In this document: positions 1 through 64,000 of the stretch, piece by piece
Position numbering within the stretch: position 1 is the stretch's first letter
Layout of the letters: each line of letters starts with the position of its first letter
Assembly: GCA_951406725.2 (NCBI GenBank)
Contig: OX597815.1
Span: 161,448,001-161,512,000 of the forward strand
Origin: Octopus vulgaris
Taxonomy: Eukaryota
Direction of reading: 5' to 3'
DNA: 64,000 nt
The notes under the pieces: model-generated
What the model saw: only the letters and a program-made list of their open reading frames with translations
Databases searched by the model: none
What the model was told of the DNA's origin: nothing
Translations under genes and position numbers: made by a program

Positions 1-329
1 ACGGAACCATGTGAAGCAAGCTTCTTGAAACACGTTTGCGTATTGCTTATTCCAGTACTTCAAAGTTGTGTGTAGATGTTATATCTGTGTGAGGTAAGCA
101 TAATACTTGAAAAATATTGGAATTTTTTTTTTTTTTTTGGTAATTACATATCAAAATAGGAAACTGGCAAAAGATCTTTGGTGTTATTTATTCACCATTA
201 CACATGTTTCATTTGCAAATAGGAGTTACATGTAGGAGAAACATAAGCTATCTGTTATCAGAAATTATATAAAATCAAATAATAATAATGTTATTCTCTG
301 TCTGAAGAGGGAGGTTTAGGTAGAGATAA

Positions 330-1005
330 TACCTTAGTTTCCCACAGCATCGCCCTTAAAGGTGCAGGGGTACACTGGTTCTCAGTAGAAGCAGTTACCA
401 CATGCTGGTAACTGCTTCTACTGGCAAGCTTGGTGAGAGACTGTGCACCAGCAAGCATTTCTAAGACCCACTAAAATGCCATAATAGACACACAAACAAA
501 ACTTAATATGCCAGATTGGTCAAGGCCTGGAAAACCAACAGCAACATTTTCCACTGCAGTTACCTTGGGAGGAGGTGAACAATGTGCAACTGGGTTGGTG
601 ATAACAACAGTGAAAACACACTGATTACCTTCAGCCTTCCCAGAGACAATACAGTCTTTGGGATGTGGAACATCCACACTCTGTATGCTTTGTGGAGATG
701 TGAAAGAACCTACTCATGGACTTGATGGCTGGGCCTGGGATATCCTAGGGCTGGCTAAAGTCAGGTGGACAGGATTTGGTGAGACAACAACAGATGAAAG
801 CCACAAACTGTGGTACAGCAGAGATGACACCAAACATGAACATGGAATAGGCTTCATTGTTATAGCTAGAGTAAGCTCAGTCACCAGTTGTACACCAGTA
901 TCCAGCTGGCTTATCACCTTACATATGCCTGCAAGACCACAGAATATATCCATCATAGAAGTTTATGCACCAATGCTTGAATATGATGATGATAAAATGA
1001 AATAA
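330..1005 (+). mobile_element. RTE-type LINE 5' remnant encoding a degenerate APE endonuclease fragment
   Basis: ORF 658-1005 reads WDILGLAKVRWTGFGE..HKLWYS..HEHGIGFIV..ISIIEVYAP, the N-terminal motifs of RTE-clade apurinic endonuclease; it stops at the insertion starting about 1008. Confidence 0.8.
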
Positions 1006-1066
1006 AAGTACATTATTTACATTATTTACATTCGATGGATATTTGTCTTCATCTTGTTTGTTGTTA

Positions 1067-1110
1067 ACACAATGTTTCGGCTGATATACCCGCCAGCCTT
1101 CTTCAGGTGC
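1067..1110 (-). ncRNA. Minimal type I hammerhead ribozyme motif
   Basis: Reverse complement GCAC-CTGAAGA-A-GGCTG-gcgggtatat-CAGCC-GAAA-CA-TT-GTGT: stem I, canonical core, 5-bp stem II; the stem III palindrome AACGTT appears CpG-decayed. Confidence 0.7.
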
Positions 1111-1316
1111 CCATGGGCATAGTGGTTAAGAGTGCAGGCTACTAACCCCAAGATTCCGAGTTCAATTCCAAGCAGTGACCTGAACAATAACAATAATAAT
1201 AGCAACAACAACAACAACAACAACAATAATAATAATTAATAATAATAATAATAATAATAACAATAACATCGAAAAATACTTTAGGAATGAGAACCCAGGT
1301 TCGAAAATTTCCCCAA

Positions 1317-1360
1317 GACACCTGAAGAAGGCTGGAGGGTATATCAGCTGAAATGTTTTA
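1317..1360 (+). ncRNA. Degenerate hammerhead motif (second arm of the same element)
   Basis: GACAC-CTGAAGA-AGGCTG-gagggtatat-CAGCT-GAAA-TG-TT; the 3' strand of stem I is deleted. Confidence 0.55.
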
Positions 1361-1706
1361 ACAACAAACAAGAGGAGGAAAAATATCCATCGAATGTAAA
1401 TAATGTAAATAATGTACATAATTTCTCATCTCTTAAATTTAGAACTGTAAAATAAAAGTACCAGTCAAGTACTTGAGTTAAAAGCCCCTCCTCCTAAATT
1501 GGTTTACCTCGGGCCAAACATTTGAAACATTTGTTTTAGCTTTGCTTTATTTTATACAAGTTGCAACCATGTCTCATCCAGATTTGTCAAGAGGTAAGAC
1601 TTTGCATCTAAAGATGGTAACAGGTAAGGTGTCATGCTGCTAAGAAAACTGAAGATTTTTTTTTTGTCTTAATTGCATGGCATCTCACTTGTTGGCATTT
1701 AGTATT

Positions 1707-1905
1707 AAGGTGGTGAGATGGCAGAATCCTTACTGCACCAGACAAAATGCTTAGAGGTATTGCTTCTGGAATCTTCTGAATGTTCTGAATTTAAATGTCT
1801 CTGAAGCTGACCTTGCCTTTCATCCTTTTGGGGGTTGATAAAATAAGTATCAGTTGAGCACTGGGTATTGATGTAATTAACTAGGCCCCTTCTCCAAAAT
1901 TTCAG
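1707..1905 (+). mobile_element. SINE family B copy (core GCCTTTCATCCTTTCGGGGTCGATAAAATAAGTACCAG, Meta-domain-like)
   Basis: Matches the many other copies in the window (2835-3045, 13950-14392, 18885-19075, 62360-62560 and others). Confidence 0.75.
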
Positions 1906-2553
1906 TAGAAAGGATTATCATTTTCATCACTAAGCTAGCAAACAAATATGTTAATCATTTTACCATAGCAACATAGTGACAAATAAGCTTGTCAAATGTC
2001 TCTTTTTAGTATGAACAGAAATATTATAAAACTAGTGGAAAGACAATTTACATTATTGATTACAGATGCTGATTACAATAAATACAGTTTACCAACGTCG
2101 AGGCTTAGATAAACAATGTTTTTTTTCCTACTGTTGGCTAGTTTGATGGATGGTCATCTGAGTAAAGCTTACTAATTGGAGGATATTTATTTTCTTCATA
2201 TCTCGACGACAATGACAATCAACTAACTGCACCTTTATTATTATTATTATTATTCTGCACTTAAAAGACAGACAGTGAAGAGAGTCGAATAATGAAATAT
2301 TAAACAACTGTTGCATATCATAGCAATCTATTCATATTGGTAAATTAATTTAGCAACACGATCCACTTGAAAAACAGAAAGTAAATTAATGCTAACATGT
2401 TTAATATAAGGAGTATTTAAAAAATTAGCTAGACATAAATATGCAATGCTAAAAACCACTAAAAGAACAATATTAGTCAATGAATAATACTTTTTCGAGT
2501 ATAAAGTAAAAACACTGGATATTTTGTGGTTTCATTCTGATCACCACATTAAG

Positions 2554-2820
2554 CATCATCATCATCATCATCATTTAACGTCCGCTTTCCATGCTAGCAT
2601 GGGTTGGATGATTTGACTGAGGTCTGGTGAACCAGACTCCAATCGGATCGGGCAGAGTTTCAACAACTGGATGCCCTTCTTAATGCCAACCACTCCGTGA
2701 GTGTAGTGGGTGCTTTTATGTGCCACTGGCATGAGGGCCAGTTTGGTGGTACTGGCAACGGCCATGCCCAAATGGTGCTTTTTATGTGCCACCTGCACAG
2801 GAGCCAGTCCAGCAGCACTG
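2554..2820 (-). mobile_element. SINE/LINE-tail family C copy ending in (GAT)n
   Basis: catcat..tttaacgtccgctttccatgctagcatgggttgga..ctggatgcccttc recurs at 4800-4967, 15922-16072, 19535-19700, 35140-35197 and 63375-63628. Confidence 0.75.
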
Positions 2821-2834
2821 TATTAGATATATTG

Positions 2835-3045
2835 TTTTCAAAGTTTGGCACAAGGCCAGATATTTTGGGGGAGGCTGCTAGTCAATTACATCAACACCAG
2901 TGTTCAACTGGTACTTAATTTATTGACCCTTGAAAGGTTGAAAGGCAAAGTCAACCTCGGTGGAATTTGAACCCAGAATATGCGTACTGACAAAATGCCA
3001 CTAAGCATTTTACCCAACATGCTAATGATTCTGCCAGTTCGCCAT
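2835..3045 (-). mobile_element. SINE family B copy
   Basis: ctggtacttaatttattgaccc..aaaggcaaagtcaacctcggtggaatttgaa core. Confidence 0.75.
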
Positions 3046-3225
3046 GTATTAGGTATATTGACACTAACTTACTAATTGTTTTCTATACGATGATGTCTCT
3101 CACATTATTTAATTTCTAAGAAATTCTATTTTCACATGCCGATAAATACACAATTTTATATATTTACTTAGTAATTCAATCATCACCATTTTAGCAAGTA
3201 TGTGGTGGTGGTGGGGGTGTTGTAC

Positions 3226-3265
3226 ATTGCTGAAGAGATCAGCATAAGAACAAAACATGCTTGGA
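3226..3265 (+). ncRNA. Degenerate hammerhead-like motif
   Basis: CTGAAGA-GATC-agcataa-GAAC-AAAA-CATG; it shares the agcataa loop and CATG palindrome with 50406 and 52476; G12 is lost (consistent with CpG decay). Confidence 0.4.
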
Positions 3266-3969
3266 GTCATCTCTTCTTGCTTTCTCTAAGATGAAATTAA
3301 TAATATTAGGCATAGCTATGTGATTTGGAACTTCACTTCATGACCATGTATTTCTAGATTTGATCTCACAGAGAAGCACTTTCCCTATCAAAGTCTTGGA
3401 TTGACGAAATCTCAATGAAAGAAATTTGGTCGATAGAAAGTAGGCATCCATACACAAACACATATGTTTAATTAAGCAAATATTTTATAACTCTTCTTGT
3501 GAAAAATCTGCTTCCAATCAGATCTCCTTAATCATCACTACTTTCTGTGTACAACTGCACATCATTTATTCTTAAATAATAAACTCACCTGAGAGAGGGA
3601 GGGGGAGAGGAAGACAGAGAGGGAGGAAGGGAGGGAGATGCAGCAGTGTGGTTAAAGATATGTGATCAATTTTATTAAAGAAGACCAGAAAATATGGGAG
3701 ATTGATACAAATGACGGATATAAAACTTTGGTAGTCATGAAAATTGATAGCATGAATGAAAGATGTGAGCTGAAGGAAGATGAAAAAGTCTTTTAGATTC
3801 ATAGATGATACATAGTTGGCTATATTAAGTTTATATTACTTTCACTGCATATAACAGGTCTTTATTCAGCTTGGCAATTATTCAGAATACTAGTGAATGC
3901 TTCTCACTGTTTTCCTGCATATCGGAGGAGACAAATCTTGTGTAAGTATGCAACTGGTATTGAACGCAT

Positions 3970-4009
3970 GCCATTGACAAAGCCTAAGAGGGCTGAAATG
4001 CGTTTAGTG
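3970..4009 (+). ncRNA. Hammerhead-like motif with U3/A8 core
   Basis: TTGACAA-AGCC-taagag-GGCT-GAAA-TGCG-TT; stem II is perfect and stem I is weak. Confidence 0.45.
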
Positions 4010-4182
4010 TTTTTACTAGCCATTGCTGGGACCATTTTAATCTCTTTCTGATATATTTTGTTTTTAAACATACCACGTCCATGAGAGGTGTCATCTCTGA
4101 ATGAATATTGCAGTAAATTTGCCTTTCAGTAATGTATCTACATTAAGTATGATATATAGATGGCTATATAGCAGTTAAACTC

Positions 4183-4563
4183 TTTATTCTTTACTTGTTT
4201 CAGTCATTTGGATGTGGCCATGCTGGAGCACCACCTTTAGTCGAACAAATTGACCCCAGGACTTATTCTTTGAAAGCTTAGTACTTATTCTATCGGTTTC
4301 TTTTGCCAAACTGCTAAGTTACGGGGACGTAAACACACCAGCATCGGTTGTCAAGCGATGTTGGGGGAGGGACAAACACAGACACACAAATATATACACA
4401 CACACATACATATACACGATGGGCTTCTTTCAGTTTCCATCTACTAAATCCACTCACAAGGCTATAGTAGAAGACACTTGCCCAAGTTCCCACACAGTGG
4501 GACTGAACCCGAAACCATGTGGTTGGTAAGCAAGCTACTTACCACACGGCTGCTCCTATGCCT
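4183..4563 (-). mobile_element. tRNA-derived SINE family A, near full length
   Basis: Head (reverse complement) gcagccgtgtggtaagtagcttgcttaccaaccacatggtttcgggttcagtccc, internal (CA/TA)n, tail gactgaaacaagtaaaaga; about 20 copies in the window. Confidence 0.85.
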
Positions 4564-4799
4564 ATACACTTAAACAGTCATAAAAACATTTTAATATAAC
4601 CATCTTCATGCTGAGTTAACTAGTTCTTGAATATAAAATATAAGAGCTAAAGAAAGGTAGTGTTATGAGGAAGAAATGAACAGCTGGAGCCACACTCACA
4701 TGGTTTGTCACCAAGAAGACAATGAAATGAGATGATAGAATAGTATGCTAAATGCTTTGCAGTATTTGGTTGTGTCACTCTATATTTTAAAATCACCCA

Positions 4800-4967
4800 C
4801 TACACTCTCGGAGTGGTTTGGCATTAGGAAGGGCATCCAGCTGTAGAAACACTGCCAGATCTGACTGGCCTGGTGCAGCCTTCGGGCTTGCCAGACCCCA
4901 GTTGAACCGTCCAACCCATGCTAGCATGGAAAGCGGACGTTAAACGATGATGATGATGATGATGATG
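4800..4967 (+). mobile_element. Family C copy (3' part)
   Basis: Nearly identical to 15922-16072; ends in (GAT)n. Confidence 0.8.
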
Positions 4968-5691
4968 AACTCTTCCAGGGATTGACTTTGCATTTTTAGT
5001 TAAAGGACCTCTCAATACCTTTAAGTAGACTACTTTATATTCATATACATTTTTGACAAGGAGACAGTTGACAGTGACTCTTAAATGCATGTTGAGTAGC
5101 CTTATCAAACTGTTTCTAAGATGAATCCTCAAATTTATTGTCAACTGCTTCCTTGTAACAATAATCAGTGAATAAATGTATGTGTGAATGTGAGAGACAG
5201 AGAGAGATAGCAAAAGAAAAAGAAACTAAACTTAGTATAGAAAAAAAAGCCCAGTTATTGCTTTATTTGTGCTTATAGTAAAAATATTTATTATTAATGT
5301 TATAATTAATCAGTGAAAGAGCAATACATGCCATCAAAGTGACACTGGGGTACAACTATGTGAAACCCAATATACTCATCATGACAACCCATCTGATAGG
5401 GGTACTCCAGGCACATGCATCACAACCATATGTGTGCAATGGCCCAGGAATGAAACTTGCTTAGTGGGTGCAAACTCAGGTCCAAAACTTTTTTTTCATT
5501 GTTAATATTAAAAAAATGCAGTTATAATCTTTTCCCCTCCTTTCTACTATAGGCACAAGGCCTGAAATTTGTATGGTGGGTGGATAGTCAATTACATTGA
5601 CTCCAATACTTGACTGGTACTTTATTTATTGACCCCCAAAAGGATTCTACCAGTTTACTGCCTTAAATACAGGTATAATAATAATTTTTAT

Positions 5692-6926
5692 TATAAAGGT
5701 CGGTTGAAAAGTTCATAGGCTGAGCAAGACATTCCAAATGAAGTTAATTTTTTTAACATAGTTCCTATTACTGTCCACACACTTCCATCAGTGATACAGT
5801 GCTCAGATAACATTGGTGAAGAAGCTATTCTGTTGGTCAAAAAAGTCATCAACAGCAGATAAGATGTTGCCATTGCTACAATACTGGTGCCCAGTCAAAT
5901 TTTTTTTTTTATGTTGGAAACAGATGATAGTCAGATGGAACGAAATCACTAAAATAGGGAGGGTGATCAACCAGTTCAAAGTCAGTCAGTCATGCACAAC
6001 AATCATTGAAACCAAGGACTTGTGTGCTGAAGCATTGTCCTGATGAAACAAGACCCTGTTCATCAGTTTTTTCTGAACGTTTGGTCTTGACAGCCTTTCA
6101 TAACTGTTGTAGCAAGTTGTCATAGAACTCTCCATTGATGGTGTGATCATTTTGAAGATAGTCAAAAACACAAAAACTAAGCCTATCACCTTCTCTGCAG
6201 ATGAAACGACCCTGCTTTCTTTGGAGCGATTGAAGATGAGTGTTTCCACTGCATGGATTGCCTCTTTGTTTCTGGTTGAAATTGATGAAGCCAATACACA
6301 TCTTAGGTTAGGAAATGTTCAAGGAAACGAGTTGGATCTGCCTCAAATAATGTCAGATATTCCCGTAATGTGATCAACGTGGTATGCTTTTGACCAGGTG
6401 TCAGAAGACATGACATCCATCAAGCATGAACTTTTGTCATATCAAGTCCCTTGTGCAGAATATTCTCAACCCTCTCACAGGATACACTAACAGCATTGGC
6501 TATTTGATTTATAGTCAGTCACCTGTTATCCATCAACTTGTGGTGAACACAATCAATGTTACTCTCGGTGGTGGTAGTTGTGGAATGTCCAGACCTTGAA
6601 TCATCTTCAAGACTCTTTCTTCCTCTCCTAAATTCAGCAGCCCAGTTTTGCACTGTTGATAAAGCTGGAGTGTTATCCTGTAATATAGCAACCATGTCAG
6701 TATGAAAGTATGAAAGTACAAGATAACACGGAGATGCTAAATTTAATCTATTTGCGAGAGAAGTTGCTACTAGTTACATTTGAAGTATTCTTTGAAAAGT
6801 CAGATGTCAGTTTACCCGAAAGAAAAGAATGCAGTCATTAATATGTAGAGTTGAATTGAATGCATGCAAGATTTCTAGCATCACTCCTTCATAGACAGTC
6901 TATGAGCTTTTCAACCCACCCTTGTA
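5692..6926 (-). mobile_element. Mariner element with TIRs and a disrupted transposase
   Basis: TIRs ggttgaaaagttcataggctg (about 5702) and cagtctatgagcttttcaacc (about 6896), TA-flanked; minus-strand fragments VLFHQDNASAHKS and DYLQNDHTINGEFY; frameshifted. Confidence 0.85.
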
Positions 6927-7059
6927 CTTATCAATTGAGCTGATTCATTTTTAAAATTGTTTAAGTTTCGCAACATGCCCTTGATGGTCCCTGTTTTAAT
7001 GTATTAAAAAGTTTTTAAAAGACGTACAAAAAATTATTATTTATATACTTCATTTATAA

Positions 7060-9290
7060 ATTAATTCAGTTCTTCAATCTTTCAGGGAAAATATGTTTAT
7101 TACATTGGAATAAAAATCTCTTTTAATCAATTGTTGAAGTAAATATTTTTCAATTGACATGAGAGCTAACTCTGAAAGTCTATTCTCTCCTACTGTATTT
7201 CTTTGATGAATTTTAATTTTTTTTCAATGCAGAAAAGACCCACTTTACAAAGGCAGTTGTAGACAGAATTGCCAAAATAAGGTTGCAAAGATTTAAGAGT
7301 TCTGGCATAGCTTCAATCAGATCATTGATGTAAATGTAATGCATTAAATTACCTGCACTTTGCTTTTTAAAATCTTGTATAGAATACGAAGCAATTAGTT
7401 CACTCTGTACTCATATTATGTCAAAAAAAAAAAAGCTACCATAAGTGGTTTTTAAAGAATTTAAAGCATCCACTGGAAATCGTTTGCGATATTCTTCACC
7501 TGATGAAATTGAAAAGTTCTATGAATTTAAGTTCTTCTAAGGATGAGTATCGCATTCATAATTGGTCAGCTATTGTGTCAATAATTTTGTTATAGAGCAT
7601 TCTATGATATTGTTGGGGATCAATAGATTTATTTCTGGATCTCTTGATTTCAATTTCTGCATCGATTCCATATTTTCCCCCATAACTTATTATAAAATCA
7701 TTGAGTTTATTTTTGAGCAGGGTCCTAGTTTTATCTATTTGCTCTTTACAATATACTATGTCATGACTTTTAGTTTAAAGAATGTTAAATGAGACATCAT
7801 TGAAAGAAAATATATCACTAAATACTTCTAATAAAAATTAGAAATCAAGAGCTTTTAAATTATGCAAGAATCTAAAGCAGAATTTATTGTGGTCTCATCT
7901 CATGCTTCAGAATTTTCAATGAAGTCTTCAAAAAAGGATATGAAATTACAATTTTCTTTTATAGTAAGAACATGATGAGTATTTCCATTTAGTTCCTGTA
8001 GCTTTGGGAAATCTTTAACATGATATCTAATGCATTAGCCTTTTTAGGTGATTTCATAAAAAATGTACCCAATCCATTTATAGTAGAAAAACGATATCTT
8101 GATTCATTTTATAGCAGAGCATTCTTGTGAAAGAACTAAACTTAGGACATGAGCACAACAATGAATAAAGATTGCACATTCATATTTCTCTCTTACCTTT
8201 GAATACAACCCATTTAATTGTTCTGCCATAGTAGCAGCACCATCATAGATTTGAGCAATTAATTTGTTTCCAAACTTCCACATTTCAATGCATTTAAAAA
8301 TATGTTCAGATAAAACATTTGCTGGTCGATCTGCACTAACATCATTGAAACTGATAAATCATTCTTTAATAAAACAATCTTTTGTAACAATGTAAAACAG
8401 TTAACAGTTGTGAATAGTTCAGTACATTGGATGTTTCATCTATAAGAATAGCTATGAATTTTGCCTGTTTCAGTATATTTTCTGTTTCATCCAGAATAAC
8501 TTTCTGAACTGCATCAATCAAGTCATTTTGAATTCTGCTTGAAAGATCTGAGAATACAGAAATTGTATCAAGATGACTTACTCTTTTACTCTTTTACTCT
8601 TTTACTTGTTTCAGTCATTTGACTGCGGCCATGCTGGAGCACCGCCTTTAGTCGAGCAAATCGACCCCGGGACTTATTCTTTGTAAGCCCAGTACTTATT
8701 CTATCGGTCTCTTTTGCCGAACCGCTAAGTGACTTGCCAATTTTTCGTCATATTTACTGATTAAATATAAGAGTGCTTTATAATTTCCATGATTATTGGA
8801 TTTTTTGGACTCAAAATGACCCCAGAATAATAATTCCTGGCAACCAAGAAAAATAACTGCACTGATCTAATGCCACTGAATATATCTGTTTTTCTAACCT
8901 CTTATTATACTTTTGTATGCCCTGTTTTGTTTTTATATGCATGTAACTGTGAATATTCCCAAAAGTTTTAAGATCTATCAAAGATTTTATATGTCTTTCA
9001 GAACGTTCGTGTTTTAGCATGGCCATATGTAGATTACCTAAATCATCGTAACCATTATCACTCCAAACAGTTTTTTCTAAATTAAATAAAAAGCATGGCC
9101 AGCAGAATAACTTACTTTAGCACTTCCAGTTAACCATTTTTTTCTTTTCATATAGATTAGTCTAAAATTGTCGAATATATTTCTTGTTGGAACATCACAA
9201 ATTTGTTAATTCCAGCCTTGATCTGCCATCCTTTATAATCAATTGTTCTTTTTTTCTAAAAACTATTTTTCAAAAGTTCTATAACTCATC
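7060..9290 (-). pseudogene. hAT transposase pseudogene (ZMYM1/P52rIPK-like, TTF zinc finger, DUF4371-type region and dimerization domain)
   Basis: Hand-translated minus-strand blocks: FCWPCFLF..WSDNGYDDL..KHERSERH; SSRIQNDLIDAV..FIAILIDETSNV; AQIYDGAATM..IFIHCCAHVLSLVL; LAILSTTAFVKWVFSALKK; stops, frameshifts and a SINE insert. Confidence 0.85.
8579..8731 (-). mobile_element. 5'-truncated young SINE A copy inserted in the hAT transposase
   Basis: Tail (ctctttta)n plus consensus-like body retaining CpGs; flanked by tgactt on both sides. Confidence 0.8.
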
Positions 9291-9373
9291 TTTCAATCAT
9301 TTGGACTAATATTTCAAAAGAATTATATGCACGTGTGTGTATGTGTGTGTGTGTGTGTATTGAAAGCCAATTT

Positions 9374-9778
9374 GGAGTGGCTGTGTGATAAGTAGCTTGC
9401 TTACCAACCACATGGTTCCGGGTTCAGTCCCACTATGTGGCACCTTGGGCAAGTGTCTTCTACTATAGCCTTGGGCTAACCAAAGCCTTGTGAGTGGATT
9501 TGGTAGCCGGAAACTGAAAGAAGCCCGTTGTATATATGTATATATACATATATATGTATGTGTGTGTATATGTTTATGTGTCTGTGTTTGTCCCCCCAAC
9601 ATCGCTTGACAACCGATGCTGGTGTGTTTATGTCTCCGTAACTTAGCGGTTTGGCAAAAGAGACCAATAGAATAAGTACTAGGCTTACAAAGAATAAGTC
9701 CTGGGGCCAATTTACTCAACTAAAGGCGGTGCTTCAGCATGGTCACAGTCAAATGACTGAAACAAGTAAAAGAGTAAA
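9374..9778 (+). mobile_element. SINE family A copy
   Basis: Full head-to-tail match to 4183-4563. Confidence 0.85.
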
Positions 9779-10608
9779 TCAACAAAACCATGAAAGATTC
9801 TGGTCAAAAAGGAGAATTTGTAACTTACATGGGACAGATAATCCAAAAAAAAAGTCCAGCAATGTAACAATGAGCATTAAATATCAAAGAGAAAACAAAT
9901 AATTTTGACTGTTGACAAAATAAATAAATATTAGCCTGAATAGAAGAACCCATCTGACTGACAAAGAATTTTGAAAGGGCTTTTATTTTTAGACAGGTCA
10001 AATGGTCTAATGTTCAAATCCATTCAACCATGTGATCAATCTTTTGAGATGCCAGTTATAAAGAACTGACAAAATGTAGGGTATTGTGAGAGGTATTTGA
10101 AGATAAAAGGAGGTCATGTTGTTGTTGTTGTTGCCACATACTTTTGAATTTGATGCTGCTTTAGTTTAGAAGCAGGTCATAAATTCTCTTGGGAATTTTA
10201 CAGCCAGCTTCAGCTATTTTCAAAAAATTTATTTTTGTCCTTTGTTTTTGTTTTGAAAAGAAATCTAACTTGAAGTAACTTTTACAGATCAATTTTTAGA
10301 TATTATTTTCTGAACCTGGCAAAGGTATATAGGGGATGCAAACTTTGATTTTGCACTACATAAAAATTCTAGGGGGTGCAAGTGCATCCCTTTTCCTGGG
10401 TTATTATTGTTATTATTATTTATTAAAAAATTATTTGTTTATGTAAATGTATGTGTTTGATGAAGAGAGCTCCCAACATTATTTCTAGAATATCTCTAAT
10501 TGATAACAATTTTGTTCATTCCACTGACAAAAGACTCTAAGATTTGTCTATTTGCTCTGTTACCTGGGCTGGAAAACAAAAAGATCTGTCTTTAACATTG
10601 CTCTAAAT

Positions 10609-10941
10609 GTAGGCACAGGAGTGGTTGTGAGGTAAGTAGCTTGCTTATCAACCACATGAGGAGATTTGGTAGACAGAAACTAAAAGAAGCCCGTCGTATA
10701 TATGTATATATATATACATGTGTGTGTGTACATGTTTGTGTATCTGTGTTTGTCCCCCCCAATATCGCTTGACAACTGATGCTGGTGTGTTTACATCCCT
10801 GTAACTTAGTGGTTCGGCAAAAAAGACCAATAGAATAAGTTCTAGGCTTACAAAGAATAAGTCCTGGGGTCGATTTGCTCGGCTAAAGGTGGTGATCCAG
10901 CATAGCCGCAGTCAAATGATTGGAACAAGTAAAAGAGTAAA
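10609..10941 (+). mobile_element. SINE family A copy (internally deleted)
   Basis: Head, microsatellite and tail match family A. Confidence 0.8.
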
Positions 10942-11389
10942 TCCCAATCTGCATTGTTGTTTGCACTTTAAACTTGTAGCTGAGGTGCTAGTAATAGTAG
11001 TTGTTGCAACCTCAATATTTGACAAAAATGTCAAGACAGATTTAGAATGAAATACAAAATAATTTGCCATTTCAAAAGGCAGAAATAGTCTCAAATAAAA
11101 TTTGATAGAAACTCACCCTTTAGTTTATAATATATTTGAGTTTGTACTTTCACTTAGTATGGTTTTGGTCAATGTTTTGGTTTGAATTTTCAACTTTACA
11201 TATACCAAAAAACATTTCTTTTAATTTCCATTTTCCTTTCATTTCATTTATTTGATGATTAGGTACACCACACACTAACATTCTAACTCTAACATTCAAG
11301 AATTGCATTTCATATTTAAAATTTTTTTCTTTGTTCTTTAATCTTTTTCATTTTTCTTTTTCTTTTTTTTTTTTTTCTTTTTTCCTTTT

Positions 11390-11762
11390 TACAGTCATTG
11401 GACTGCAGCCTCACTGGCACCATATTTTGTTGGGTTTAGTCAGACAAATTGATCTCAGTACTTCTTTTTCTAAACCTGGTTCTTATTCTAGTGGCTATAT
11501 TTGCTGAATTGCTAAGTTACAGAAATGAAAGAAAATCAAGGTTGATTGTCAAGCAGTTGGGGTAACAAACACAGCACAATCATACACATACACATGCACA
11601 CACACATACACACACATGTATGTGCACGCATGCACACACACATACACACACATGTATGTGCACGCACACACACACACACACACAACAGGCTTCTGCACAG
11701 TTTTCATCTGACAAATTCACTCATAAGACGTTGGTTAATCTTGAGCTATAGTAGAAGACTTC
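11390..11762 (-). mobile_element. Old SINE family A copy
   Basis: Diverged match to family A with an internal (CA)n tract. Confidence 0.65.
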
Positions 11763-11769
11763 TAGTGCA

Positions 11770-12481
11770 ACGTTTTGAAGTGTTTGAAGGAAGATATTCC
11801 GTGAAAGTAACCGGCTCTTGATAAATTTGATTCTTCATGATGACAATGCCTCCTGGCACCGACCTCTCCTCATTCATGAGTTTCTTGCCAAAAACAACAT
11901 GGTATCACTTCCATACCTGCCCTATTCACCAGATTTAGAACCTGCAGACTTTCATCTCTTCCCCAAGATGAAAAGGCAGCTCAAAGGTAATCATTTTAAC
12001 ACTGGTGTATGTGGGAGATTTGAAGTAAGACACCTACCTTCTCTTTGTCGATGCACCCTTCTACGTGGCCTAACCTGAACGCTAAAAATAGCAGCTGCTT
12101 TTCCCTCACCTTGTCGAAGCACTCACATGTCCAGCACTCTCAGCTACCCCAATCGAAAAGGCCCCATCTTCCCCTGCCTGCGCACGCGTCACTCCTGCAC
12201 CCTTCCTCTTCCGGCCAGCTCCCAAGTTCTGGTCAGCTGCCCAGCTGCTGACATCATCCCACAAAAACCATTGTTAAGATCCAGAGAAAATCCCAGAACA
12301 TCCTTGACTTTTTTATGGAAAACAACTTCTAGGCCAAATTCCAAAAGTGCCAGGAAACTGGGACCAGTGTATTGCTGTGCAAGGTAGCTATTTCAAAGAA
12401 GATGGTGCTAAAACTTAGGTAAAAAAAGTTATTTTATATTGAACATAACCAGACCAGGAACTCTTTGATACCTCATTGTAT
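11770..12481 (+). mobile_element. Mariner transposase 3' remnant interrupted by a solo LTR
   Basis: LHDDNASWH..LPYLPYSPDLEPADFHLFPKMKRQLKG is the mariner catalytic motif region. Confidence 0.85.
12003..12263 (+). mobile_element. Solo LTR-like insertion (copy 1)
   Basis: TG..CCCACA ends; homologous to the reverse complement of 48947-49212; flanks aacac/aaaac (imperfect 5-bp TSD). Confidence 0.65.
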
Positions 12482-12937
12482 TAACATAATTTCCATTTGC
12501 TTAGTGACTCATGAAACTAATTTTCCATATCAGCAAAGGGACAATTGCATTATTTTTATTCAAATGCGATATTCCATACAAATACAATAGAAGGAGTCAT
12601 AATTTTTTTACTGCAGTGAAGAAAGCAGTGAAAGGCAGCTTAAAAACTATTTAAAGAGAATTTTACATAACTAATAAGAGAATTACTTGTTAATAACTGA
12701 TCTTTAATCATTATTTTAGAATGGAATACAGATAGCACCAGGTGTTTTCAAAATTTACATACATTGGAGTATTGCATTTAAATTGGAAAAATGTATTACA
12801 AAAACTGGAAAAAAAAAATTTACTTATGTATCTGCAAATGTTCATAGTTTCTTTACAAATATTTTAGATTATTGCACTGAGAAAGTAAGGTAAAGATATA
12901 TTAAAATACATCCTCCCAAATTATTTTCTTATATATC

Positions 12938-12938
<1 letters not shown>

Positions 12939-13018
<80 letters not shown>

Positions 13019-13288
13019 CATTATTACTATCATCATCATCATCGTTGTTGTTGTTGTTGTTTGTTTGCATTTGCTCTTCAGTTAAAAGTTTTATTGCACT
13101 TAATATTTGCTTCTTCTTTGAAGGTTTATAAACACATGTGCACACACACAAACACACTCACACAGTCATACATGAATATATATATATATATATATACATG
13201 TGTGTGTATGTATAAATATATATATATATATACATATATATACATACAAACATACATACATACATACATACATACATACATACATACA

Positions 13289-13358
<70 letters not shown>
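12939..13358. repeat. (TTA)n, (CAT)n, (TACA)n and (TA)n microsatellite block
   Basis: Read directly from the sequence. Confidence 0.95.
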
Positions 13359-13362
<4 letters not shown>

Positions 13363-13720
13363 TTTAATTTGCTATAAGAAAAACACATTTCAAGTCATAA
13401 GTTTATTGCTGAATTATTAATAAAACCATTATAAAAACTAGGAAAATGAAATATTTGAGGGAATATTGGGAAATAAGTGTGAAAACATTTATAGGAAATT
13501 TATTTTAAGAAATTGAGAATGTTTAAATAAAATATTTACTACAACAACAACAAGAAATAATAATAATAAAAATGATTTTATTTTTATTGATTGTTCTGCA
13601 GGTTAGATATTACCACATGAAGTGACAAAATGAAACTAACTTTTAGCTCTGTGTTTATTCAATGTTATATATGCTGCACTGTACTGCAAAACACATATAA
13701 TCTATATGTATACATACTTG

Positions 13721-13754
<34 letters not shown>

Positions 13755-13949
13755 TGTGTGTGTGTGTGAACATGAAAGAAGACCATCAAGGTTCAGTTTT
13801 TAGTCCACTTCTGTTTATCAATAGGGGCAACAGAGATATCTAGTTCAAATATTCTACCTCTTTTATGTTCAAACTGGCTAGATTTGGCCTTTCATACCTA
13901 ACCAACAAAGTTTTGTTATTATTATTATTACTATTATTATTATTATTAA

Positions 13950-14392
13950 AGAAGTGATGAATTGACAGAATCATCAGAAAAGCAGGAAAAAATGCCTTAT
14001 GATATTTGTTCTGACACTTTATGTTCTGAGATCAAATCAGGCTGAAGTCAACTCTACCTTTCATACATTTGGTATCAAGAAAATAAGTACCAGTTAAGTA
14101 CTGGATCCAATGCAAATTACTTACCCTTGAAATTTCTGGCTTTTTGCCAATATTATAAACAAATACCATAATTATTGGTTTTAAATTTTGGCACAAGGCC
14201 AGCAATTTCAGGGGAGGGGATAAGTTGATTACATCAACTCCAGTGCTCAACTGGTACTTATTTTATCGACCCTGAAAGGAAAAAAAAGCAAAGCTGACTT
14301 TGGTAGAATTTGAACTCAGAAAGTAAAGATAGATGAAATGTCACTAACCATTTTGCCTAGTGTGCTAACAATTCTGCCATCTCACTGCCTTT
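13950..14392. mobile_element. Two family B SINE copies, tail to tail
   Basis: Plus copy about 13950-14160 and minus copy about 14178-14392, both with the family B core. Confidence 0.7.
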
Positions 14393-15663
14393 AAATATTA
14401 CTATTATTAAAATGTATATGACACAATTACAGTAATAATGGTGTTTAACAATTACTTTTAGCATTCTAGGTTCAAATTCTGTCACTGTCTATCCAGGTTT
14501 GTTAAAATACATACCAGCAATATACTGAGGTCAGTTTAACTGATTGTTCCCTCTACTGAAGCATTTGCAACCTTGCTCCACTTATTTACATACAAGTAAT
14601 ATGCTGTGGCCTATGGAACTGTCTATTCCTTCTGCTAAAACATTTGTAGCCTTGAGCCAGTTAGATAATTTAAATACAAATATTAGCTCAATGAAACAAA
14701 GCATGTCTTATCTCTAAAACGTTTCTTATCTGTTTCAAACAAATCAAAATAAACATATCTTAATAAGCCAGTATGTTTAACACAATATAGAATTATAACA
14801 GGCATGGCCATATGGCAATAAGTTCACCTCCCAACCTCATGGTTCTGGGTTCAGTCCTTCTGTGGAACCTTGAGAAAGTGTCTCCTACTTTAGCCCTGGG
14901 CCAACCAAAGCCTTGTGAACGGATATGATAGATAGAAACTGGAAGAATCTCATTGTATTGTTTTACTTGTTTCAACTATGCAGCTGTAGTCATGCTGGAG
15001 TAACACACGCACTCACATACACACACACACACACACATAGTTCTCCTGCTCCCATTCATGCTGCTGTACTTTCTCCTACCTCTCCAACGCCACTGTCCTC
15101 ACAGGTACCCATCATCATCCCTATCACATCCCCGACTCCTTTACCTGCATTTCCAGTAACATCATTTACTGCATCTCTTGCTCTTTCTGCCGTTCCCTGC
15201 ACATTGGTCAAATGGGATGCTGCTTGGCTGACCAGTTTTCAGAGCATCTCTGAGACATCAGACTCGGTAATGATTCCCCAGTCTCATGCCATTTCCTCTC
15301 TACCAGTCATTCACTACAACATCTGTTTGTGTTCAGACTGTTTTTGCACAGGGGCCATCCAGACTCCTACCTTCGCTGTGAACAGGAATTAATCTTCTCT
15401 CTTCGCTCTTTTGTGCCATATGGGCTCAACTCACCTCATCTCTTCACCTGACACCTATTTCCTCTCTTCATCTGAGACCTACTTCCTCTCTTCACTTCTA
15501 CCCACTTCCTCTCTTCATTGATGGCATACTTTTTTCACTGTATTGCGTGTTTGTTTCTCTTTTTCCCATTTTTGATCTTCTATGTAAATGAAGATATTGC
15601 TTTTCTTTCTACAAAATGAGAAGTTACACTGTGGAACTGTTATTTTAATGAGCTGTGTCTATT

Positions 15664-15772
15664 TATCACCTGATGAGATACGTCTGCACCGTCAGATGCT
15701 CCTGGATCAATTGTTGAGTGTCTCACCCTTGAGGGATAGATGCTGGATGTGTCAAAACAATTCTTGGGATTA
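15664..15772 (+). ncRNA. Degenerate long-stem-II hammerhead motif in a PLE-like repeat
   Basis: atcac-CTGATGA-GATACGTC..GATGTGTC-AAAA-CAATTC; the same repeat family occurs at 63790-64000. Confidence 0.5.
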
Positions 15773-15815
15773 TTAAAAAAATCTCATATATTTCATCTTC
15801 TATCTTCCATTCGCC

Positions 15816-16072
<257 letters not shown>

Positions 16073-19000
16073 TCTGTGAGTGTGTATACACTCGTGTCTC
16101 CTTGACTTGATATCACTTGATAGCTGTGAAATGATTGTTCCTGCCATACAAGCAGTGTCATTACTTTCCAATACCCTGTGAGAATATGTTTGGCCATGCA
16201 GGTTGTTGACAGGAATGGCATCCTGTCTGTAGAAAATCTGCCTCAATAAAGTAGAAAAGTGAATATCAAAATCATGATGAGGATTGTTTTCCATACTGGG
16301 CAAACATAAAGTGTCATTTCCCGGCACTATTCCATGTATCAATTTGGATGAATAATGACTTATTTATGAGACATTTATGTGAAGTATTTCCACATGTAGA
16401 TAGAGAGATTGACAGATAGAAAGTCAGAGGGAAGGATCTGATTTGATAGAGTTGAACAGACTTGTGTAAATATTTGTTATCACTTGATCAGCTGCACTGG
16501 ATTTTGTGTGATAAAAAAAAAGTGTCTTTTAATTATGAGCTGTGTAGAAGGAAGTGTGCAGAAAACAAGGAAAAGGAAATAATGGGGAATTAGTAAAGAG
16601 ATGTGGTAAAGTGCAAAGAAGAGCAAGAAGTAATCTCAGAATATTCTGGGAAACTTTAGAAATAATGAGGGAAAAATAAAAATGATTAGAAACAAATGGT
16701 GAGGAAATTGAAGAAAAAATATTTTAGAAATACAAAAAAAAAAAAACTTGAGGTAATAAACGATGAGAAAGGAAGAAATGAAATAAGTGAGAAGATCTGG
16801 TAATGGATTATGGTTCTTGCCTGAGAGCTTAAAAAATATAAATAAGGAAACTAAATTATCAAAAGTAATTAAAACGAGAGGAATGAAAAAGAATATATAA
16901 ATTCATATATAGGGATAATGTAGAAGAAATATATTCACAGATGAATGTGGAAGTGATGTGTGTATAAAAAGAGAGAGAGAGATAGAGAGAGAGGCAAGCA
17001 GAGAGAGTATTTCAATACATTTCAAGACGAAATATTTCAATCAATTGAAAAAAAGTTCAAAATTAATTCTTTTGTTACTATTCATTCAGAATTCAAAAGT
17101 TAGCTTCCTAAGTTGACACCAAAAATAGAATAATATAATCTACTTGAAAATGAAAATGGAATTTTTGAACTGGTAACATTTGATCTGTAAGAATATAACT
17201 GCAAAAAAAAAAATAATAATAAACAATAACAACAAATAACAAATAAAAATAATATAAATCATTTGTACTCAAATTAAAACGGGAAAAAAATTGACAGTAG
17301 TTGAAAAAAAGTAAACGAAATAAAAATAATATTGTTACGTATTTCAAGATCCGGAAATAATTAAAACTTGATATTTAAAACATTTAAAATTAGTATACTT
17401 ATTTTTATGCAGACTTATGACATTAATTGGCCTCCAATTGTCTTACAGAATGTTGGTAGGGAACTTTTATGGTGATTCTTGCTTTCATTATCAGTAAAAA
17501 GACATCTTTCATCTTACTTGCTTCAGTCATGCACTGCAGCCATGCTGGGGTATCACTTTGCATGGTTTAGTTGAACAAATCAACCACAGTTCTCAAGCAG
17601 TGGAGGGGATAAACACAAAACACTCAAGCACACACACACACGCACATATCATCATCATCACCCTTGTTTGCATGGGTTGGACGGTCTGACATGGAGTTGG
17701 CTAGATGCCCTTCCTAATGCCAATCACTTCGTATATATGTGTGTGAGTGTGTGTGTGTATACACACATGCACACATACACACACATGCACATACATGCAA
17801 AAGCCATCCACAAAGGACGGAGAAAGAAGAGGTGGATGGAGGAGGGAGGGGGAGACAAGGAGAGAGAAGAAAGGGAATGAGGAGGAGAGAGAAGGAAGAG
17901 AGAGGAAAGAGAAAAGAGGAGGTGGAGAGATGGAAGAAAGGAGTATTTGACTTGACTGGAAACCAATATGTGATGGTTTATTCCTTTGTATTAAAGGAAA
18001 ACACAAGTATGGCCACTCAACCCCTAAGATTATGGAAAGCATGCAAAAGTGAAAGTAAAGTAATCTATACACAATTGTTTTCTTCAATGTTTCACATTAA
18101 AATATTAAAACCTTTACAGCTTATTAAATTCCCAAAAGATTTATAACTTCCTCATATCAGTTTCAATGAATAATTAAGATATCTACCCAACTTAGAGTCT
18201 TTTTTTTTTTTTTTTTTGCTATTATTAAATTTCTTTCTCCTCTGAACTCTGTAGTAAATAAATGGAACAGCAGAATTTCAGGGCTGGTACTTAAGTATGC
18301 AGCCTAGTGCAGTATCCATAGTCTATGCTGTAAAATGACCTGAACTGGGTTAAAATCAGGGTAAGACTTGAGGATAAGGGTTAGACTGCATGCTAAAGTG
18401 CAAATGGTCAGGTACACTGCATGCTAAAGGGGTACCATCTGAGGAATCTAGTGATGAGCTGTGTCCCTCCTTCTCCTCTCTCCTTCCTCCCTCCCTCATC
18501 GTCTCTCCTCCATCTTCCCCTTCTTTCTCCCTCCTTTGTGGATGGCTCTTGTATGAATTTGTATGTATGTGTATATAAACAATTCACCAAGTGGATTAAG
18601 ATAGTTACGATGATAAAGAGCCCTACCTGAAATATCAGATATTTTCCTCTTTCTTTCAGCGAACTAAATTAGTTTATTTTATGTACAGTCTATCATAAAT
18701 AATCTACTCAATTTTTTCCAAAACTACACCTATCTATATTTACCTTTTTTCACTTCTTTTCAATCACTGATCTACAAGAATTCAACATGATTATATAGTA
18801 ACAATGTCCTTTCTTTATGTGATGTGTAAGAGAAATACAGTCTCCTCATACTCTATACTGCCAAAAACATTATAACAGTAATGGTTTCAAATTTTGACAC
18901 AAGGCCAGAAATTTTGGGAGTGGAGTAAAGTCAATTACATCGACCTCAGTGCTCAACTTATTTTATCAACCCCAAGAGGATAAAAGGCAAAGGTGACCTC

Positions 19001-19124
19001 AGTAGAACATAAAGAGGGAGAAAATGCTAGTAAGCAATTTGCTCTACATGCTAACGATTTTGCCTGCTTTCTAACTTTAAAATCATAATAATAATGCAAG
19101 GAGATACCTTTTAATTTTATCTGT

Positions 19125-19700
19125 TTTTCTTTTACATGTTCCTGTCATTGGACTGCAACCTCGCTGGGGTACTGCCTTCAAGTGTCTAGTCAAACAAATC
19201 AATCACAGTACTTTATTTTTCTTAAGCCCGGTACTTACTTTATTGATTTGTTTTGCTGAACCACTAAGTTATGGTGACATAAACTAATGCCAGGTGCAGT
19301 GGGGGACAAACTCAGCAGAGACACAGAGACACACACACATGATAGGCGTCTTTCAGTTTCCAACTGCCAAATCCATTCACAAGGTTTTGGTCAGCCTGGG
19401 GCTATAGCAGATGACACTTGCTTAGAGTACCATGCAGTGGGACTGAACCCGAGACCAAGACCATAGGGTTGGAAAGCAAGCATCTTAACCACACAGCCAT
19501 GCTTCTGCTTATATATATATATATATATATATATCATCATCGTTTAACGTCCGTTCTCCATGCTAGCATGGGTTGGACGGTTCGACCGGGAATCTGGGAA
19601 GCCAGAAGGCTGCACCAGGCTCCAGTCTTATCTGGCAACGGCCACGGTCGGATTGGTGCATTTTACGTCCCACCAGCACGGAAGCCAGTCGAGGCGGCGC
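19125..19700 (-). mobile_element. SINE A copy (19125-19503) plus family C copy (19535-19700)
   Basis: Each matches its family copies elsewhere in the window. Confidence 0.75.
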
Positions 19701-19733
19701 TAGCATATATATACATAGATATAAATATATATC

Positions 19734-19765
<32 letters not shown>

Positions 19766-20426
19766 AAATTTATATATATATCAAAAAAAGCAATAATAAT
19801 TTTATGTAACAAAACTACAAAAAATTCTTTAGCTGTTTATTTACATTCATATATTTTCTTTTATTCAGGGCATGACTTACAGAGAATTTCTTTATTTACC
19901 AGACTAACACATCCTAGTCTTCAAATAATACCTTCTATTAACTTGGTTATTTAAATAAGAGCTTTTAAGAAAAGGAGTGAATCTTTGTTTATGCTGTTAT
20001 TCTAAATGTTTCTTTATTGTAAATTAATATTTCAGATCACATGAGGGAATAAAATCACATGTCTTGAAAATGGTTATGTTAAATAATACTTGAGGTAAAT
20101 AAGTTAAGCAACAGCTAAAAGATGAGTTAGGAAATTGGTTGAGTCGACCAATATTTCCTTCATATAATTTTAATCAAATAATTTGATAGTTCTCTTTTCT
20201 TTTCTTTTCTTTCTTTGATGTAAAACGTCCAACAATCTAATAAAAATACAGCAATAATATGTGCTCAAGATGGCATAGAAGATAATGAGAAGTTCTTTCA
20301 AGTGTTTTATTGTTAGTTATGTGTGCAAATATTTGTACTTGCAAAACAACTTTGCAGGCTAATTCAATATTTTTGTTAGAGTAAATTTACTATGCATATA
20401 AGATTTAAATTATCCTTCGCATATAT

Positions 20427-20463
<37 letters not shown>

Positions 20464-21329
20464 TCATTATTGTTTTTAATTTATACTTTTTCATGCTTGC
20501 ATGGATCAGATAAAATTTGTCAAGTCAAATATTTTATGGCCTGATGTCCTTCTGGTCACCAATTTTCAACTGCTTCCAAGCTAAGTAATGGTCATCAAGT
20601 TCATTAAATATGAAAACTCAATGGCTGGGCAGGACATCATGACAAATAACATTATTTTGTATGAATGGTAACTGTTTTCTATAATCAATAAGAAAAGGAG
20701 ACTTTTATATCTATTTAGATGTAAAAACACATGAACATGTACATGCATACATCCATGCTTGCATGCATGCATCCATCCATCCATCCACCCATCCATCTAT
20801 CCATCTATCCATACATACATACATACATCATGCATGTATGCATAGGAGTTTGCAAATCCAGTACTCAAGATACACTTTCAGTTTCATACCTATTATTATT
20901 AGAGTGACAGGATACATACCAGTCCATCTGGAGCAAAATATGGTTGAACTTGGAATCTAGGGAAGAGAATGCAAATCCTTAATTCATAAGCTACAAATAA
21001 TCTCAATACCTGGGACTATAAAAATCAGCAAGACCTTATGATTTAAAAGCTGATGGCTAAATGAAGTCAGTGGCTGGTCAAAATCTACTCTAAATTAAAA
21101 AAAAGAAAGAGAAAACATACATACAAGCATGTATACACACACACACACACACATGTACATATGATGAGCTTCTCTTACAGTTTCTGTCAGTCAATTTCAC
21201 AAAGTACCATTGGTGGGCTCAGGGCCAACCTATAGAAGAAAAACTGCCTGAGGTGTTACACAATGGGATTGAACTGATATCTGCTTGCAGAGCAAACTTC
21301 TTAACCACACAGCCATATGTGCAGTTAGT

Positions 21330-21990
21330 ATTGTGAGACCATGAATTTGTGCCTGAAAAGTCTTCATTTAATCTTGTTGCTGCCACTGTAGAAACCTATA
21401 TGTGAATGCCAGTTGAAAGTCTCAGCTCTAGTGACTGCATTTGAAGGCACTGTCTTCCAATCAAGTCATGGTTCTGTTTCTCTGCTGTTTTGCCTTTCAT
21501 CATTGGCAACAGCAGCCTCTCCTCCAATCTTTTTAAATTTTTATCTCATTCCCATCTCCTAAAAGATCAATCACCTGCAATATTCTCCAACCTTTAATGA
21601 TCATGTAAACATGCTTCACAAGTCTCAAGCAATTATTAAAATGTAGATGTGGATTGTTCTTGTGTTCTCTTGCAAAAGGTCAATTCTCTATACAGCAGAT
21701 CTTACATGATCCTCCCATCTGACATGCAGTGTATATGGACCAGCCAGGAGGCTGGGTATCTTAGCACGAGTCAGGACATCCTTTTTGGTAACTTGGTCAG
21801 TCTACTTGACTTCCAGAATCCAATCCTTGGCTGCATAGATAGGTGATGAGATACTGCTCATGGGTAGAGCAGATGCTCTAGATTTCATTGCAAGTTCTGT
21901 AGACTGCCACTTTGGTATGCACCATTAGCTTACTGTCCCCCCAGATACTTATTGTAAGCCTGGGTAGCACTGTGACTGCACTACCACTGT
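21330..21990 (-). mobile_element. RTE/BovB-like LINE 3' remnant
   Basis: Minus-strand fragments KLMVHTKVAVYRTC and ILEVK*TDQVTKKDVLTRAKIPSL, typical of the region downstream of RT in RTE elements. Confidence 0.65.
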
Positions 21991-22749
21991 CTGTTAATCT
22001 CAGACTCTAGGGAGGAGTTGTCCATGATGGTACAGCCAAGTAAGAGAACTCATGGACTATCTCCAGATCACAGTTGTTGTTGGTAATGGTAGATGAATAC
22101 TCGACACCTTAATTTAGCACTTCGGTTTTTCTTTAGAGATGTTTAAGCTGATATCTTTTTCAAGACAAGTTTGTTTCAAGACAAGCTGAGCCCTTCTAGC
22201 TCTTAGTCTAAAGTCACTAAGCACTAATCTATGTTGGGTTGTACATATTATTCACTAGAGAAGGACTTCGCATACAAATCAACTGGCTATCACACTTTCC
22301 GGAGAGTATGTTGTTAATCTGGTTTGTGTGTCCGCCATATTGATAGATGGTCAGGTGCTGGCCAGTTTTCTGAAACTGAGTTGTCATTATTGCCAACTGT
22401 ATTTGATGTACTAGGCAAATGTTACCATCAGTAGCATTTTGACCAAAACCAGTAATATTATTTACTTTTAACAATATATATCATCATGATCATCATTTAA
22501 AGTATATTTTTCATGTTGGCCTGGGTTGGGTAGTTTGATATGGTTTAGTGAGCCACAGGGCTGCATCAAGCCCTAAGGGCAGCTTTGACATTTTTTTTGT
22601 TTTTTATGGCTCGATGCTGTCAGCTTTGCAGTGTGTACTGAGTACTTTAATGTATCATCTGACTAGCAACATGGCCAGGTAACCTGCAAGACAGATACAA
22701 TGGAAGGAAGAGGTATTTATATTTGCATGTAATACCAATAATATTCTTC

Positions 22750-22940
22750 AGGGCTTCCAAGCGATTCTGACAAAAGTAGATGATGCACAGTACATGATAA
22801 ACTGGTCAGATATTGAAAAATTCCACAACAACAACAGGTCCAATAGATGCATACTCTACCTAACAGAAAAACTTAATATCTATGCTGGCAAGGGTTGTGT
22901 GCCTTTAAACAAAACGACTGAACTGGTTTACAAGTAATAA
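22750..22940 (+). mobile_element. Penelope-like element GIY-YIG endonuclease C-terminal remnant
   Basis: Hand translation YMINWSDIEKFHNNNRSNRCILYLTEKLNI..PLNKTTELVYK matches the PLE pattern W-S-I..RCxLCLxEK..LNKRxEL. Confidence 0.7.
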
Positions 22941-23949
22941 CATGAGGATCTATTTCTTTCCAACAACAAATGAGATATAACTAGATCTATACAGATCAAT
23001 CACCGATGAGAAAAAAAAACTTTCACAAAATAAAAAAATTACTAGCACTTCAAATAATAAAAGTTTTACAAGAATCATCTCATAAACTTTATCACAAAAC
23101 ATATCACACACCATCATAATTATGTTTACATATAATTTTTCCATTATCATTGTTTTGGCTCATTATATCTATAATTTTTTATTAACTTAATTTTATCTAT
23201 AATTTTTATTTCATTTTTATCTGAAATATTTAAGTGCATGTATATCTACATTTATAATTATATATCTAAATATACATATTATATTTTTTCCTGTTATGCA
23301 TGTGGATTTTTTTCATTATAGAACATATACGATTTATTTTATAGTTTACACGTTTCTTTCATCATATATTATCTTTTCATTTTAAACACGTTTCTTACAT
23401 ACATGCTTCTTGTAAAATACATAATGTAATAAACATCAATATAAGTAGTGCATATATCAACGTAAACAGTATATATAACATATGTAGTAAGCATATATAC
23501 ATTATATGAAATAAAACAAAAATAGAAGAAATATAACAGAAGTGAAATATACAATAATACAATGTAATGCAATATAATGTGATATAAAAAGAGGAACACA
23601 TATAATAAACATTACATGTATCTTTTTTATATCACATTGCATTATATGTAATATATTCTTTTACATGTTTCAGTCATTTGACTCTGGCCAAGATGGAGCA
23701 CCACCTATAAGGGTTTTAGTCAAAGAAATCAGCCCCAGGACTTATTCCTTGTAAGCCTAGTACTTATTTTATCAGTCTCTTTTGTCAAACCACTAAGTTA
23801 CAAAGATGTAAGTACACCAACATTGGTGTTGTCAAGCAATGGTGGCAGGGGACAAACATAGACACAAAGACACACATGCATAAATATATATACATATATA
23901 GGGGGAGAGTTCACGAAAAAAACAAAAGACGAAGACAGGTGGTGTACAA

Positions 23950-24022
<73 letters not shown>

Positions 24023-24065
24023 TATATACATATATATATATATACATATATATATACATATATAT

Positions 24066-24107
<42 letters not shown>

Positions 24108-24108
<1 letters not shown>

Positions 24109-24427
24109 AGTGAAAGCTCATAGTTCAATGGTTTGAGCATCGAGTTTACGACCGTGTTCAAATCCTGGACCGGGCTGCATGTTGTGTTCTTGAGCAAGAC
24201 ACTTTATTTCACATTGCTCCAGCTGTAGAAATGAGTTGCGACATCGCTGATGCCAAGCTGTATCAGTCCTTAGCTTTTCCCTTGGATGACGTCGGTGGTG
24301 TGGAGAGGGGAGGCTGGTATGCATGGGTGACTGCTGGTCTTCCATAAACAACCTTGCCTGGACTTGTGCCTGAGACGGTAACTTTCTAGGTGCAATCCCA
24401 TGCTCATTTGTGACTGAAGGGAGTCTC
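24108..24427 (+). mobile_element. tRNA-derived SINE family D copy (duplicate at 26588-26906), nested in a SINE A copy
   Basis: Homologous to 41953-42297. Confidence 0.8.
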
Positions 24428-24632
24428 CATCCATATATATATATACAACGGTCTCCTTTCAGTTTCCATATATCAAATCATTCACAAAGTTTTGGTTGGC
24501 CTGAGGCTGCAGTAGAAGACACTGCCAAAGTGCCACACAGTGGGACTGAACCCAGAACCATTTTATTATATTTCTTTTTATGTTTATTTTTCTACTGTAT
24601 CATATAATGCACATAATATCTATGATATACAC

Positions 24633-25202
24633 CAGTGGTTCTCAACCAAGGACCATATGGCCTCTGGGGGTCCTTGTAAGATTTTGGGGGCTCCTTGTAA
24701 GATTTTTGGGGCCCCTTGCAAGCAAAATAGTAAATCGGGGATCTACAGTAGTAATTTAAGGGTCTATGAAAAAAGTTTTGATTTAACCCTCTAGATTATT
24801 CTGTTGAATGTAATGCTGTTTTACTCAAACTGTTTTGAATCCATCAGTCATTATCTTATAGATTCAAGCTTTTGATGCAGTGATTATTTATTTTTTCGAA
24901 TGTCAATGGAGGTTTGGTGTGAGAGGCTAGATATGGCCAGTTTGAATGTAAAACATGTAGAATATTTGGGCTGGATAAAACCAGTTTAAAATGTTAAAGG
25001 GTTAAATGTATCTGTTGTAAGAAACAGCTAAATTTCTTTCTTTAACATTTTACATAGTTCAACCTACACAAGTTAACATGTGAAAAACAAAATAGGAAGT
25101 ACCTATAAAACTCGTTTATAGACATTGAATGGATATGGAGGTCCACCAGATTAAAGTAGTAATTAAAGGGGTCCATATGTAAAAAATGGTAGAGAATTAC
25201 TG
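24633..25202. mobile_element. hAT (Charlie-type) MITE; copies at 27112-27680 and 55446-55796
   Basis: Termini CAGTGGTTCTCAACC and GGTAGAGAATTACTG; homologous to the inverted copy at 55446-55796 (CAGGGGTTTTCAACC..GTTGAAAACCACTG). Confidence 0.7.
24783..25005. mobile_element. TTAA-flanked piggyBac-like MITE nested in the hAT MITE (copies 27261-27483, 50482-50706, truncated 52552-52771)
   Basis: TTAA-CCCT...AGGG-TTAA ends and a shared internal sequence. Confidence 0.7.
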
Positions 25203-26426
25203 ATGTATACAATCTTATATATGTATGTATTATGTGTAGTATACATCAGGTCATTAAGAATGAAATGTTCGATTTTCTTATGCACCAAGTTTGACAGTTG
25301 TTAACTCTAGTGTTTTATGCTGACAATTCTTTATTTTACAACATTGAAGAGTTACATCATCACTTTTCGAAATGTAATTCATTGTGTCTGATTATATTGT
25401 GAATTTTCTCTGCTAATCGGCTTTTGTAAACCCATATTCACCATATTCACCAGACCTTGCACCAACTGACTATCGTGTTTTCCAGGCATTAGACAACTTT
25501 TTGCAAGGAAAAAAACTTCAAATCTGAAGAAGATGCAAAAACAGCCTTTCATGATTTCATCACCTCTTGCTCTCCAGAATTCTTCACTACCAGTATAAAT
25601 AAATTACTTATAAAATGGCAAAATTGTGTTTTGAAAATTTAGGTGTGTACCTTCATTAACTGCATTGCTTTTTTTTTTTTTTGAGATAAAGTAAAATAGA
25701 ATATTTAAGTGCATGTATATCTACATTTATAATTATATATCTAAATATACATATTATATTTTTTCCTGTTATGCATGTGGATTTTTTTCATTATAGAACA
25801 TATACGATTTATTTTATAGTTTACACGTTTCTTTCATCATATATTATCTTTTCATTTTAAACACGTTTCTTACATACATGCTTCTTGTAAAATACATAAT
25901 GTAATAAACATCAATATAAGTAGTGCATATATCAACGTAAACAGTATATATAACATATGTAGTAAGCATATATACATTATATGAAATAAAACAAAAATAG
26001 AAGAAATATAACAGAAGTGAAATATACAATAATACAATGTAATGCAATATAATGTGATATAAAAAAGAGGAACACATATAATAAACATTACATGTATCTT
26101 TTTTATATCACATTGCATTATATGTAATATATTCTTTTACATGTTTCAGTCATTTGACTCTGGCCAAGATGGAGCACCACCTATAAGGGTTTTAGTCAAA
26201 GAAATCAGCCCCAGGACTTATTCCTTGTAAGCCTAGTACTTATTTTATCAGTCTCTTTTGTCAAACCACTAAGTTACAAAGATGTAAGTACACCAACATT
26301 GGTGTTGTCAAGCAATGGTGGCAGGGGACAAACATAGACACAAAGACACACATGCATAAATATATATACATATATAGGGGGGAGAGTTCACGAAAAAAAC
26401 AAAAGACGAAGACAGGTGGTGTACAA

Positions 26427-26529
<103 letters not shown>

Positions 26530-26544
26530 TATATACATATATAT

Positions 26545-26587
<43 letters not shown>

Positions 26588-27718
26588 AGTGAAAGCTCAT
26601 AGTTCAATGGTTTGAGCATCGAGTTTACGACCGTGTTCAAATCCTGGACCGGGCTGCATGTTGTGTTCTTGAGCAAGACACTTTATTTCACATTGCTCCA
26701 GCTGTAGAAATGAGTTGCGACATCACTGATGCCAAGCTGTATCAGTCCTTAGCTTTTCCCTTGGATGACGTCGGTGGTGTGGAGAGGGGAGGCTGGTATG
26801 CATGGGTGACTGCTGGTCTTCCATAAACAACCTTGCCTGGACTTGTGCCTGAGACGGTAACTTTCTAGGTGCAATCCCATGCTCATTTGTGACTGAAGGG
26901 AGTCTCCATCCATATATATATATACAACGGACTCCTTTCAGTTTCCATATATCAAATCATTCACAAAGTTTTGGTTGGCCTGAGGCTGCAGTAGAAGACA
27001 CTGCCAAAGTGCCACACAGTGGGACTGAACCCAGAACCATTTTATTATATTTCTTTTTATGTTTATTTTTCTACTGTATCATATAATGCACATAATATCT
27101 ATGATATACACCAGTGGTTCTCAACCAAGGACCATATGGCCTCTGGGGGTCCTTGTAAGATTTTGGGGGCTCCTTGTAAGATTTTTGGGGCCCCTTGCAA
27201 GCAAAATAGTAAATCGGGGATCTACAGTAGTAATTTAAGGGTCTATGAAAAAGTTTTGATTTAACCCTCTAGATTATTCTGTTGAATGTAATGCTGTTTT
27301 ACTCAAACTGTTTTGAATCCATCAGTCATTATCTTATAGATTCAAGCTTTTGATGCAGTGATTATTTATTTTTTCGAATGTCAATGGAGGTTTGGTGTGA
27401 GAGGCTAGATATGGCCAGTTTGAATGTAAAACATGTAGAATATTTGGGCTGGATAAAACCAGTTTAAAATGTTAAAGGGTTAAATGTATCTGTTGTAAGA
27501 AACAGCTAAATTTCTTTCTTTAACATTTTACATAGTTCAACCTACACAAGTTAACATGTGAAAAACAAAATAGGAAGTACCTATAAAACTCGTTTATAGA
27601 CATTGAATGGATATGGAGGTCCACCAGATTAAAGTAGTAATTAAAGGGGTCCATATGTAAAAAATGGTAGAGAATTACTGATGTATACAATCTTATATAT
27701 GTATGTATTATGTGTAGT

Positions 27719-28222
27719 ATACATCAGGTCATTAAGAATGAAATGTTTGATTTTCTTATGCACCAAGTTTGACAGTTGTTAACTCTAGTGTTTTATGCTG
27801 ACAATTCTTTATTTTACAACATTGAAGAGTTACATCATCACTTTTCGAAATGTAATTCATTGTGTCTGATTATATTGTGAATTTTCTCTTGCTAATCGGC
27901 TTTTGTAAACCCATATTCACCATATTCACCAGACCTTGCACCAACTGACTATCGTGTTTTCCAGGCATTAGACAACTTTTTGCAAGGAAAAAAACTTCAA
28001 ATCTGAAGAAGATGCAAAAACAGCCTTTCATGATTTCATCACCTCTTGCTCTCTAGAATTCTTCACTACCAGTATAAATAAATTACTTATAAAATGGCAA
28101 AATTGTGTTTTGAAAATTTAGGTGTGTACCTTCATTAACTGCATTGCTTTTTTTTTTTTTGAGATAAAGTAAAATAGACTTTCAGTTCGAAATCAGACAT
28201 TTCATTCTTGATGACCTGATAC
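27719..28222 (+). mobile_element. Internally deleted mariner element (truncated duplicate at 25241-25699)
   Basis: TIRs tcaggtcattaagaatgaaatg and catttcattcttgatgacctga; encodes PYSPDLAPTDYRVFQALDNFLQGK. Confidence 0.85.
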
Positions 28223-28675
28223 ATATACTGCAAGTGTTATGTGTACTATATATGCTGATAGCTGTAATACTTGCACTGTATATTTTATGATTTATATTTC
28301 ATTATATAATTCATATGAAGTTTTATTATTAAAAATTTTATTATATCTTATATTTTATGATATACTTTATACCTATTAATCATTTTTATACATATATCTT
28401 TATTACATCTCATTCCTTTCATTTAATCATTCTAATATTCATTTTATATATTTTTATTCCTTTTATTCATTTGAATAAATATTTATTATATATTAATATT
28501 TAATGTGTATTAAACATGACACATTTAATACATGTTATACATTATCTATTTCAATTTTTTCATTAATTTAAAAAAATTTTTCTCACGATTTTTTCAGTAA
28601 ATTCATTTCAATATTCATTTCAATGATGCATGGACAGAAGGATACGTGTATGTGTGTGTTTGTGTGTGTGTGTAG

Positions 28676-29052
28676 AGAGAGAGAGTGAGAGAGAACAAGG
28701 AAGAGAGAGAGAGAGAGAATGAGAGAGAACAAGGAAGAGAGAGAGAGTGAGAGAGAACAAGGAAGAGAGAGAGTGAGAGAGAACAAGGAAGAGAGAGAGA
28801 GAGTGAGAGAGAACAAGGAAGAGAGAGAGTGAGAGAGAACAAGGAAGAGAGAGAGTGAGAGAGAACAAGGAAGAGAGAGAGTGAGAGAGAACAAGGAAGA
28901 GAGAGAGAGAGTGAGAGAGAACAAGGAAGAGAGAGAGAGAGTGAGAGAGAACAAGGAAGAGAGAGAGTGAGAGAGAACAAGGAAGAGAGAGAGTGAGAGA
29001 GAACAAGGAAGACAGAGAGAGTGAGAGAGAGAACAAGGAAGAGAGAGAGAGA
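28676..29052. repeat. Polypurine minisatellite, unit about 26-30 bp: (GA)n-GT-(GA)n-ACAAGGAA
   Basis: About 13 units read directly. Confidence 0.9.
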
Positions 29053-29129
29053 GATGCATAAGGGTGTGCATGTATATACACAGAGGCACAAGGCATGTAG
29101 AAATGAGTGCGTGCATGTATATACACAGA

Positions 29130-29255
29130 GGCACAACATAGCTGTGAGGTAAGACATTTGCTTGCCAACCTCATGTTTTGGGATTCAGTCCCAGTGTGTG
29201 GCACTTTGGGCAAGTACCTTCTACTACAGTCCCAGGCCAACCAGTAGAAGCCCAT

Positions 29256-29290
<35 letters not shown>

Positions 29291-29505
29291 ATGAGTGTGT
29301 GTGTATGCACATGAGTGTGTGTGTGTGTGTGTTTGTGTGCCTGTTTATCCCCACACACCACTTGATAACCAGTGTTGGTTTATTTATGTCACCATAACTT
29401 AACAGTTCATCAAAAGAGACCAATTAGAATAAGTAGCCTTCAAGGCAGTGCCTCAAAATGGCCACAATCTAGTGACTGAGTGACTGAAACGAATAAAAGA
29501 TAAGA
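29130..29505 (+). mobile_element. SINE family A copy
   Basis: Head, (GT)n and tail match family A. Confidence 0.75.
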
Positions 29506-29889
29506 GATTCCATATAAGATTCCTACTGAGGGAAACTCTATGTGCTAGAAATAGGGGTCAATTGACCCTATAGTTATTCAAAGGGTAAAAGACAAGAACA
29601 TTGTACTCTAGATAGACATTGATAGCTACAATGTTTTGATTATTGGGCTGTTTGATAAAGAATAAATTTAGGCTAAACAATAACATTAACAAGACTTAAA
29701 CAGCAGATTTATAAGGTAATTTCTTTCTATTTTGGGTAACTTATTATCCCCAACCTATTGCTATAATAAAAGATAATGACTATGAACAGAAATGTGATTA
29801 TAACTGGCTCCACCTGAACGCCTAAGTAGCTAACCTGAGATTAGTATCAACTTCCAATTTCTATATCACATAACTTTATCAATATTACC

Positions 29890-30128
<239 letters not shown>

Positions 30129-30464
30129 TGAGGAGAATATTATTTATTTAAGGTGATCAATTCAAAGCCATTACAAGATCATAAAGAAAAGAGAAAAAGG
30201 ATATACCAATTATGGAAAATGTACAACGATTGGAAAATAAGCTTAATAACTAAGAAAAAGGTTTAAATATACCTGTCAGTCAAATATGATTACTAAATTA
30301 TTTGTACGATTGTCAGATTGACCGATAAGACAATAACAATGAAAATATCACAAATTACCAGAGCAAGCATTGATTGTTAAAAATAAAACATGAAATGCCA
30401 TTTTTATAACTATATTCTGAGATCGGAGACAATGCAAAATAAATTTGAATGATAATATCACTAT

Positions 30465-31145
30465 AGGTGCAGGCATGGCTGTGTAGTAAGAAGCTTGCTT
30501 CCCAACCACATGGTTCTGGGTTCAATCCCACTGCATGACAGCTTGGACAAATGTCTTCTACTATAGCCTTGGGTCAGCCAGAGTCTTGTGAGAGGATTTG
30601 GTTGACTGAAACTGAAAGAAGCCCATCATATGTATATATTGGGTTGGCCAAAAGTCACCTGACAGTAAATCAAAATTCCATAAATACTATCTGTAATCCT
30701 GTATTGACTCAAATGGAAAAATTGTTTCGCTCAAGGAGGACATCAGTTTGAACAATTTTCATGATGTTTCACATTTAAATGCTTTTATTAAATTCATTCA
30801 GTTGTTGAACATAAATAAATCTTGGAATTAAATAGTTTTGATTTACTGTCAGGTGACTTTTGACCAGTATATGTGTGTGTGTGTGCGCGTGTGTGTATTT
30901 ATGTGTGTGTTTGTCTGTGTTTGTATGTGTTTGTCTGTGTTTGTCCCCCTGCCAGTGCTTGACAACCAATGCTGGAGTGTTTACGTCTCCGTAATTTAGT
31001 GGTTTGGCAAAAGAGACCAATAGAGTAAGTACTAGGCTTACAAAGAATAAGTCCTGGGATCGATTTCTTTGATTAAAACCATTTCAGGTGGTGCTCTAGC
31101 ATGGCTGCAGTCAAATAACTGAAGCAAGTAAAAGAATAAAAGAAG
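30465..31145 (+). mobile_element. SINE A copy interrupted by a mariner-type MITE
   Basis: The SINE head and tail flank the MITE inside the internal microsatellite. Confidence 0.8.
30637..30870. mobile_element. Tc1/mariner-type MITE
   Basis: About 30-bp TIRs tggccaaaagtcacctgacagtaaatcaaaa and ttttgatttactgtcaggtgacttttgacca, in TA context. Confidence 0.8.
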
Positions 31146-31680
31146 ACAATAAAAGAATATAAAGAAAAAGTTTTATGAAAAGGTGGCACACATTTGTAGG
31201 TGTGCCACCTTTTCGTAACTTTCATGACTTAGTTTCCTCATAACTTTCCAAAAAATAGCTATTTAGTTTTTTAGTGAAATTCTCTATAACTACTTTCAGA
31301 TGGTTTATATCAGACTAGCAGAGATACTCGGCACTGCTCGGGATTAAAATGCCATAGTTTTTTATTGTTTTACTTGTTTCAGTCATGTAACTACGACCAA
31401 GCTGGAGCACTGCCATTAGTCAAAGAAACCAGCCCCAGGATTTATTCTTAGCCTAGTATTTATTCTATCGTTGTCTTTTGCCAAACCGCTAAGTAACAGG
31501 TTAGTAAACACAGCAAGATCGGTTGTCAAGCAATGGTGATGGGTACAAACACATATAAACATGCATACACACACACAAATATACACTTATATACGACAGT
31601 CTTCTTTCAGTTTCCATATACAAAATCCACTCACAAGGCTTTTGTCGGCCTGAGGCTATAGTATATTTATGTACATATAC

Positions 31681-31711
<31 letters not shown>

Positions 31712-31789
31712 CACATACATATATATATACACACATATATATATATTCATATATATGCATATGTATGTACATATATATATATACATCTA

Positions 31790-31837
<48 letters not shown>

Positions 31838-31838
<1 letters not shown>

Positions 31839-32231
31839 TAGCAGTATTGCCCAGTGTTGCTCGGGTTTGTAAGGGAAATAACTATATAAGCATTTTTAGA
31901 GTTATAGCCAAAAAATAGCAAAACAATGCATTAAAAATGGGAAAAAAATTATGGTAAATTTTTTAAAAATCGTTGACTCATCGTAAGCATTTTTAGAGAG
32001 TTACTTCCCTTATATAATAGCGAAAAAATGCATTAAAATGGAAAAAAATTATGGTAAATTTTTTTTTAAATCGTAGACTCATCGTAGACGTGTGCTAATA
32101 CACAGAAGGGCTCGATATGAATCCCGACTATAAGATACCCAGTTTTGGTTAAACTGCACCGTAAAATGTGGGAGTAGTTAGGAATCTAAATCGTAGGAGA
32201 CAGACACACAACTTGACTTTTATATATAAAG

Positions 32232-32233
<2 letters not shown>
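31838..32233 (-). mobile_element. Non-autonomous Helitron-like element
   Basis: Reverse complement starts TCtttatatata and ends with hairpin cccgagcaacactggg plus CTAG; same family as 38500-39421. Confidence 0.7.
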
Positions 32234-32302
<69 letters not shown>

Positions 32303-32513
32303 TACACATATATATATATACGTACACATCTATATATATCATGTTTATATATTCGTTTTGTAAGATTCTTGATGTGAATTTGTGTGTTGAAACAGACATT
32401 GTTGTATTTGGGGATGGTCATGTTCCCAGTTTATTTGCATAAATATATACATGATTTTTACACACACACACACATATGTATATGTATATATATGTATATA
32501 TATATATATATAT

Positions 32514-33317
32514 AATAGAAATATTAAAATTACTAAGTCTCTCTAAAGGAGATTATGGCAGCGTTACTGGATATTAATAGTTATCGCCATACTAATATGG
32601 CAGTCTAAATATAAGACTTAAGCTGTCGCTGATTAGCTCCAAGAGGCCACCGCCTCTAGCTAGCTATATGACACACAAACCTGCATTCATTACAACCTTC
32701 AAACAGGGAAGGTCAGCCGCTTCACCTTGCTAGTCAGACATCTGCAGACATGTTTCAGGGTTGTTGCCCTTTATCAATGCAGCGTAGTCAGAACCAGCAG
32801 GTGTCGCTACTGACCGTCTGTTCAAAGATTTTATTTGCCTAGTTACAGTGGAATACATCCACTTGTTTTCAATAATAGAAATATTAAAATTACTAAGTCT
32901 CTCTAAAGGAGATTACGGCAGCGTTACTGGATATTAATAGTTATCGCCATACTAATATGGCAGTCTAAATATAAGACTAAAGCTGTTGCTGATTAGCTCC
33001 AAGAGGCCACCGCCTCTAGCTAGCTATATGACACATGAACCTGCGTTCATTACAACCTTCGAACAGGGAAGGTCAGCCGCTTCACCTTGCTAGTCAGACA
33101 TCTGCAGACATGTTTCAGGGTTGTTGCAAGTCCGTGTGTCATATAGCTAGCTAGAGGTGGTGGCCTCTTGGAGCTAATCAGCAACAGCTTTAGTCTTATA
33201 TTTAGACTGCCATATTAGTATGGCGATAACTATTAATATCCAGTAACGCTGCCGTAATCTCCTTTAGAGAGACTTAGTAATTTTAATATTTCTATTATTG
33301 AAAACAAGTGGATGTAT
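32514..33317 (-). mobile_element. PLE-like pseudo-LTR array: 360-bp direct repeat (about 1.7 units) plus an inverted arm
   Basis: 32514-32872 repeats at 32873-33127; 33135-33317 is the reverse complement of 32853-33035; contains an HHR. Confidence 0.75.
32742..32782 (-). ncRNA. Minimal type I hammerhead ribozyme, U3:A8 variant
   Basis: Reverse complement CTGCA-TTGATAA-AGGG-caacaa-CCCT-GAAA-CATG-TC-TGCAG; perfect stems I and II, palindromic stem III, GUC site. Confidence 0.75.
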
Positions 33318-33493
33318 AAACACACATATATATATATACATAAGTATATATATTGGGGAGATGTACTTGCATAGCAAGTGATTTGATCTGAGATTGTGTG
33401 CTGGAATGAAAACAATTGCAGCGTGGAAGGTGTTTGTAAGCCCGTTAAGAAACACACAAAAGCCGTTCGATTCACTTCAACATTTAAGTTTAA

Positions 33494-33544
33494 TTTGTCA
33501 AAATATTTTCGTCGCTTTAAGACCGCGACCTGTTCACTGACAAA
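33494..33544 (-). ncRNA. Minimal type I hammerhead ribozyme, G3:C8 variant
   Basis: Reverse complement TTTGTCA-GTGAACA-G-GTCGC-ggtcttaaa-GCGAC-GAAA-ATAT-TT-TGACAAA; 7-bp stem I and 5-bp stem II. Confidence 0.7.
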
Positions 33545-33712
33545 AATCCATGCTGCATAAATATATTTACATATATATATATATATATATACACATATAT
33601 ATACACATATATACATACATATATATATACATGCATTAATATATATATACACATACACATATATATACATACATAAATATATACACGTATATATGTACAT
33701 ATATATATATAA

Positions 33713-33808
33713 GTGTGTATATTTTAGGGGCTAAAACCACTATGTGGACAGCCATATGCTGCATATGGCTGTCCACATAGTGGTTTTTAGCCCTTAAAAT
33801 ATACACAC
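33713..33808. repeat. Near-perfect palindrome (about 47-bp arms, 1-nt spacer)
   Basis: ..accactatgtggacagccatatgc-t-gcatatggctgtccacatagtggt.. Confidence 0.9.
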
Positions 33809-33959
33809 GTATTAGAATTTTCTCTGATTTTCAGATTTTTGTATGCTAGGCTACTGGTTTAAAATTGATATTAATTAAATTAATATTCAATTTATCTCCC
33901 TCATTATTTAAATATACATATATATATATATATATATATATGTATATTTGAGTAATTGA

Positions 33960-35045
33960 ATGAATTATCTTATTAAGGATAATTCGAAAGATAACCGATA
34001 CCTGGGTAGAAATTCACATCAGAAAGAACACGGTTGAAGCTACGTCCCTAGATCATAGACTACGTGTCTTCGTGCGGAAATTTGTATGTTTATTTTAAAA
34101 TTATAAGTATATGAAAGAATGGAGTTGAACGACTAGTTAACAAATATCCTTTATTCTCGACATATGTTTCGAAGGCTGCATATTCCTAATTCCGAAGGAA
34201 TAAGGAGTACCTTATGCAGATTTCTCATCAGGAAAATCAAGGAACTTATGTGGACATCAAAATGCACAAAAAACTTTTAGCTGACCGCTCTCAAGGCGAT
34301 AATGAGTGTCTCTTTATAATGAGTGACGTCAGAGTGGCTGAATGTAGAAGAATCTAGAAGTTTCTAAAGGTTCAAGAGTTCAAACGAAGTAGGAGGAGGG
34401 AGGTATAAGAATAGTGAGGTGAGAGAGTGCAGGTCAACAGAATGGTGGGTTTAAATGATTTCTTTTGTGAATGAGTGCCTGTGTGTGTGACTGTATATAA
34501 CTGACTTAGTGTGTGTATGTGTGTGTCTGAATGCGTGATTGTGTTTGTGGATGGGTAGATGTCAAAAAACTGACAGCTGTGAGTTGAAAGGTCTGTATCT
34601 GTGTGTTCGATTATGTTTACTGTAGGGAAAGGAAAGTAGATAGCGAAAGGGAGAAAGAATCGGGCGAGGTGAGAGGCAACGCAAGAATGGATAGTAGTAA
34701 TTGGGAATATAAGAAAATCTTTTTTGACTATTGGGGTAAAATATAGCAAAAATTTTTTTGGAAATCGAGGGGTTATCTATATTAGTCACTATTTATATGA
34801 ATGAAATGTGTGTCTTTTCCAGTGTAAGCACCTGTATGACCTTTCGACGATTGTGTTTATTAAAGGGCCTTTGGTGAACAAAATATGAAAAAGTTCGGAA
34901 TTACAGATGCCACAAAATTTTCTGCCTTTATCAAACGGGAAGGACACCGACAAAATGGACCAGAGTTCCATGCAGTTGAAATCCAGATCTGTTCGATAAA
35001 AATATTTTATGAGGAGTATATAGCCAAGCAGTATGGTATGTGAAT
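33960..35045 (-). mobile_element. Penelope-like element 3' part (GIY-YIG C-terminus and 3' UTR/pLTR with HHR)
   Basis: ORF 34789-34971 LWSILSVSFPFDKGRKFCGICNSELFHIL..LINT..RCLHWKRH resembles the PLE endonuclease C-terminus; a canonical HHR lies downstream on the same strand. Confidence 0.75.
34153..34237 (-). ncRNA. Canonical-core type I hammerhead ribozyme with extended stem II
   Basis: Reverse complement ATTTTC-CTGATGA-GAA..CTGCATA..TCCT..TTCC/GGAA..AGGA..TATGCAG..TTC-GAAA-CATATG-TC-GAGAAT; GUC site. Confidence 0.85.
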
Positions 35046-35539
35046 ATATTTATTTAATCACTTGTCACCCTCAGAATTTCAAAGGTTTTACAGCCTTCTT
35101 CATGTAATAATAATTTCAGCATATAATATATTATATTTGTATCATCATCATCATCATCATCATCATTTAGCGTCCGTTTTCCATGCTAGCATGGGTTATA
35201 CATTAATATGCATGCAATGCATTATACAATTGTATATTCATAAATCAGTACAGATACAGAAAGCTAGCTCATGAGATCACCAGAGCATCATGGTTACACG
35301 AATGATTCATCCAATGATACATGCATCTGTTTTCCAATAACTCATGCATGGTGATTTGATGGTCTTTCCAAACAGCTGTATTTGAACTCAGAACTCAGAT
35401 GGATGAAATGCCACTAAACATTTTGCCTGGTGTGCTAATGATTCTCCCAGCTAATCATTTTAATGTCTTAGTAATTATTGAATGAGTTTTGTTTTTGTGT
35501 ATACCCATCTGATATTTTAAGCAGAAATTTATTATTTTG

Positions 35540-36900
35540 TCATTTCCAGGTAACTTTCTGTTGTTTGTGTAATGTAGCAGCAATCTTAATTTTGGGGTTA
35601 TTTCTTGCCAGTATTGACCTAGTGATGGGCTTTTCCTTGCTACACTCATAGCATTCCAGTCATTGCCTATAGTCTTCTACAGGCTTTTAGTTTAGTTGCT
35701 GTTGGGGCTGTGTTAATTTCAATTTGTTTTTAGTTTTTGGTAGTTGTTTTGGGTCAGAGAAGTGTTTGTTTAGTTCCACAGAATGTTATCATAAAATACT
35801 TTCCATGAAGACAAATTCTTTGATTTAGAGATTTCTTTGTCTTAAGAAAGTCTTTGATTCTGCATGTTATTTATATATTTATTTATGTATTTTGTATTTC
35901 TTGCAGTATTTCTCTTCCATTTTATTTTTTCTGCCTTGCATGTTTTCGCTGTCAATTTTGTTCAGAATTATGAGATTTTTGGTCTTTGATTTTCTGTCTT
36001 TCTGTTCGTGTTTTCTCTTTAGATGTTCCTGTATCAGACATTTTCCAAACGTACCCTGGGTAACCAGTATAGAAACTGCATAAATTAGATGTTTTATACA
36101 TGGTGGTATTGATGTTTGCCTTTACTTCTAATCTGAACATGATGGCTAAATTTGTTGTTGGTATGTTACTTTATCATGTTCTTTGTTTCATCCTTAGCTT
36201 CTTTTTCTTTCTCTTTTTTTCTTCAGCAAAGTGTTGTGGCTTTGCTCCTTGGTCCACAGAACGAACTTCTATCGACTTTCAATTCCTTGCAGCATTGGTA
36301 AAGTCTTGTAAATATACAACATTTATGGCTACATTTCTTACAATACTTCATGAAATAGAGACAGAGCCAATCTTATTTGAACATCATGTTTTACAAGTGC
36401 TTGAGGTCTTCCATAGATATTTGAGTATTAAGCTGATCTTTCACATCACTGCAATTACACATGGCTGAGTTGATTCTTCATCTATGCCCAAGTTGGGCAG
36501 AGAGCTGTGAAAACAGCTATTGGGAGAATCACGTTGGTTTGAGCATGAAGTTGTGAAAATGGCTTTGAGAGAGGAATTCACCAGGAACTGTAACATATGA
36601 GGTCTCAATTCCCTCGGGTTTTTAAAGCTAAAAGTCTCTGTATTTACGGCCTTCATTGAAAGAAAATTCTAGAACTTATCACATGAACAATAAGCACTGG
36701 TTTGCTGAAATGAGGTCTGCATGTGTGATAAACTTGTGATTTAGATGCGATTGGAAATGGAGTTGGGAAAACAAATGCTATATCCTTGATTGTTTTCACT
36801 TTGAGTTTATTGTCATAAACAAAATTTCAAACAGTAGATTTTCCCATACTTTGATCTTTATTCTGTTGTAATCATATATTCCTTTGATTGATTTAATTAT
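35540..36900 (-). mobile_element. Highly decayed LINE reverse transcriptase remnant
   Basis: Weak, in-order motif echoes (NQRDSP for QGDxLSP; YPGY for YLG); no open frame. Confidence 0.35.
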
Positions 36901-37589
36901 TTTTAGTTCTTGGTCTCTCTATGTGGTTTATGTTTACAATGCTTTAACATCACTAGTTTCATTTTTTTTTTATTGCTTGTTTTAATTTCTTGAATGTTTT
37001 TTTTTTCTTTCATTGGTATTATTTTAATGATATGTTCTGTCTGCTAACTATCAAATGTAAATAAATGTCTGATGCCTGATATCATTCCTGATATCGTTTT
37101 GGTTTTAAGAATGTATTTATTTAAATTGGCAAGTCTGTTTGGAAGATACAAAGTTATTTCTAGACCAAGGTTTTTTTTTTTATATCAGTTGTTGAAGTAA
37201 TCTTATTCTATGAGCAGAGCGTAGCTGTAAAATATATATGTTCAGTAAAAACATATTACACTCAAGATATTTTAAACATTTCTGTATTATAAATGTCACC
37301 TGTGTATCTTACATAATTAAGATATATACACCATTGAATGGCACGATGTTACAGTTTATATCTAAGTGAATATCTTCCCATTGACATGTTCCATTCAAAG
37401 CATAATATATACTGGATCAAGACCCCACTGCCACCACTGTTTTAGAAAGCAACAAAGGACATGGCTATGGGCATCGTTTCTTAGATAAACAGTAAGATGA
37501 GAGAGTCATGGTTGGAATGGTGTTGATCACAAGTTTTCATGCACAAACAACATTATTTTCATCCTCAATACTATATATTATATATAAGT

Positions 37590-37607
37590 ATACACACACA
37601 TATATAC

Positions 37608-37654
<47 letters not shown>

Positions 37655-37670
37655 TGTATATATGTATGTA

Positions 37671-37720
<50 letters not shown>

Positions 37721-37739
37721 CAACAATATATATACATAT

Positions 37740-37818
<79 letters not shown>

Positions 37819-37855
37819 TGTATATATGTATGTATATATGTATATATATATATAT
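37590..37855. repeat. (TA)n-rich microsatellite
   Basis: Read directly from the sequence. Confidence 0.95.
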
Positions 37856-38499
37856 CTTAGGTTCTTGTAAGGTATAAAGTCAGGGTATTTCCAGAGAAGC
37901 TCACAACCTGAATTCTAGGGTATCAACACTAAATTTTCACTTCAAATTTTTGCATAAAGTAGCATTGCAAGCAGGGCTGATGCAGAAACAATTGTAACAA
38001 ATTATTGTTCTTCCCACATGATCAGTGTTCAGCCAAGCATTATCTTTCTTTCTTGGCTTGACCACTGCCCACACAACACCTTATTTTCCTGTCTCCTGAC
38101 TTTCATCTATGTTTGTGCCTTAAGGCTTCCACTTTACATGCCAGCTCAATTTAAATTGTCCTTTTAAGTTGAAAGACACCTGTTGATGTTCTTGTCATTT
38201 GTATTTGTAACCATGTAAAAGTTTCTCCATTTTCTCATTTTTTTGTCTGTGTTGTCATATATATTCAGTTGCTTTCTTCCAAAAATTTAATGCCCTTAGC
38301 TTAGATTATTAGGGCCTGCCAATTTTGAAAAGTCTCAAGTGTAACAGACCAAAACTGCAATGAGGATTGGAAGTTTGACTGATGAAAGAAAGCCCCGAAT
38401 GTTCTGCCCTGGTTTTTCCTGTATCATCTGTCTGTACATATGTTTTTATTGTCATCTGTTACGTTCTTACTCTCTTATTCTGTTTTATATATATATATA

Positions 38500-39418
38500 T
38501 CTATATATATAAAAGTGAAGTTGTGTGAGTGTCTGTCTCCTACGATTTAGATTCCTAACTACTCCCACATTTTGTGGTGCAGTTTAACCAAATTCGGGTA
38601 TATTATAGTCATGATTCATATCGAGCCCGTCTGGGTATTAGCGCGCGTCTACGATGAGTCAACGATTTTAAAAATAATTTACCATAATTTTTTTCCATTT
38701 TAAAGCATATTTTTGGGGGTTCTTCCAAATTTTTCGTGTGTCGATGGCGGCGGAGTTGGCGTCCACGCTCACACCTGCACCTGTGTTGCTTCTCACCCTT
38801 CTTCCCTCCCTCGTGAAGCTGTGGGGAAGGCAGGGTAGGGAAATCAACGTAGTAAAGCTTTGTCAAGGAGACCAGCGTTCTTTTAGAACAACGACTTCAT
38901 GGCTTGAAGTCGCCAAAACAGAAATCGCTAAAAAAGCTGAAACAGATCCACAAAAACGGCAAAAACCGCCACACAGGGCAGGTTTCCTGGGCAAATAATT
39001 TGCACAACCGAATGTTTTAGTTGTTGCACAAATCTTTATATATAAAAGTGAAGTTGTGTGTCTGTCTCCTACGATTTAGATTCCTAACTACTCCCACATT
39101 TTGGGGTGCAGTTTAACCAAAACCGGGTATCTTATAGTCGTGATTCATATCGAGCCCTTCTGGGTATTAGCGCGCGTCTACGATGAGTCTACGATTTAAA
39201 AAAAAAATTACCATCATTTTTTCCATTTTAATGCATTTTTTCGCTATTATATAAGGGAAGTAACTCTCTAAAAATGTCTACGATGTGTCAACGATTTAAA
39301 AAAAAATTACCATCATTTTTTATTCCATTTTTAATGCTATTTTTTGCTATAACTCTCTAAAAATGCTTACATAGTTATTTCCCTTACAAACCCGAGCAAC
39401 GCCGGCTACGCGATACTG

Positions 39419-39421
<3 letters not shown>
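38500..39421 (+). mobile_element. Two adjacent non-autonomous Helitron-like units (38500-39030 and 39032-39421)
   Basis: Each starts TCt(a/t)tatatataaaagtgaagttgtgtg; the second ends cccgagcaacgccgg..ctgcta; homologous to 31838-32233. Confidence 0.7.
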
Positions 39422-39470
<49 letters not shown>

Positions 39471-39484
39471 GCACACACAACATA

Positions 39485-40006
39485 CAGGAAGTAAATAGAC
39501 ACCTTTAATTTTCAAAATCTTTTTATTTGATATTAATTGGTTGAAGGAGAGGTTTCTAGCTGCTCATCCATAATACCCAAGCATATGCAGATATGTAACA
39601 CACGTTTTTGGATTAACTTCTAGCTGTTTTGCAATGTCAGAAACCTGTGAACGGGGTTCATTTTCCACAATTCTCTTCAAACAGTGAAGCTTCCTTTCCA
39701 AGGGCCCAGGTCGGCCAGGACGAGAATCTGTTGATTCTTTTCCTTGGCTTTTGAATGGCACTATAATTCTATTAACATTAGCAAGAGGAATTTGAAGATT
39801 TTCAGCAATTTTTCACTGGCTAAGACCAGCCTCAGATTGCCCAACAATAACCTGACAGTTGTGCTGAATTTTTTGTGTGTGGCATGGTTACTCTTCACAA
39901 ATGTTTAATATAATGGCACCTGGAATGAAAATTCTACACTGCTGAAAACATATTAAGATGCTTAGATCAGAAATTTTGAAAATTAAAGGTGCCTATTTAC
40001 TTCCTG
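39485..40006 (-). mobile_element. Non-autonomous Tc1 element retaining the HTH DNA-binding region
   Basis: 34-bp TIRs caggaagtaaatagacacctttaattttcaaaat and its reverse complement; ORF with [29 protein letters not shown]. Confidence 0.8.
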
Positions 40007-40054
40007 CATGTCTGTGTATATATATGAAATAAAAGCAGCTCTAGATTAATAATT

Positions 40055-40622
40055 ATTGTTAGATACATATACTAATGTATATGCTTTGTGTATTTTCCAG
40101 TAGTAGCAATGGTGTAGCGGTGTATATAACTCTCATGTCACCGGTGTTAAAACTCCTTAGAGCCAAGGACAGGTGAGGTAACTCACCCTCAATTGCATTT
40201 GGGAGTGATGGACATCAATATTTCACCATTTTTGTGGCTTATCGTCGCTACCTACCTGCCTGAGTTGAAAGCACAACAGCTAGCTACAATATTTGTTATA
40301 CAATATTTGTTATACATATTTCATTTGTAAATTTTCTCTTAGGTATGCAATTTCCAGGCATACAAGCCATGAGCATATAAGACGGTGGACTGGCTAAGTG
40401 ACTCACCGTCAACCCAGGTGGGCATGTGGCGCCGATAAGCCACAAAAAGGGTGAAACATCGATGTCAATCACTCCCAAATGGGATTGAGGGTGAGTTATC
40501 TCATCTGTCCATGGTTCTAATGTGTTCTAACACTGGTGACATGTGAGTTATATACTCCACTACACCATTGCAGCTACTGGAAAATACACAAAGCATATAC
40601 ATTAATATATGTATCTAACAAT
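40055..40622. repeat. Long diverged inverted repeat (about 210-bp arms), each arm with an HHR-like motif
   Basis: 40055-40268 versus 40408-40622; motif GATAA-GCC..GGT-GAAA-CATCGATG-TC at 40426-40472 and its reverse complement at 40205-40251. Confidence 0.7.
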
Positions 40623-40631
40623 ATATATATA

Positions 40632-41429
40632 TATTCTTTTATTCTTTTATTTGTTTCAGTCATTTGACTGCAGCCATGCTGGAGCACCACCTTTTAGTCA
40701 AATAAATCGACCCCAGGACTTATTCTTTGTAATCCTAGTACTTATTCTATCGGTCTCTTATGCCGAACCGCTAAGTTACAAGGACATGGTACTATGCAGT
40801 GGGACGGAACCTGGAACCATGTGGTTGGTAAGCAAGCTACTTACCACACAGCCACTCCTACACCTATATATATATATAAAATAAAATGCAAAATGGGACA
40901 AGAACACAAAACATCCATATATATACATATACATATATATATATATATATATATATCTTTTCTTTTTCTCTTTTACTTGTTTATATATATACTTATATAT
41001 ATATATATATACTCTTTACTCTTTTTTTTACTCTTTTACTTGTTTCAGTCATTTGACTGCGGCCATGCTGGAGCACCGCCTTTAATCGAGCAACTCGACC
41101 CCGGGACTTATTCTTTTGTAAGCCCAGTACTTATTCTATCGGTCTCTTTTGCCGAACCGCTAAGTGATGGGGACATAAGCACACCAGCATCGGTTGTCAA
41201 GCAATGCTAGGGGACAAACACAGACACACAAACACACACGTGCATACACATATATATATACATATATACGACAGGCTTCTTTCAGTTTCCATCTACCAAA
41301 TCCACTGACATGGCTTTGGTCGGCCCAAGGCTATAGTAGAAGACACTTACCCAAGGTGCCACGCAGTGGGACTGAACTCGGAACCATGCGGTTGGTGAGC
41401 AAGTTACTTACCACACAGCCACTCCTACA

Positions 41430-41433
<4 letters not shown>
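40632..41433 (-). mobile_element. Two SINE A copies (40632-40865 deleted; 41020-41433 full length)
   Basis: Both match family A; both heads are followed by the same aaatgggacaagaac..aaaacatc flank. Confidence 0.85.
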
Positions 41434-41496
<63 letters not shown>

Positions 41497-41780
41497 AAAT
41501 ACAAAATGGGACAAGAACGCAAAACATCTGGACAACTAGGTGATACAAAAAGGGACAACAAAACATCCATATATATATATATATATATTTAGCCTCATGA
41601 AGGGAAGGTGTCATCCAAGGAAATACTTGTTCAATAAATAATATTTTGGGGGAGAATTGATTTCCTTAAAATAATAGGTTTGTATATAAACTGTAGTTTG
41701 TATTCATGCAAAAGAAAAAGAAGGAAATGGAAATTTTAAAGTTATTAAAAGTTTATTATCAGCAGCAAATCGATCGTTAT

Positions 41781-41861
41781 CCCTTACAGCTGTTTCAATT
41801 ATACACAGTAAAATTAATTAAATATTAAATTCATATTTCTGAGCACAATCTGTTCAGAGGG
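41781..41861 (-). ncRNA. Type I hammerhead motif with one core mismatch
   Basis: Reverse complement CCCT-CTGAACA-GATTGTGC..GTATAATT-GAAA-CAGCTG-TA-AGGG; G8 changed to C without compensation. Confidence 0.6.
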
Positions 41862-41914
41862 GAAAAAATATACACCTAGAAGTTATGTATGTTTGTTTGT
41901 AGATTCATCACAGT

Positions 41915-41952
<38 letters not shown>

Positions 41953-41956
<4 letters not shown>

Positions 41957-42297
41957 AAGGCGCATGGCTCAGTGGTTAAAGCGTCGAGCTTACGATCGTG
42001 AGGTTGTGAGCTCGAATCCCGGACCGGGCTGCGTGTTGTGTTCTTGAGCAAGGCACTTTATTTCACGTTGCTCCAGTTCACTCAGCTGTAGAAATGAGTT
42101 GCGACGTCACTGGTGCCAAGCTGTATCGACCTTTGTCTTTCCCTTGGATAACACTGGTGGCATGGAGAGGGGAGGCTGGTATGCATGGGCGACTGCTGGT
42201 CTTCCATAAACAACCTTGCCCGGACTTGTGTCTAGGAGGGTAACTTTCTAGGTGCAATCCCATGGTCATTCATGACCGAAGGGGTCTTTACCCTTTT
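41953..42297 (+). mobile_element. Young tRNA-derived SINE family D copy
   Basis: A box TGGCTCAGTGG and B-box-like CTCGAATCC, CpG-rich; other copies at 24108, 26588 and 61270-61600 (-), with a related copy at 59133-59460. Confidence 0.85.
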
Positions 42298-42638
42298 ATA
42301 TATATATATGTATATATATGTATATATATATACAAAATATTAGAAAAAAACCCACCTTTTATCAATTCAAAATTATTCTTGTAATTTACTTAATCTTAAC
42401 ATTTTAATTGTTATTAAAATTATATTTTCTATTATATGTAATTTTCTAGATGGTGTAATTTAATTATTCATTTTGAATAGATAAAAGGTGGTTTTTTTCT
42501 TAAATTTTATATATATTATATTGTGTGGAATTTGATTTAGTATTTCTAAATTGAATTCTTTTTCCTCGTAAGTTTGGATTTTATTCCCTCAAATAATAAT
42601 TATGTATATATATATATATATGTGTGTGTATATGTATA

Positions 42639-42691
<53 letters not shown>

Positions 42692-42699
42692 TATGAGAT

Positions 42700-43040
42700 T
42701 TTTTTTCTTGCTTCAGTCATTAGCCTTCAGGATTTCTAGTCAAATGAATAAACGTCAGGGTTATTTTTTTTTTAAGTCTGGTACTCATTTTATTGCTCTT
42801 TTTTCCTGAACTGCTAAGTTACAGAGATGTAAACACCATAACCAGTTGTCAAGTAGTGTTGGGAACAAAGACAGATACAAAACACATACACATATGCACA
42901 CATATATACGACAGGCTTCTTTCAGTTTCCATCTACTAAATCTACTTTGGTCAGCCCAAGGCTATAGTAGAACTGAACCTCGAATCATTGAACTGAACTT
43001 CCAGTCGTGCGGCTAGGAAGCAAACTTCTTACCATACAGC
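42700..43040 (-). mobile_element. SINE family A copy
   Basis: Diverged match to family A. Confidence 0.7.
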
Positions 43041-43422
43041 AACACACACACACACACACACATACACACACACACACATGCTCTCAAAATATGTTTTATT
43101 TTTAGTGAGCTCAGAGCGATGAAATTATTTCAACACACACACACACATACATATTCACAGATGCTTACATACACATTGACACATACATGTCCACACAATC
43201 ACACAACCACACACACATACATATTCACAGATGCTTACATACACATTGACACATACATGTCCACACAATCACACAACCACACACACACACATTCACAATC
43301 ACATACACACGCATACATCCACCATCCACACACACACACACACATCTACAAGTCACACGCACATCCACTCACACACACATCCACACACAAACACATCCAT
43401 AAACATCCATACAGACACCTAA

Positions 43423-43458
<36 letters not shown>

Positions 43459-43581
43459 ACACACATCCACCTCTCCACACAACCCATGCACTTTCAAAAC
43501 AGAAAAGTCCAACAGGGAGAATAAGAGCTAGAACAAAGCTTTCAGCAATTAATATTGTATTTATATTCTTTTCAAATTTCA

Positions 43582-43620
<39 letters not shown>

Positions 43621-43677
43621 GTTGTTGTTGCTGCTCTTGTTGTCGTTCTTATTCATCATGATCATCATCATCCATTA

Positions 43678-43745
<68 letters not shown>

Positions 43746-43782
43746 GTTGTTGTTATTATTATTTATCATTATTATTATTATC
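43040..43782. repeat. (CA)-rich tract with a tandem duplication of about 73 bp, then (TTA)n
   Basis: catacatattcacagatgcttacatacacattgacacatacatgtccacacaatcacacaacc occurs twice. Confidence 0.9.
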
Positions 43783-44254
43783 ATCTAGAAAAACAATCCA
43801 GACTTTGCTGTAGAAAAAAGATTAGCAGCTCACATTTAATACATAGCATTGAGATAAAGTTACAGCTTAATTGTTTCGAGTGATATGGATTAGTTAAAAC
43901 TGACTAGTAATCTCGCTACTGTATTAAATATGAAGATTAACAAATAAAGAATAACTATAAAATATTCACTATTGTTTCCATAGATTATTTATATTTTTTT
44001 AAATTTTATTTTAAGATAAGTGAGCACCAATTTGGTCCAGTTTTATAGATATCTATTTTTTAGCATTACTTCTGCTATTGTTGCAGTGAATCAATTAGAT
44101 TTAACTATTTGGGGGGGGGGGGGGTTCTAGATTAAATTTCTAGATAGATCTAAAGAAAGTAGGTATATGTGTATGTAGGAGGGGTAATTTTATAAATTAA
44201 CCCTTAACTTTGGTTGCACTTCAATTAAAAGTCATCTAATGTAATTCTTTCAAA

Positions 44255-44883
44255 TATAGGCATGAGGCTTGAAATTTGGGTGCTGGGAAGCAGTCTAGCC
44301 GATTACATCGACCACAGGACTCAACTGGCACCAGTACATATTATATTGACCCCACGGCCAAAAGGATGAAAGATAAAGTCAACCTTGGCAGAATTTGAAC
44401 TCAGAACATAAAGCTGGAAGAAATGCCATAAAGCATTTCATCTGGCATGCTAACAAGTCTACCAGCTTGCTCCAATGTAATCTTTTCTACTCTAGGCACA
44501 AGGCCTGAAATTTTTTGGGGGCGGAGGCTAGTCGATTAGATCGACCACAGTGTACACAACTGGTACTTAATTTATTGACCCCGAAAGGATGAAAGGCAAA
44601 GTCGACCTTGGTGGAATTTGAAATCAGAACGTAAAGACAGATGAAATACCTATTTCTTTACTACCCACAATGGGCTAAACACAGAGAGAACAAACAAGGA
44701 CAGACAAACGGATTAAGTCGATTATATCGACCCCAGTGCGTAACTGGTACTTAATTTATTGACCCCGAAAGGATGAAAGGCAAAGTCGACCTCGGTGGAA
44801 TTTGAACTCAGAGCATAAAGACAGATGAAATATCACTAAGCATTTCACTCAGCACTCTAACGTTTCTGCCTGCTCGCCACCTT
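44255..44883 (-). mobile_element. Cluster or multimer of family B SINE cores
   Basis: Three consecutive cores; the last two have a period of about 184 bp. Confidence 0.8.
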
Positions 44884-44962
44884 CCGCTTGCTACAATATA
44901 ATGTAATGGTTAGATTCTTGCAGTGTTCTTTCATTTTTTTTTTTTTAAAGTTTGAATAGTGC

Positions 44963-44994
<32 letters not shown>

Positions 44995-45729
44995 CCACCA
45001 TTATCATCATCCACTCATCATCGTCATCATCATCATCATCATCACCACCATTATCATCATCCACTCATCATTGTCATCATCATCATTATCATCATCATCA
45101 TCATCATCATCATTTCATATCTGATTTTCATGCTGCCATAGACAGCACAGTTTGTCAGGAATTGGCAGCTCAGAAATCCGTGCCAAGCTTTGCTGTCTGC
45201 TTTGGCAGGTTTCTACAGCTAGATGGTCTTCCTAATAATGCCAGCCATTTTACAGAACATATTGAATGCTTTTTACAGGGTACCAGCAGCAGTGGGGTCA
45301 ATAACTTACAAGACCGAAGAATTTACAAGACAGAACTTACAAGACAGAACCCACCCAACCACCCTCAACTGATGCGTGGGGTAGTATTGAGCAAGGTGGC
45401 TTTTTGCCAATTGATGAGAGGCCAGAATATGAACAGATGTCTTGCAGTAAAGGAAATACATGGCTACCTCCGTAGAGGAAAGAGAGAGAGAGAGGAGAGA
45501 GAGAGAAAGGGAGGTGAAGAAGTTCATTTTATAACCAGATGGTTACAGGTTCATTCTTGCTATGTGACATGATATAGGGGGTGTCTTCTACTATAGCCTT
45601 GACATGACCAATGCCATGTAGATGAAGTTTAAGAAATTGGTAGAGAGAATGAACGCCTGTTGCATGTGTGCATGTATGTGTGCACTGCACATGTGTGTAT
45701 TTTAAAATGGAGTAGTGTGTTCTCAAAAT

Positions 45730-46110
45730 CAAAAAATATATGCACACAGGCACTTTAATCAAAAAACACCTACAGAAGTGACTGTCCCAGGATTTCATGA
45801 TATCCATCAAAGTTACTCAGTGCAATAGAGGCCTTCCTTATCAACAAACTGAGGCCAGCCATAAACATGAGAAAAGAACTACATTGAGTAGACTGGTTAC
45901 TATAACAACACCTGATTGCGCTTGTCACTTTCCTCCCCAAACATCTGAGCAATGACCTTTTTCATCCCTTTCTTGCTCACATGTCCTGAAGAAAGGGTCG
46001 TAGCCCCAAAATATAGAAATGTAAGGTAAAACTCCAGCTTTGTTTTGTTTTGTTTTCTTTTTGTAGTTTACCTTATATCTTCTTGCATTGTTACTGCTTT
46101 ACCCAATAAA
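45730..46110 (+). mobile_element. PLE 3' remnant with a degenerate HHR at 45979-46022
   Basis: Encodes IEAFLINKLRPAIN (GIY-YIG C-terminal E..I...P..N motif), followed by CTGAAGA-AA-GGG-tcgtag-CCC-C-AAAA-TATA. Confidence 0.6.
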
Positions 46111-46146
<36 letters not shown>

Positions 46147-46330
46147 TTTAACAAGAATAGTGTTGCAATTCAGCTTAGCTTTGTTCAGACAGTTCAATGA
46201 AAGCTAAGCTGGCTGAAACTTTGAAATCACTGTGAGCTCTAGAAAAAGTATAGAGTAATCCTTCAGTTTAATGTAACATTGTTTTTGTTATAACCTTGAC
46301 ATAAAAAGAAACATTTCTTTATATCTACAT

Positions 46331-46402
<72 letters not shown>

Positions 46403-46563
46403 TTATCTATCTCCCTCTCTCTGTATGTATGTATGTATGTATGTATGTATATATGTATGTACGTATGTATGTATGCATGTATGTAATGTATATATATATA
46501 TATATATATATAGATAGATAGATAGATATATATATAGATAGATAGACAGACAGACACACACAA

Positions 46564-46594
<31 letters not shown>

Positions 46595-46600
<6 letters not shown>

Positions 46601-46925
46601 ATATAAAATCTGTTCTGTCTGTTTGTGTGTGTCTTCTAGGATCTCGGGCATCCTCCATCTGATTGCGTTCAAATTTGATATGTAGATACCGACGGTATCA
46701 AGTGCAAATGCGATCGATAAAGCCATGGGAATGTGCATTTGTAAAATCGTTTTGCTTTGGAATAGAAAAAAAGTCTATCTTTATTTCTTCTTTTGCTGGC
46801 GTCTCAAATTTATGTTAAATCAGAGTTTCTCAAAGGGGACGGTCAGACAAGTGGTTTTGAAAAATTTGGTTTAAATATTTGACAACTCAGCTCCGTCCAT
46901 TGGACGAGGGTGCGTCTTGCTCGTA
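46595..46925 (+). mobile_element. Helitron-like non-autonomous element
   Basis: Subterminal hairpin cgtccattggacg then gCTCGt (CTAG-like); begins with tataatataaaatctg..tctgtctgt, like other Helitron ends. Confidence 0.45.
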
Positions 46926-47044
46926 TATATATATATATATATATATATGTAAATCATTAGTAAATCATAAATGTGAAAGAAAAGTACACTCTAAGTTATA
47001 GAGCGGTAGAGTATTTAGATAAAGATATTCATGGCCAATGAATG

Positions 47045-47103
47045 GGGTTACCCAGGCTTTTACATCCATAAAGCACTCAGCTTTACAATGTCTCATCAGA
47101 CCC
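47045..47103 (-). ncRNA. Degenerate hammerhead motif
   Basis: Reverse complement GGGT-CTGATGA-GACAT-t-GTAAAGC-tgagt-GCTTTAT-gg-ATGT-AAAA-gcctggg-TA-ACCC; G12 is lost. Confidence 0.55.
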
Positions 47104-47299
47104 TAATGGCCGGTGGCCATAAACCACTCTGGAGGAAGAAAAGACAAAGAAGGGTCAAACAAAAGGGATTGTCTCCCTTAGACCAGCTGTCCAGAATCTA
47201 CCCAGTCAGCTTGCAGGTTTCAGGATTTCAGAATCACTGGAAGTGTAAGCAGGGTCCTAGAACATACAACACATGCAATACATACAATTCAAATACTAC

Positions 47300-47960
47300 A
47301 TTCTAAGGACTGTACTCATTTCCACCAAAATTTGTGCAAATAATAGAAATCTTTATAGCATTTATAATACATTATCTATATCAGTGCAAAGCAAGTTACT
47401 CCTAGAGTAAATATGTCAATGTACAAACATGTTTGTACTATTTGTCCATTTCTTTTACCATTCTTACTTAAAGTATCATTATAGAGATGGTTTCCTTTTA
47501 CAATTCCAGTATTCTAGATATTTACATTCCTATATCCTTATTTAGATTCTAGCTGTTCTATAAATAAGTTAATGGTTGCTAAGATTGGAATATCTATCAA
47601 GAGACACCTTGTTTTGTCTGATTATACTTGTGAGCAATATCTAACTAATTTACTTATTTCTGTCTTTGAGAATTGGTATTTTCCAAAGTATAGACAAATT
47701 GTCACTTTCTGAAATATATGGTGACATATGTTTATACCATTCTTTCAGAATTCTATGATATTTTCAGAATGTTTGGTGTAAGACACTTTCAGCTAATTAT
47801 ACTAGAATTAACAAAAGCAAGCTGATCAATTTCTGTATTGCATCTTCCACATATTCGATATCAGCTTTTACGTTCTTCAGATTTGCCTTTAGTACCTCAT
47901 GATGAGAAAAGCTTTGATCCCAATACACCAGTCAGGACCCATTCCTAGGTTTGTCTATGA
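47300..47960 (-). mobile_element. Decayed REL-endonuclease non-LTR retrotransposon (R4/NeSL-like) C-terminus
   Basis: Minus-strand fragments RICGRCNTEIDQL, EWYKHMSPYISESDNLSILWKIPILKDR and KTRCLLIDIP, in the order zinc knuckle then REL motifs. Confidence 0.55.
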
Positions 47961-48075
47961 GTCTTTGATTTAGAGTTAACATTCTCTGAGCTTTTTCCAC
48001 ATATTTTATGATGGTATTTGGGAATAAGTATTTTTACATTTATAATTCATGTTTTTTTATATCAATTTGCTTATA

Positions 48076-48272
48076 TATTTCTTTACTACCCACAAGGGGC
48101 TAAACAGAGAGGGGACAAACAAGGACAGACAAACTGGTACTTAATTTGTCGACCCCAAAAGGATGAAAGGCAAAGTCGACCTCGGCGGAATTTGAACCCA
48201 GAACATAACGGCAGACAAAATATGGCTATGCATTTCGCCCGGCGTGCTAACGTTTCTGCCAGTTCGCCGCCT
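48076..48272 (-). mobile_element. Young family B SINE with 16-bp TSD
   Basis: tatcaatttgcttata at 48060-48075 and 48273-48288. Confidence 0.85.
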
Positions 48273-48539
48273 TATCAATTTGCTTATAGTTATGCTAAAT
48301 CCTACCTGTTATTATATAGTGTTTACCATATGAATCAATGGAATATTCAGCAAAATGGTAATGTGAAAATTATAAAATAATAAAGGTGGCTAGATGCAAT
48401 ATAAAACAAAAAAGAAAAAAATCAGTTGTCACTTAATAATGACTAAGGATGCAAGGTAAAACCTACATTGCTAGAAACAAGAGTCAAAAACCCTGTATAG
48501 CCACAAAAAGCACACTGTCTATGTGCTAACTTGCTAGTA

Positions 48540-49433
48540 TAGTGATCTCACTCACTGTGGGGTGGTTATCTCCCCTGTCAGTACATAGACGTGTGCATAG
48601 AATTAGGAGGCCAGAAACTGGGGTAGGTGAGGTCATAAAAATTCTCTGACAACCACTGTCAACTCTTTCAGGAAGTATGGTAAGGAAACAAATCCTGTTG
48701 CAACACATATGACCTTCCAGCAACGACCCTCTCCAGCCAAAGTTTGGCCACAGCCTCCAGCAGCTTCAGATAAGTGTCAGAATTTAGCTTAAGGCTGTGT
48801 TCAAAGATGTGGGGCAGCATGATGCCACTCTGACAGGAGACATACTCAAAGACCATCACAGTTTGGGGGAACTTGGTTTTTATGAAGTCCATGTCATTTC
48901 TTACAGCCTTTACAGTGTTCCCAGAGCATTGAGCAGCAGTCATAATTGTGGGATGACGTCAGCAGCTGGGGAGCTGAGTGGAAGAGGAAGGGGCAGGAGC
49001 GATGCAAGTGCAGGCAGGGCAGCATTGGGCTTTTTCGATTGAGGTAGCCGAGGGAGTTGGACGTGTGAGTGCTTTGTTAAGGTAGGGGAAAAGCAGCTGC
49101 TATTTCTAGTGTTCGGGTCAGGCCGCATGGAAGGGTGCATTACCACTGAAGAAGTCTCCATCGACGAAGAGAAGGTAGGTGTCCTTATTTCAAATCTCAC
49201 ACATACACCACAATAATGTTGGGCATTTTGTTACCTATTGTGGATCATCATGGTACAGGTAACTCTTTACCAATATTCAGATGGCTTACAGCCTTCCATG
49301 TCATCTAACTTCTCTTCGATCACAACCTTAATCTTTATGCTCTCCAACACTGCTGACTGTTCATTAATACATCAAGCTGTCTTGAAAAAACGTGACATTA
49401 AAAAATCCTAAAATTTTTTCTGCACACTTTGTA
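48540..49433 (-). mobile_element. Tc1/mariner-superfamily (maT/DD37D-like) transposase remnant
   Basis: KTKFPQTVMVF..IMLPHIF..LNSDTYLKLL..YVLQQD..HTS; interrupted by a solo LTR. Confidence 0.75.
48947..49212 (-). mobile_element. Solo LTR (266 bp) with 5-bp TSD
   Basis: Ends TGTGG..CCACA; ATAAT duplicated on both sides; homologous to 12003-12263. Confidence 0.8.
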
Positions 49434-50405
49434 TAATATAGCTCCTTTGAAAATGGTAAACAATGCTTTGTATTGTTTGTGTTTCTGAATGTATTTAGAT
49501 CAGTTCCTAGCGGTTTGTTTTTATTCCCAACAGGGATTTTTAAAGTCCAACAATCAGAAATTTTATAACAATTTTCTGATAGCAGAATACTCCTATCTCA
49601 TTCTTTTTGTAGCAAATTAACTTTTGAATGGTATATTGATTTATTCTTTAGAGCCTGACTATTTTTCAGCTCATAGATAATAACATTCATCAGAATTTCG
49701 GTCACATACCTGAAACAGTGCCACTGTTAAAAGCATTTACAAACATTCTAGTACACAGCCTATTCTTCCACATTTAGAATTTAATCTTGATCCTGTTTCT
49801 ATTTCTAGCAGGGTAAACAAGCACATGCAAACACCCTCATCTATTCATGTCTCTTGAAACCCTATTGTACATGTGTAGTGTTTATTGGTAAGATAAAATG
49901 ATAAACAAAGGGACAGACAGATAGAAAGAGAGTTTGTTCTTATGCTGAGTGATGTACTGTACTCCCTGAGAATTCCTGCGAAATTATTTCAATGTAGAAA
50001 GATCTCTTACCAACATATTCTTTTTCTTTCTTTAAAATGCCAAAATAAAATGTAATGTCTTGATATGGTTCCATTCAGAATATTTTGCTATTTTGTTTCT
50101 GCTTTTCCATACACACATGATAAACATACCAGCTGGGATGTCATGTATTTTTTTTATCAAGAAACTGAAACTCTACAAGATCTCAAAACAATTGGCTGAT
50201 TATATGAAACCTAAAACAATAACAACATGAATAATGACAATAGCGAAAATAACAAGAAAATCCTATCATTTTTCATGCAGACAGCATCTTGGAAATTATA
50301 TAATCTTTAAACAATTCTATTTTCCTATGACAACCAATGTACAATCTTGTATGCTATTTAGGGAATCCTATCATCACATCTTCAACAAGTATGGTGAAGG
50401 CTATG

Positions 50406-50448
50406 ATTTGCTGATGAAGTCAGCATAAATTCAAAACATGTCTAAAAT
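50406..50448 (+). ncRNA. Degenerate hammerhead-like motif (duplicate at 52476-52518)
   Basis: tttg-CTGATGA-agtcagcataaattc-AAAA-CATG-TC-taaa; stem II is poor. Confidence 0.35.
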
Positions 50449-51741
50449 TACCACCCACCATACTTGGAACAAGAAATAATTTTAACCCTTTATAATTCAG
50501 ATTATTCTGTCAAATGTAGTGCTTATTTACTCCCATTGTTTTGAATTAATCATGGATTATCTTGTAGCTCTGAGATTTTCATGTGATAGCTTATTTTAGA
50601 AGGACATTGTAGCGCAGGTGTGAGATGCTGTATCTGGTTGGTGTGACTATAAAACATATAGAATATTTTGGCCAGTTATGGCCCAGTTTGAATGCTAAAG
50701 GGTTAATTAGTGATGAATGTCATTTATACCCACTATGTAATTTATTTATTTATTGTTTGGCAGCTTTTTAATGTTCCTGCATTAAATAGATTAAATTAGT
50801 TTTCACAATTATAAATCAATATAATGAAAAGCCATTGCAAGCAGTTCTCTTAGCAGCTTTGCTATTATGGTTCCTTAATTATTCTGCCAATCTTTTCCTT
50901 CCCTAGGTCATAAGCCTGAGCACCAACACATCTAGTATAAAAGTAAAGAGAATATCTTTAAGATTGGTAATTCAAATGATATGAGTGCCTTTGACTTTCA
51001 TGGAACTCATCTGCTTTTGTCAAACCTTGTCTTTTAATCCTACTGAGTGCCTAAGCATCTTCCTTGCAGAGCAAGCTGAGTGAGGAGGATGTGTAGTTTC
51101 TACCTACTCAACCACGAGCAGGTAGTACTTGGTTATATGATAACCAGAAGCAAAGAGCATTAAAAAGCTAACTAACTTCAAATAACTTTTGTGCAAGAAT
51201 GCCTGTGTGGTTAAGAAAATTGCTTCATAATCACATAGTTTCAAGTTCAATCCCACTGCATGGTACCTTAAGCAAGTGTCTTCAACTATAGTGTCAGACA
51301 AATAAAAGCCTTGTGACTGGATCTGGAAGACAGTAAGTGAAAGAAGCCCATCATAGATATGTGTGTGTTTGTGTAGGTTTGTGTTTCCTGGTCTTCACAT
51401 CATGTGACAATTGTACAATGATTGTCACGGTTATACAAGCACTGTCATTCATTTCCAACTTTTTGTGAGAACATGTCTGGCTTGGGAGAAAATAGTACCT
51501 TGCTTAGAAACTGGTAAGGAGTGGCCAAAGGAAAGGCACCCAGCTATAGAAAATTTGCTTCAACAAATTCTGTCTGACCCATGCAAACATGGAAAAGTGG
51601 GCATTAAATGACGATGATTTATAATCTGTATTATATTATTAGGGCTTGATTTAAGAAGTGTCAGAGAATTAATAAGAATGGATGTGTATGTAATGATAAT
51701 TTGTTGCTCGTACTGAGAAGTATCTTTCATTTCTACCAAAA

Positions 51742-51961
51742 TACAAGGGGATGCTGAAAAGTTCCTGGCTTTAAGGGTATCGTAAAAGACCTGACTGGAG
51801 GCCCAACCTTCTGAGTTCTTTTACAGGGCTTAGAAAAACTGAAGGACCACTGCAATAAGTGTGTGAATCTGAGAGGGAAATATGTTAGATAAAATCATAA
51901 TTAATTGATCCTCCTGTATTTTCTTTTACCCAAAGCCGGGAACTTTTCTGTGCCTCCATAT
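51742..51961. mobile_element. Mariner-derived MITE (inverted copy at 60898-61122)
   Basis: TIRs ggggatgctgaaaagttcctggcttt and aaagccgggaacttttc. Confidence 0.75.
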
Positions 51962-53112
51962 AGATTAATAGTAGTGATAAAAGAATTGTGTGTGACCCAC
52001 AGCCTAACAATAAAAGTAAGCCTTCACCAATTCTGACCCTAACTCTAAACTTTTCAAATGACTCAGACACTGGAATATATTCCATATCACCTGGTTACAC
52101 CAATGGAAGCCTTCTTTACACCAATATTATCTGGATAAAATATTCATCTTCAATAAATTGGTGAAATAAGGTATTTGTAACTCTTGTGATCACTTCTAGG
52201 GTGATTTTGTTTCATCTATCTGTGGAGTATATTGTGCTTTTCTTTGAGCCTATAACAATGGTTGTTTATCATATCAGGCAACTAGGCTGCACCAAAAGTA
52301 ATCACCTCAGCCATAGAAAACTGCTTCAACAAATACCATCAATTCCAAGCAAGCATGGAAAGTGGATATTAAATGATCATGATGATCAGGATGGTGATAT
52401 GAGGCTTTTGAGAAGAGTTTCCCACCTCAGTGAAACTGAGTTCTGGGAGTGCTGTTGTGTCCAGTTGCATGTAACATTTGCTGATGAAGTCAGCATAAAT
52501 TCAAAACATGTCTAAAATTTCCACCCACCATATTTGACATAAGAAATATTATTAACCCTTTAGAATTCAGATTATTCTGTCAAATGTAATGCTTATTTAC
52601 TCACATTGTTTTTGAATTAATCATGGATTATCTTGTAGCTTTGAGATTTTCATGTGATAGCTTATTTTAGAAGGACATTGTGTGGCAGGTGTTAGATGGT
52701 GTATCTGGCTGGTTTGACTATAAAACATGTAGAATATTTTGGTTAGTTATGGCCCAGTTTGAATGCTAAAGTGGATATTAAATGATCATAATGGTGATAT
52801 GAGGCTTTTGAGAAGAGTTTCCCACCACAGTTTTCACACAGCCTACTCCAACCAAGCAAAAATAGACAAGGAGCCTGCACAGCCCTTCAGCAGGTCAGCT
52901 CCAGTCAAACCATCCAACCCACACCAGTATGGAAAACAGAATGTGTGCATGTGTGTGTGTGTGTATGTGCATGTGTGCATGCATGCGTGTATGTATGCGT
53001 GTGTGTGTGTGTGTTTGTAGGATTTCCACATAGTTTGTGGCCACCAATTTCACCTCTAGGCTATTGTACTCTGCTAAAAGCACTCAAGGACCAGATGGTA
53101 TTGGGAACCAGT

Positions 53113-53345
53113 AAGGTGGCGAGCTGGCAGAATCGTTAGCATGCCGGGTGAAATGCTTAGCCGTATTTCGTCTCCCATTATGTTCTTAGTTCAAATTCCA
53201 CTGAGGTCGACTTTGCCTTTCATCCTTTCGGGGTCGATAAATTAAGTACCAGTTACGCACTGGGGTCGATGTAATTGACTTAATCCGTTTGTCTGTCCTT
53301 GTTTGTCCTCTCTGTGTTTAGCCCCTTGTGGGTAGTAAAGAAATA
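53113..53345 (+). mobile_element. Full-length young family B SINE with 16-bp TSD
   Basis: ggtattgggaaccagt at 53097-53112 and 53346-53361. Confidence 0.9.
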
Positions 53346-53679
53346 GGTATTGGGAACCAGTTGCTGGATTAAACCTTCAAACTGTCATTACATTGTGAAT
53401 GAAGCAGCACGATACAAAGCAGCAATTTGATTATATGAAAAAGAAATAAAACTTAGACGAATAAATAAACAATAAACTCGCAAATGAATAAATACATAAA
53501 TAAATAGATAAATAACTTTCATTATGAATTGTTTTGTTTTTTACCAGTATTTTCAGTTGTTTACTCTCGCTGATAATACTCTGATAACTGAATACTCGTA
53601 GTGAAATAAGGTAACCCAGTATTTTAATCGCTGGCCTTTATCACCAGATGGCAGATGACTAATAACTATTATCTTGTAT

Positions 53680-54425
53680 CTTTTACTTGTTTCAATCATT
53701 AGACTCCAGCCATGTTGAGGTACCGCCTGAAAGAACTTTTAGTCAAACACCAGAACTTATTTTATTTTAAAGCCTATCAATCACTGTTGCTGAACTGCTA
53801 AGTTATGGAAATGTAAACACAGCAACACCAGTTGTCAAGTGGTGGCGGGGAAACAAACACACACGCAAACACACACAGACAAGCACATGCATGTGCACAT
53901 TAATTTTTACACACACACACACATGCACGCACAAAACAGGCTTCTTTCAGTTTCTTTCTTCTGAATCCACTCACAAGACTTTGGTCAAGCTAAGGCTATT
54001 ATAGAAGACACTTGCACGAGGTACCACCGTGGGACTGAACCCTGAATCATGAGGTTGGTGAACAAGCTTCTTACCACAAAGCTACACACAAATAATTATG
54101 ACATTCCTTGAGAAAGCTATAAAATAATTCTTTATATAAGGGTAAGCAATACAGTTAAGTGAATTGATCTATGGTATTTCATTGGTGTTTAATTTATTGA
54201 TGGCCAAAAAAGGATGATGGACAAAATCTAACTGAAGAAGGGTTTGGTACACTGAGGTAGAATACACACAGGTACAGACGTGGCTGTGTGGTAAGAAGCT
54301 TGCTTCTCAACCACATGGTTCTGAGTTCAGTCCCACTGCATGGGAAAATGTTTTCTATTACAGCCTTGGGCTAACCAAGGCCTTGCAAGTGGATTTGGTA
54401 GACAGAAACTGAAAGAAGCCTATTG

Positions 54426-54471
<46 letters not shown>

Positions 54472-54725
54472 GTGTGTTTGTCTGTGTGTCTGTGTGTCTG
54501 TGTGTCTGTGCTTGTCTCCACCACCACCACTGCTTGACAATCAGTGCTGCTGTGTTTACATTCCTGTAACTTAGCAGTTCAGCAAAAGAGACCAACGGAA
54601 TAAGTACCAGGCTTTAAAAACTTAAGTATTGGGTTAATGCATTCAACTAATAATTCTACAAGGCAGTGCCCCAGCTTGGCCATAGTCTAATGACTGAAAC
54701 AAATAAAAACTAAAAGATAAAAAGT
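53680..54725. mobile_element. Two SINE A copies head to head (53680-54085 minus; 54270-54725 plus)
   Basis: Both match family A. Confidence 0.8.
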
Positions 54726-55924
54726 AAAACATAGGAATTAATCCTTCTCACTGCTATTTGTGGAATCAATTAACCAAGACACTCAATAGTTAACTAACAG
54801 TGGTTGCCAGGAGAAAGATTATCAGGCTGGGAAAAAATACTTCTAGTTTTAATATTATGCAAATTTCTGGATTTTTTATTAATTCTTTTTTTTTTATTAT
54901 TATTTTGATAACTCAGACATGTTATTTATAAATGTGAGTGGTTTGTTTTTTAAGGAAAATAACTTTAAATCTGTTATAAAATTTGTGATTTCACTGGTGA
55001 TGTTTACAGTTTTCAGTGAACTTTGTATTTTAATTTATGAATATAAACTAGTCTCAGAACTTGTAACAACAACAACAACAATAATAACAGCAGTGGCAGC
55101 AGCAACAACAACAACAACAACAATAATAATAACAACAATAATTGATGCATCATCTAAAATATCTTCCTATTTACTAAGTTTACAGCCTGCTTAAATAAAT
55201 CAAGAGGAATATGAATCTAAATAAGCCAGTAAAAAATATAAGGGAAGAAAAGAAAGCAAAAACAAAAAAATCAACAAACAAAAGCATACAATGAATAAAT
55301 TTTGAGTTTTGTGCAGTAAAGAAGAAATTAAGATTGACACTCATCTTTAAATGGCAAAAGAGAGGAGAAATTTGCATGCTTTCTACTAAAGTTTGATATC
55401 ACGGAAAGGAATTTAAATAATCATGCGGCAATTAAACTTAAAAACCAGGGGTTTTCAACCATTTTTTAAATCTACGGTCCCCTTTGATTATTGTTTTATT
55501 CTGGTAGCTCTCCTATAGCCATTCAATGTTTAAAAACTAGTTTTATAGAAACTTCTTTCAAAGTTCTTATTTTGTTTTTCAACATTAACTTGTGTAGGTT
55601 GAATTATGTAATTTGCTCAAGAGAAACTTAGCTGTTTCTGGCAATACATACCAATACATACATCTAAAGCAAAACATTTTCAGGGCCCCTTAAAACACTA
55701 TTGTGGGTCCCCAATTTACTATTTAGTTGTGTGGACCCCCCCAAAAGTCTTATATGGACCCTCAGGGACCATGTGGACCCCAGTTGAAAACCACTGATAT
55801 AAACCAATGTGAAAGTGTCTGTGGTTGCTTAAACTGCTGAAAATAGCTTCAAAAGTTCCTTCAAACTTCACCCTGTTGCTTTACAAATGGAATAATATAC
55901 TAAATAACTCAGTCCTGAATATAA

Positions 55925-56972
55925 TCCTTTCTAATATAGGCACAAGGCCAGCAATTTTCAAGGAGGGAGATAGTCAATTACATCGACCCTAGAGCTTAAT
56001 TGGTACTTATTTTATCAAATGTGAAAGGATGAAAGGCAAAACTGACAATGGTGGGATTTGAACTCAAAATCTAAAACTGGAAGAAATGCTGCTATGCAAT
56101 TTGTCTAGTATGATAATGACTCTACCAGCTTGAAGCCATTTTTTTGTTTTTCTAATTTTAGCACAAGGCCATCATTTTTGAGGGGAAGGGTAAGTACTTG
56201 ATTCGTACTTTATTTTATCATCCCATGAAATGTTGAAAGGCAAAAATCAACATCAGTGAAATTTGAACTCAGAACATAAAGACTCCAGAATATAATACAT
56301 ATGTGAAACAAAAAGAAATGGATTGCAAATTTTGGCACAAGGCCAGCAATTTTGGGAGTGGGGGTAAATTGGTTACTTTCATGCCAGAGCTCAAATGGTA
56401 CTTAGTTTATCAACCCCAAAAGAGTGAAAGGCAAAATTGACCTCAACAGAATTTGATCTCTGAATGTGGAGTCAGATGAAATGCTAAGAATCTTGCTAAT
56501 GATTCTGCCAGTTCACCACCTTAAGCTTATCGAATAATCCTATCTACTATAGGCACAAGGCCTGAATTTTGGGGGAGGATCCTAGTCAATTACATCGACT
56601 CCAGTAACGTATACTTATTTCTTATTTTGTTATTGCCCACAAGGAGCTAAACACAGAGAAGACAAAGGAGGACAGACAAATGGACTAAGTCGATTATATC
56701 GACCACAGTGTGTAACAGGTACTTATTTAATCAACCCCAAAAGGATGAAAGGCAAAGTTGACCTCGGCGGAATTTGAACTCAGAACGTAATGGCAGACGA
56801 AATACCTATTTCTTTACTACCCACAAGGGGCTAAATACAGAGAGGACAAACAAGGACAGACAAACAGATTATGCCGATTATATCGACCCCAGTGTGTAAC
56901 TGGTACTTATTTAATCGACCCCCGAAAGGATAAAAGGCAAAGTCGACCTCGGCAGAATTTGAACTCAGAATG
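55925..56972 (-). mobile_element. Cluster of about five family B SINE cores
   Basis: Repeated ggcacaaggcc..gtactta..aaaggcaaa..aatttgaactc units. Confidence 0.8.
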
Positions 56973-57864
56973 ATATATATTTCTATTTGTTCAGAAAATG
57001 ACATGTTTCCTTAATTTCTACAATATTGATGTACTTTTATGACCTACACCAGTAAAGTTCAAAGCCACATTCAAATTTACATTTTGTCTCATTTAGACTA
57101 TGTGAACATTTTCAATTTATTTTATAGAGAGATTGTAGTGAATTGGACAAAACACTCCTTTTCCCATAAAACATAATACTAAACAAACAACAGGCAATGA
57201 ATATTGTATACATAAGATACTTCTTTTCTGCAGTTTCATTGTCCACAATGAAATGTGCAGGTTATACGTAAATGCATATGATACATGAATAAACACAAAA
57301 GTCATTGAGCTATCTACATGTAATCGTCGTCATTGTCAATGTTGTCGTCATTATCGTTTTAACATCAACTTTTCCATGCATGCTTGGGTTAGACAGCAGT
57401 TGTTGAGGTGGATTCTCTATGGCTGGATGCCCCTCCTGTCACCTACGCTCACCTGTTTACAAGCAATGCACTGTGCTCCAGCCATGACCTGAGGTGTTAC
57501 TATCACATGATGTCAAAGAGACACTAACATACACATACATATACATACATAAATGCAGAAACACATATGCATACACACACACACACACGCACATGAGTGA
57601 GTGGAGAAACGAAAGAAAGTGTGGTAGCTATATTGGCCTTCCTGCACCTCTACATTTATTTGAATTTCCACCAACCTGAGGAAAAGCCCTGTTAGAGGTT
57701 TGGAAACTTTAAGTGGCACAGAATCCAAATCAAACTGTTTTGAACAATATACTTTTTTCCACTGAGAGCTTATACGCCCCAATATTAGACTGTTTTCTTT
57801 AGTCATTGCACAGTGATTGCTTATAAACTTTAAGCTTATAAAAATATATTATTAAGATCATAGA

Positions 57865-58562
57865 GGTAGTCAGAGTGTGTGATAATGTACTTAAACTCAG
57901 GTTAATCTTGCAGAATAGTATAGCTACAATTATATCTGCCTATGCTCCACAAGCAGGCTTACCAAATGAACAGAAGGACCAATTTTATGATATTCTTCTG
58001 CAGGCAACCTCAAAGACGAGTGACAATGATCTCATCTTCGTGGCTGGGGATTTCACCGGGCATGGCTCCTTCATGAACCACCCGATTTACAATACAGGTG
58101 ACTAGATGATAATCCACAGCACCAGATATTTTAAGCTTGGTATCTTTCATGGTGTTCATGGGAGCCCGAAACAAAGAGGGAACAAGACTACTGGAGTTCT
58201 GTCATACAAACGACCTTTTGATCTGCAACACCAACTTCAGGTGACTCTTCTAGCCAGATCGATTTCATTCTCCCTAGACAGCAGGATGCATGGTTGCTCT
58301 TAAATACAAAGATCCTCCCTGGTGAAGAATGTATCCCTTAGCATTGATGAGTCATTAGCGATTTTAGACTCCAGGCCAGAAGGATACCAAGAAGCAGACC
58401 AATCTGGAAAAGAAGGATTTGGAAGCTTAAGGACCCTTCATATGGTAGGCGATTTAGGGACATCCTAATTGAGAAATGCGATGAGAGGGAGGAGGAGCTA
58501 CAAATTTGTGATATAGAGGAGACCTGGGAATTCCTGCGAGACAGCTTGCTGAGTGCCACCAA
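57865..58562 (+). mobile_element. RTE-type LINE endonuclease remnant
   Basis: VLKLRLIL..TIISAYAPQAG..KDQFYD..IFVAGDFTGH are APE motifs; frameshifted downstream. Confidence 0.8.
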
Positions 58563-60174
58563 TATTCAAAGCATTTGTATGATGAATCAAGTTTGCAGAA
58601 TACTTGTAGGAACCAACAGAAGACTGTTTATGATTTTTACCCAACCTACTACAAAACTTAAATAAAAGCAGCTAAATCTCTGTAGAATCACATCTTACTG
58701 CCCTATGATTATCTGTTCACACAAAATGACTGGTGGTTCATCATGGATAGAATGCCTTTGAGCATAATTCTGTTCGGTTGAGACAAGGAATAATTACAAT
58801 TTGTTTATCAGAAGCTGGCAAGTATAAGTGAAGGCAAAGCTCATCTCTGCTCAGTTTGAGCATTCTTCTGCCCTAGTATTTTCTTTAACCCTTTCGAGAC
58901 ATGGTGTTTTGATATGTGTAGCCAAAAAGCCCAAATTTCTTTTGCTATTGAGGTACATCTACCAAAAGACGACCTCTGATTAACTTTTACATCTCAAAAC
59001 TGGATCGGCCTCCAAGTCCTTTCAGCTCGTATCACTTGGGCGGATCAATCTGTCAACAACATTGGTTTCTAATAAAGTTTTAAAGCTTTAAGGCTTTAAG
59101 GCTTTTTTGTATGTGTCATCAATCATTGTGATTGTAAGGCTTCATGGTTAGGGTATTCGACTCATGGCTGTAAAATCATGAGTTCTATTCCTGGCAGTGT
59201 TTTGTATCCTTGAGTAAGACACTTTATTTCACATTGCTCCACTCAGTTGGAAAAAAATGAGTAGTACCTATATTTCAAGGGACCAGCCTCATCACATTGT
59301 GTGGCACACTGAATCTCCCTGAAAACTACATTAAATGTATGCATGTCTGTGGAAGGCTCAGCCACTTGCACGTTAATTTCACAAGTGGGCTGTTCCAGGC
59401 TGTTCTATTGATTGGGTCAACTGGAGCACTCATCAACATAACCGATGGATTGCCAATTAGTTAGTCTATTAAGATTAACCTCTATTTCTATCTGGTGCCT
59501 ATTTATTTTATTGTCTACAGAGGGATAAGAAATTACTTATTTGCCTAGGGTTAAATAATAACAATATGTATGAATGACATTAAACTGTAATAAAATAAAA
59601 ATTATTTCTTTTCTTGTCATCATGATGCTTCAAATTTAGGAAAGGAAAAAAAAACATAGGAAGTTTATGTTTGTACTAAATCAACATCCACATATAATCC
59701 TATAATCCCATTATATTATTTATTCCCAAGAGTAAAGACTAGCTTTTAAACCTTTAAATACACATCCATATATGGCTGTGATTCTGTAATGCAAAACTGC
59801 CAAATTTAAAGCAGCTACACTGAAATTAAAAACCCTCATCATAATTTTATATAAAATACCTATTGTTGTTCCACACATCAGTTTAACGATGACATTTTTA
59901 TTAAGCTTTTCTAAATTCTTGATAATTTTCAAAATGAATGGAAACACTGTGTTGTAAATGGGTTACTAAAACACTGATGATAATGACTTGTGTTAAAAAA
60001 TCTATTTCAAGTGTTAATCACATCACCAAAGTGTGTCAAACAGAAAATAGATTATACTGCTTTGTCTCTCTTGAATAGTTAACAATAGATAAGCCAGAGC
60101 TATACGAACAATGGTTTCAATAATTCATAGAAAAATATTTAAATGTGTAGGAATCAGCTGGTTTATACAAAGAA

Positions 60175-60345
60175 AGCAAGATGTAAAATGGTGAAAGCTG
60201 AAGTACTTTGGAGATGATAAGAACAGTAAAGACTATCTTTGGTCTCGAATGACCAAGAGAGCAAGATGTAAAATGGTGAAAGCTGAAGTACTTTAGAGAT
60301 GGTAAAAACAGTAAAGACTATCTTTGGTCACGAATGACCAAGAGA
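60175..60345. repeat. Tandem duplication of about 86 bp
   Basis: gcaagatgtaaaatggtgaaagctgaagtacttt..gaatgaccaagagag occurs twice. Confidence 0.9.
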
Positions 60346-60544
60346 GTGCTCCTAGAAAGTTCCCCTCCAAGGCACAAGTCTGGGCAAGATTGTTTGTGGA
60401 ATTGAGCTAAGAATCTCATGATTGTAAGTTGAGTGCCTGAATAACACTCTATTGGAGCCTTGACTATGAAGTACAATTAATCTGGGAAAGAATTACATTT
60501 ATGCCCATATAGAGAATGAATGGCATCAACAATGGAAAAAATAA

Positions 60545-60580
<36 letters not shown>

Positions 60581-61269
60581 ATGCATGCATGATTGTGTGT
60601 CCAAGAATAGAGGTGATAGCAAACCAGGTAAGACAGCCAGTTTAGTCACCATCCACCTGACCACAAAACAAGTAGTAATGGATTACATTGTAAAAGTAGC
60701 AGGATGTCCCTGACCTTATGCTTGCTATAACCATTGTCAATATCGTTGTGATATCATTACTGTTTTGCTCTAAATTATCTTATCTTTTTATTCAGATGGA
60801 AACAGTAAATGGATTATGATAGGTACTTCAACAGTTCAGTCAACTGAACTGCCAACTTATTAAATTGTAGTTTAGGTGGCTGAGTATTCCATAGACATAT
60901 GAGGGGATGCTGAAAAGTTCCTAACTTTGTGGTAAAAGAAAAATACAAGAGTATCAGTCAATTATGATTTTATTCAACATATTCCTGCTCTCAGATTCAC
61001 ACACTTATTGCAGTGGTCCTTTAGATTTTTTAAGCCCTGTAAAAAGAATTCAGAAGGTTGGGCCACCAGCCAGGCCTTTAGTGATAACCTTGAAACCAGA
61101 AACTTTTCAACACCCTCTTGTTCATATCCTTAGAGTAATCCTTAATCAACATCTGCATGACATGTTATGTAACAAAGCTAGCATTTTGAATAAGAGGTAC
61201 AACCGAACTATTAAGCTTCCAAATAGTTTTTAATTTCCCTGATTCACACATGAGACTTGTATTCACTTA

Positions 61270-61600
61270 AGGCTAAAGGACTCCCTTTGGTCAAGAATGA
61301 CCATGGAATTGTACTGAGAATGTTCCCCTCCGAGGCACAAATCTGGGCAAGGTTGTTTATGGAAAACCAGCAGTCACCCATGCATAACAATCATCCCTCT
61401 CCATGCCACTGATGTTATCCAAGGGAAAGACAAAGACCAGCACAGCTTGGCACCAGTGACATCACAACTCATTTCTACAGCAGAGTGGACTGGAGCAACA
61501 TGAAACAAAGTGTCTTGCTCAAGAATACAACACACAGCCTGGTCTGGGAATTGAACTCACTATCTCATGATTGTGAGCCCAGCACTCTAACCACTGAGCT
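61270..61600 (-). mobile_element. SINE family D copy
   Basis: Reverse-complement match to 41953-42297. Confidence 0.8.
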
Positions 61601-62656
61601 ATTGTAGAAAATATTAACCAAAAGTTACCTTCAATGGAATTGAACCTGTAACCTTGTGATTGCAAAACCGACTGCCTATGTCATCGATTTATGCATGAAA
61701 GAGCTACACAGGCATTCATACTGCTATCTCAGCCTGCTGATGCTCAGACTTCAGCTCTGACACAGCTAATGGGAGTGAGCCACCTGTGTGCAAAGTTCTT
61801 GCAAGCAACTTCCAGTTATTTACACCTACTATTGTTACATTCACTCCATCACCACAGGGCTTTCCACTTCTCTGAACAGAACACCTTAGATGGTGACTAA
61901 GAAAGTTGGTGTCATCCCCGCCTCCCCAAACTGTCTCCCTGGGCCTCCACACCAAGTACCAAGTGGTATACAAGAGTATACTCTACACAATTAAATATTT
62001 TAATTTGATAGGCTTTGACTTAAGAGAGTGATTTGGCTGTTATTTCTAACAAGTCAAGTCAATGCATAGACGCTCCCTCCTTCACTTGCTCTATGACCAT
62101 ATAAAGGCTTATTCCATAGCTCAAAGGATGTGTTGTCCATGGTGATGGTAATGGAGGAAAAGTGTTGAATGTGCGTGCATGCATGTGTAGGTGGGAAATA
62201 ATGTTAATATTGGCTTTTAAAGGTCATTTCCTTGTTATTGTATTTCTATTGTTTGTTTTGCAGCTTTTTATTTTTTTAAATGTATAGTAATTTTAGAATA
62301 GAACACAAAGAAAAGTAAACATATTCTTGTTGGTTAATATTGCCATTATAAAAACAGTAAAATGGCCGAATAATTAGCACACCAGGTGAAATGCTTTGCA
62401 ACATTCCATCTGTCTTTATGTTATGAGTTCAAATTCTGCTGAGGTCAACTTTGCCTTCCATCCTTTCAGAGTCAACCAAATAAGCACTAGTTGAGTACTG
62501 GGGTCAAGTAATCAATTGACCCCTTCCCCAAAATTGCTGGCCTTGTGCCTAATTTTGAAATCAATATTATTACTATAAAAAAGTACCAATCAAGTACTGG
62601 TGTTAATGGTAATGATTAACTCTTCTCAGCAAGTGTTCACCTTATGCCTATTGTTA

Positions 62657-62714
<58 letters not shown>

Positions 62715-62733
62715 CATTATTATTATTATTATT

Positions 62734-62968
62734 AAGTTTAATTTGTCAAAATATTTTCATCGCTTTAAAGCACGAATTTTTGTCAGTGAACAGGTCGCAG
62801 TCTTAAAGTGACAAAAATATTTTGACAAATTAAACTTAAATGTTGAAGTGAATCAAACGGCTTTTGTGTGTTTCTTAAATGGCTTACAAACACCTTCCAC
62901 ATTGCAATTGTTTTCGTTTCAGCACACGATCTCAGATCAAATCACTTGCTATGCAAGTACATCTCCGT
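62734..62968 (+). mobile_element. Second copy of the G3:C8 HHR repeat family (HHR 62779-62829) with a 5' inverted arm
   Basis: Reverse complement of 33357-33555; core GTGAACA retained, GAAA changed to AAAA; 62734-62768 is inverted relative to 62804-62838. Confidence 0.75.
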
Positions 62969-62970
62969 AA

Positions 62971-63016
<46 letters not shown>

Positions 63017-63874
63017 TCTCAGAGCTCTCAGTCTTACTTGCTTTAGTTGATTCTGTGAGAGCAGGCAGCAACTTATTGTCAGAGGTCTCGCAGAGTCTCT
63101 TTCTACAAATCATAAGTTTTAGTACCTGGATGTTAACTTAATGTGGAGGGTATTCAACACCCAAGCACTAATCTGAAAATCCTAGCTGTACCAAATAGAA
63201 CAGTTTTTTGGGTCTGCTCTATCCTCATCTCAGTTCCAATTTCTCCGACATATTTCTCATACCTGAAACTTCAAAGTCATTGTCAATATTATTCTTTTTA
63301 AAGAATAATAAATTAAAAATCGACAAAAGTATGGGGTAACTCTTCAGATTAAAGTAAAATGGTTTTTATTATAAATGATGCCAGTGTCACATAACTGGCA
63401 CCCATTATGGTGGTGTCTAAAAAGCGCCATTTGAGCACTGGGCCTCATGGAGACAATGTGGCCAATGCCAGTGTCACATAACTGGCACCCATGCTGGTGA
63501 CATGTAAAAGCACTCATTTCACTCTCAGACTGAAGTCTGGTGCAGCCCCTGAGGTTACCAGCCTTGGTGAAACCATCCAACCCATACCAGCATGGACAAT
63601 GGCTGTTAAATGATGATAATGATGATGAGTGTTAATGGTGAGTTGAATGATGATGAGCACCATGCATCTTGCACAAGAGCATTTATACATCCATATCTGT
63701 TAACGGTTATTTTTTATGCTTTCCTCGCTGTATTGCATATTCGTTTCTTTTTTGCATCTGTTATTTTATTTTTGATCTTTTATATAAATCAAGATATATC
63801 CTTTGTTTTACTGCTTTTCTTTACATGAAATGAGGAGATACATTGCGGAACTGTTATTTTAGCGAGTTATATCT

Positions 63875-63987
63875 ATTTATCATCCGAAGGGACACATCGG
63901 CACTGCCGGATGTTACTGAATCAGTTGTTAAATACCCTACCTGTGAGTGATCAATACTAATGTGCCAAAACAACTGTCATGATAAAT
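63875..63987 (+). ncRNA. Degenerate long-stem-II hammerhead motif (family of 15664)
   Basis: ATTTATCAT-ccgaagg-GACACAT..ATGTGCC-AAAA-CAACTG-TC-ATGATAAAT; stem I is intact and the core is decayed. Confidence 0.45.
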
Positions 63988-64000
63988 AAATGTTCTCGTA

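What the first reader, a model, noticed from the sequence alone, without database searches (positions are those of the whole stretch)
32514..33317. Tandem-plus-inverted 360-bp non-coding unit carrying an intact U3:A8 minimal hammerhead (retrozyme-like)
Seen: a 360-bp unit repeated about 1.7 times and joined to an inverted arm of about 180 bp. A complete HHR lies at 32742-32782 (core UUGAUAA, GUC site), and a second copy breaks off inside the stem II loop at about 33127, at the inversion junction. Established: tandem pLTRs with inverted ends typify PLE insertions, and non-LTR retrozymes are short tandem HHR units that yield monomeric or circular RNAs. Inference: a candidate approximately 360-nt self-processing or circularising RNA unit.
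Basis: partly seen in the sequence, partly recalled or inferred. Interest (0 to 1): 0.75.

Follow-up and report, generated by a model that had tools for sequence, protein, structure and literature searches.

The report
Penelope-pasted hammerhead retrozyme, two fixed ends
This is one of hundreds of scattered genomic copies of a 360-base non-coding repeat carrying a hammerhead motif predicted to cut its own RNA; the copies end at two fixed points and often sit back-to-back in TA repeats, so they were likely pasted by a Penelope-type retrotransposon enzyme, which makes it a new family of a known kind (retrozyme) whose cutting and RNA circles are untested.

Summary
Observation confirmed, with the ribozyme on the minus strand: 1.71 head-to-tail 360-bp units (32512-33127) plus a 192-bp inverted arm, and one complete minimal type I hammerhead (U3:A8, palindromic stem III) at 32742-32782. 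It is one insertion of a dispersed non-coding family (492 core matches genome-wide). In 128 sampled insertions, 178 of 212 arms end at one of two points 59 nt apart. Of 74 two-armed insertions, 52 use one end of each kind. Ends abut (TA)n, and 10 of 16 insertions outside microsatellites have 9-14-bp target duplications: the Penelope-like-element (PLE) footprint. No sampled copy is joined to a PLE ORF. A homologous sister family has C3:G8 with compensatory stem I changes, so the ribozyme fold is conserved. Two intact Neptune-like PLE families are candidate helpers, but neither shares sequence with the unit. Templates span the cut site uncut or religated; a circle is slightly favoured over a linear multimer, with evidence both ways. 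Cleavage, expression and circles are untested. Verdict: new member of the non-LTR retrozymes. The scan's earlier AI notes report this architecture on other DNA (19 findings, at least 8 genomes).

The parts
32512..32871 (-). Complete 360-nt unit (unit position 1 = 32871); its 3' end at 32512 is the 'long' fixed end of the family
32872..33127 (-). 5'-truncated upstream unit (unit 105-360), head-to-tail, 97% identical
33126..33317 (+). Inverted arm (unit 188-360 plus 1-19); 2-nt overlap at the inversion junction; outer end at unit 19 is atypical (family norm 301)
32742..32782 (-). Complete minimal type I hammerhead: U3:A8 core, 4-bp stem II, palindromic stem III, predicted cut 32747/32746
33102..33127 (-). 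Truncated second hammerhead: substrate side only (predicted cut 33107/33106), no catalytic core
32747..33106 (-). Cut-to-cut 360-nt monomer, one of 28 such places found in the genome
32691..32831 (-). Predicted long rod hairpin (unit 41-181) with the hammerhead at its tip; copies stop preferentially in its 3' arm
32512..32570 (-). 59-nt 'tail' between the short (unit 301 = 32571) and long (unit 360 = 32512) fixed 3' ends
32474..32514 (.). (TA)n target microsatellite, left flank
33318..33354 (.). AT/CA microsatellite, right flank; target duplication not resolvable here

Best explanation
The locus is one insertion of a dispersed, non-coding 360-nt repeat family with a hammerhead motif predicted to self-cleave, and it was likely pasted by the reverse transcriptase-endonuclease of a Penelope-like element copying a small, probably circular RNA. 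Steps: (1) Inferred: rare copies longer than one unit are transcribed. (2) Predicted: two hammerheads pair through the palindromic stem III and cut at GUC, and a host ligase closes the 360-nt monomer. (3) Shown as a genomic footprint, enzyme inferred: a GIY-YIG nuclease makes a staggered cut of about 9-14 nt in TA-rich DNA. (4) Shown as a footprint: each DNA end primes reverse transcription at an internal RNA site, one at unit 360 and the other at unit 301. (5) Shown: copying runs through the ribozyme junction, often past one unit, and stops at variable points; the two cDNAs are joined at 1-7-nt overlaps, giving back-to-back arms. Confidence is about 0.9 for a PLE-mobilised non-autonomous retrozyme family and about 0.55 for the whole chain including the circle.
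For: Family: 2897 first-look candidates (not a copy number), 177 exact and 492 core hammerhead matches with 0 for the reversed controls; arms average 2.4% from the majority. Fixed ends: 103 long, 75 short and 34 other among 212 arms. Of 74 two-armed insertions, 52 are long+short, 2 long+long, 1 short+short and 19 have an atypical end; 152 of 178 fixed ends run into TA repeats. Target duplications of 9-14 bp occur in 10 of 16 insertions with no microsatellite flank, against 3 of 240 mismatched pairs; 5 of the 10 enclose a simple two-armed insertion. Two internal RT start sites define the PLE tail in vitro (PMC11167929). The genome holds intact Neptune-like PLEs with two 3' ends and TA targets; the 781-aa family carries the same UUGAUAA...GAAACAUGU core, and one copy (L096) shows long+short inversion. 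Ribozyme conservation: the 357-nt sister family (50% identity, score 149.5 vs shuffles at most 87) has C3:G8 in 8 of 8 rows against U3:A8 in 15 of 15, and 4 of 5 stem I pairs change on both sides. For a circle: no excess of stops at the cut site (8 vs 5.9 expected, p 0.24); 80 of 212 arms exceed one unit and the longest is 964 nt; only 28 cut-to-cut units were found, at most two in a row; tandem units share rare variants (19 of 360 vs 83 of 15685 between insertions); the circular fold has z -5.7.
Against: No cleavage, transcript or circle was shown. PLE minimal hammerheads cleave poorly in vitro (PMC4209133), 8 of 9 Xenopus dimers did not cleave, and for Poseidon uncut RNA was the dominant template. 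Stops cluster in the 3' arm of the rod in the second lap as in the first (1.73 and 1.39 per 100 nt vs 0.27-0.82 at unit 182-360), which a circle still hybridised to its first cDNA should not show. At sites covered three times in one insertion, all three copies share the variant 19 times, but only two share it 17 times (rare variants: 3 vs 8), so one monomeric circle does not explain every insertion. At this locus unit site 245 is shared by the arm and the upstream unit only. Neither PLE family's terminal repeat resembles the unit, and their tails are about 31-35 nt, not 59. The covariation is in effect one contrast (A/B vs C). Loci were selected by similarity, so length statistics are biased.
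Confidence: 0.55

Rival explanations
1. Same family and same PLE helper, but the template is a linear, uncut multimeric read-through transcript of a few dimer or trimer source copies (or a mix of dimers); the hammerhead is slow or does another job, and no circle is needed.
For: Second-lap stops in the rod suggest a folded second unit. The arm matches only one tandem unit at 12 of 36 shared sites. Only 4 of 212 arms exceed two units. Uncut multi-copy RNA is the in vitro template of Poseidon. Seven of 128 insertions hold two full hammerheads on one arm and could be sources.
Against: 5' truncation shortens each generation, and no array longer than about three units was found. Rare variants are shared by both tandem units in 13 of 61 insertions (12 of 58 without CpG sites), which needs a monomer-to-multimer step or gene conversion. 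The ribozyme fold is kept across 50% divergence.
Confidence: 0.33
2. The unit is only the pseudo-LTR of an autonomous PLE not yet seen, and these are its truncated and inverted ends.
For: The architecture is that of PLE ends (PMC8557442). Only 150 of 6136 and 150 of 17534 PLE-protein candidates were scored, so other families are unexamined.
Against: In 153 insertions the sequence 5' of unit position 1 is unit position 360, an inverted arm or flank. Among 68 free 5' flanks only one pair shares junction-near sequence, and the 4 loci with PLE protein matches are unrelated neighbours or targets. 92 of 212 arms cross the 360|1 junction directly.
Confidence: 0.07
3. An RNA-to-RNA replicating viroid-like agent whose circles are occasionally captured into the genome by PLE enzymes.
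For: Viroid size, strong self-pairing (z -5.7 to -8.6), ribozyme, many haplotypes.
Against: Ribozyme in one polarity only; the fold is branched outside the rod; two fixed PLE-type start sites imply adaptation to retrotransposition; the DNA copies alone explain the family.
Confidence: 0.03
4. Local tandem and inverted duplication of ordinary DNA with a chance hammerhead-like motif.
For: None beyond the silence of Rfam.
Against: Hundreds of dispersed copies, fixed ends, target duplications, covariation; 0 descriptor hits in 100 shuffles.
Confidence: 0.01

Closest known systems
Metazoan non-LTR retrozymes (Cervera and de la Pena 2020, PMC7229834; Li, Clavereau and Pollet 2026, bioRxiv 10.64898/2026.07.22.740005)
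   Same: Non-coding unit of 150-450 nt, one type I hammerhead per unit, GC under 50%, head-to-tail copies, target duplications longer than 4 bp, predicted self-paired circle, co-occurring PLEs. Mussel units are 350-390 bp.
   Different: Minimal PLE-type U3:A8 ribozyme rather than the canonical or near-canonical motifs of the tested coral, mussel and axolotl retrozymes; no long arrays (at most about 2.7 units); two fixed 3' ends and back-to-back arms, which I did not see in the sections read; no sequence-related PLE terminal repeat found (Li et al. found one for 24 of 57 Xenopus families); circles not tested.
Neptune/Naiad/Poseidon Penelope-like element insertions (Craig et al. 2021, PMC8557442; Frangieh et al. 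2024, PMC11167929)
   Same: Partial tandem plus inverted 5'-truncated copy, tail at one end only, (TA)n bias, two internal RT start sites.
   Different: No ORF; whole element 360 nt; tail 59 nt (46 in the sister family) instead of 30-40.
Minimal PLE hammerheads, including the U3-A8 variant of Schistosoma Cercyon (Cervera and de la Pena 2014, PMC4209133)
   Same: U3-A8 core pair, short palindromic stem III that predicts dimer cleavage, 4-5-bp stem I.
   Different: Stem II is 4 bp (7-8 there); stem I continues into a predicted long rod; the motif sits in a non-autonomous unit; a homologous sister family carries C3-G8.
Non-autonomous Chlamys elements such as MRC1 (PMC8557442, passage)
   Same: Non-coding PLE parasites with pseudo-LTRs and head-to-tail copies.
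   Different: Those generally resemble their autonomous partner at the 3' end, and most Chlamys lack a canonical hammerhead.

Membership tests
Non-LTR retrozyme | Non-coding unit of about 150-450 nt | tested here: met
   360 nt; longest stop-to-stop frame 60 aa
Non-LTR retrozyme | One type I hammerhead per unit | tested here: met
   minimal U3:A8 variant; no Rfam hammerhead hit
Non-LTR retrozyme | Head-to-tail copies, with some loci holding two complete ribozymes | tested here: met
   family: 7 of 128 insertions, 28 cut-to-cut units; this locus has one complete ribozyme and one half, so it fails Li et al.'s 'active' criterion
Non-LTR retrozyme | Target duplications longer than 4 bp | tested here: met
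   9-14 bp in 10 of 16 scorable insertions; not resolvable at this locus
Non-LTR retrozyme | No primer-binding site or polypurine tract | not tested
   no dedicated search; no tRNA gene in the window
Non-LTR retrozyme | Self-cleavage of the RNA | not testable with these tools
   only fold energies (swapped dimer -25.4 kcal/mol vs -10.1 per monomer without stem III)
Non-LTR retrozyme | Accumulation as linear and circular monomer RNA | tested here: inconclusive
   only contigs of runs of unrecorded type were offered
PLE-type insertion | Two 3' ends (tail at one end only) | tested here: met
   178 of 212 arms; 52 of 74 inverted pairs long+short
PLE-type insertion | Partial tandem plus inverted 5'-truncated copy | tested here: met
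   74 of 128 insertions two-armed
PLE-type insertion | (TA)n or AT-rich target bias | tested here: met
   152 of 178 fixed ends
Autonomous PLE | ORF with RT and GIY-YIG joined to the terminal repeat | tested here: not met
   none in 153 insertions
Non-autonomous derivative of a named PLE family | Sequence similarity to the partner's terminal repeat | tested here: not met
   two Neptune-like families tested by blastn and nhmmer; other PLE families not examined

The most novel reading that the evidence does not exclude
A genome-encoded viroid-like RNA circle, conserved in fold across two 50%-diverged sister families, is copied by a Penelope enzyme with which it shares no sequence, from both ends of one staggered cut, at two fixed internal start sites. 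The telomerase-like RT keeps only a short RNA:DNA hybrid, so the circle refolds and is read a second and third time. That would explain more-than-unit copies without master arrays and the repeated stop at the same hairpin.
Probability: 0.25. Interest if true: 0.72.

Novelty: new member of a known kind. Interest (0 to 1): 0.45.

Why it matters
How animal retrozymes move is proposed but not shown: the papers read infer PLE help from co-occurrence and terminal-repeat similarity. This family carries the PLE insertion footprint itself (two start sites, twin arms within one target duplication), in a genome with intact candidate helper ORFs. That gives a 360-nt substrate with exact predicted start points for an in vitro test of trans-mobilisation and of circle versus linear template. 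The natural C3:G8/U3:A8 pair of sister families is a ready control for ribozyme activity. The kind is known, and the scan has already noted similar families, so this family's value is confirmatory and mechanistic.

Tried and rejected
RNA evidence: no RNA holder listed on record. Contigs of four runs guessed to be RNA and of three runs of unknown type plus one of those cover the unit in pieces, but cannot show strand, ends, level or circles; used neither for nor against. Rfam: nothing at gathering score; mir-3190 at E 1.8e-5 is the inverted repeat, far under its cut-off. ARAGORN: no tRNA. The sigma-70 scan is irrelevant to an animal. Helper search: the terminal repeats of the 781-aa and 775-aa PLE families are not similar to the unit; L112, L183, L008 and L220 hold PLE fragments as neighbours or targets only. 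A pattern with one N too many found 0; corrected (8 matches). The idea of a compensatory change at the base of stem II was dropped, since most subfamily B copies keep A-U. Linear self-cleaved monomer as main template is rejected: no excess of stops at the cut site. Long satellite array: not found. One search gave 6 forward and 22 reverse matches; this asymmetry is unexplained and the count may be incomplete. RNAalifold on the three-family alignment recovered stem I and local hairpins but not the long rod, because the alignment is out of register there; the rod rests on single-sequence folds of A, B and C. Of 16 A/B majority differences, 6 break, 2 keep and 8 lie outside predicted pairs, so A versus B gives no covariation support. 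Lunse et al. 2017 was not held.

Full report
Observation. The stretch holds a direct repeat with spacing 360 (32512-32767 and 32872-33127, 97%) and an inverted arm 33126-33317 that is 98% complementary to 32853-33044. Read on the minus strand it is a unit truncated at position 105, a full unit ending at 32512, and upstream of them an opposite-facing arm of unit positions 188-360 and 1-19. Both outer ends run into TA-rich microsatellite. The hammerhead at 32742-32782 is on the minus strand: 5-bp stem I, core UUGAUAA, 4-bp stem II, GAAA, palindromic stem III, GUC, predicted cut 32747/32746. My descriptor finds this one motif in the window and none in 100 block-shuffled windows. Rfam does not detect it. 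The upstream copy keeps only the substrate side. No coding frame exceeds 60 residues.

The family. G000 has 2.8 Gb in 227 contigs. An octopus-like animal is my inference from size and composition, echoed by the scan's AI notes; it is not established. The unit gives 2897 first-look candidates, of which 40 were scored. The exact 34-nt ribozyme occurs 177 times, a loop variant 268 times (subfamily B), and the core with free stem II 492 times; reversed controls gave 0. I analysed 145 loci: 30 chosen by full-length match, 30 by the 3' 100 nt, and 85 from the exact-ribozyme list. With loci already held these cover 99 of the first 100 listed matches of 177. They reduce to 128 distinct insertions with 212 arms. 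The selection favours long, ribozyme-bearing arms.

Insertion footprint. 103 arms end at unit 351-8 (77 exactly at 360), 75 at 295-302 (60 at 301), and 34 elsewhere; 5' ends are scattered. 74 insertions are back-to-back pairs: 52 long+short, 2 long+long, 1 short+short, 19 with an atypical end. 53 are single-armed and 1 is complex. 152 of 178 fixed ends abut TA repeats. Inversion junctions mostly overlap by 1-7 nt (55 of 75). Of 16 insertions without microsatellite flanks, 10 have 9-14-bp target duplications (null 3 of 240), five of them around a simple two-armed insertion. Both ends of one staggered cut therefore primed cDNA (inference). This locus fits, except that its arm ends at unit 19. 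Craig et al. describe partial tandems, an inverted 5'-truncated copy, a 30-40-bp tail at one end and (TA)n bias for PLEs (PMC8557442; passages). Frangieh et al. show that the tail lies between two internal RT start sites (PMC11167929; main text parts 1-2 of 4).

Non-autonomous. In 153 A and B insertions no arm continues into a PLE ORF. Only one pair of 68 free 5' flanks shares junction-near sequence, and four loci with PLE matches are neighbours or targets. 92 of 212 arms cross directly from unit 360 to 1. Two young autonomous families exist. One has a 781-aa ORF (RVT_1 and GIY-YIG; cysteine linker; hence Neptune-like by the criteria) and a U3:A8 hammerhead with the same core and palindrome, two ends about 35 nt apart, and TA targets. 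The other has a 775-aa ORF, 47% identical, with ends about 31 nt apart. Neither terminal repeat resembles the unit. Naiad elements, which also target (TA)n and occur in octopods, were not examined; earlier notes place them in this genome. The helper is unidentified.

Is the ribozyme real? A profile of the unit found a distant relative that proved to be a second family, C: 357 nt, about 50% identical over the whole unit, with the same two-end, tandem and inverted layout. In an alignment of 7 A, 8 B and 8 C copies, chosen by me from 30, 21 and 18 candidates, the 3:8 pair is U-A in 15 and C-G in 8. Four of five stem I pairs change on both sides, both stem III pairs are invariant, and 92.8% of cells pair, against 34-51% when slid. 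This is one evolutionary contrast, and the shuffle control for the number of doubly changed pairs was not exceeded (168 of 500). A versus B gives no support, and within A the ribozyme is no better conserved than the rest (2.7% vs 1.2-2.4%), as expected for dead insertions. U3-A8 is known from Schistosoma PLEs, and such motifs cut weakly and only as dimers (PMC4209133; parts 1-2 of 4). The swapped dimer scores -25.4 kcal/mol. By that model the complete ribozyme here could cut the upstream site in cis, but its own site would need a partner RNA (inference).

Template: circle or linear? Arms do not stop preferentially at the cut site (8 vs 5.9 expected), so the template is uncut or religated there. 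For a circle: 80 arms exceed one unit, 4 exceed two, and the longest is 964 nt, while only 28 cut-to-cut units were found genome-wide, at most two in a row (strand counts 6 and 22, possibly incomplete). Tandem units share rare variants ten times more often than unrelated insertions. The unit folds as a circle with z -5.7 against 60 shuffles. Against a simple circle: stops cluster at unit 126-181, the 3' arm of the predicted rod, in both laps. At triple-covered sites all three copies agree 19 times but only two agree 17 times, which fits mixed or multimeric templates, or later gene conversion. I put the circle at about 0.55 and the linear multimer at about 0.33. The public runs gave no usable RNA evidence.

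Comparison and novelty. It works like, and on every feature I could test belongs to, the non-LTR retrozymes (PMC7229834; parts 2-4 of 6; bioRxiv 10.64898/2026.07.22.740005; parts 1-3 of 5 and a term search). The RNA-level features are untested. It is not an autonomous PLE. A review was seen as passages (PMC6765202); Lunse et al. 2017 only as a title (not held). Seven searches showed no paper on this family or on the two-end footprint in retrozymes; supplements were not seen. My reading was recorded before the look-up of earlier notes, which found no look-alike of this sequence but 19 findings in at least 8 genomes holding my search words; of the 8 shown, 6 describe hammerhead repeats of this architecture, two of them in this genome. 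These are unchecked AI notes and add no support. Verdict: a real, young, PLE-mobilised retrozyme family; new member of a known kind; interest 0.45.

Noticed in passing
L270:2789-2955 (-); L271-L290: Sister family C: 357-nt unit, about 50% identical, canonical C3:G8 hammerhead, two 3' ends about 46 nt apart, tandem and inverted copies beside TA repeats; 2085 first-look candidates. May or may not be the 355-bp family of e1-8667047.
   Followed up: partly
L204-L233: Older subfamily B (loop II differs; 268 matches; about 90% identical to A; 7% from its own majority) with the same ends.
   Followed up: partly
L091-L107, e.g. L094:768-4471: Very young Neptune-like PLE: 781-aa RT/GIY-YIG ORF overlapped by an upstream ORF of up to 479 aa with no clear Pfam match; U3:A8 minimal hammerhead with an A/U-rich stem I.
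   Followed up: partly
L234-L269: Second young Neptune-like family: 775-aa ORF, 4271-bp head-to-tail unit up to trimers, two ends about 31 nt apart; a possible U4C minimal hammerhead seen by eye only (my pattern did not report it).
   Followed up: partly
window 23225-28178: 2.48-kb tandem duplication at 99.5% identity; recent duplication or assembly artefact.
   Followed up: no
L112:797-1955: Retrozyme copy inside an old PLE fragment, with a 238-bp inverted duplication spanning element and flank.
   Followed up: partly
window 31808-32237 and 39028-39451; 33328-33554 and 62769-62991: Other interspersed repeats bounded by TA microsatellites flank the locus; not classified.
   Followed up: no
G000:C15:36768436-36769145 (-) and C2:172255221-172255930 (-): The only two places found with two consecutive cut-to-cut units: candidate source loci.
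   Followed up: no

What the first reader, a model, noticed from the sequence alone, without database searches (positions are those of the whole stretch)
34153..34237. Fully canonical hammerhead downstream of a Penelope GIY-YIG remnant
Seen: perfect CUGAUGA/GAAA/GUC core, 6-bp stem I, ACAUAUGU palindromic stem III and an unusually long, interrupted stem II (about 55 nt). It is on the same strand as, and about 550 bp downstream of, a PLE endonuclease C-terminal fragment. This is the best candidate for an active ribozyme and links the motifs to PLEs. Three different HHR families lie within 1.5 kb, all on the minus strand.
Basis: partly seen in the sequence, partly recalled or inferred. Interest (0 to 1): 0.7.

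Follow-up and report, generated by a model that had tools for sequence, protein, structure and literature searches.

The report
Long-armed hammerhead in Penelope-like retroelement
This is one of about two thousand genomic copies of a hammerhead RNA motif, predicted to cut itself, at the end of a Penelope-like jumping gene; the pairing is already known, but this family has kept an arm twice the usual length through long evolution.

Summary
A type I hammerhead with an intact core lies at 34237-34153 (minus strand), 552 bp behind the stop codon of a Penelope-like (PLE) endonuclease fragment. It belongs to a 5'-truncated 1,015-bp copy (34962-33948) of a 3.45-kb element closest to the Hydra clade. 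A pattern finds 2,104 matches in the genome (control 0). Between two subfamilies, synonymous sites differ by about 67%, yet no invariant core base changes and the 54-nt stem II is kept. Three two-sided pair changes separate the subfamilies, so the fold is under selection. Stem III is predicted unstable alone; two window copies co-fold into the active double hammerhead, so cleavage likely needs a dimer. Cleavage is untested. Hammerheads in Hydra-clade end repeats are published, so the link to PLEs is not new. Differences from them: stem II 54 nt (12-26 in published Hydra rows), a tail of about 150 nt, and loss of the cysteine linker while copies still end in (TA)n. In 19 of 20 inverted insertions one arm has the tail and the other lacks it. 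This scan noted long-stem-II PLE hammerheads before, on other DNA.

The parts
33948..34962 (-). 5'-truncated copy of a Hydra-like Penelope element (endonuclease end, 3' UTR, hammerhead, tail)
   Evidence: Boundaries shared with other copies; fullest relative L067 has a 3,455-bp unit between two hammerheads
34789..34962 (-). Last 57 codons and stop of the C-terminal GIY-YIG-type endonuclease (CxxC..E..N..CxH)
   Evidence: 98% identical to the L064 ORF; W, C, C, E, I, N, E, C, H invariant in 13 aligned sequences; profile hit E 7e-5
34246..34788 (-). 3' UTR part of the pseudo-LTR, poorly conserved
   Evidence: 59-62% identity to subfamily C copies
34232..34243 (-). Stem I, 5' strand (5 outer pairs, G-A mismatch, 6 inner pairs)
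34225..34231 (-). Core C3-A9 (CUGAUGA)
   Evidence: column counts over 135 copies
34171..34224 (-). 54-nt interrupted stem II
   Evidence: Two-sided changes at 34220/34175 and 34204/34186
34159..34170 (-). GAAA, palindromic stem III (34167-34160), C17; predicted cut between 34159 and 34158
   Evidence: Sequence; cut site inferred from hammerhead numbering
34147..34158 (-). Stem I, 3' strand
   Evidence: Two-sided change at 34236/34154
34080..34102 (-). Proximal zone where many copies end (inferred reverse-transcription start)
   Evidence: 31 of 75 scored ends
33948..34101 (-). Tail of about 150 nt; its far end is the distal end zone, 51 nt before the ORF start codon in read-through copies
   Evidence: 40 of 75 scored ends; about 80% identity to subfamily C
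33912..33947 (.). (TA)n tract abutting the 3' end
   Evidence: 67 of 71 ends in the two zones abut (TA)3 or more

Best explanation
The motif is the type I hammerhead in the end repeat (pseudo-LTR) of a high-copy Penelope-like retroelement closest to the Hydra clade, and it likely cuts the element's RNA after C34159, probably slowly and mainly when two hammerheads pair through the palindromic stem III. Shown: the motif, its place between ORF stop and next ORF start, copy number, selection on core and stems, and two end zones. Inferred: tandem transcripts carry two hammerheads 3,455 nt apart, which form a double hammerhead and release unit-length RNA. Copies end 57-79 or about 210 nt downstream of the cut site and run intact across it, so the RNA that was copied must have been uncut or re-ligated there. 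This window's copy is a truncated by-product with one hammerhead and is probably a passenger.
For: 2,104 pattern matches, control 0. L067 has hammerhead-leader-ORF-UTR-hammerhead in direct order. Subfamilies A and C: endonuclease dN/dS 0.07-0.08 and synonymous difference 0.66-0.69 in 3 comparisons; UTR identity 59-62%, against 97% for C3-A9 and 80% for stem II. Majority letters differ at 0 of 11 invariant core positions (P about 0.004 at UTR divergence) and at 5 of 40 outer stem II positions (P 2e-4). Core variation falls mostly on the free positions N7 (12 of 135) and H17 (25 of 135, all U). Three pairs change on both sides between subfamilies; 60 such cells against 19 in shuffles and at most 24 in slid controls. 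The unconstrained co-fold of two window copies is the double hammerhead, -58.0 against -50.6 kcal/mol for two monomers. Literature: dimer-dependent, low activity of animal PLE hammerheads (PMC4209133); Hydra hammerheads with palindromic stem III (PMC8557442 File S2).
Against: No cleavage or RNA-end data. Each two-sided change is one event between subfamilies; the number of covarying pairs (5) did not beat shuffles (284 of 500), and one slid control matched the covariation score (0.086 against 0.083). The tail beyond the ribozyme is as conserved as stem II (about 80%), so part of the constraint may serve reverse transcription rather than catalysis. Subfamily B mostly misfolds in the model: stem I forms in 3 of 25 monomers. 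The active dimer is the co-fold optimum in 20 of 31 A, 0 of 25 B and 4 of 22 C copies. In 400-650 nt of context stem I falls to 0.35-0.45. Subfamily B was fetched with a pattern that requires the core, so its core counts are biased. Invertebrate hammerheads with a 2-bp stem III and tetraloop can cleave well alone (PMC7229834). Pfam named neither domain.
Confidence: 0.7

Rival explanations
1. The hammerhead cleaves efficiently as a monomer, with an internal loop of the long stem II docking on the stem I mismatch in place of the usual loop 2.
For: All subfamilies keep irregularities 4-7 pairs up stem II and a mismatch or loop 6-7 pairs up stem I. Two-pair stem III hammerheads of invertebrate retrozymes cleave efficiently (PMC7229834, passages).
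Against: The stem II irregularity changes place and letters between subfamilies. The palindrome is kept in A and B and nearly kept, with a G-U, in C. Stem III pairs stay at 0.08 or less in every monomer fold.
Confidence: 0.17
2. The fold is kept mainly as a protein-binding or RNA-pairing signal for reverse transcription; cleavage is incidental or protein-gated.
For: Hammerhead and tail form one conserved block. Every copy that carries the hammerhead was copied across the cut site. In the anole PLE, core mutants did not affect insertion in vitro and cleavage needed the protein (PMC11167929).
Against: The catalytic bases are more conserved than the stems, and core variation is largely confined to the positions known to be free.
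Confidence: 0.12
3. A chance or decayed match amplified passively with a repeat.
For: Copies of the window's own subfamily are 98-99% alike, so their agreement alone proves nothing.
Against: Conservation across subfamilies with near-saturated synonymous sites; 1 of 100 shuffles gave a hit.
Confidence: 0.01

Closest known systems
Hydra-clade PLEs and their hammerheads, e.g. Hydra-1_Obim (Craig et al. 2021, PMC8557442; section 11, passages, Files S1 and S2 read)
   Same: C-terminal endonuclease without CCHH, CxxC before E and CxH after N, DKT motif, RW motif near the N-terminus, type I hammerhead with palindromic stem III behind the ORF, (TA)n at the ends, inverted arms.
   Different: Stem II 54 nt against about 12-26 nt in the 26 Hydra rows (counted by eye). 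Linker cysteines are absent and an Asn/Ser-rich stretch stands in their place. RWL for RWK. Unit 3.45 kb against generally under 3 kb. Tail about 150 nt against 30-40 bp. The Hydra-1_Obim hammerhead is a different sequence.
Minimal and palindromic-stem-III hammerheads of animal PLEs (Cervera and de la Pena 2014, PMC4209133; parts 1-2 of 4 read)
   Same: Place in pseudo-LTRs, thousands of solo copies, inverted pairs 100-700 bp apart, G10.1-C11.1 pair, palindromic stem III, proposed dimer activity.
   Different: Their helix II is 6-8 bp; here about 20 bp with bulges. No unpaired base after A9 here.
PAc, Poseidon PLE of the green anole (Frangieh et al. 2024, PMC11167929; parts 1-2 of 4 read)
   Same: Two internal start sites downstream of the hammerhead define an optional tail.
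   Different: PAc's ORF starts in stem II and its start sites lie inside the ORF; here the ORF starts 262 nt after the cut site and both end zones lie before it.
PLE-X1_sMoe hammerhead of Selaginella (PMC8557442 File S2)
   Same: Stem II plus loop of about 53 nt: a published precedent for the length.
   Different: Plant, endonuclease-less element that targets 28S rDNA; marked there as deviating from the canonical structure.

Membership tests
Type I hammerhead ribozyme | Core C3-U4-G5-A6-N7-G8-A9, G12-A13-A14, A15.1-U16.1, H17 | tested here: met
Type I hammerhead ribozyme | Helices I (open), II and III around the core | tested here: met
   I and II predicted at 0.88 or more and supported by pair changes; III only 2 bp in the monomer, 8 bp in the dimer
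Type I hammerhead ribozyme | Loop 1-loop 2 tertiary contact of fast natural hammerheads | not testable with these tools
   No canonical loop 2 four pairs from the core; no 3D test available
Type I hammerhead ribozyme | Self-cleavage 3' of H17 | not testable with these tools
   Only contigs were on offer
Penelope-like elements | Single ORF with PLE-type reverse transcriptase and GIY-YIG endonuclease | tested here: met
   YRDD and DKT motifs; 56 homologs at E up to 1e-3; Y..YIG, R, H, E, N residues; Atlas cluster with PF01541 in 11% of members, a lead only; likeness to published Hydra alignments judged by eye. Pfam gave no RT or GIY-YIG hit. All 8 long loci show broken frames.
Penelope-like elements | Pseudo-LTR carrying the hammerhead; partial tandems and inverted arms | tested here: met
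   L067 direct pair; L063 and L064 partial tandems; 20 inverted pairs
Hydra clade | DKT in place of DKG | tested here: met
Hydra clade | N-terminal RWK motif | tested here: inconclusive
   RIRWL in this family; RWK or RWR in the 11 aligned homologs
Hydra clade | No CCHH; CxxC and CxH flanking the conserved E and N | tested here: met
Hydra clade | CxCX5C linker before the endonuclease | tested here: not met
   Present in 28 of 32 homologs; absent in L064 and in the B and C copies that span it. Hence filed as Hydra-like, not as a member.
Hydra clade | Insertion at (TA)n | tested here: met
   67 of 71 3' ends; only 6 of 17 simple 5' junctions
Hydra clade | Placement in a tree with the reference families | not tested
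   Reference sequences were seen only in a paper's supplement; no tree was built
Non-LTR retrozyme | Non-coding tandem units of 170-400 nt | tested here: not met
   Unit is 3,455 bp with its own ORF under purifying selection

The most novel reading that the evidence does not exclude
The palindromic stem III is a template-dimerisation signal: it joins two element RNAs so that a dimeric reverse transcriptase-endonuclease primes one target end at the distal site and the other at the proximal site. This yields the inverted insertions with a tail on one arm only (19 of 20). The long stem II is a protein handle, and (TA)n targeting works without the zinc linker thought to mediate it.
Probability: 0.12. 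Interest if true: 0.7.

Novelty: new variant of a known kind. Interest (0 to 1): 0.35.

Why it matters
The role of PLE hammerheads is still open (PMC8557442, PMC11167929). This family offers a graded series of subfamilies showing that a 54-nt stem II is kept by selection, which suggests a function beyond holding the core together. Standard models miss the motif, so such hammerheads are probably undercounted. The family also keeps (TA)n ends without the linker cysteines, a natural test of the idea that the linker mediates microsatellite targeting. The basic association is known, so the gain is incremental.

Tried and rejected
Sequencing runs: no RNA holder listed; 19 of 22 rows hold part of the stretch, all as contigs. 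Laying 4 runs showed subfamily variants but cannot show RNA ends. Rfam: nothing relevant. Pfam: only sub-threshold hits. Homolog search with the endonuclease alone: 51 candidates, none significant. An apparent shared start at 34296 is an artefact of a short deletion private to the window copy. 5' ends of copies are not enriched at the cut site: 3 of 81 pieces begin within 12 nt of it, in a sample biased towards whole hammerheads. An upstream helix that could mask the cut site reaches only 0.11 in one subfamily A copy and 0.05 or less in the others folded: rejected. A second hammerhead-like core in the tail lacks A9 and stem I: rejected. The tail alignment (75 copies) gave no consensus fold, so no tail structure is claimed. 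Retrozyme and Naiad readings were rejected (own ORF; endonuclease at the C-terminus). Microhomology priming on (TA)n fits the junctions but cannot be told from chance in AT-rich sequence.

Full report
Observation. The minus strand carries a type I hammerhead: stem I 34237-34232 with 34158-34153 (extendable by 5 pairs after a G-A mismatch), core 34231-34225, a 54-nt stem II, GAAA, an 8-nt palindrome and C17 at 34159. It is the only strict hit in 64 kb; 1 of 100 shuffles gave one. Rfam does not detect it.

The element. The window lies in a 2.8-Gb genome; the 201 bases around the motif have 1,555 first-look candidates, and the best are 98-99% identical. The closest named proteins are from octopods; I did not look further into origin. 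The window copy runs from 34962 to 33948 and abuts (TA)n. Walking upstream gave an ORF with RIRWL, DKT, YRDD and a C-terminal endonuclease ending in CxxC..E..N..CxH. In L067 two hammerheads stand in direct order 3,455 bp apart, with the ORF start 262 nt after the first cut site. All 8 long loci have broken frames. The reverse-transcriptase part has 56 homologs. A profile of 32 of them, with no family member included, finds the window peptide at E 7e-5. The motif set is that described for the Hydra clade (PMC8557442, section 11), except that the CxCX5C linker, present in 28 of 32 homologs, is replaced by an Asn/Ser-rich stretch. I therefore call it Hydra-like. Pfam named neither domain; the GIY-YIG label rests on residues, a weak Atlas lead and likeness by eye to the published alignment.

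Selection on the RNA. Pattern and similarity searches gave three subfamilies: A (the window's), B and C. A wider pattern finds 2,104 matches, control 0, with further variants among the first 100 listed. Of 148 extracted copies, 135 complete A, B or C copies were counted; 9 were dropped as incomplete and 4 fell outside the three groups. Between A and C the endonuclease shows dN/dS 0.07-0.08 and 66-69% synonymous difference (3 comparisons), and the UTR is 59-62% identical. C3-A9 is 97% identical, stem II 80% and the tail 80%. Majority letters differ at 0 of 11 invariant core positions and 5 of 40 outer stem II positions (P 0.004 and 2e-4 at UTR divergence). Core variation sits at N7 and H17. On 78 distinct gap-free copies (of 93 distinct), three pairs change on both sides between subfamilies: 34236/34154 in stem I, 34220/34175 and 34204/34186 in stem II. 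These are single events; the count of covarying pairs did not beat shuffles, and one slid control matched the score. The window copy has two private changes near the motif (34252, 34211), neither in the core.

Mechanism. In monomers stems I and II form and stem III does not (0.02 or less). Two window copies co-fold into the double hammerhead with an 8-bp stem III and a free core, 7.4 kcal/mol below two monomers. That holds for 20 of 31 A copies but 0 of 25 B and 4 of 22 C, and B monomers mostly misfold. Dimer-dependent, slow cleavage is reported for animal PLE hammerheads (PMC4209133) and is the reading I commit to; it is inferred, not shown. Of 75 scored 3' ends, 31 fall at 34102-34080, 40 near 33948 and 4 elsewhere (4 more lay at locus edges); 67 of the 71 abut (TA)n. 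By analogy with the anole PLE (PMC11167929) these are two reverse-transcription starts, here about 150 nt apart. In 19 of 20 inverted pairs one arm ends at each zone (P about 4e-5 for the 18 of 19 first counted). A tail on one end only is already described (PMC8557442). Because both zones lie downstream of the cut site, the copied RNA was uncut or re-ligated there.

Comparison. Hammerheads behind the ORF are listed for 26 Hydra rows, including an octopus family, with stem II plus loop of about 12-26 nt; a Selaginella PLE has about 53 nt (File S2). Four literature searches on these points showed no description of this family or of a stem II this long in an animal PLE; most subscription papers and Repbase were not searchable. 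Of other papers I saw passages only: PMC7229834, PMC3088659, PMC13725137; and part 1 of 5 of preprint 10.64898/2026.07.22.740005, whose supplements I could not see. The supplementary figures of PMC4209133 were not read and may show longer helices. Earlier notes of this scan report long-stem-II PLE hammerheads and two-armed insertions on other DNA; I read them after making my own counts.

Verdict. A real hammerhead under selection, in a known setting, with a modest structural variant. Interest 0.35; new variant of a known kind.

Noticed in passing
window 33545-33494 (-); second copy near 62786-62822 (+): Hammerhead-like family with the 3-8 core pair swapped to G3-C8 (GUGAACA), 7-bp stem I, 5-bp stem II and a U17 site. 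A pattern leaving positions 3, 7 and 8 free has 3,530 matches, control 0; about 95 of the first 100 listed carry G3-C8 (counted by eye). In the passages read, only U3-A8 is reported as a natural swap (PMC3088659, PMC4209133); one search. May deserve its own look.
   Followed up: partly
window 32782-32742 (-), partial copy near 33127-33095: Third hammerhead family with a U3-A8 core (UUGAUAA) and a 6-nt palindromic stem III, in an element with inverted arms 32853-33317. C3-G8, G3-C8 and U3-A8 cores thus lie within 1.5 kb.
   Followed up: no
window 22683-22934 (+): Another C-terminal endonuclease remnant of a Hydra-like PLE (profile E 1.2e-5).
   Followed up: no
L064 ORF between reverse transcriptase and endonuclease; L086, L092, L117, L118, L131: An Asn/Ser-rich low-complexity stretch replaces the cysteine linker in all three subfamilies; public relatives are annotated as myb-like or GATA zinc finger proteins.
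   Followed up: partly
window 33709-33812: A near-perfect 104-bp inverted repeat at the edge of a (TA)n tract, possibly a two-armed insertion of another element.
   Followed up: no
window 33985-33962 (-): An 8-9-bp hairpin just before the distal end zone is kept in subfamilies A, B and C with varying loop (by eye).
   Followed up: no
L034 1-930 (element sense): This family's copy abuts a different PLE-like reverse transcriptase frame with a DKG motif.
   Followed up: no
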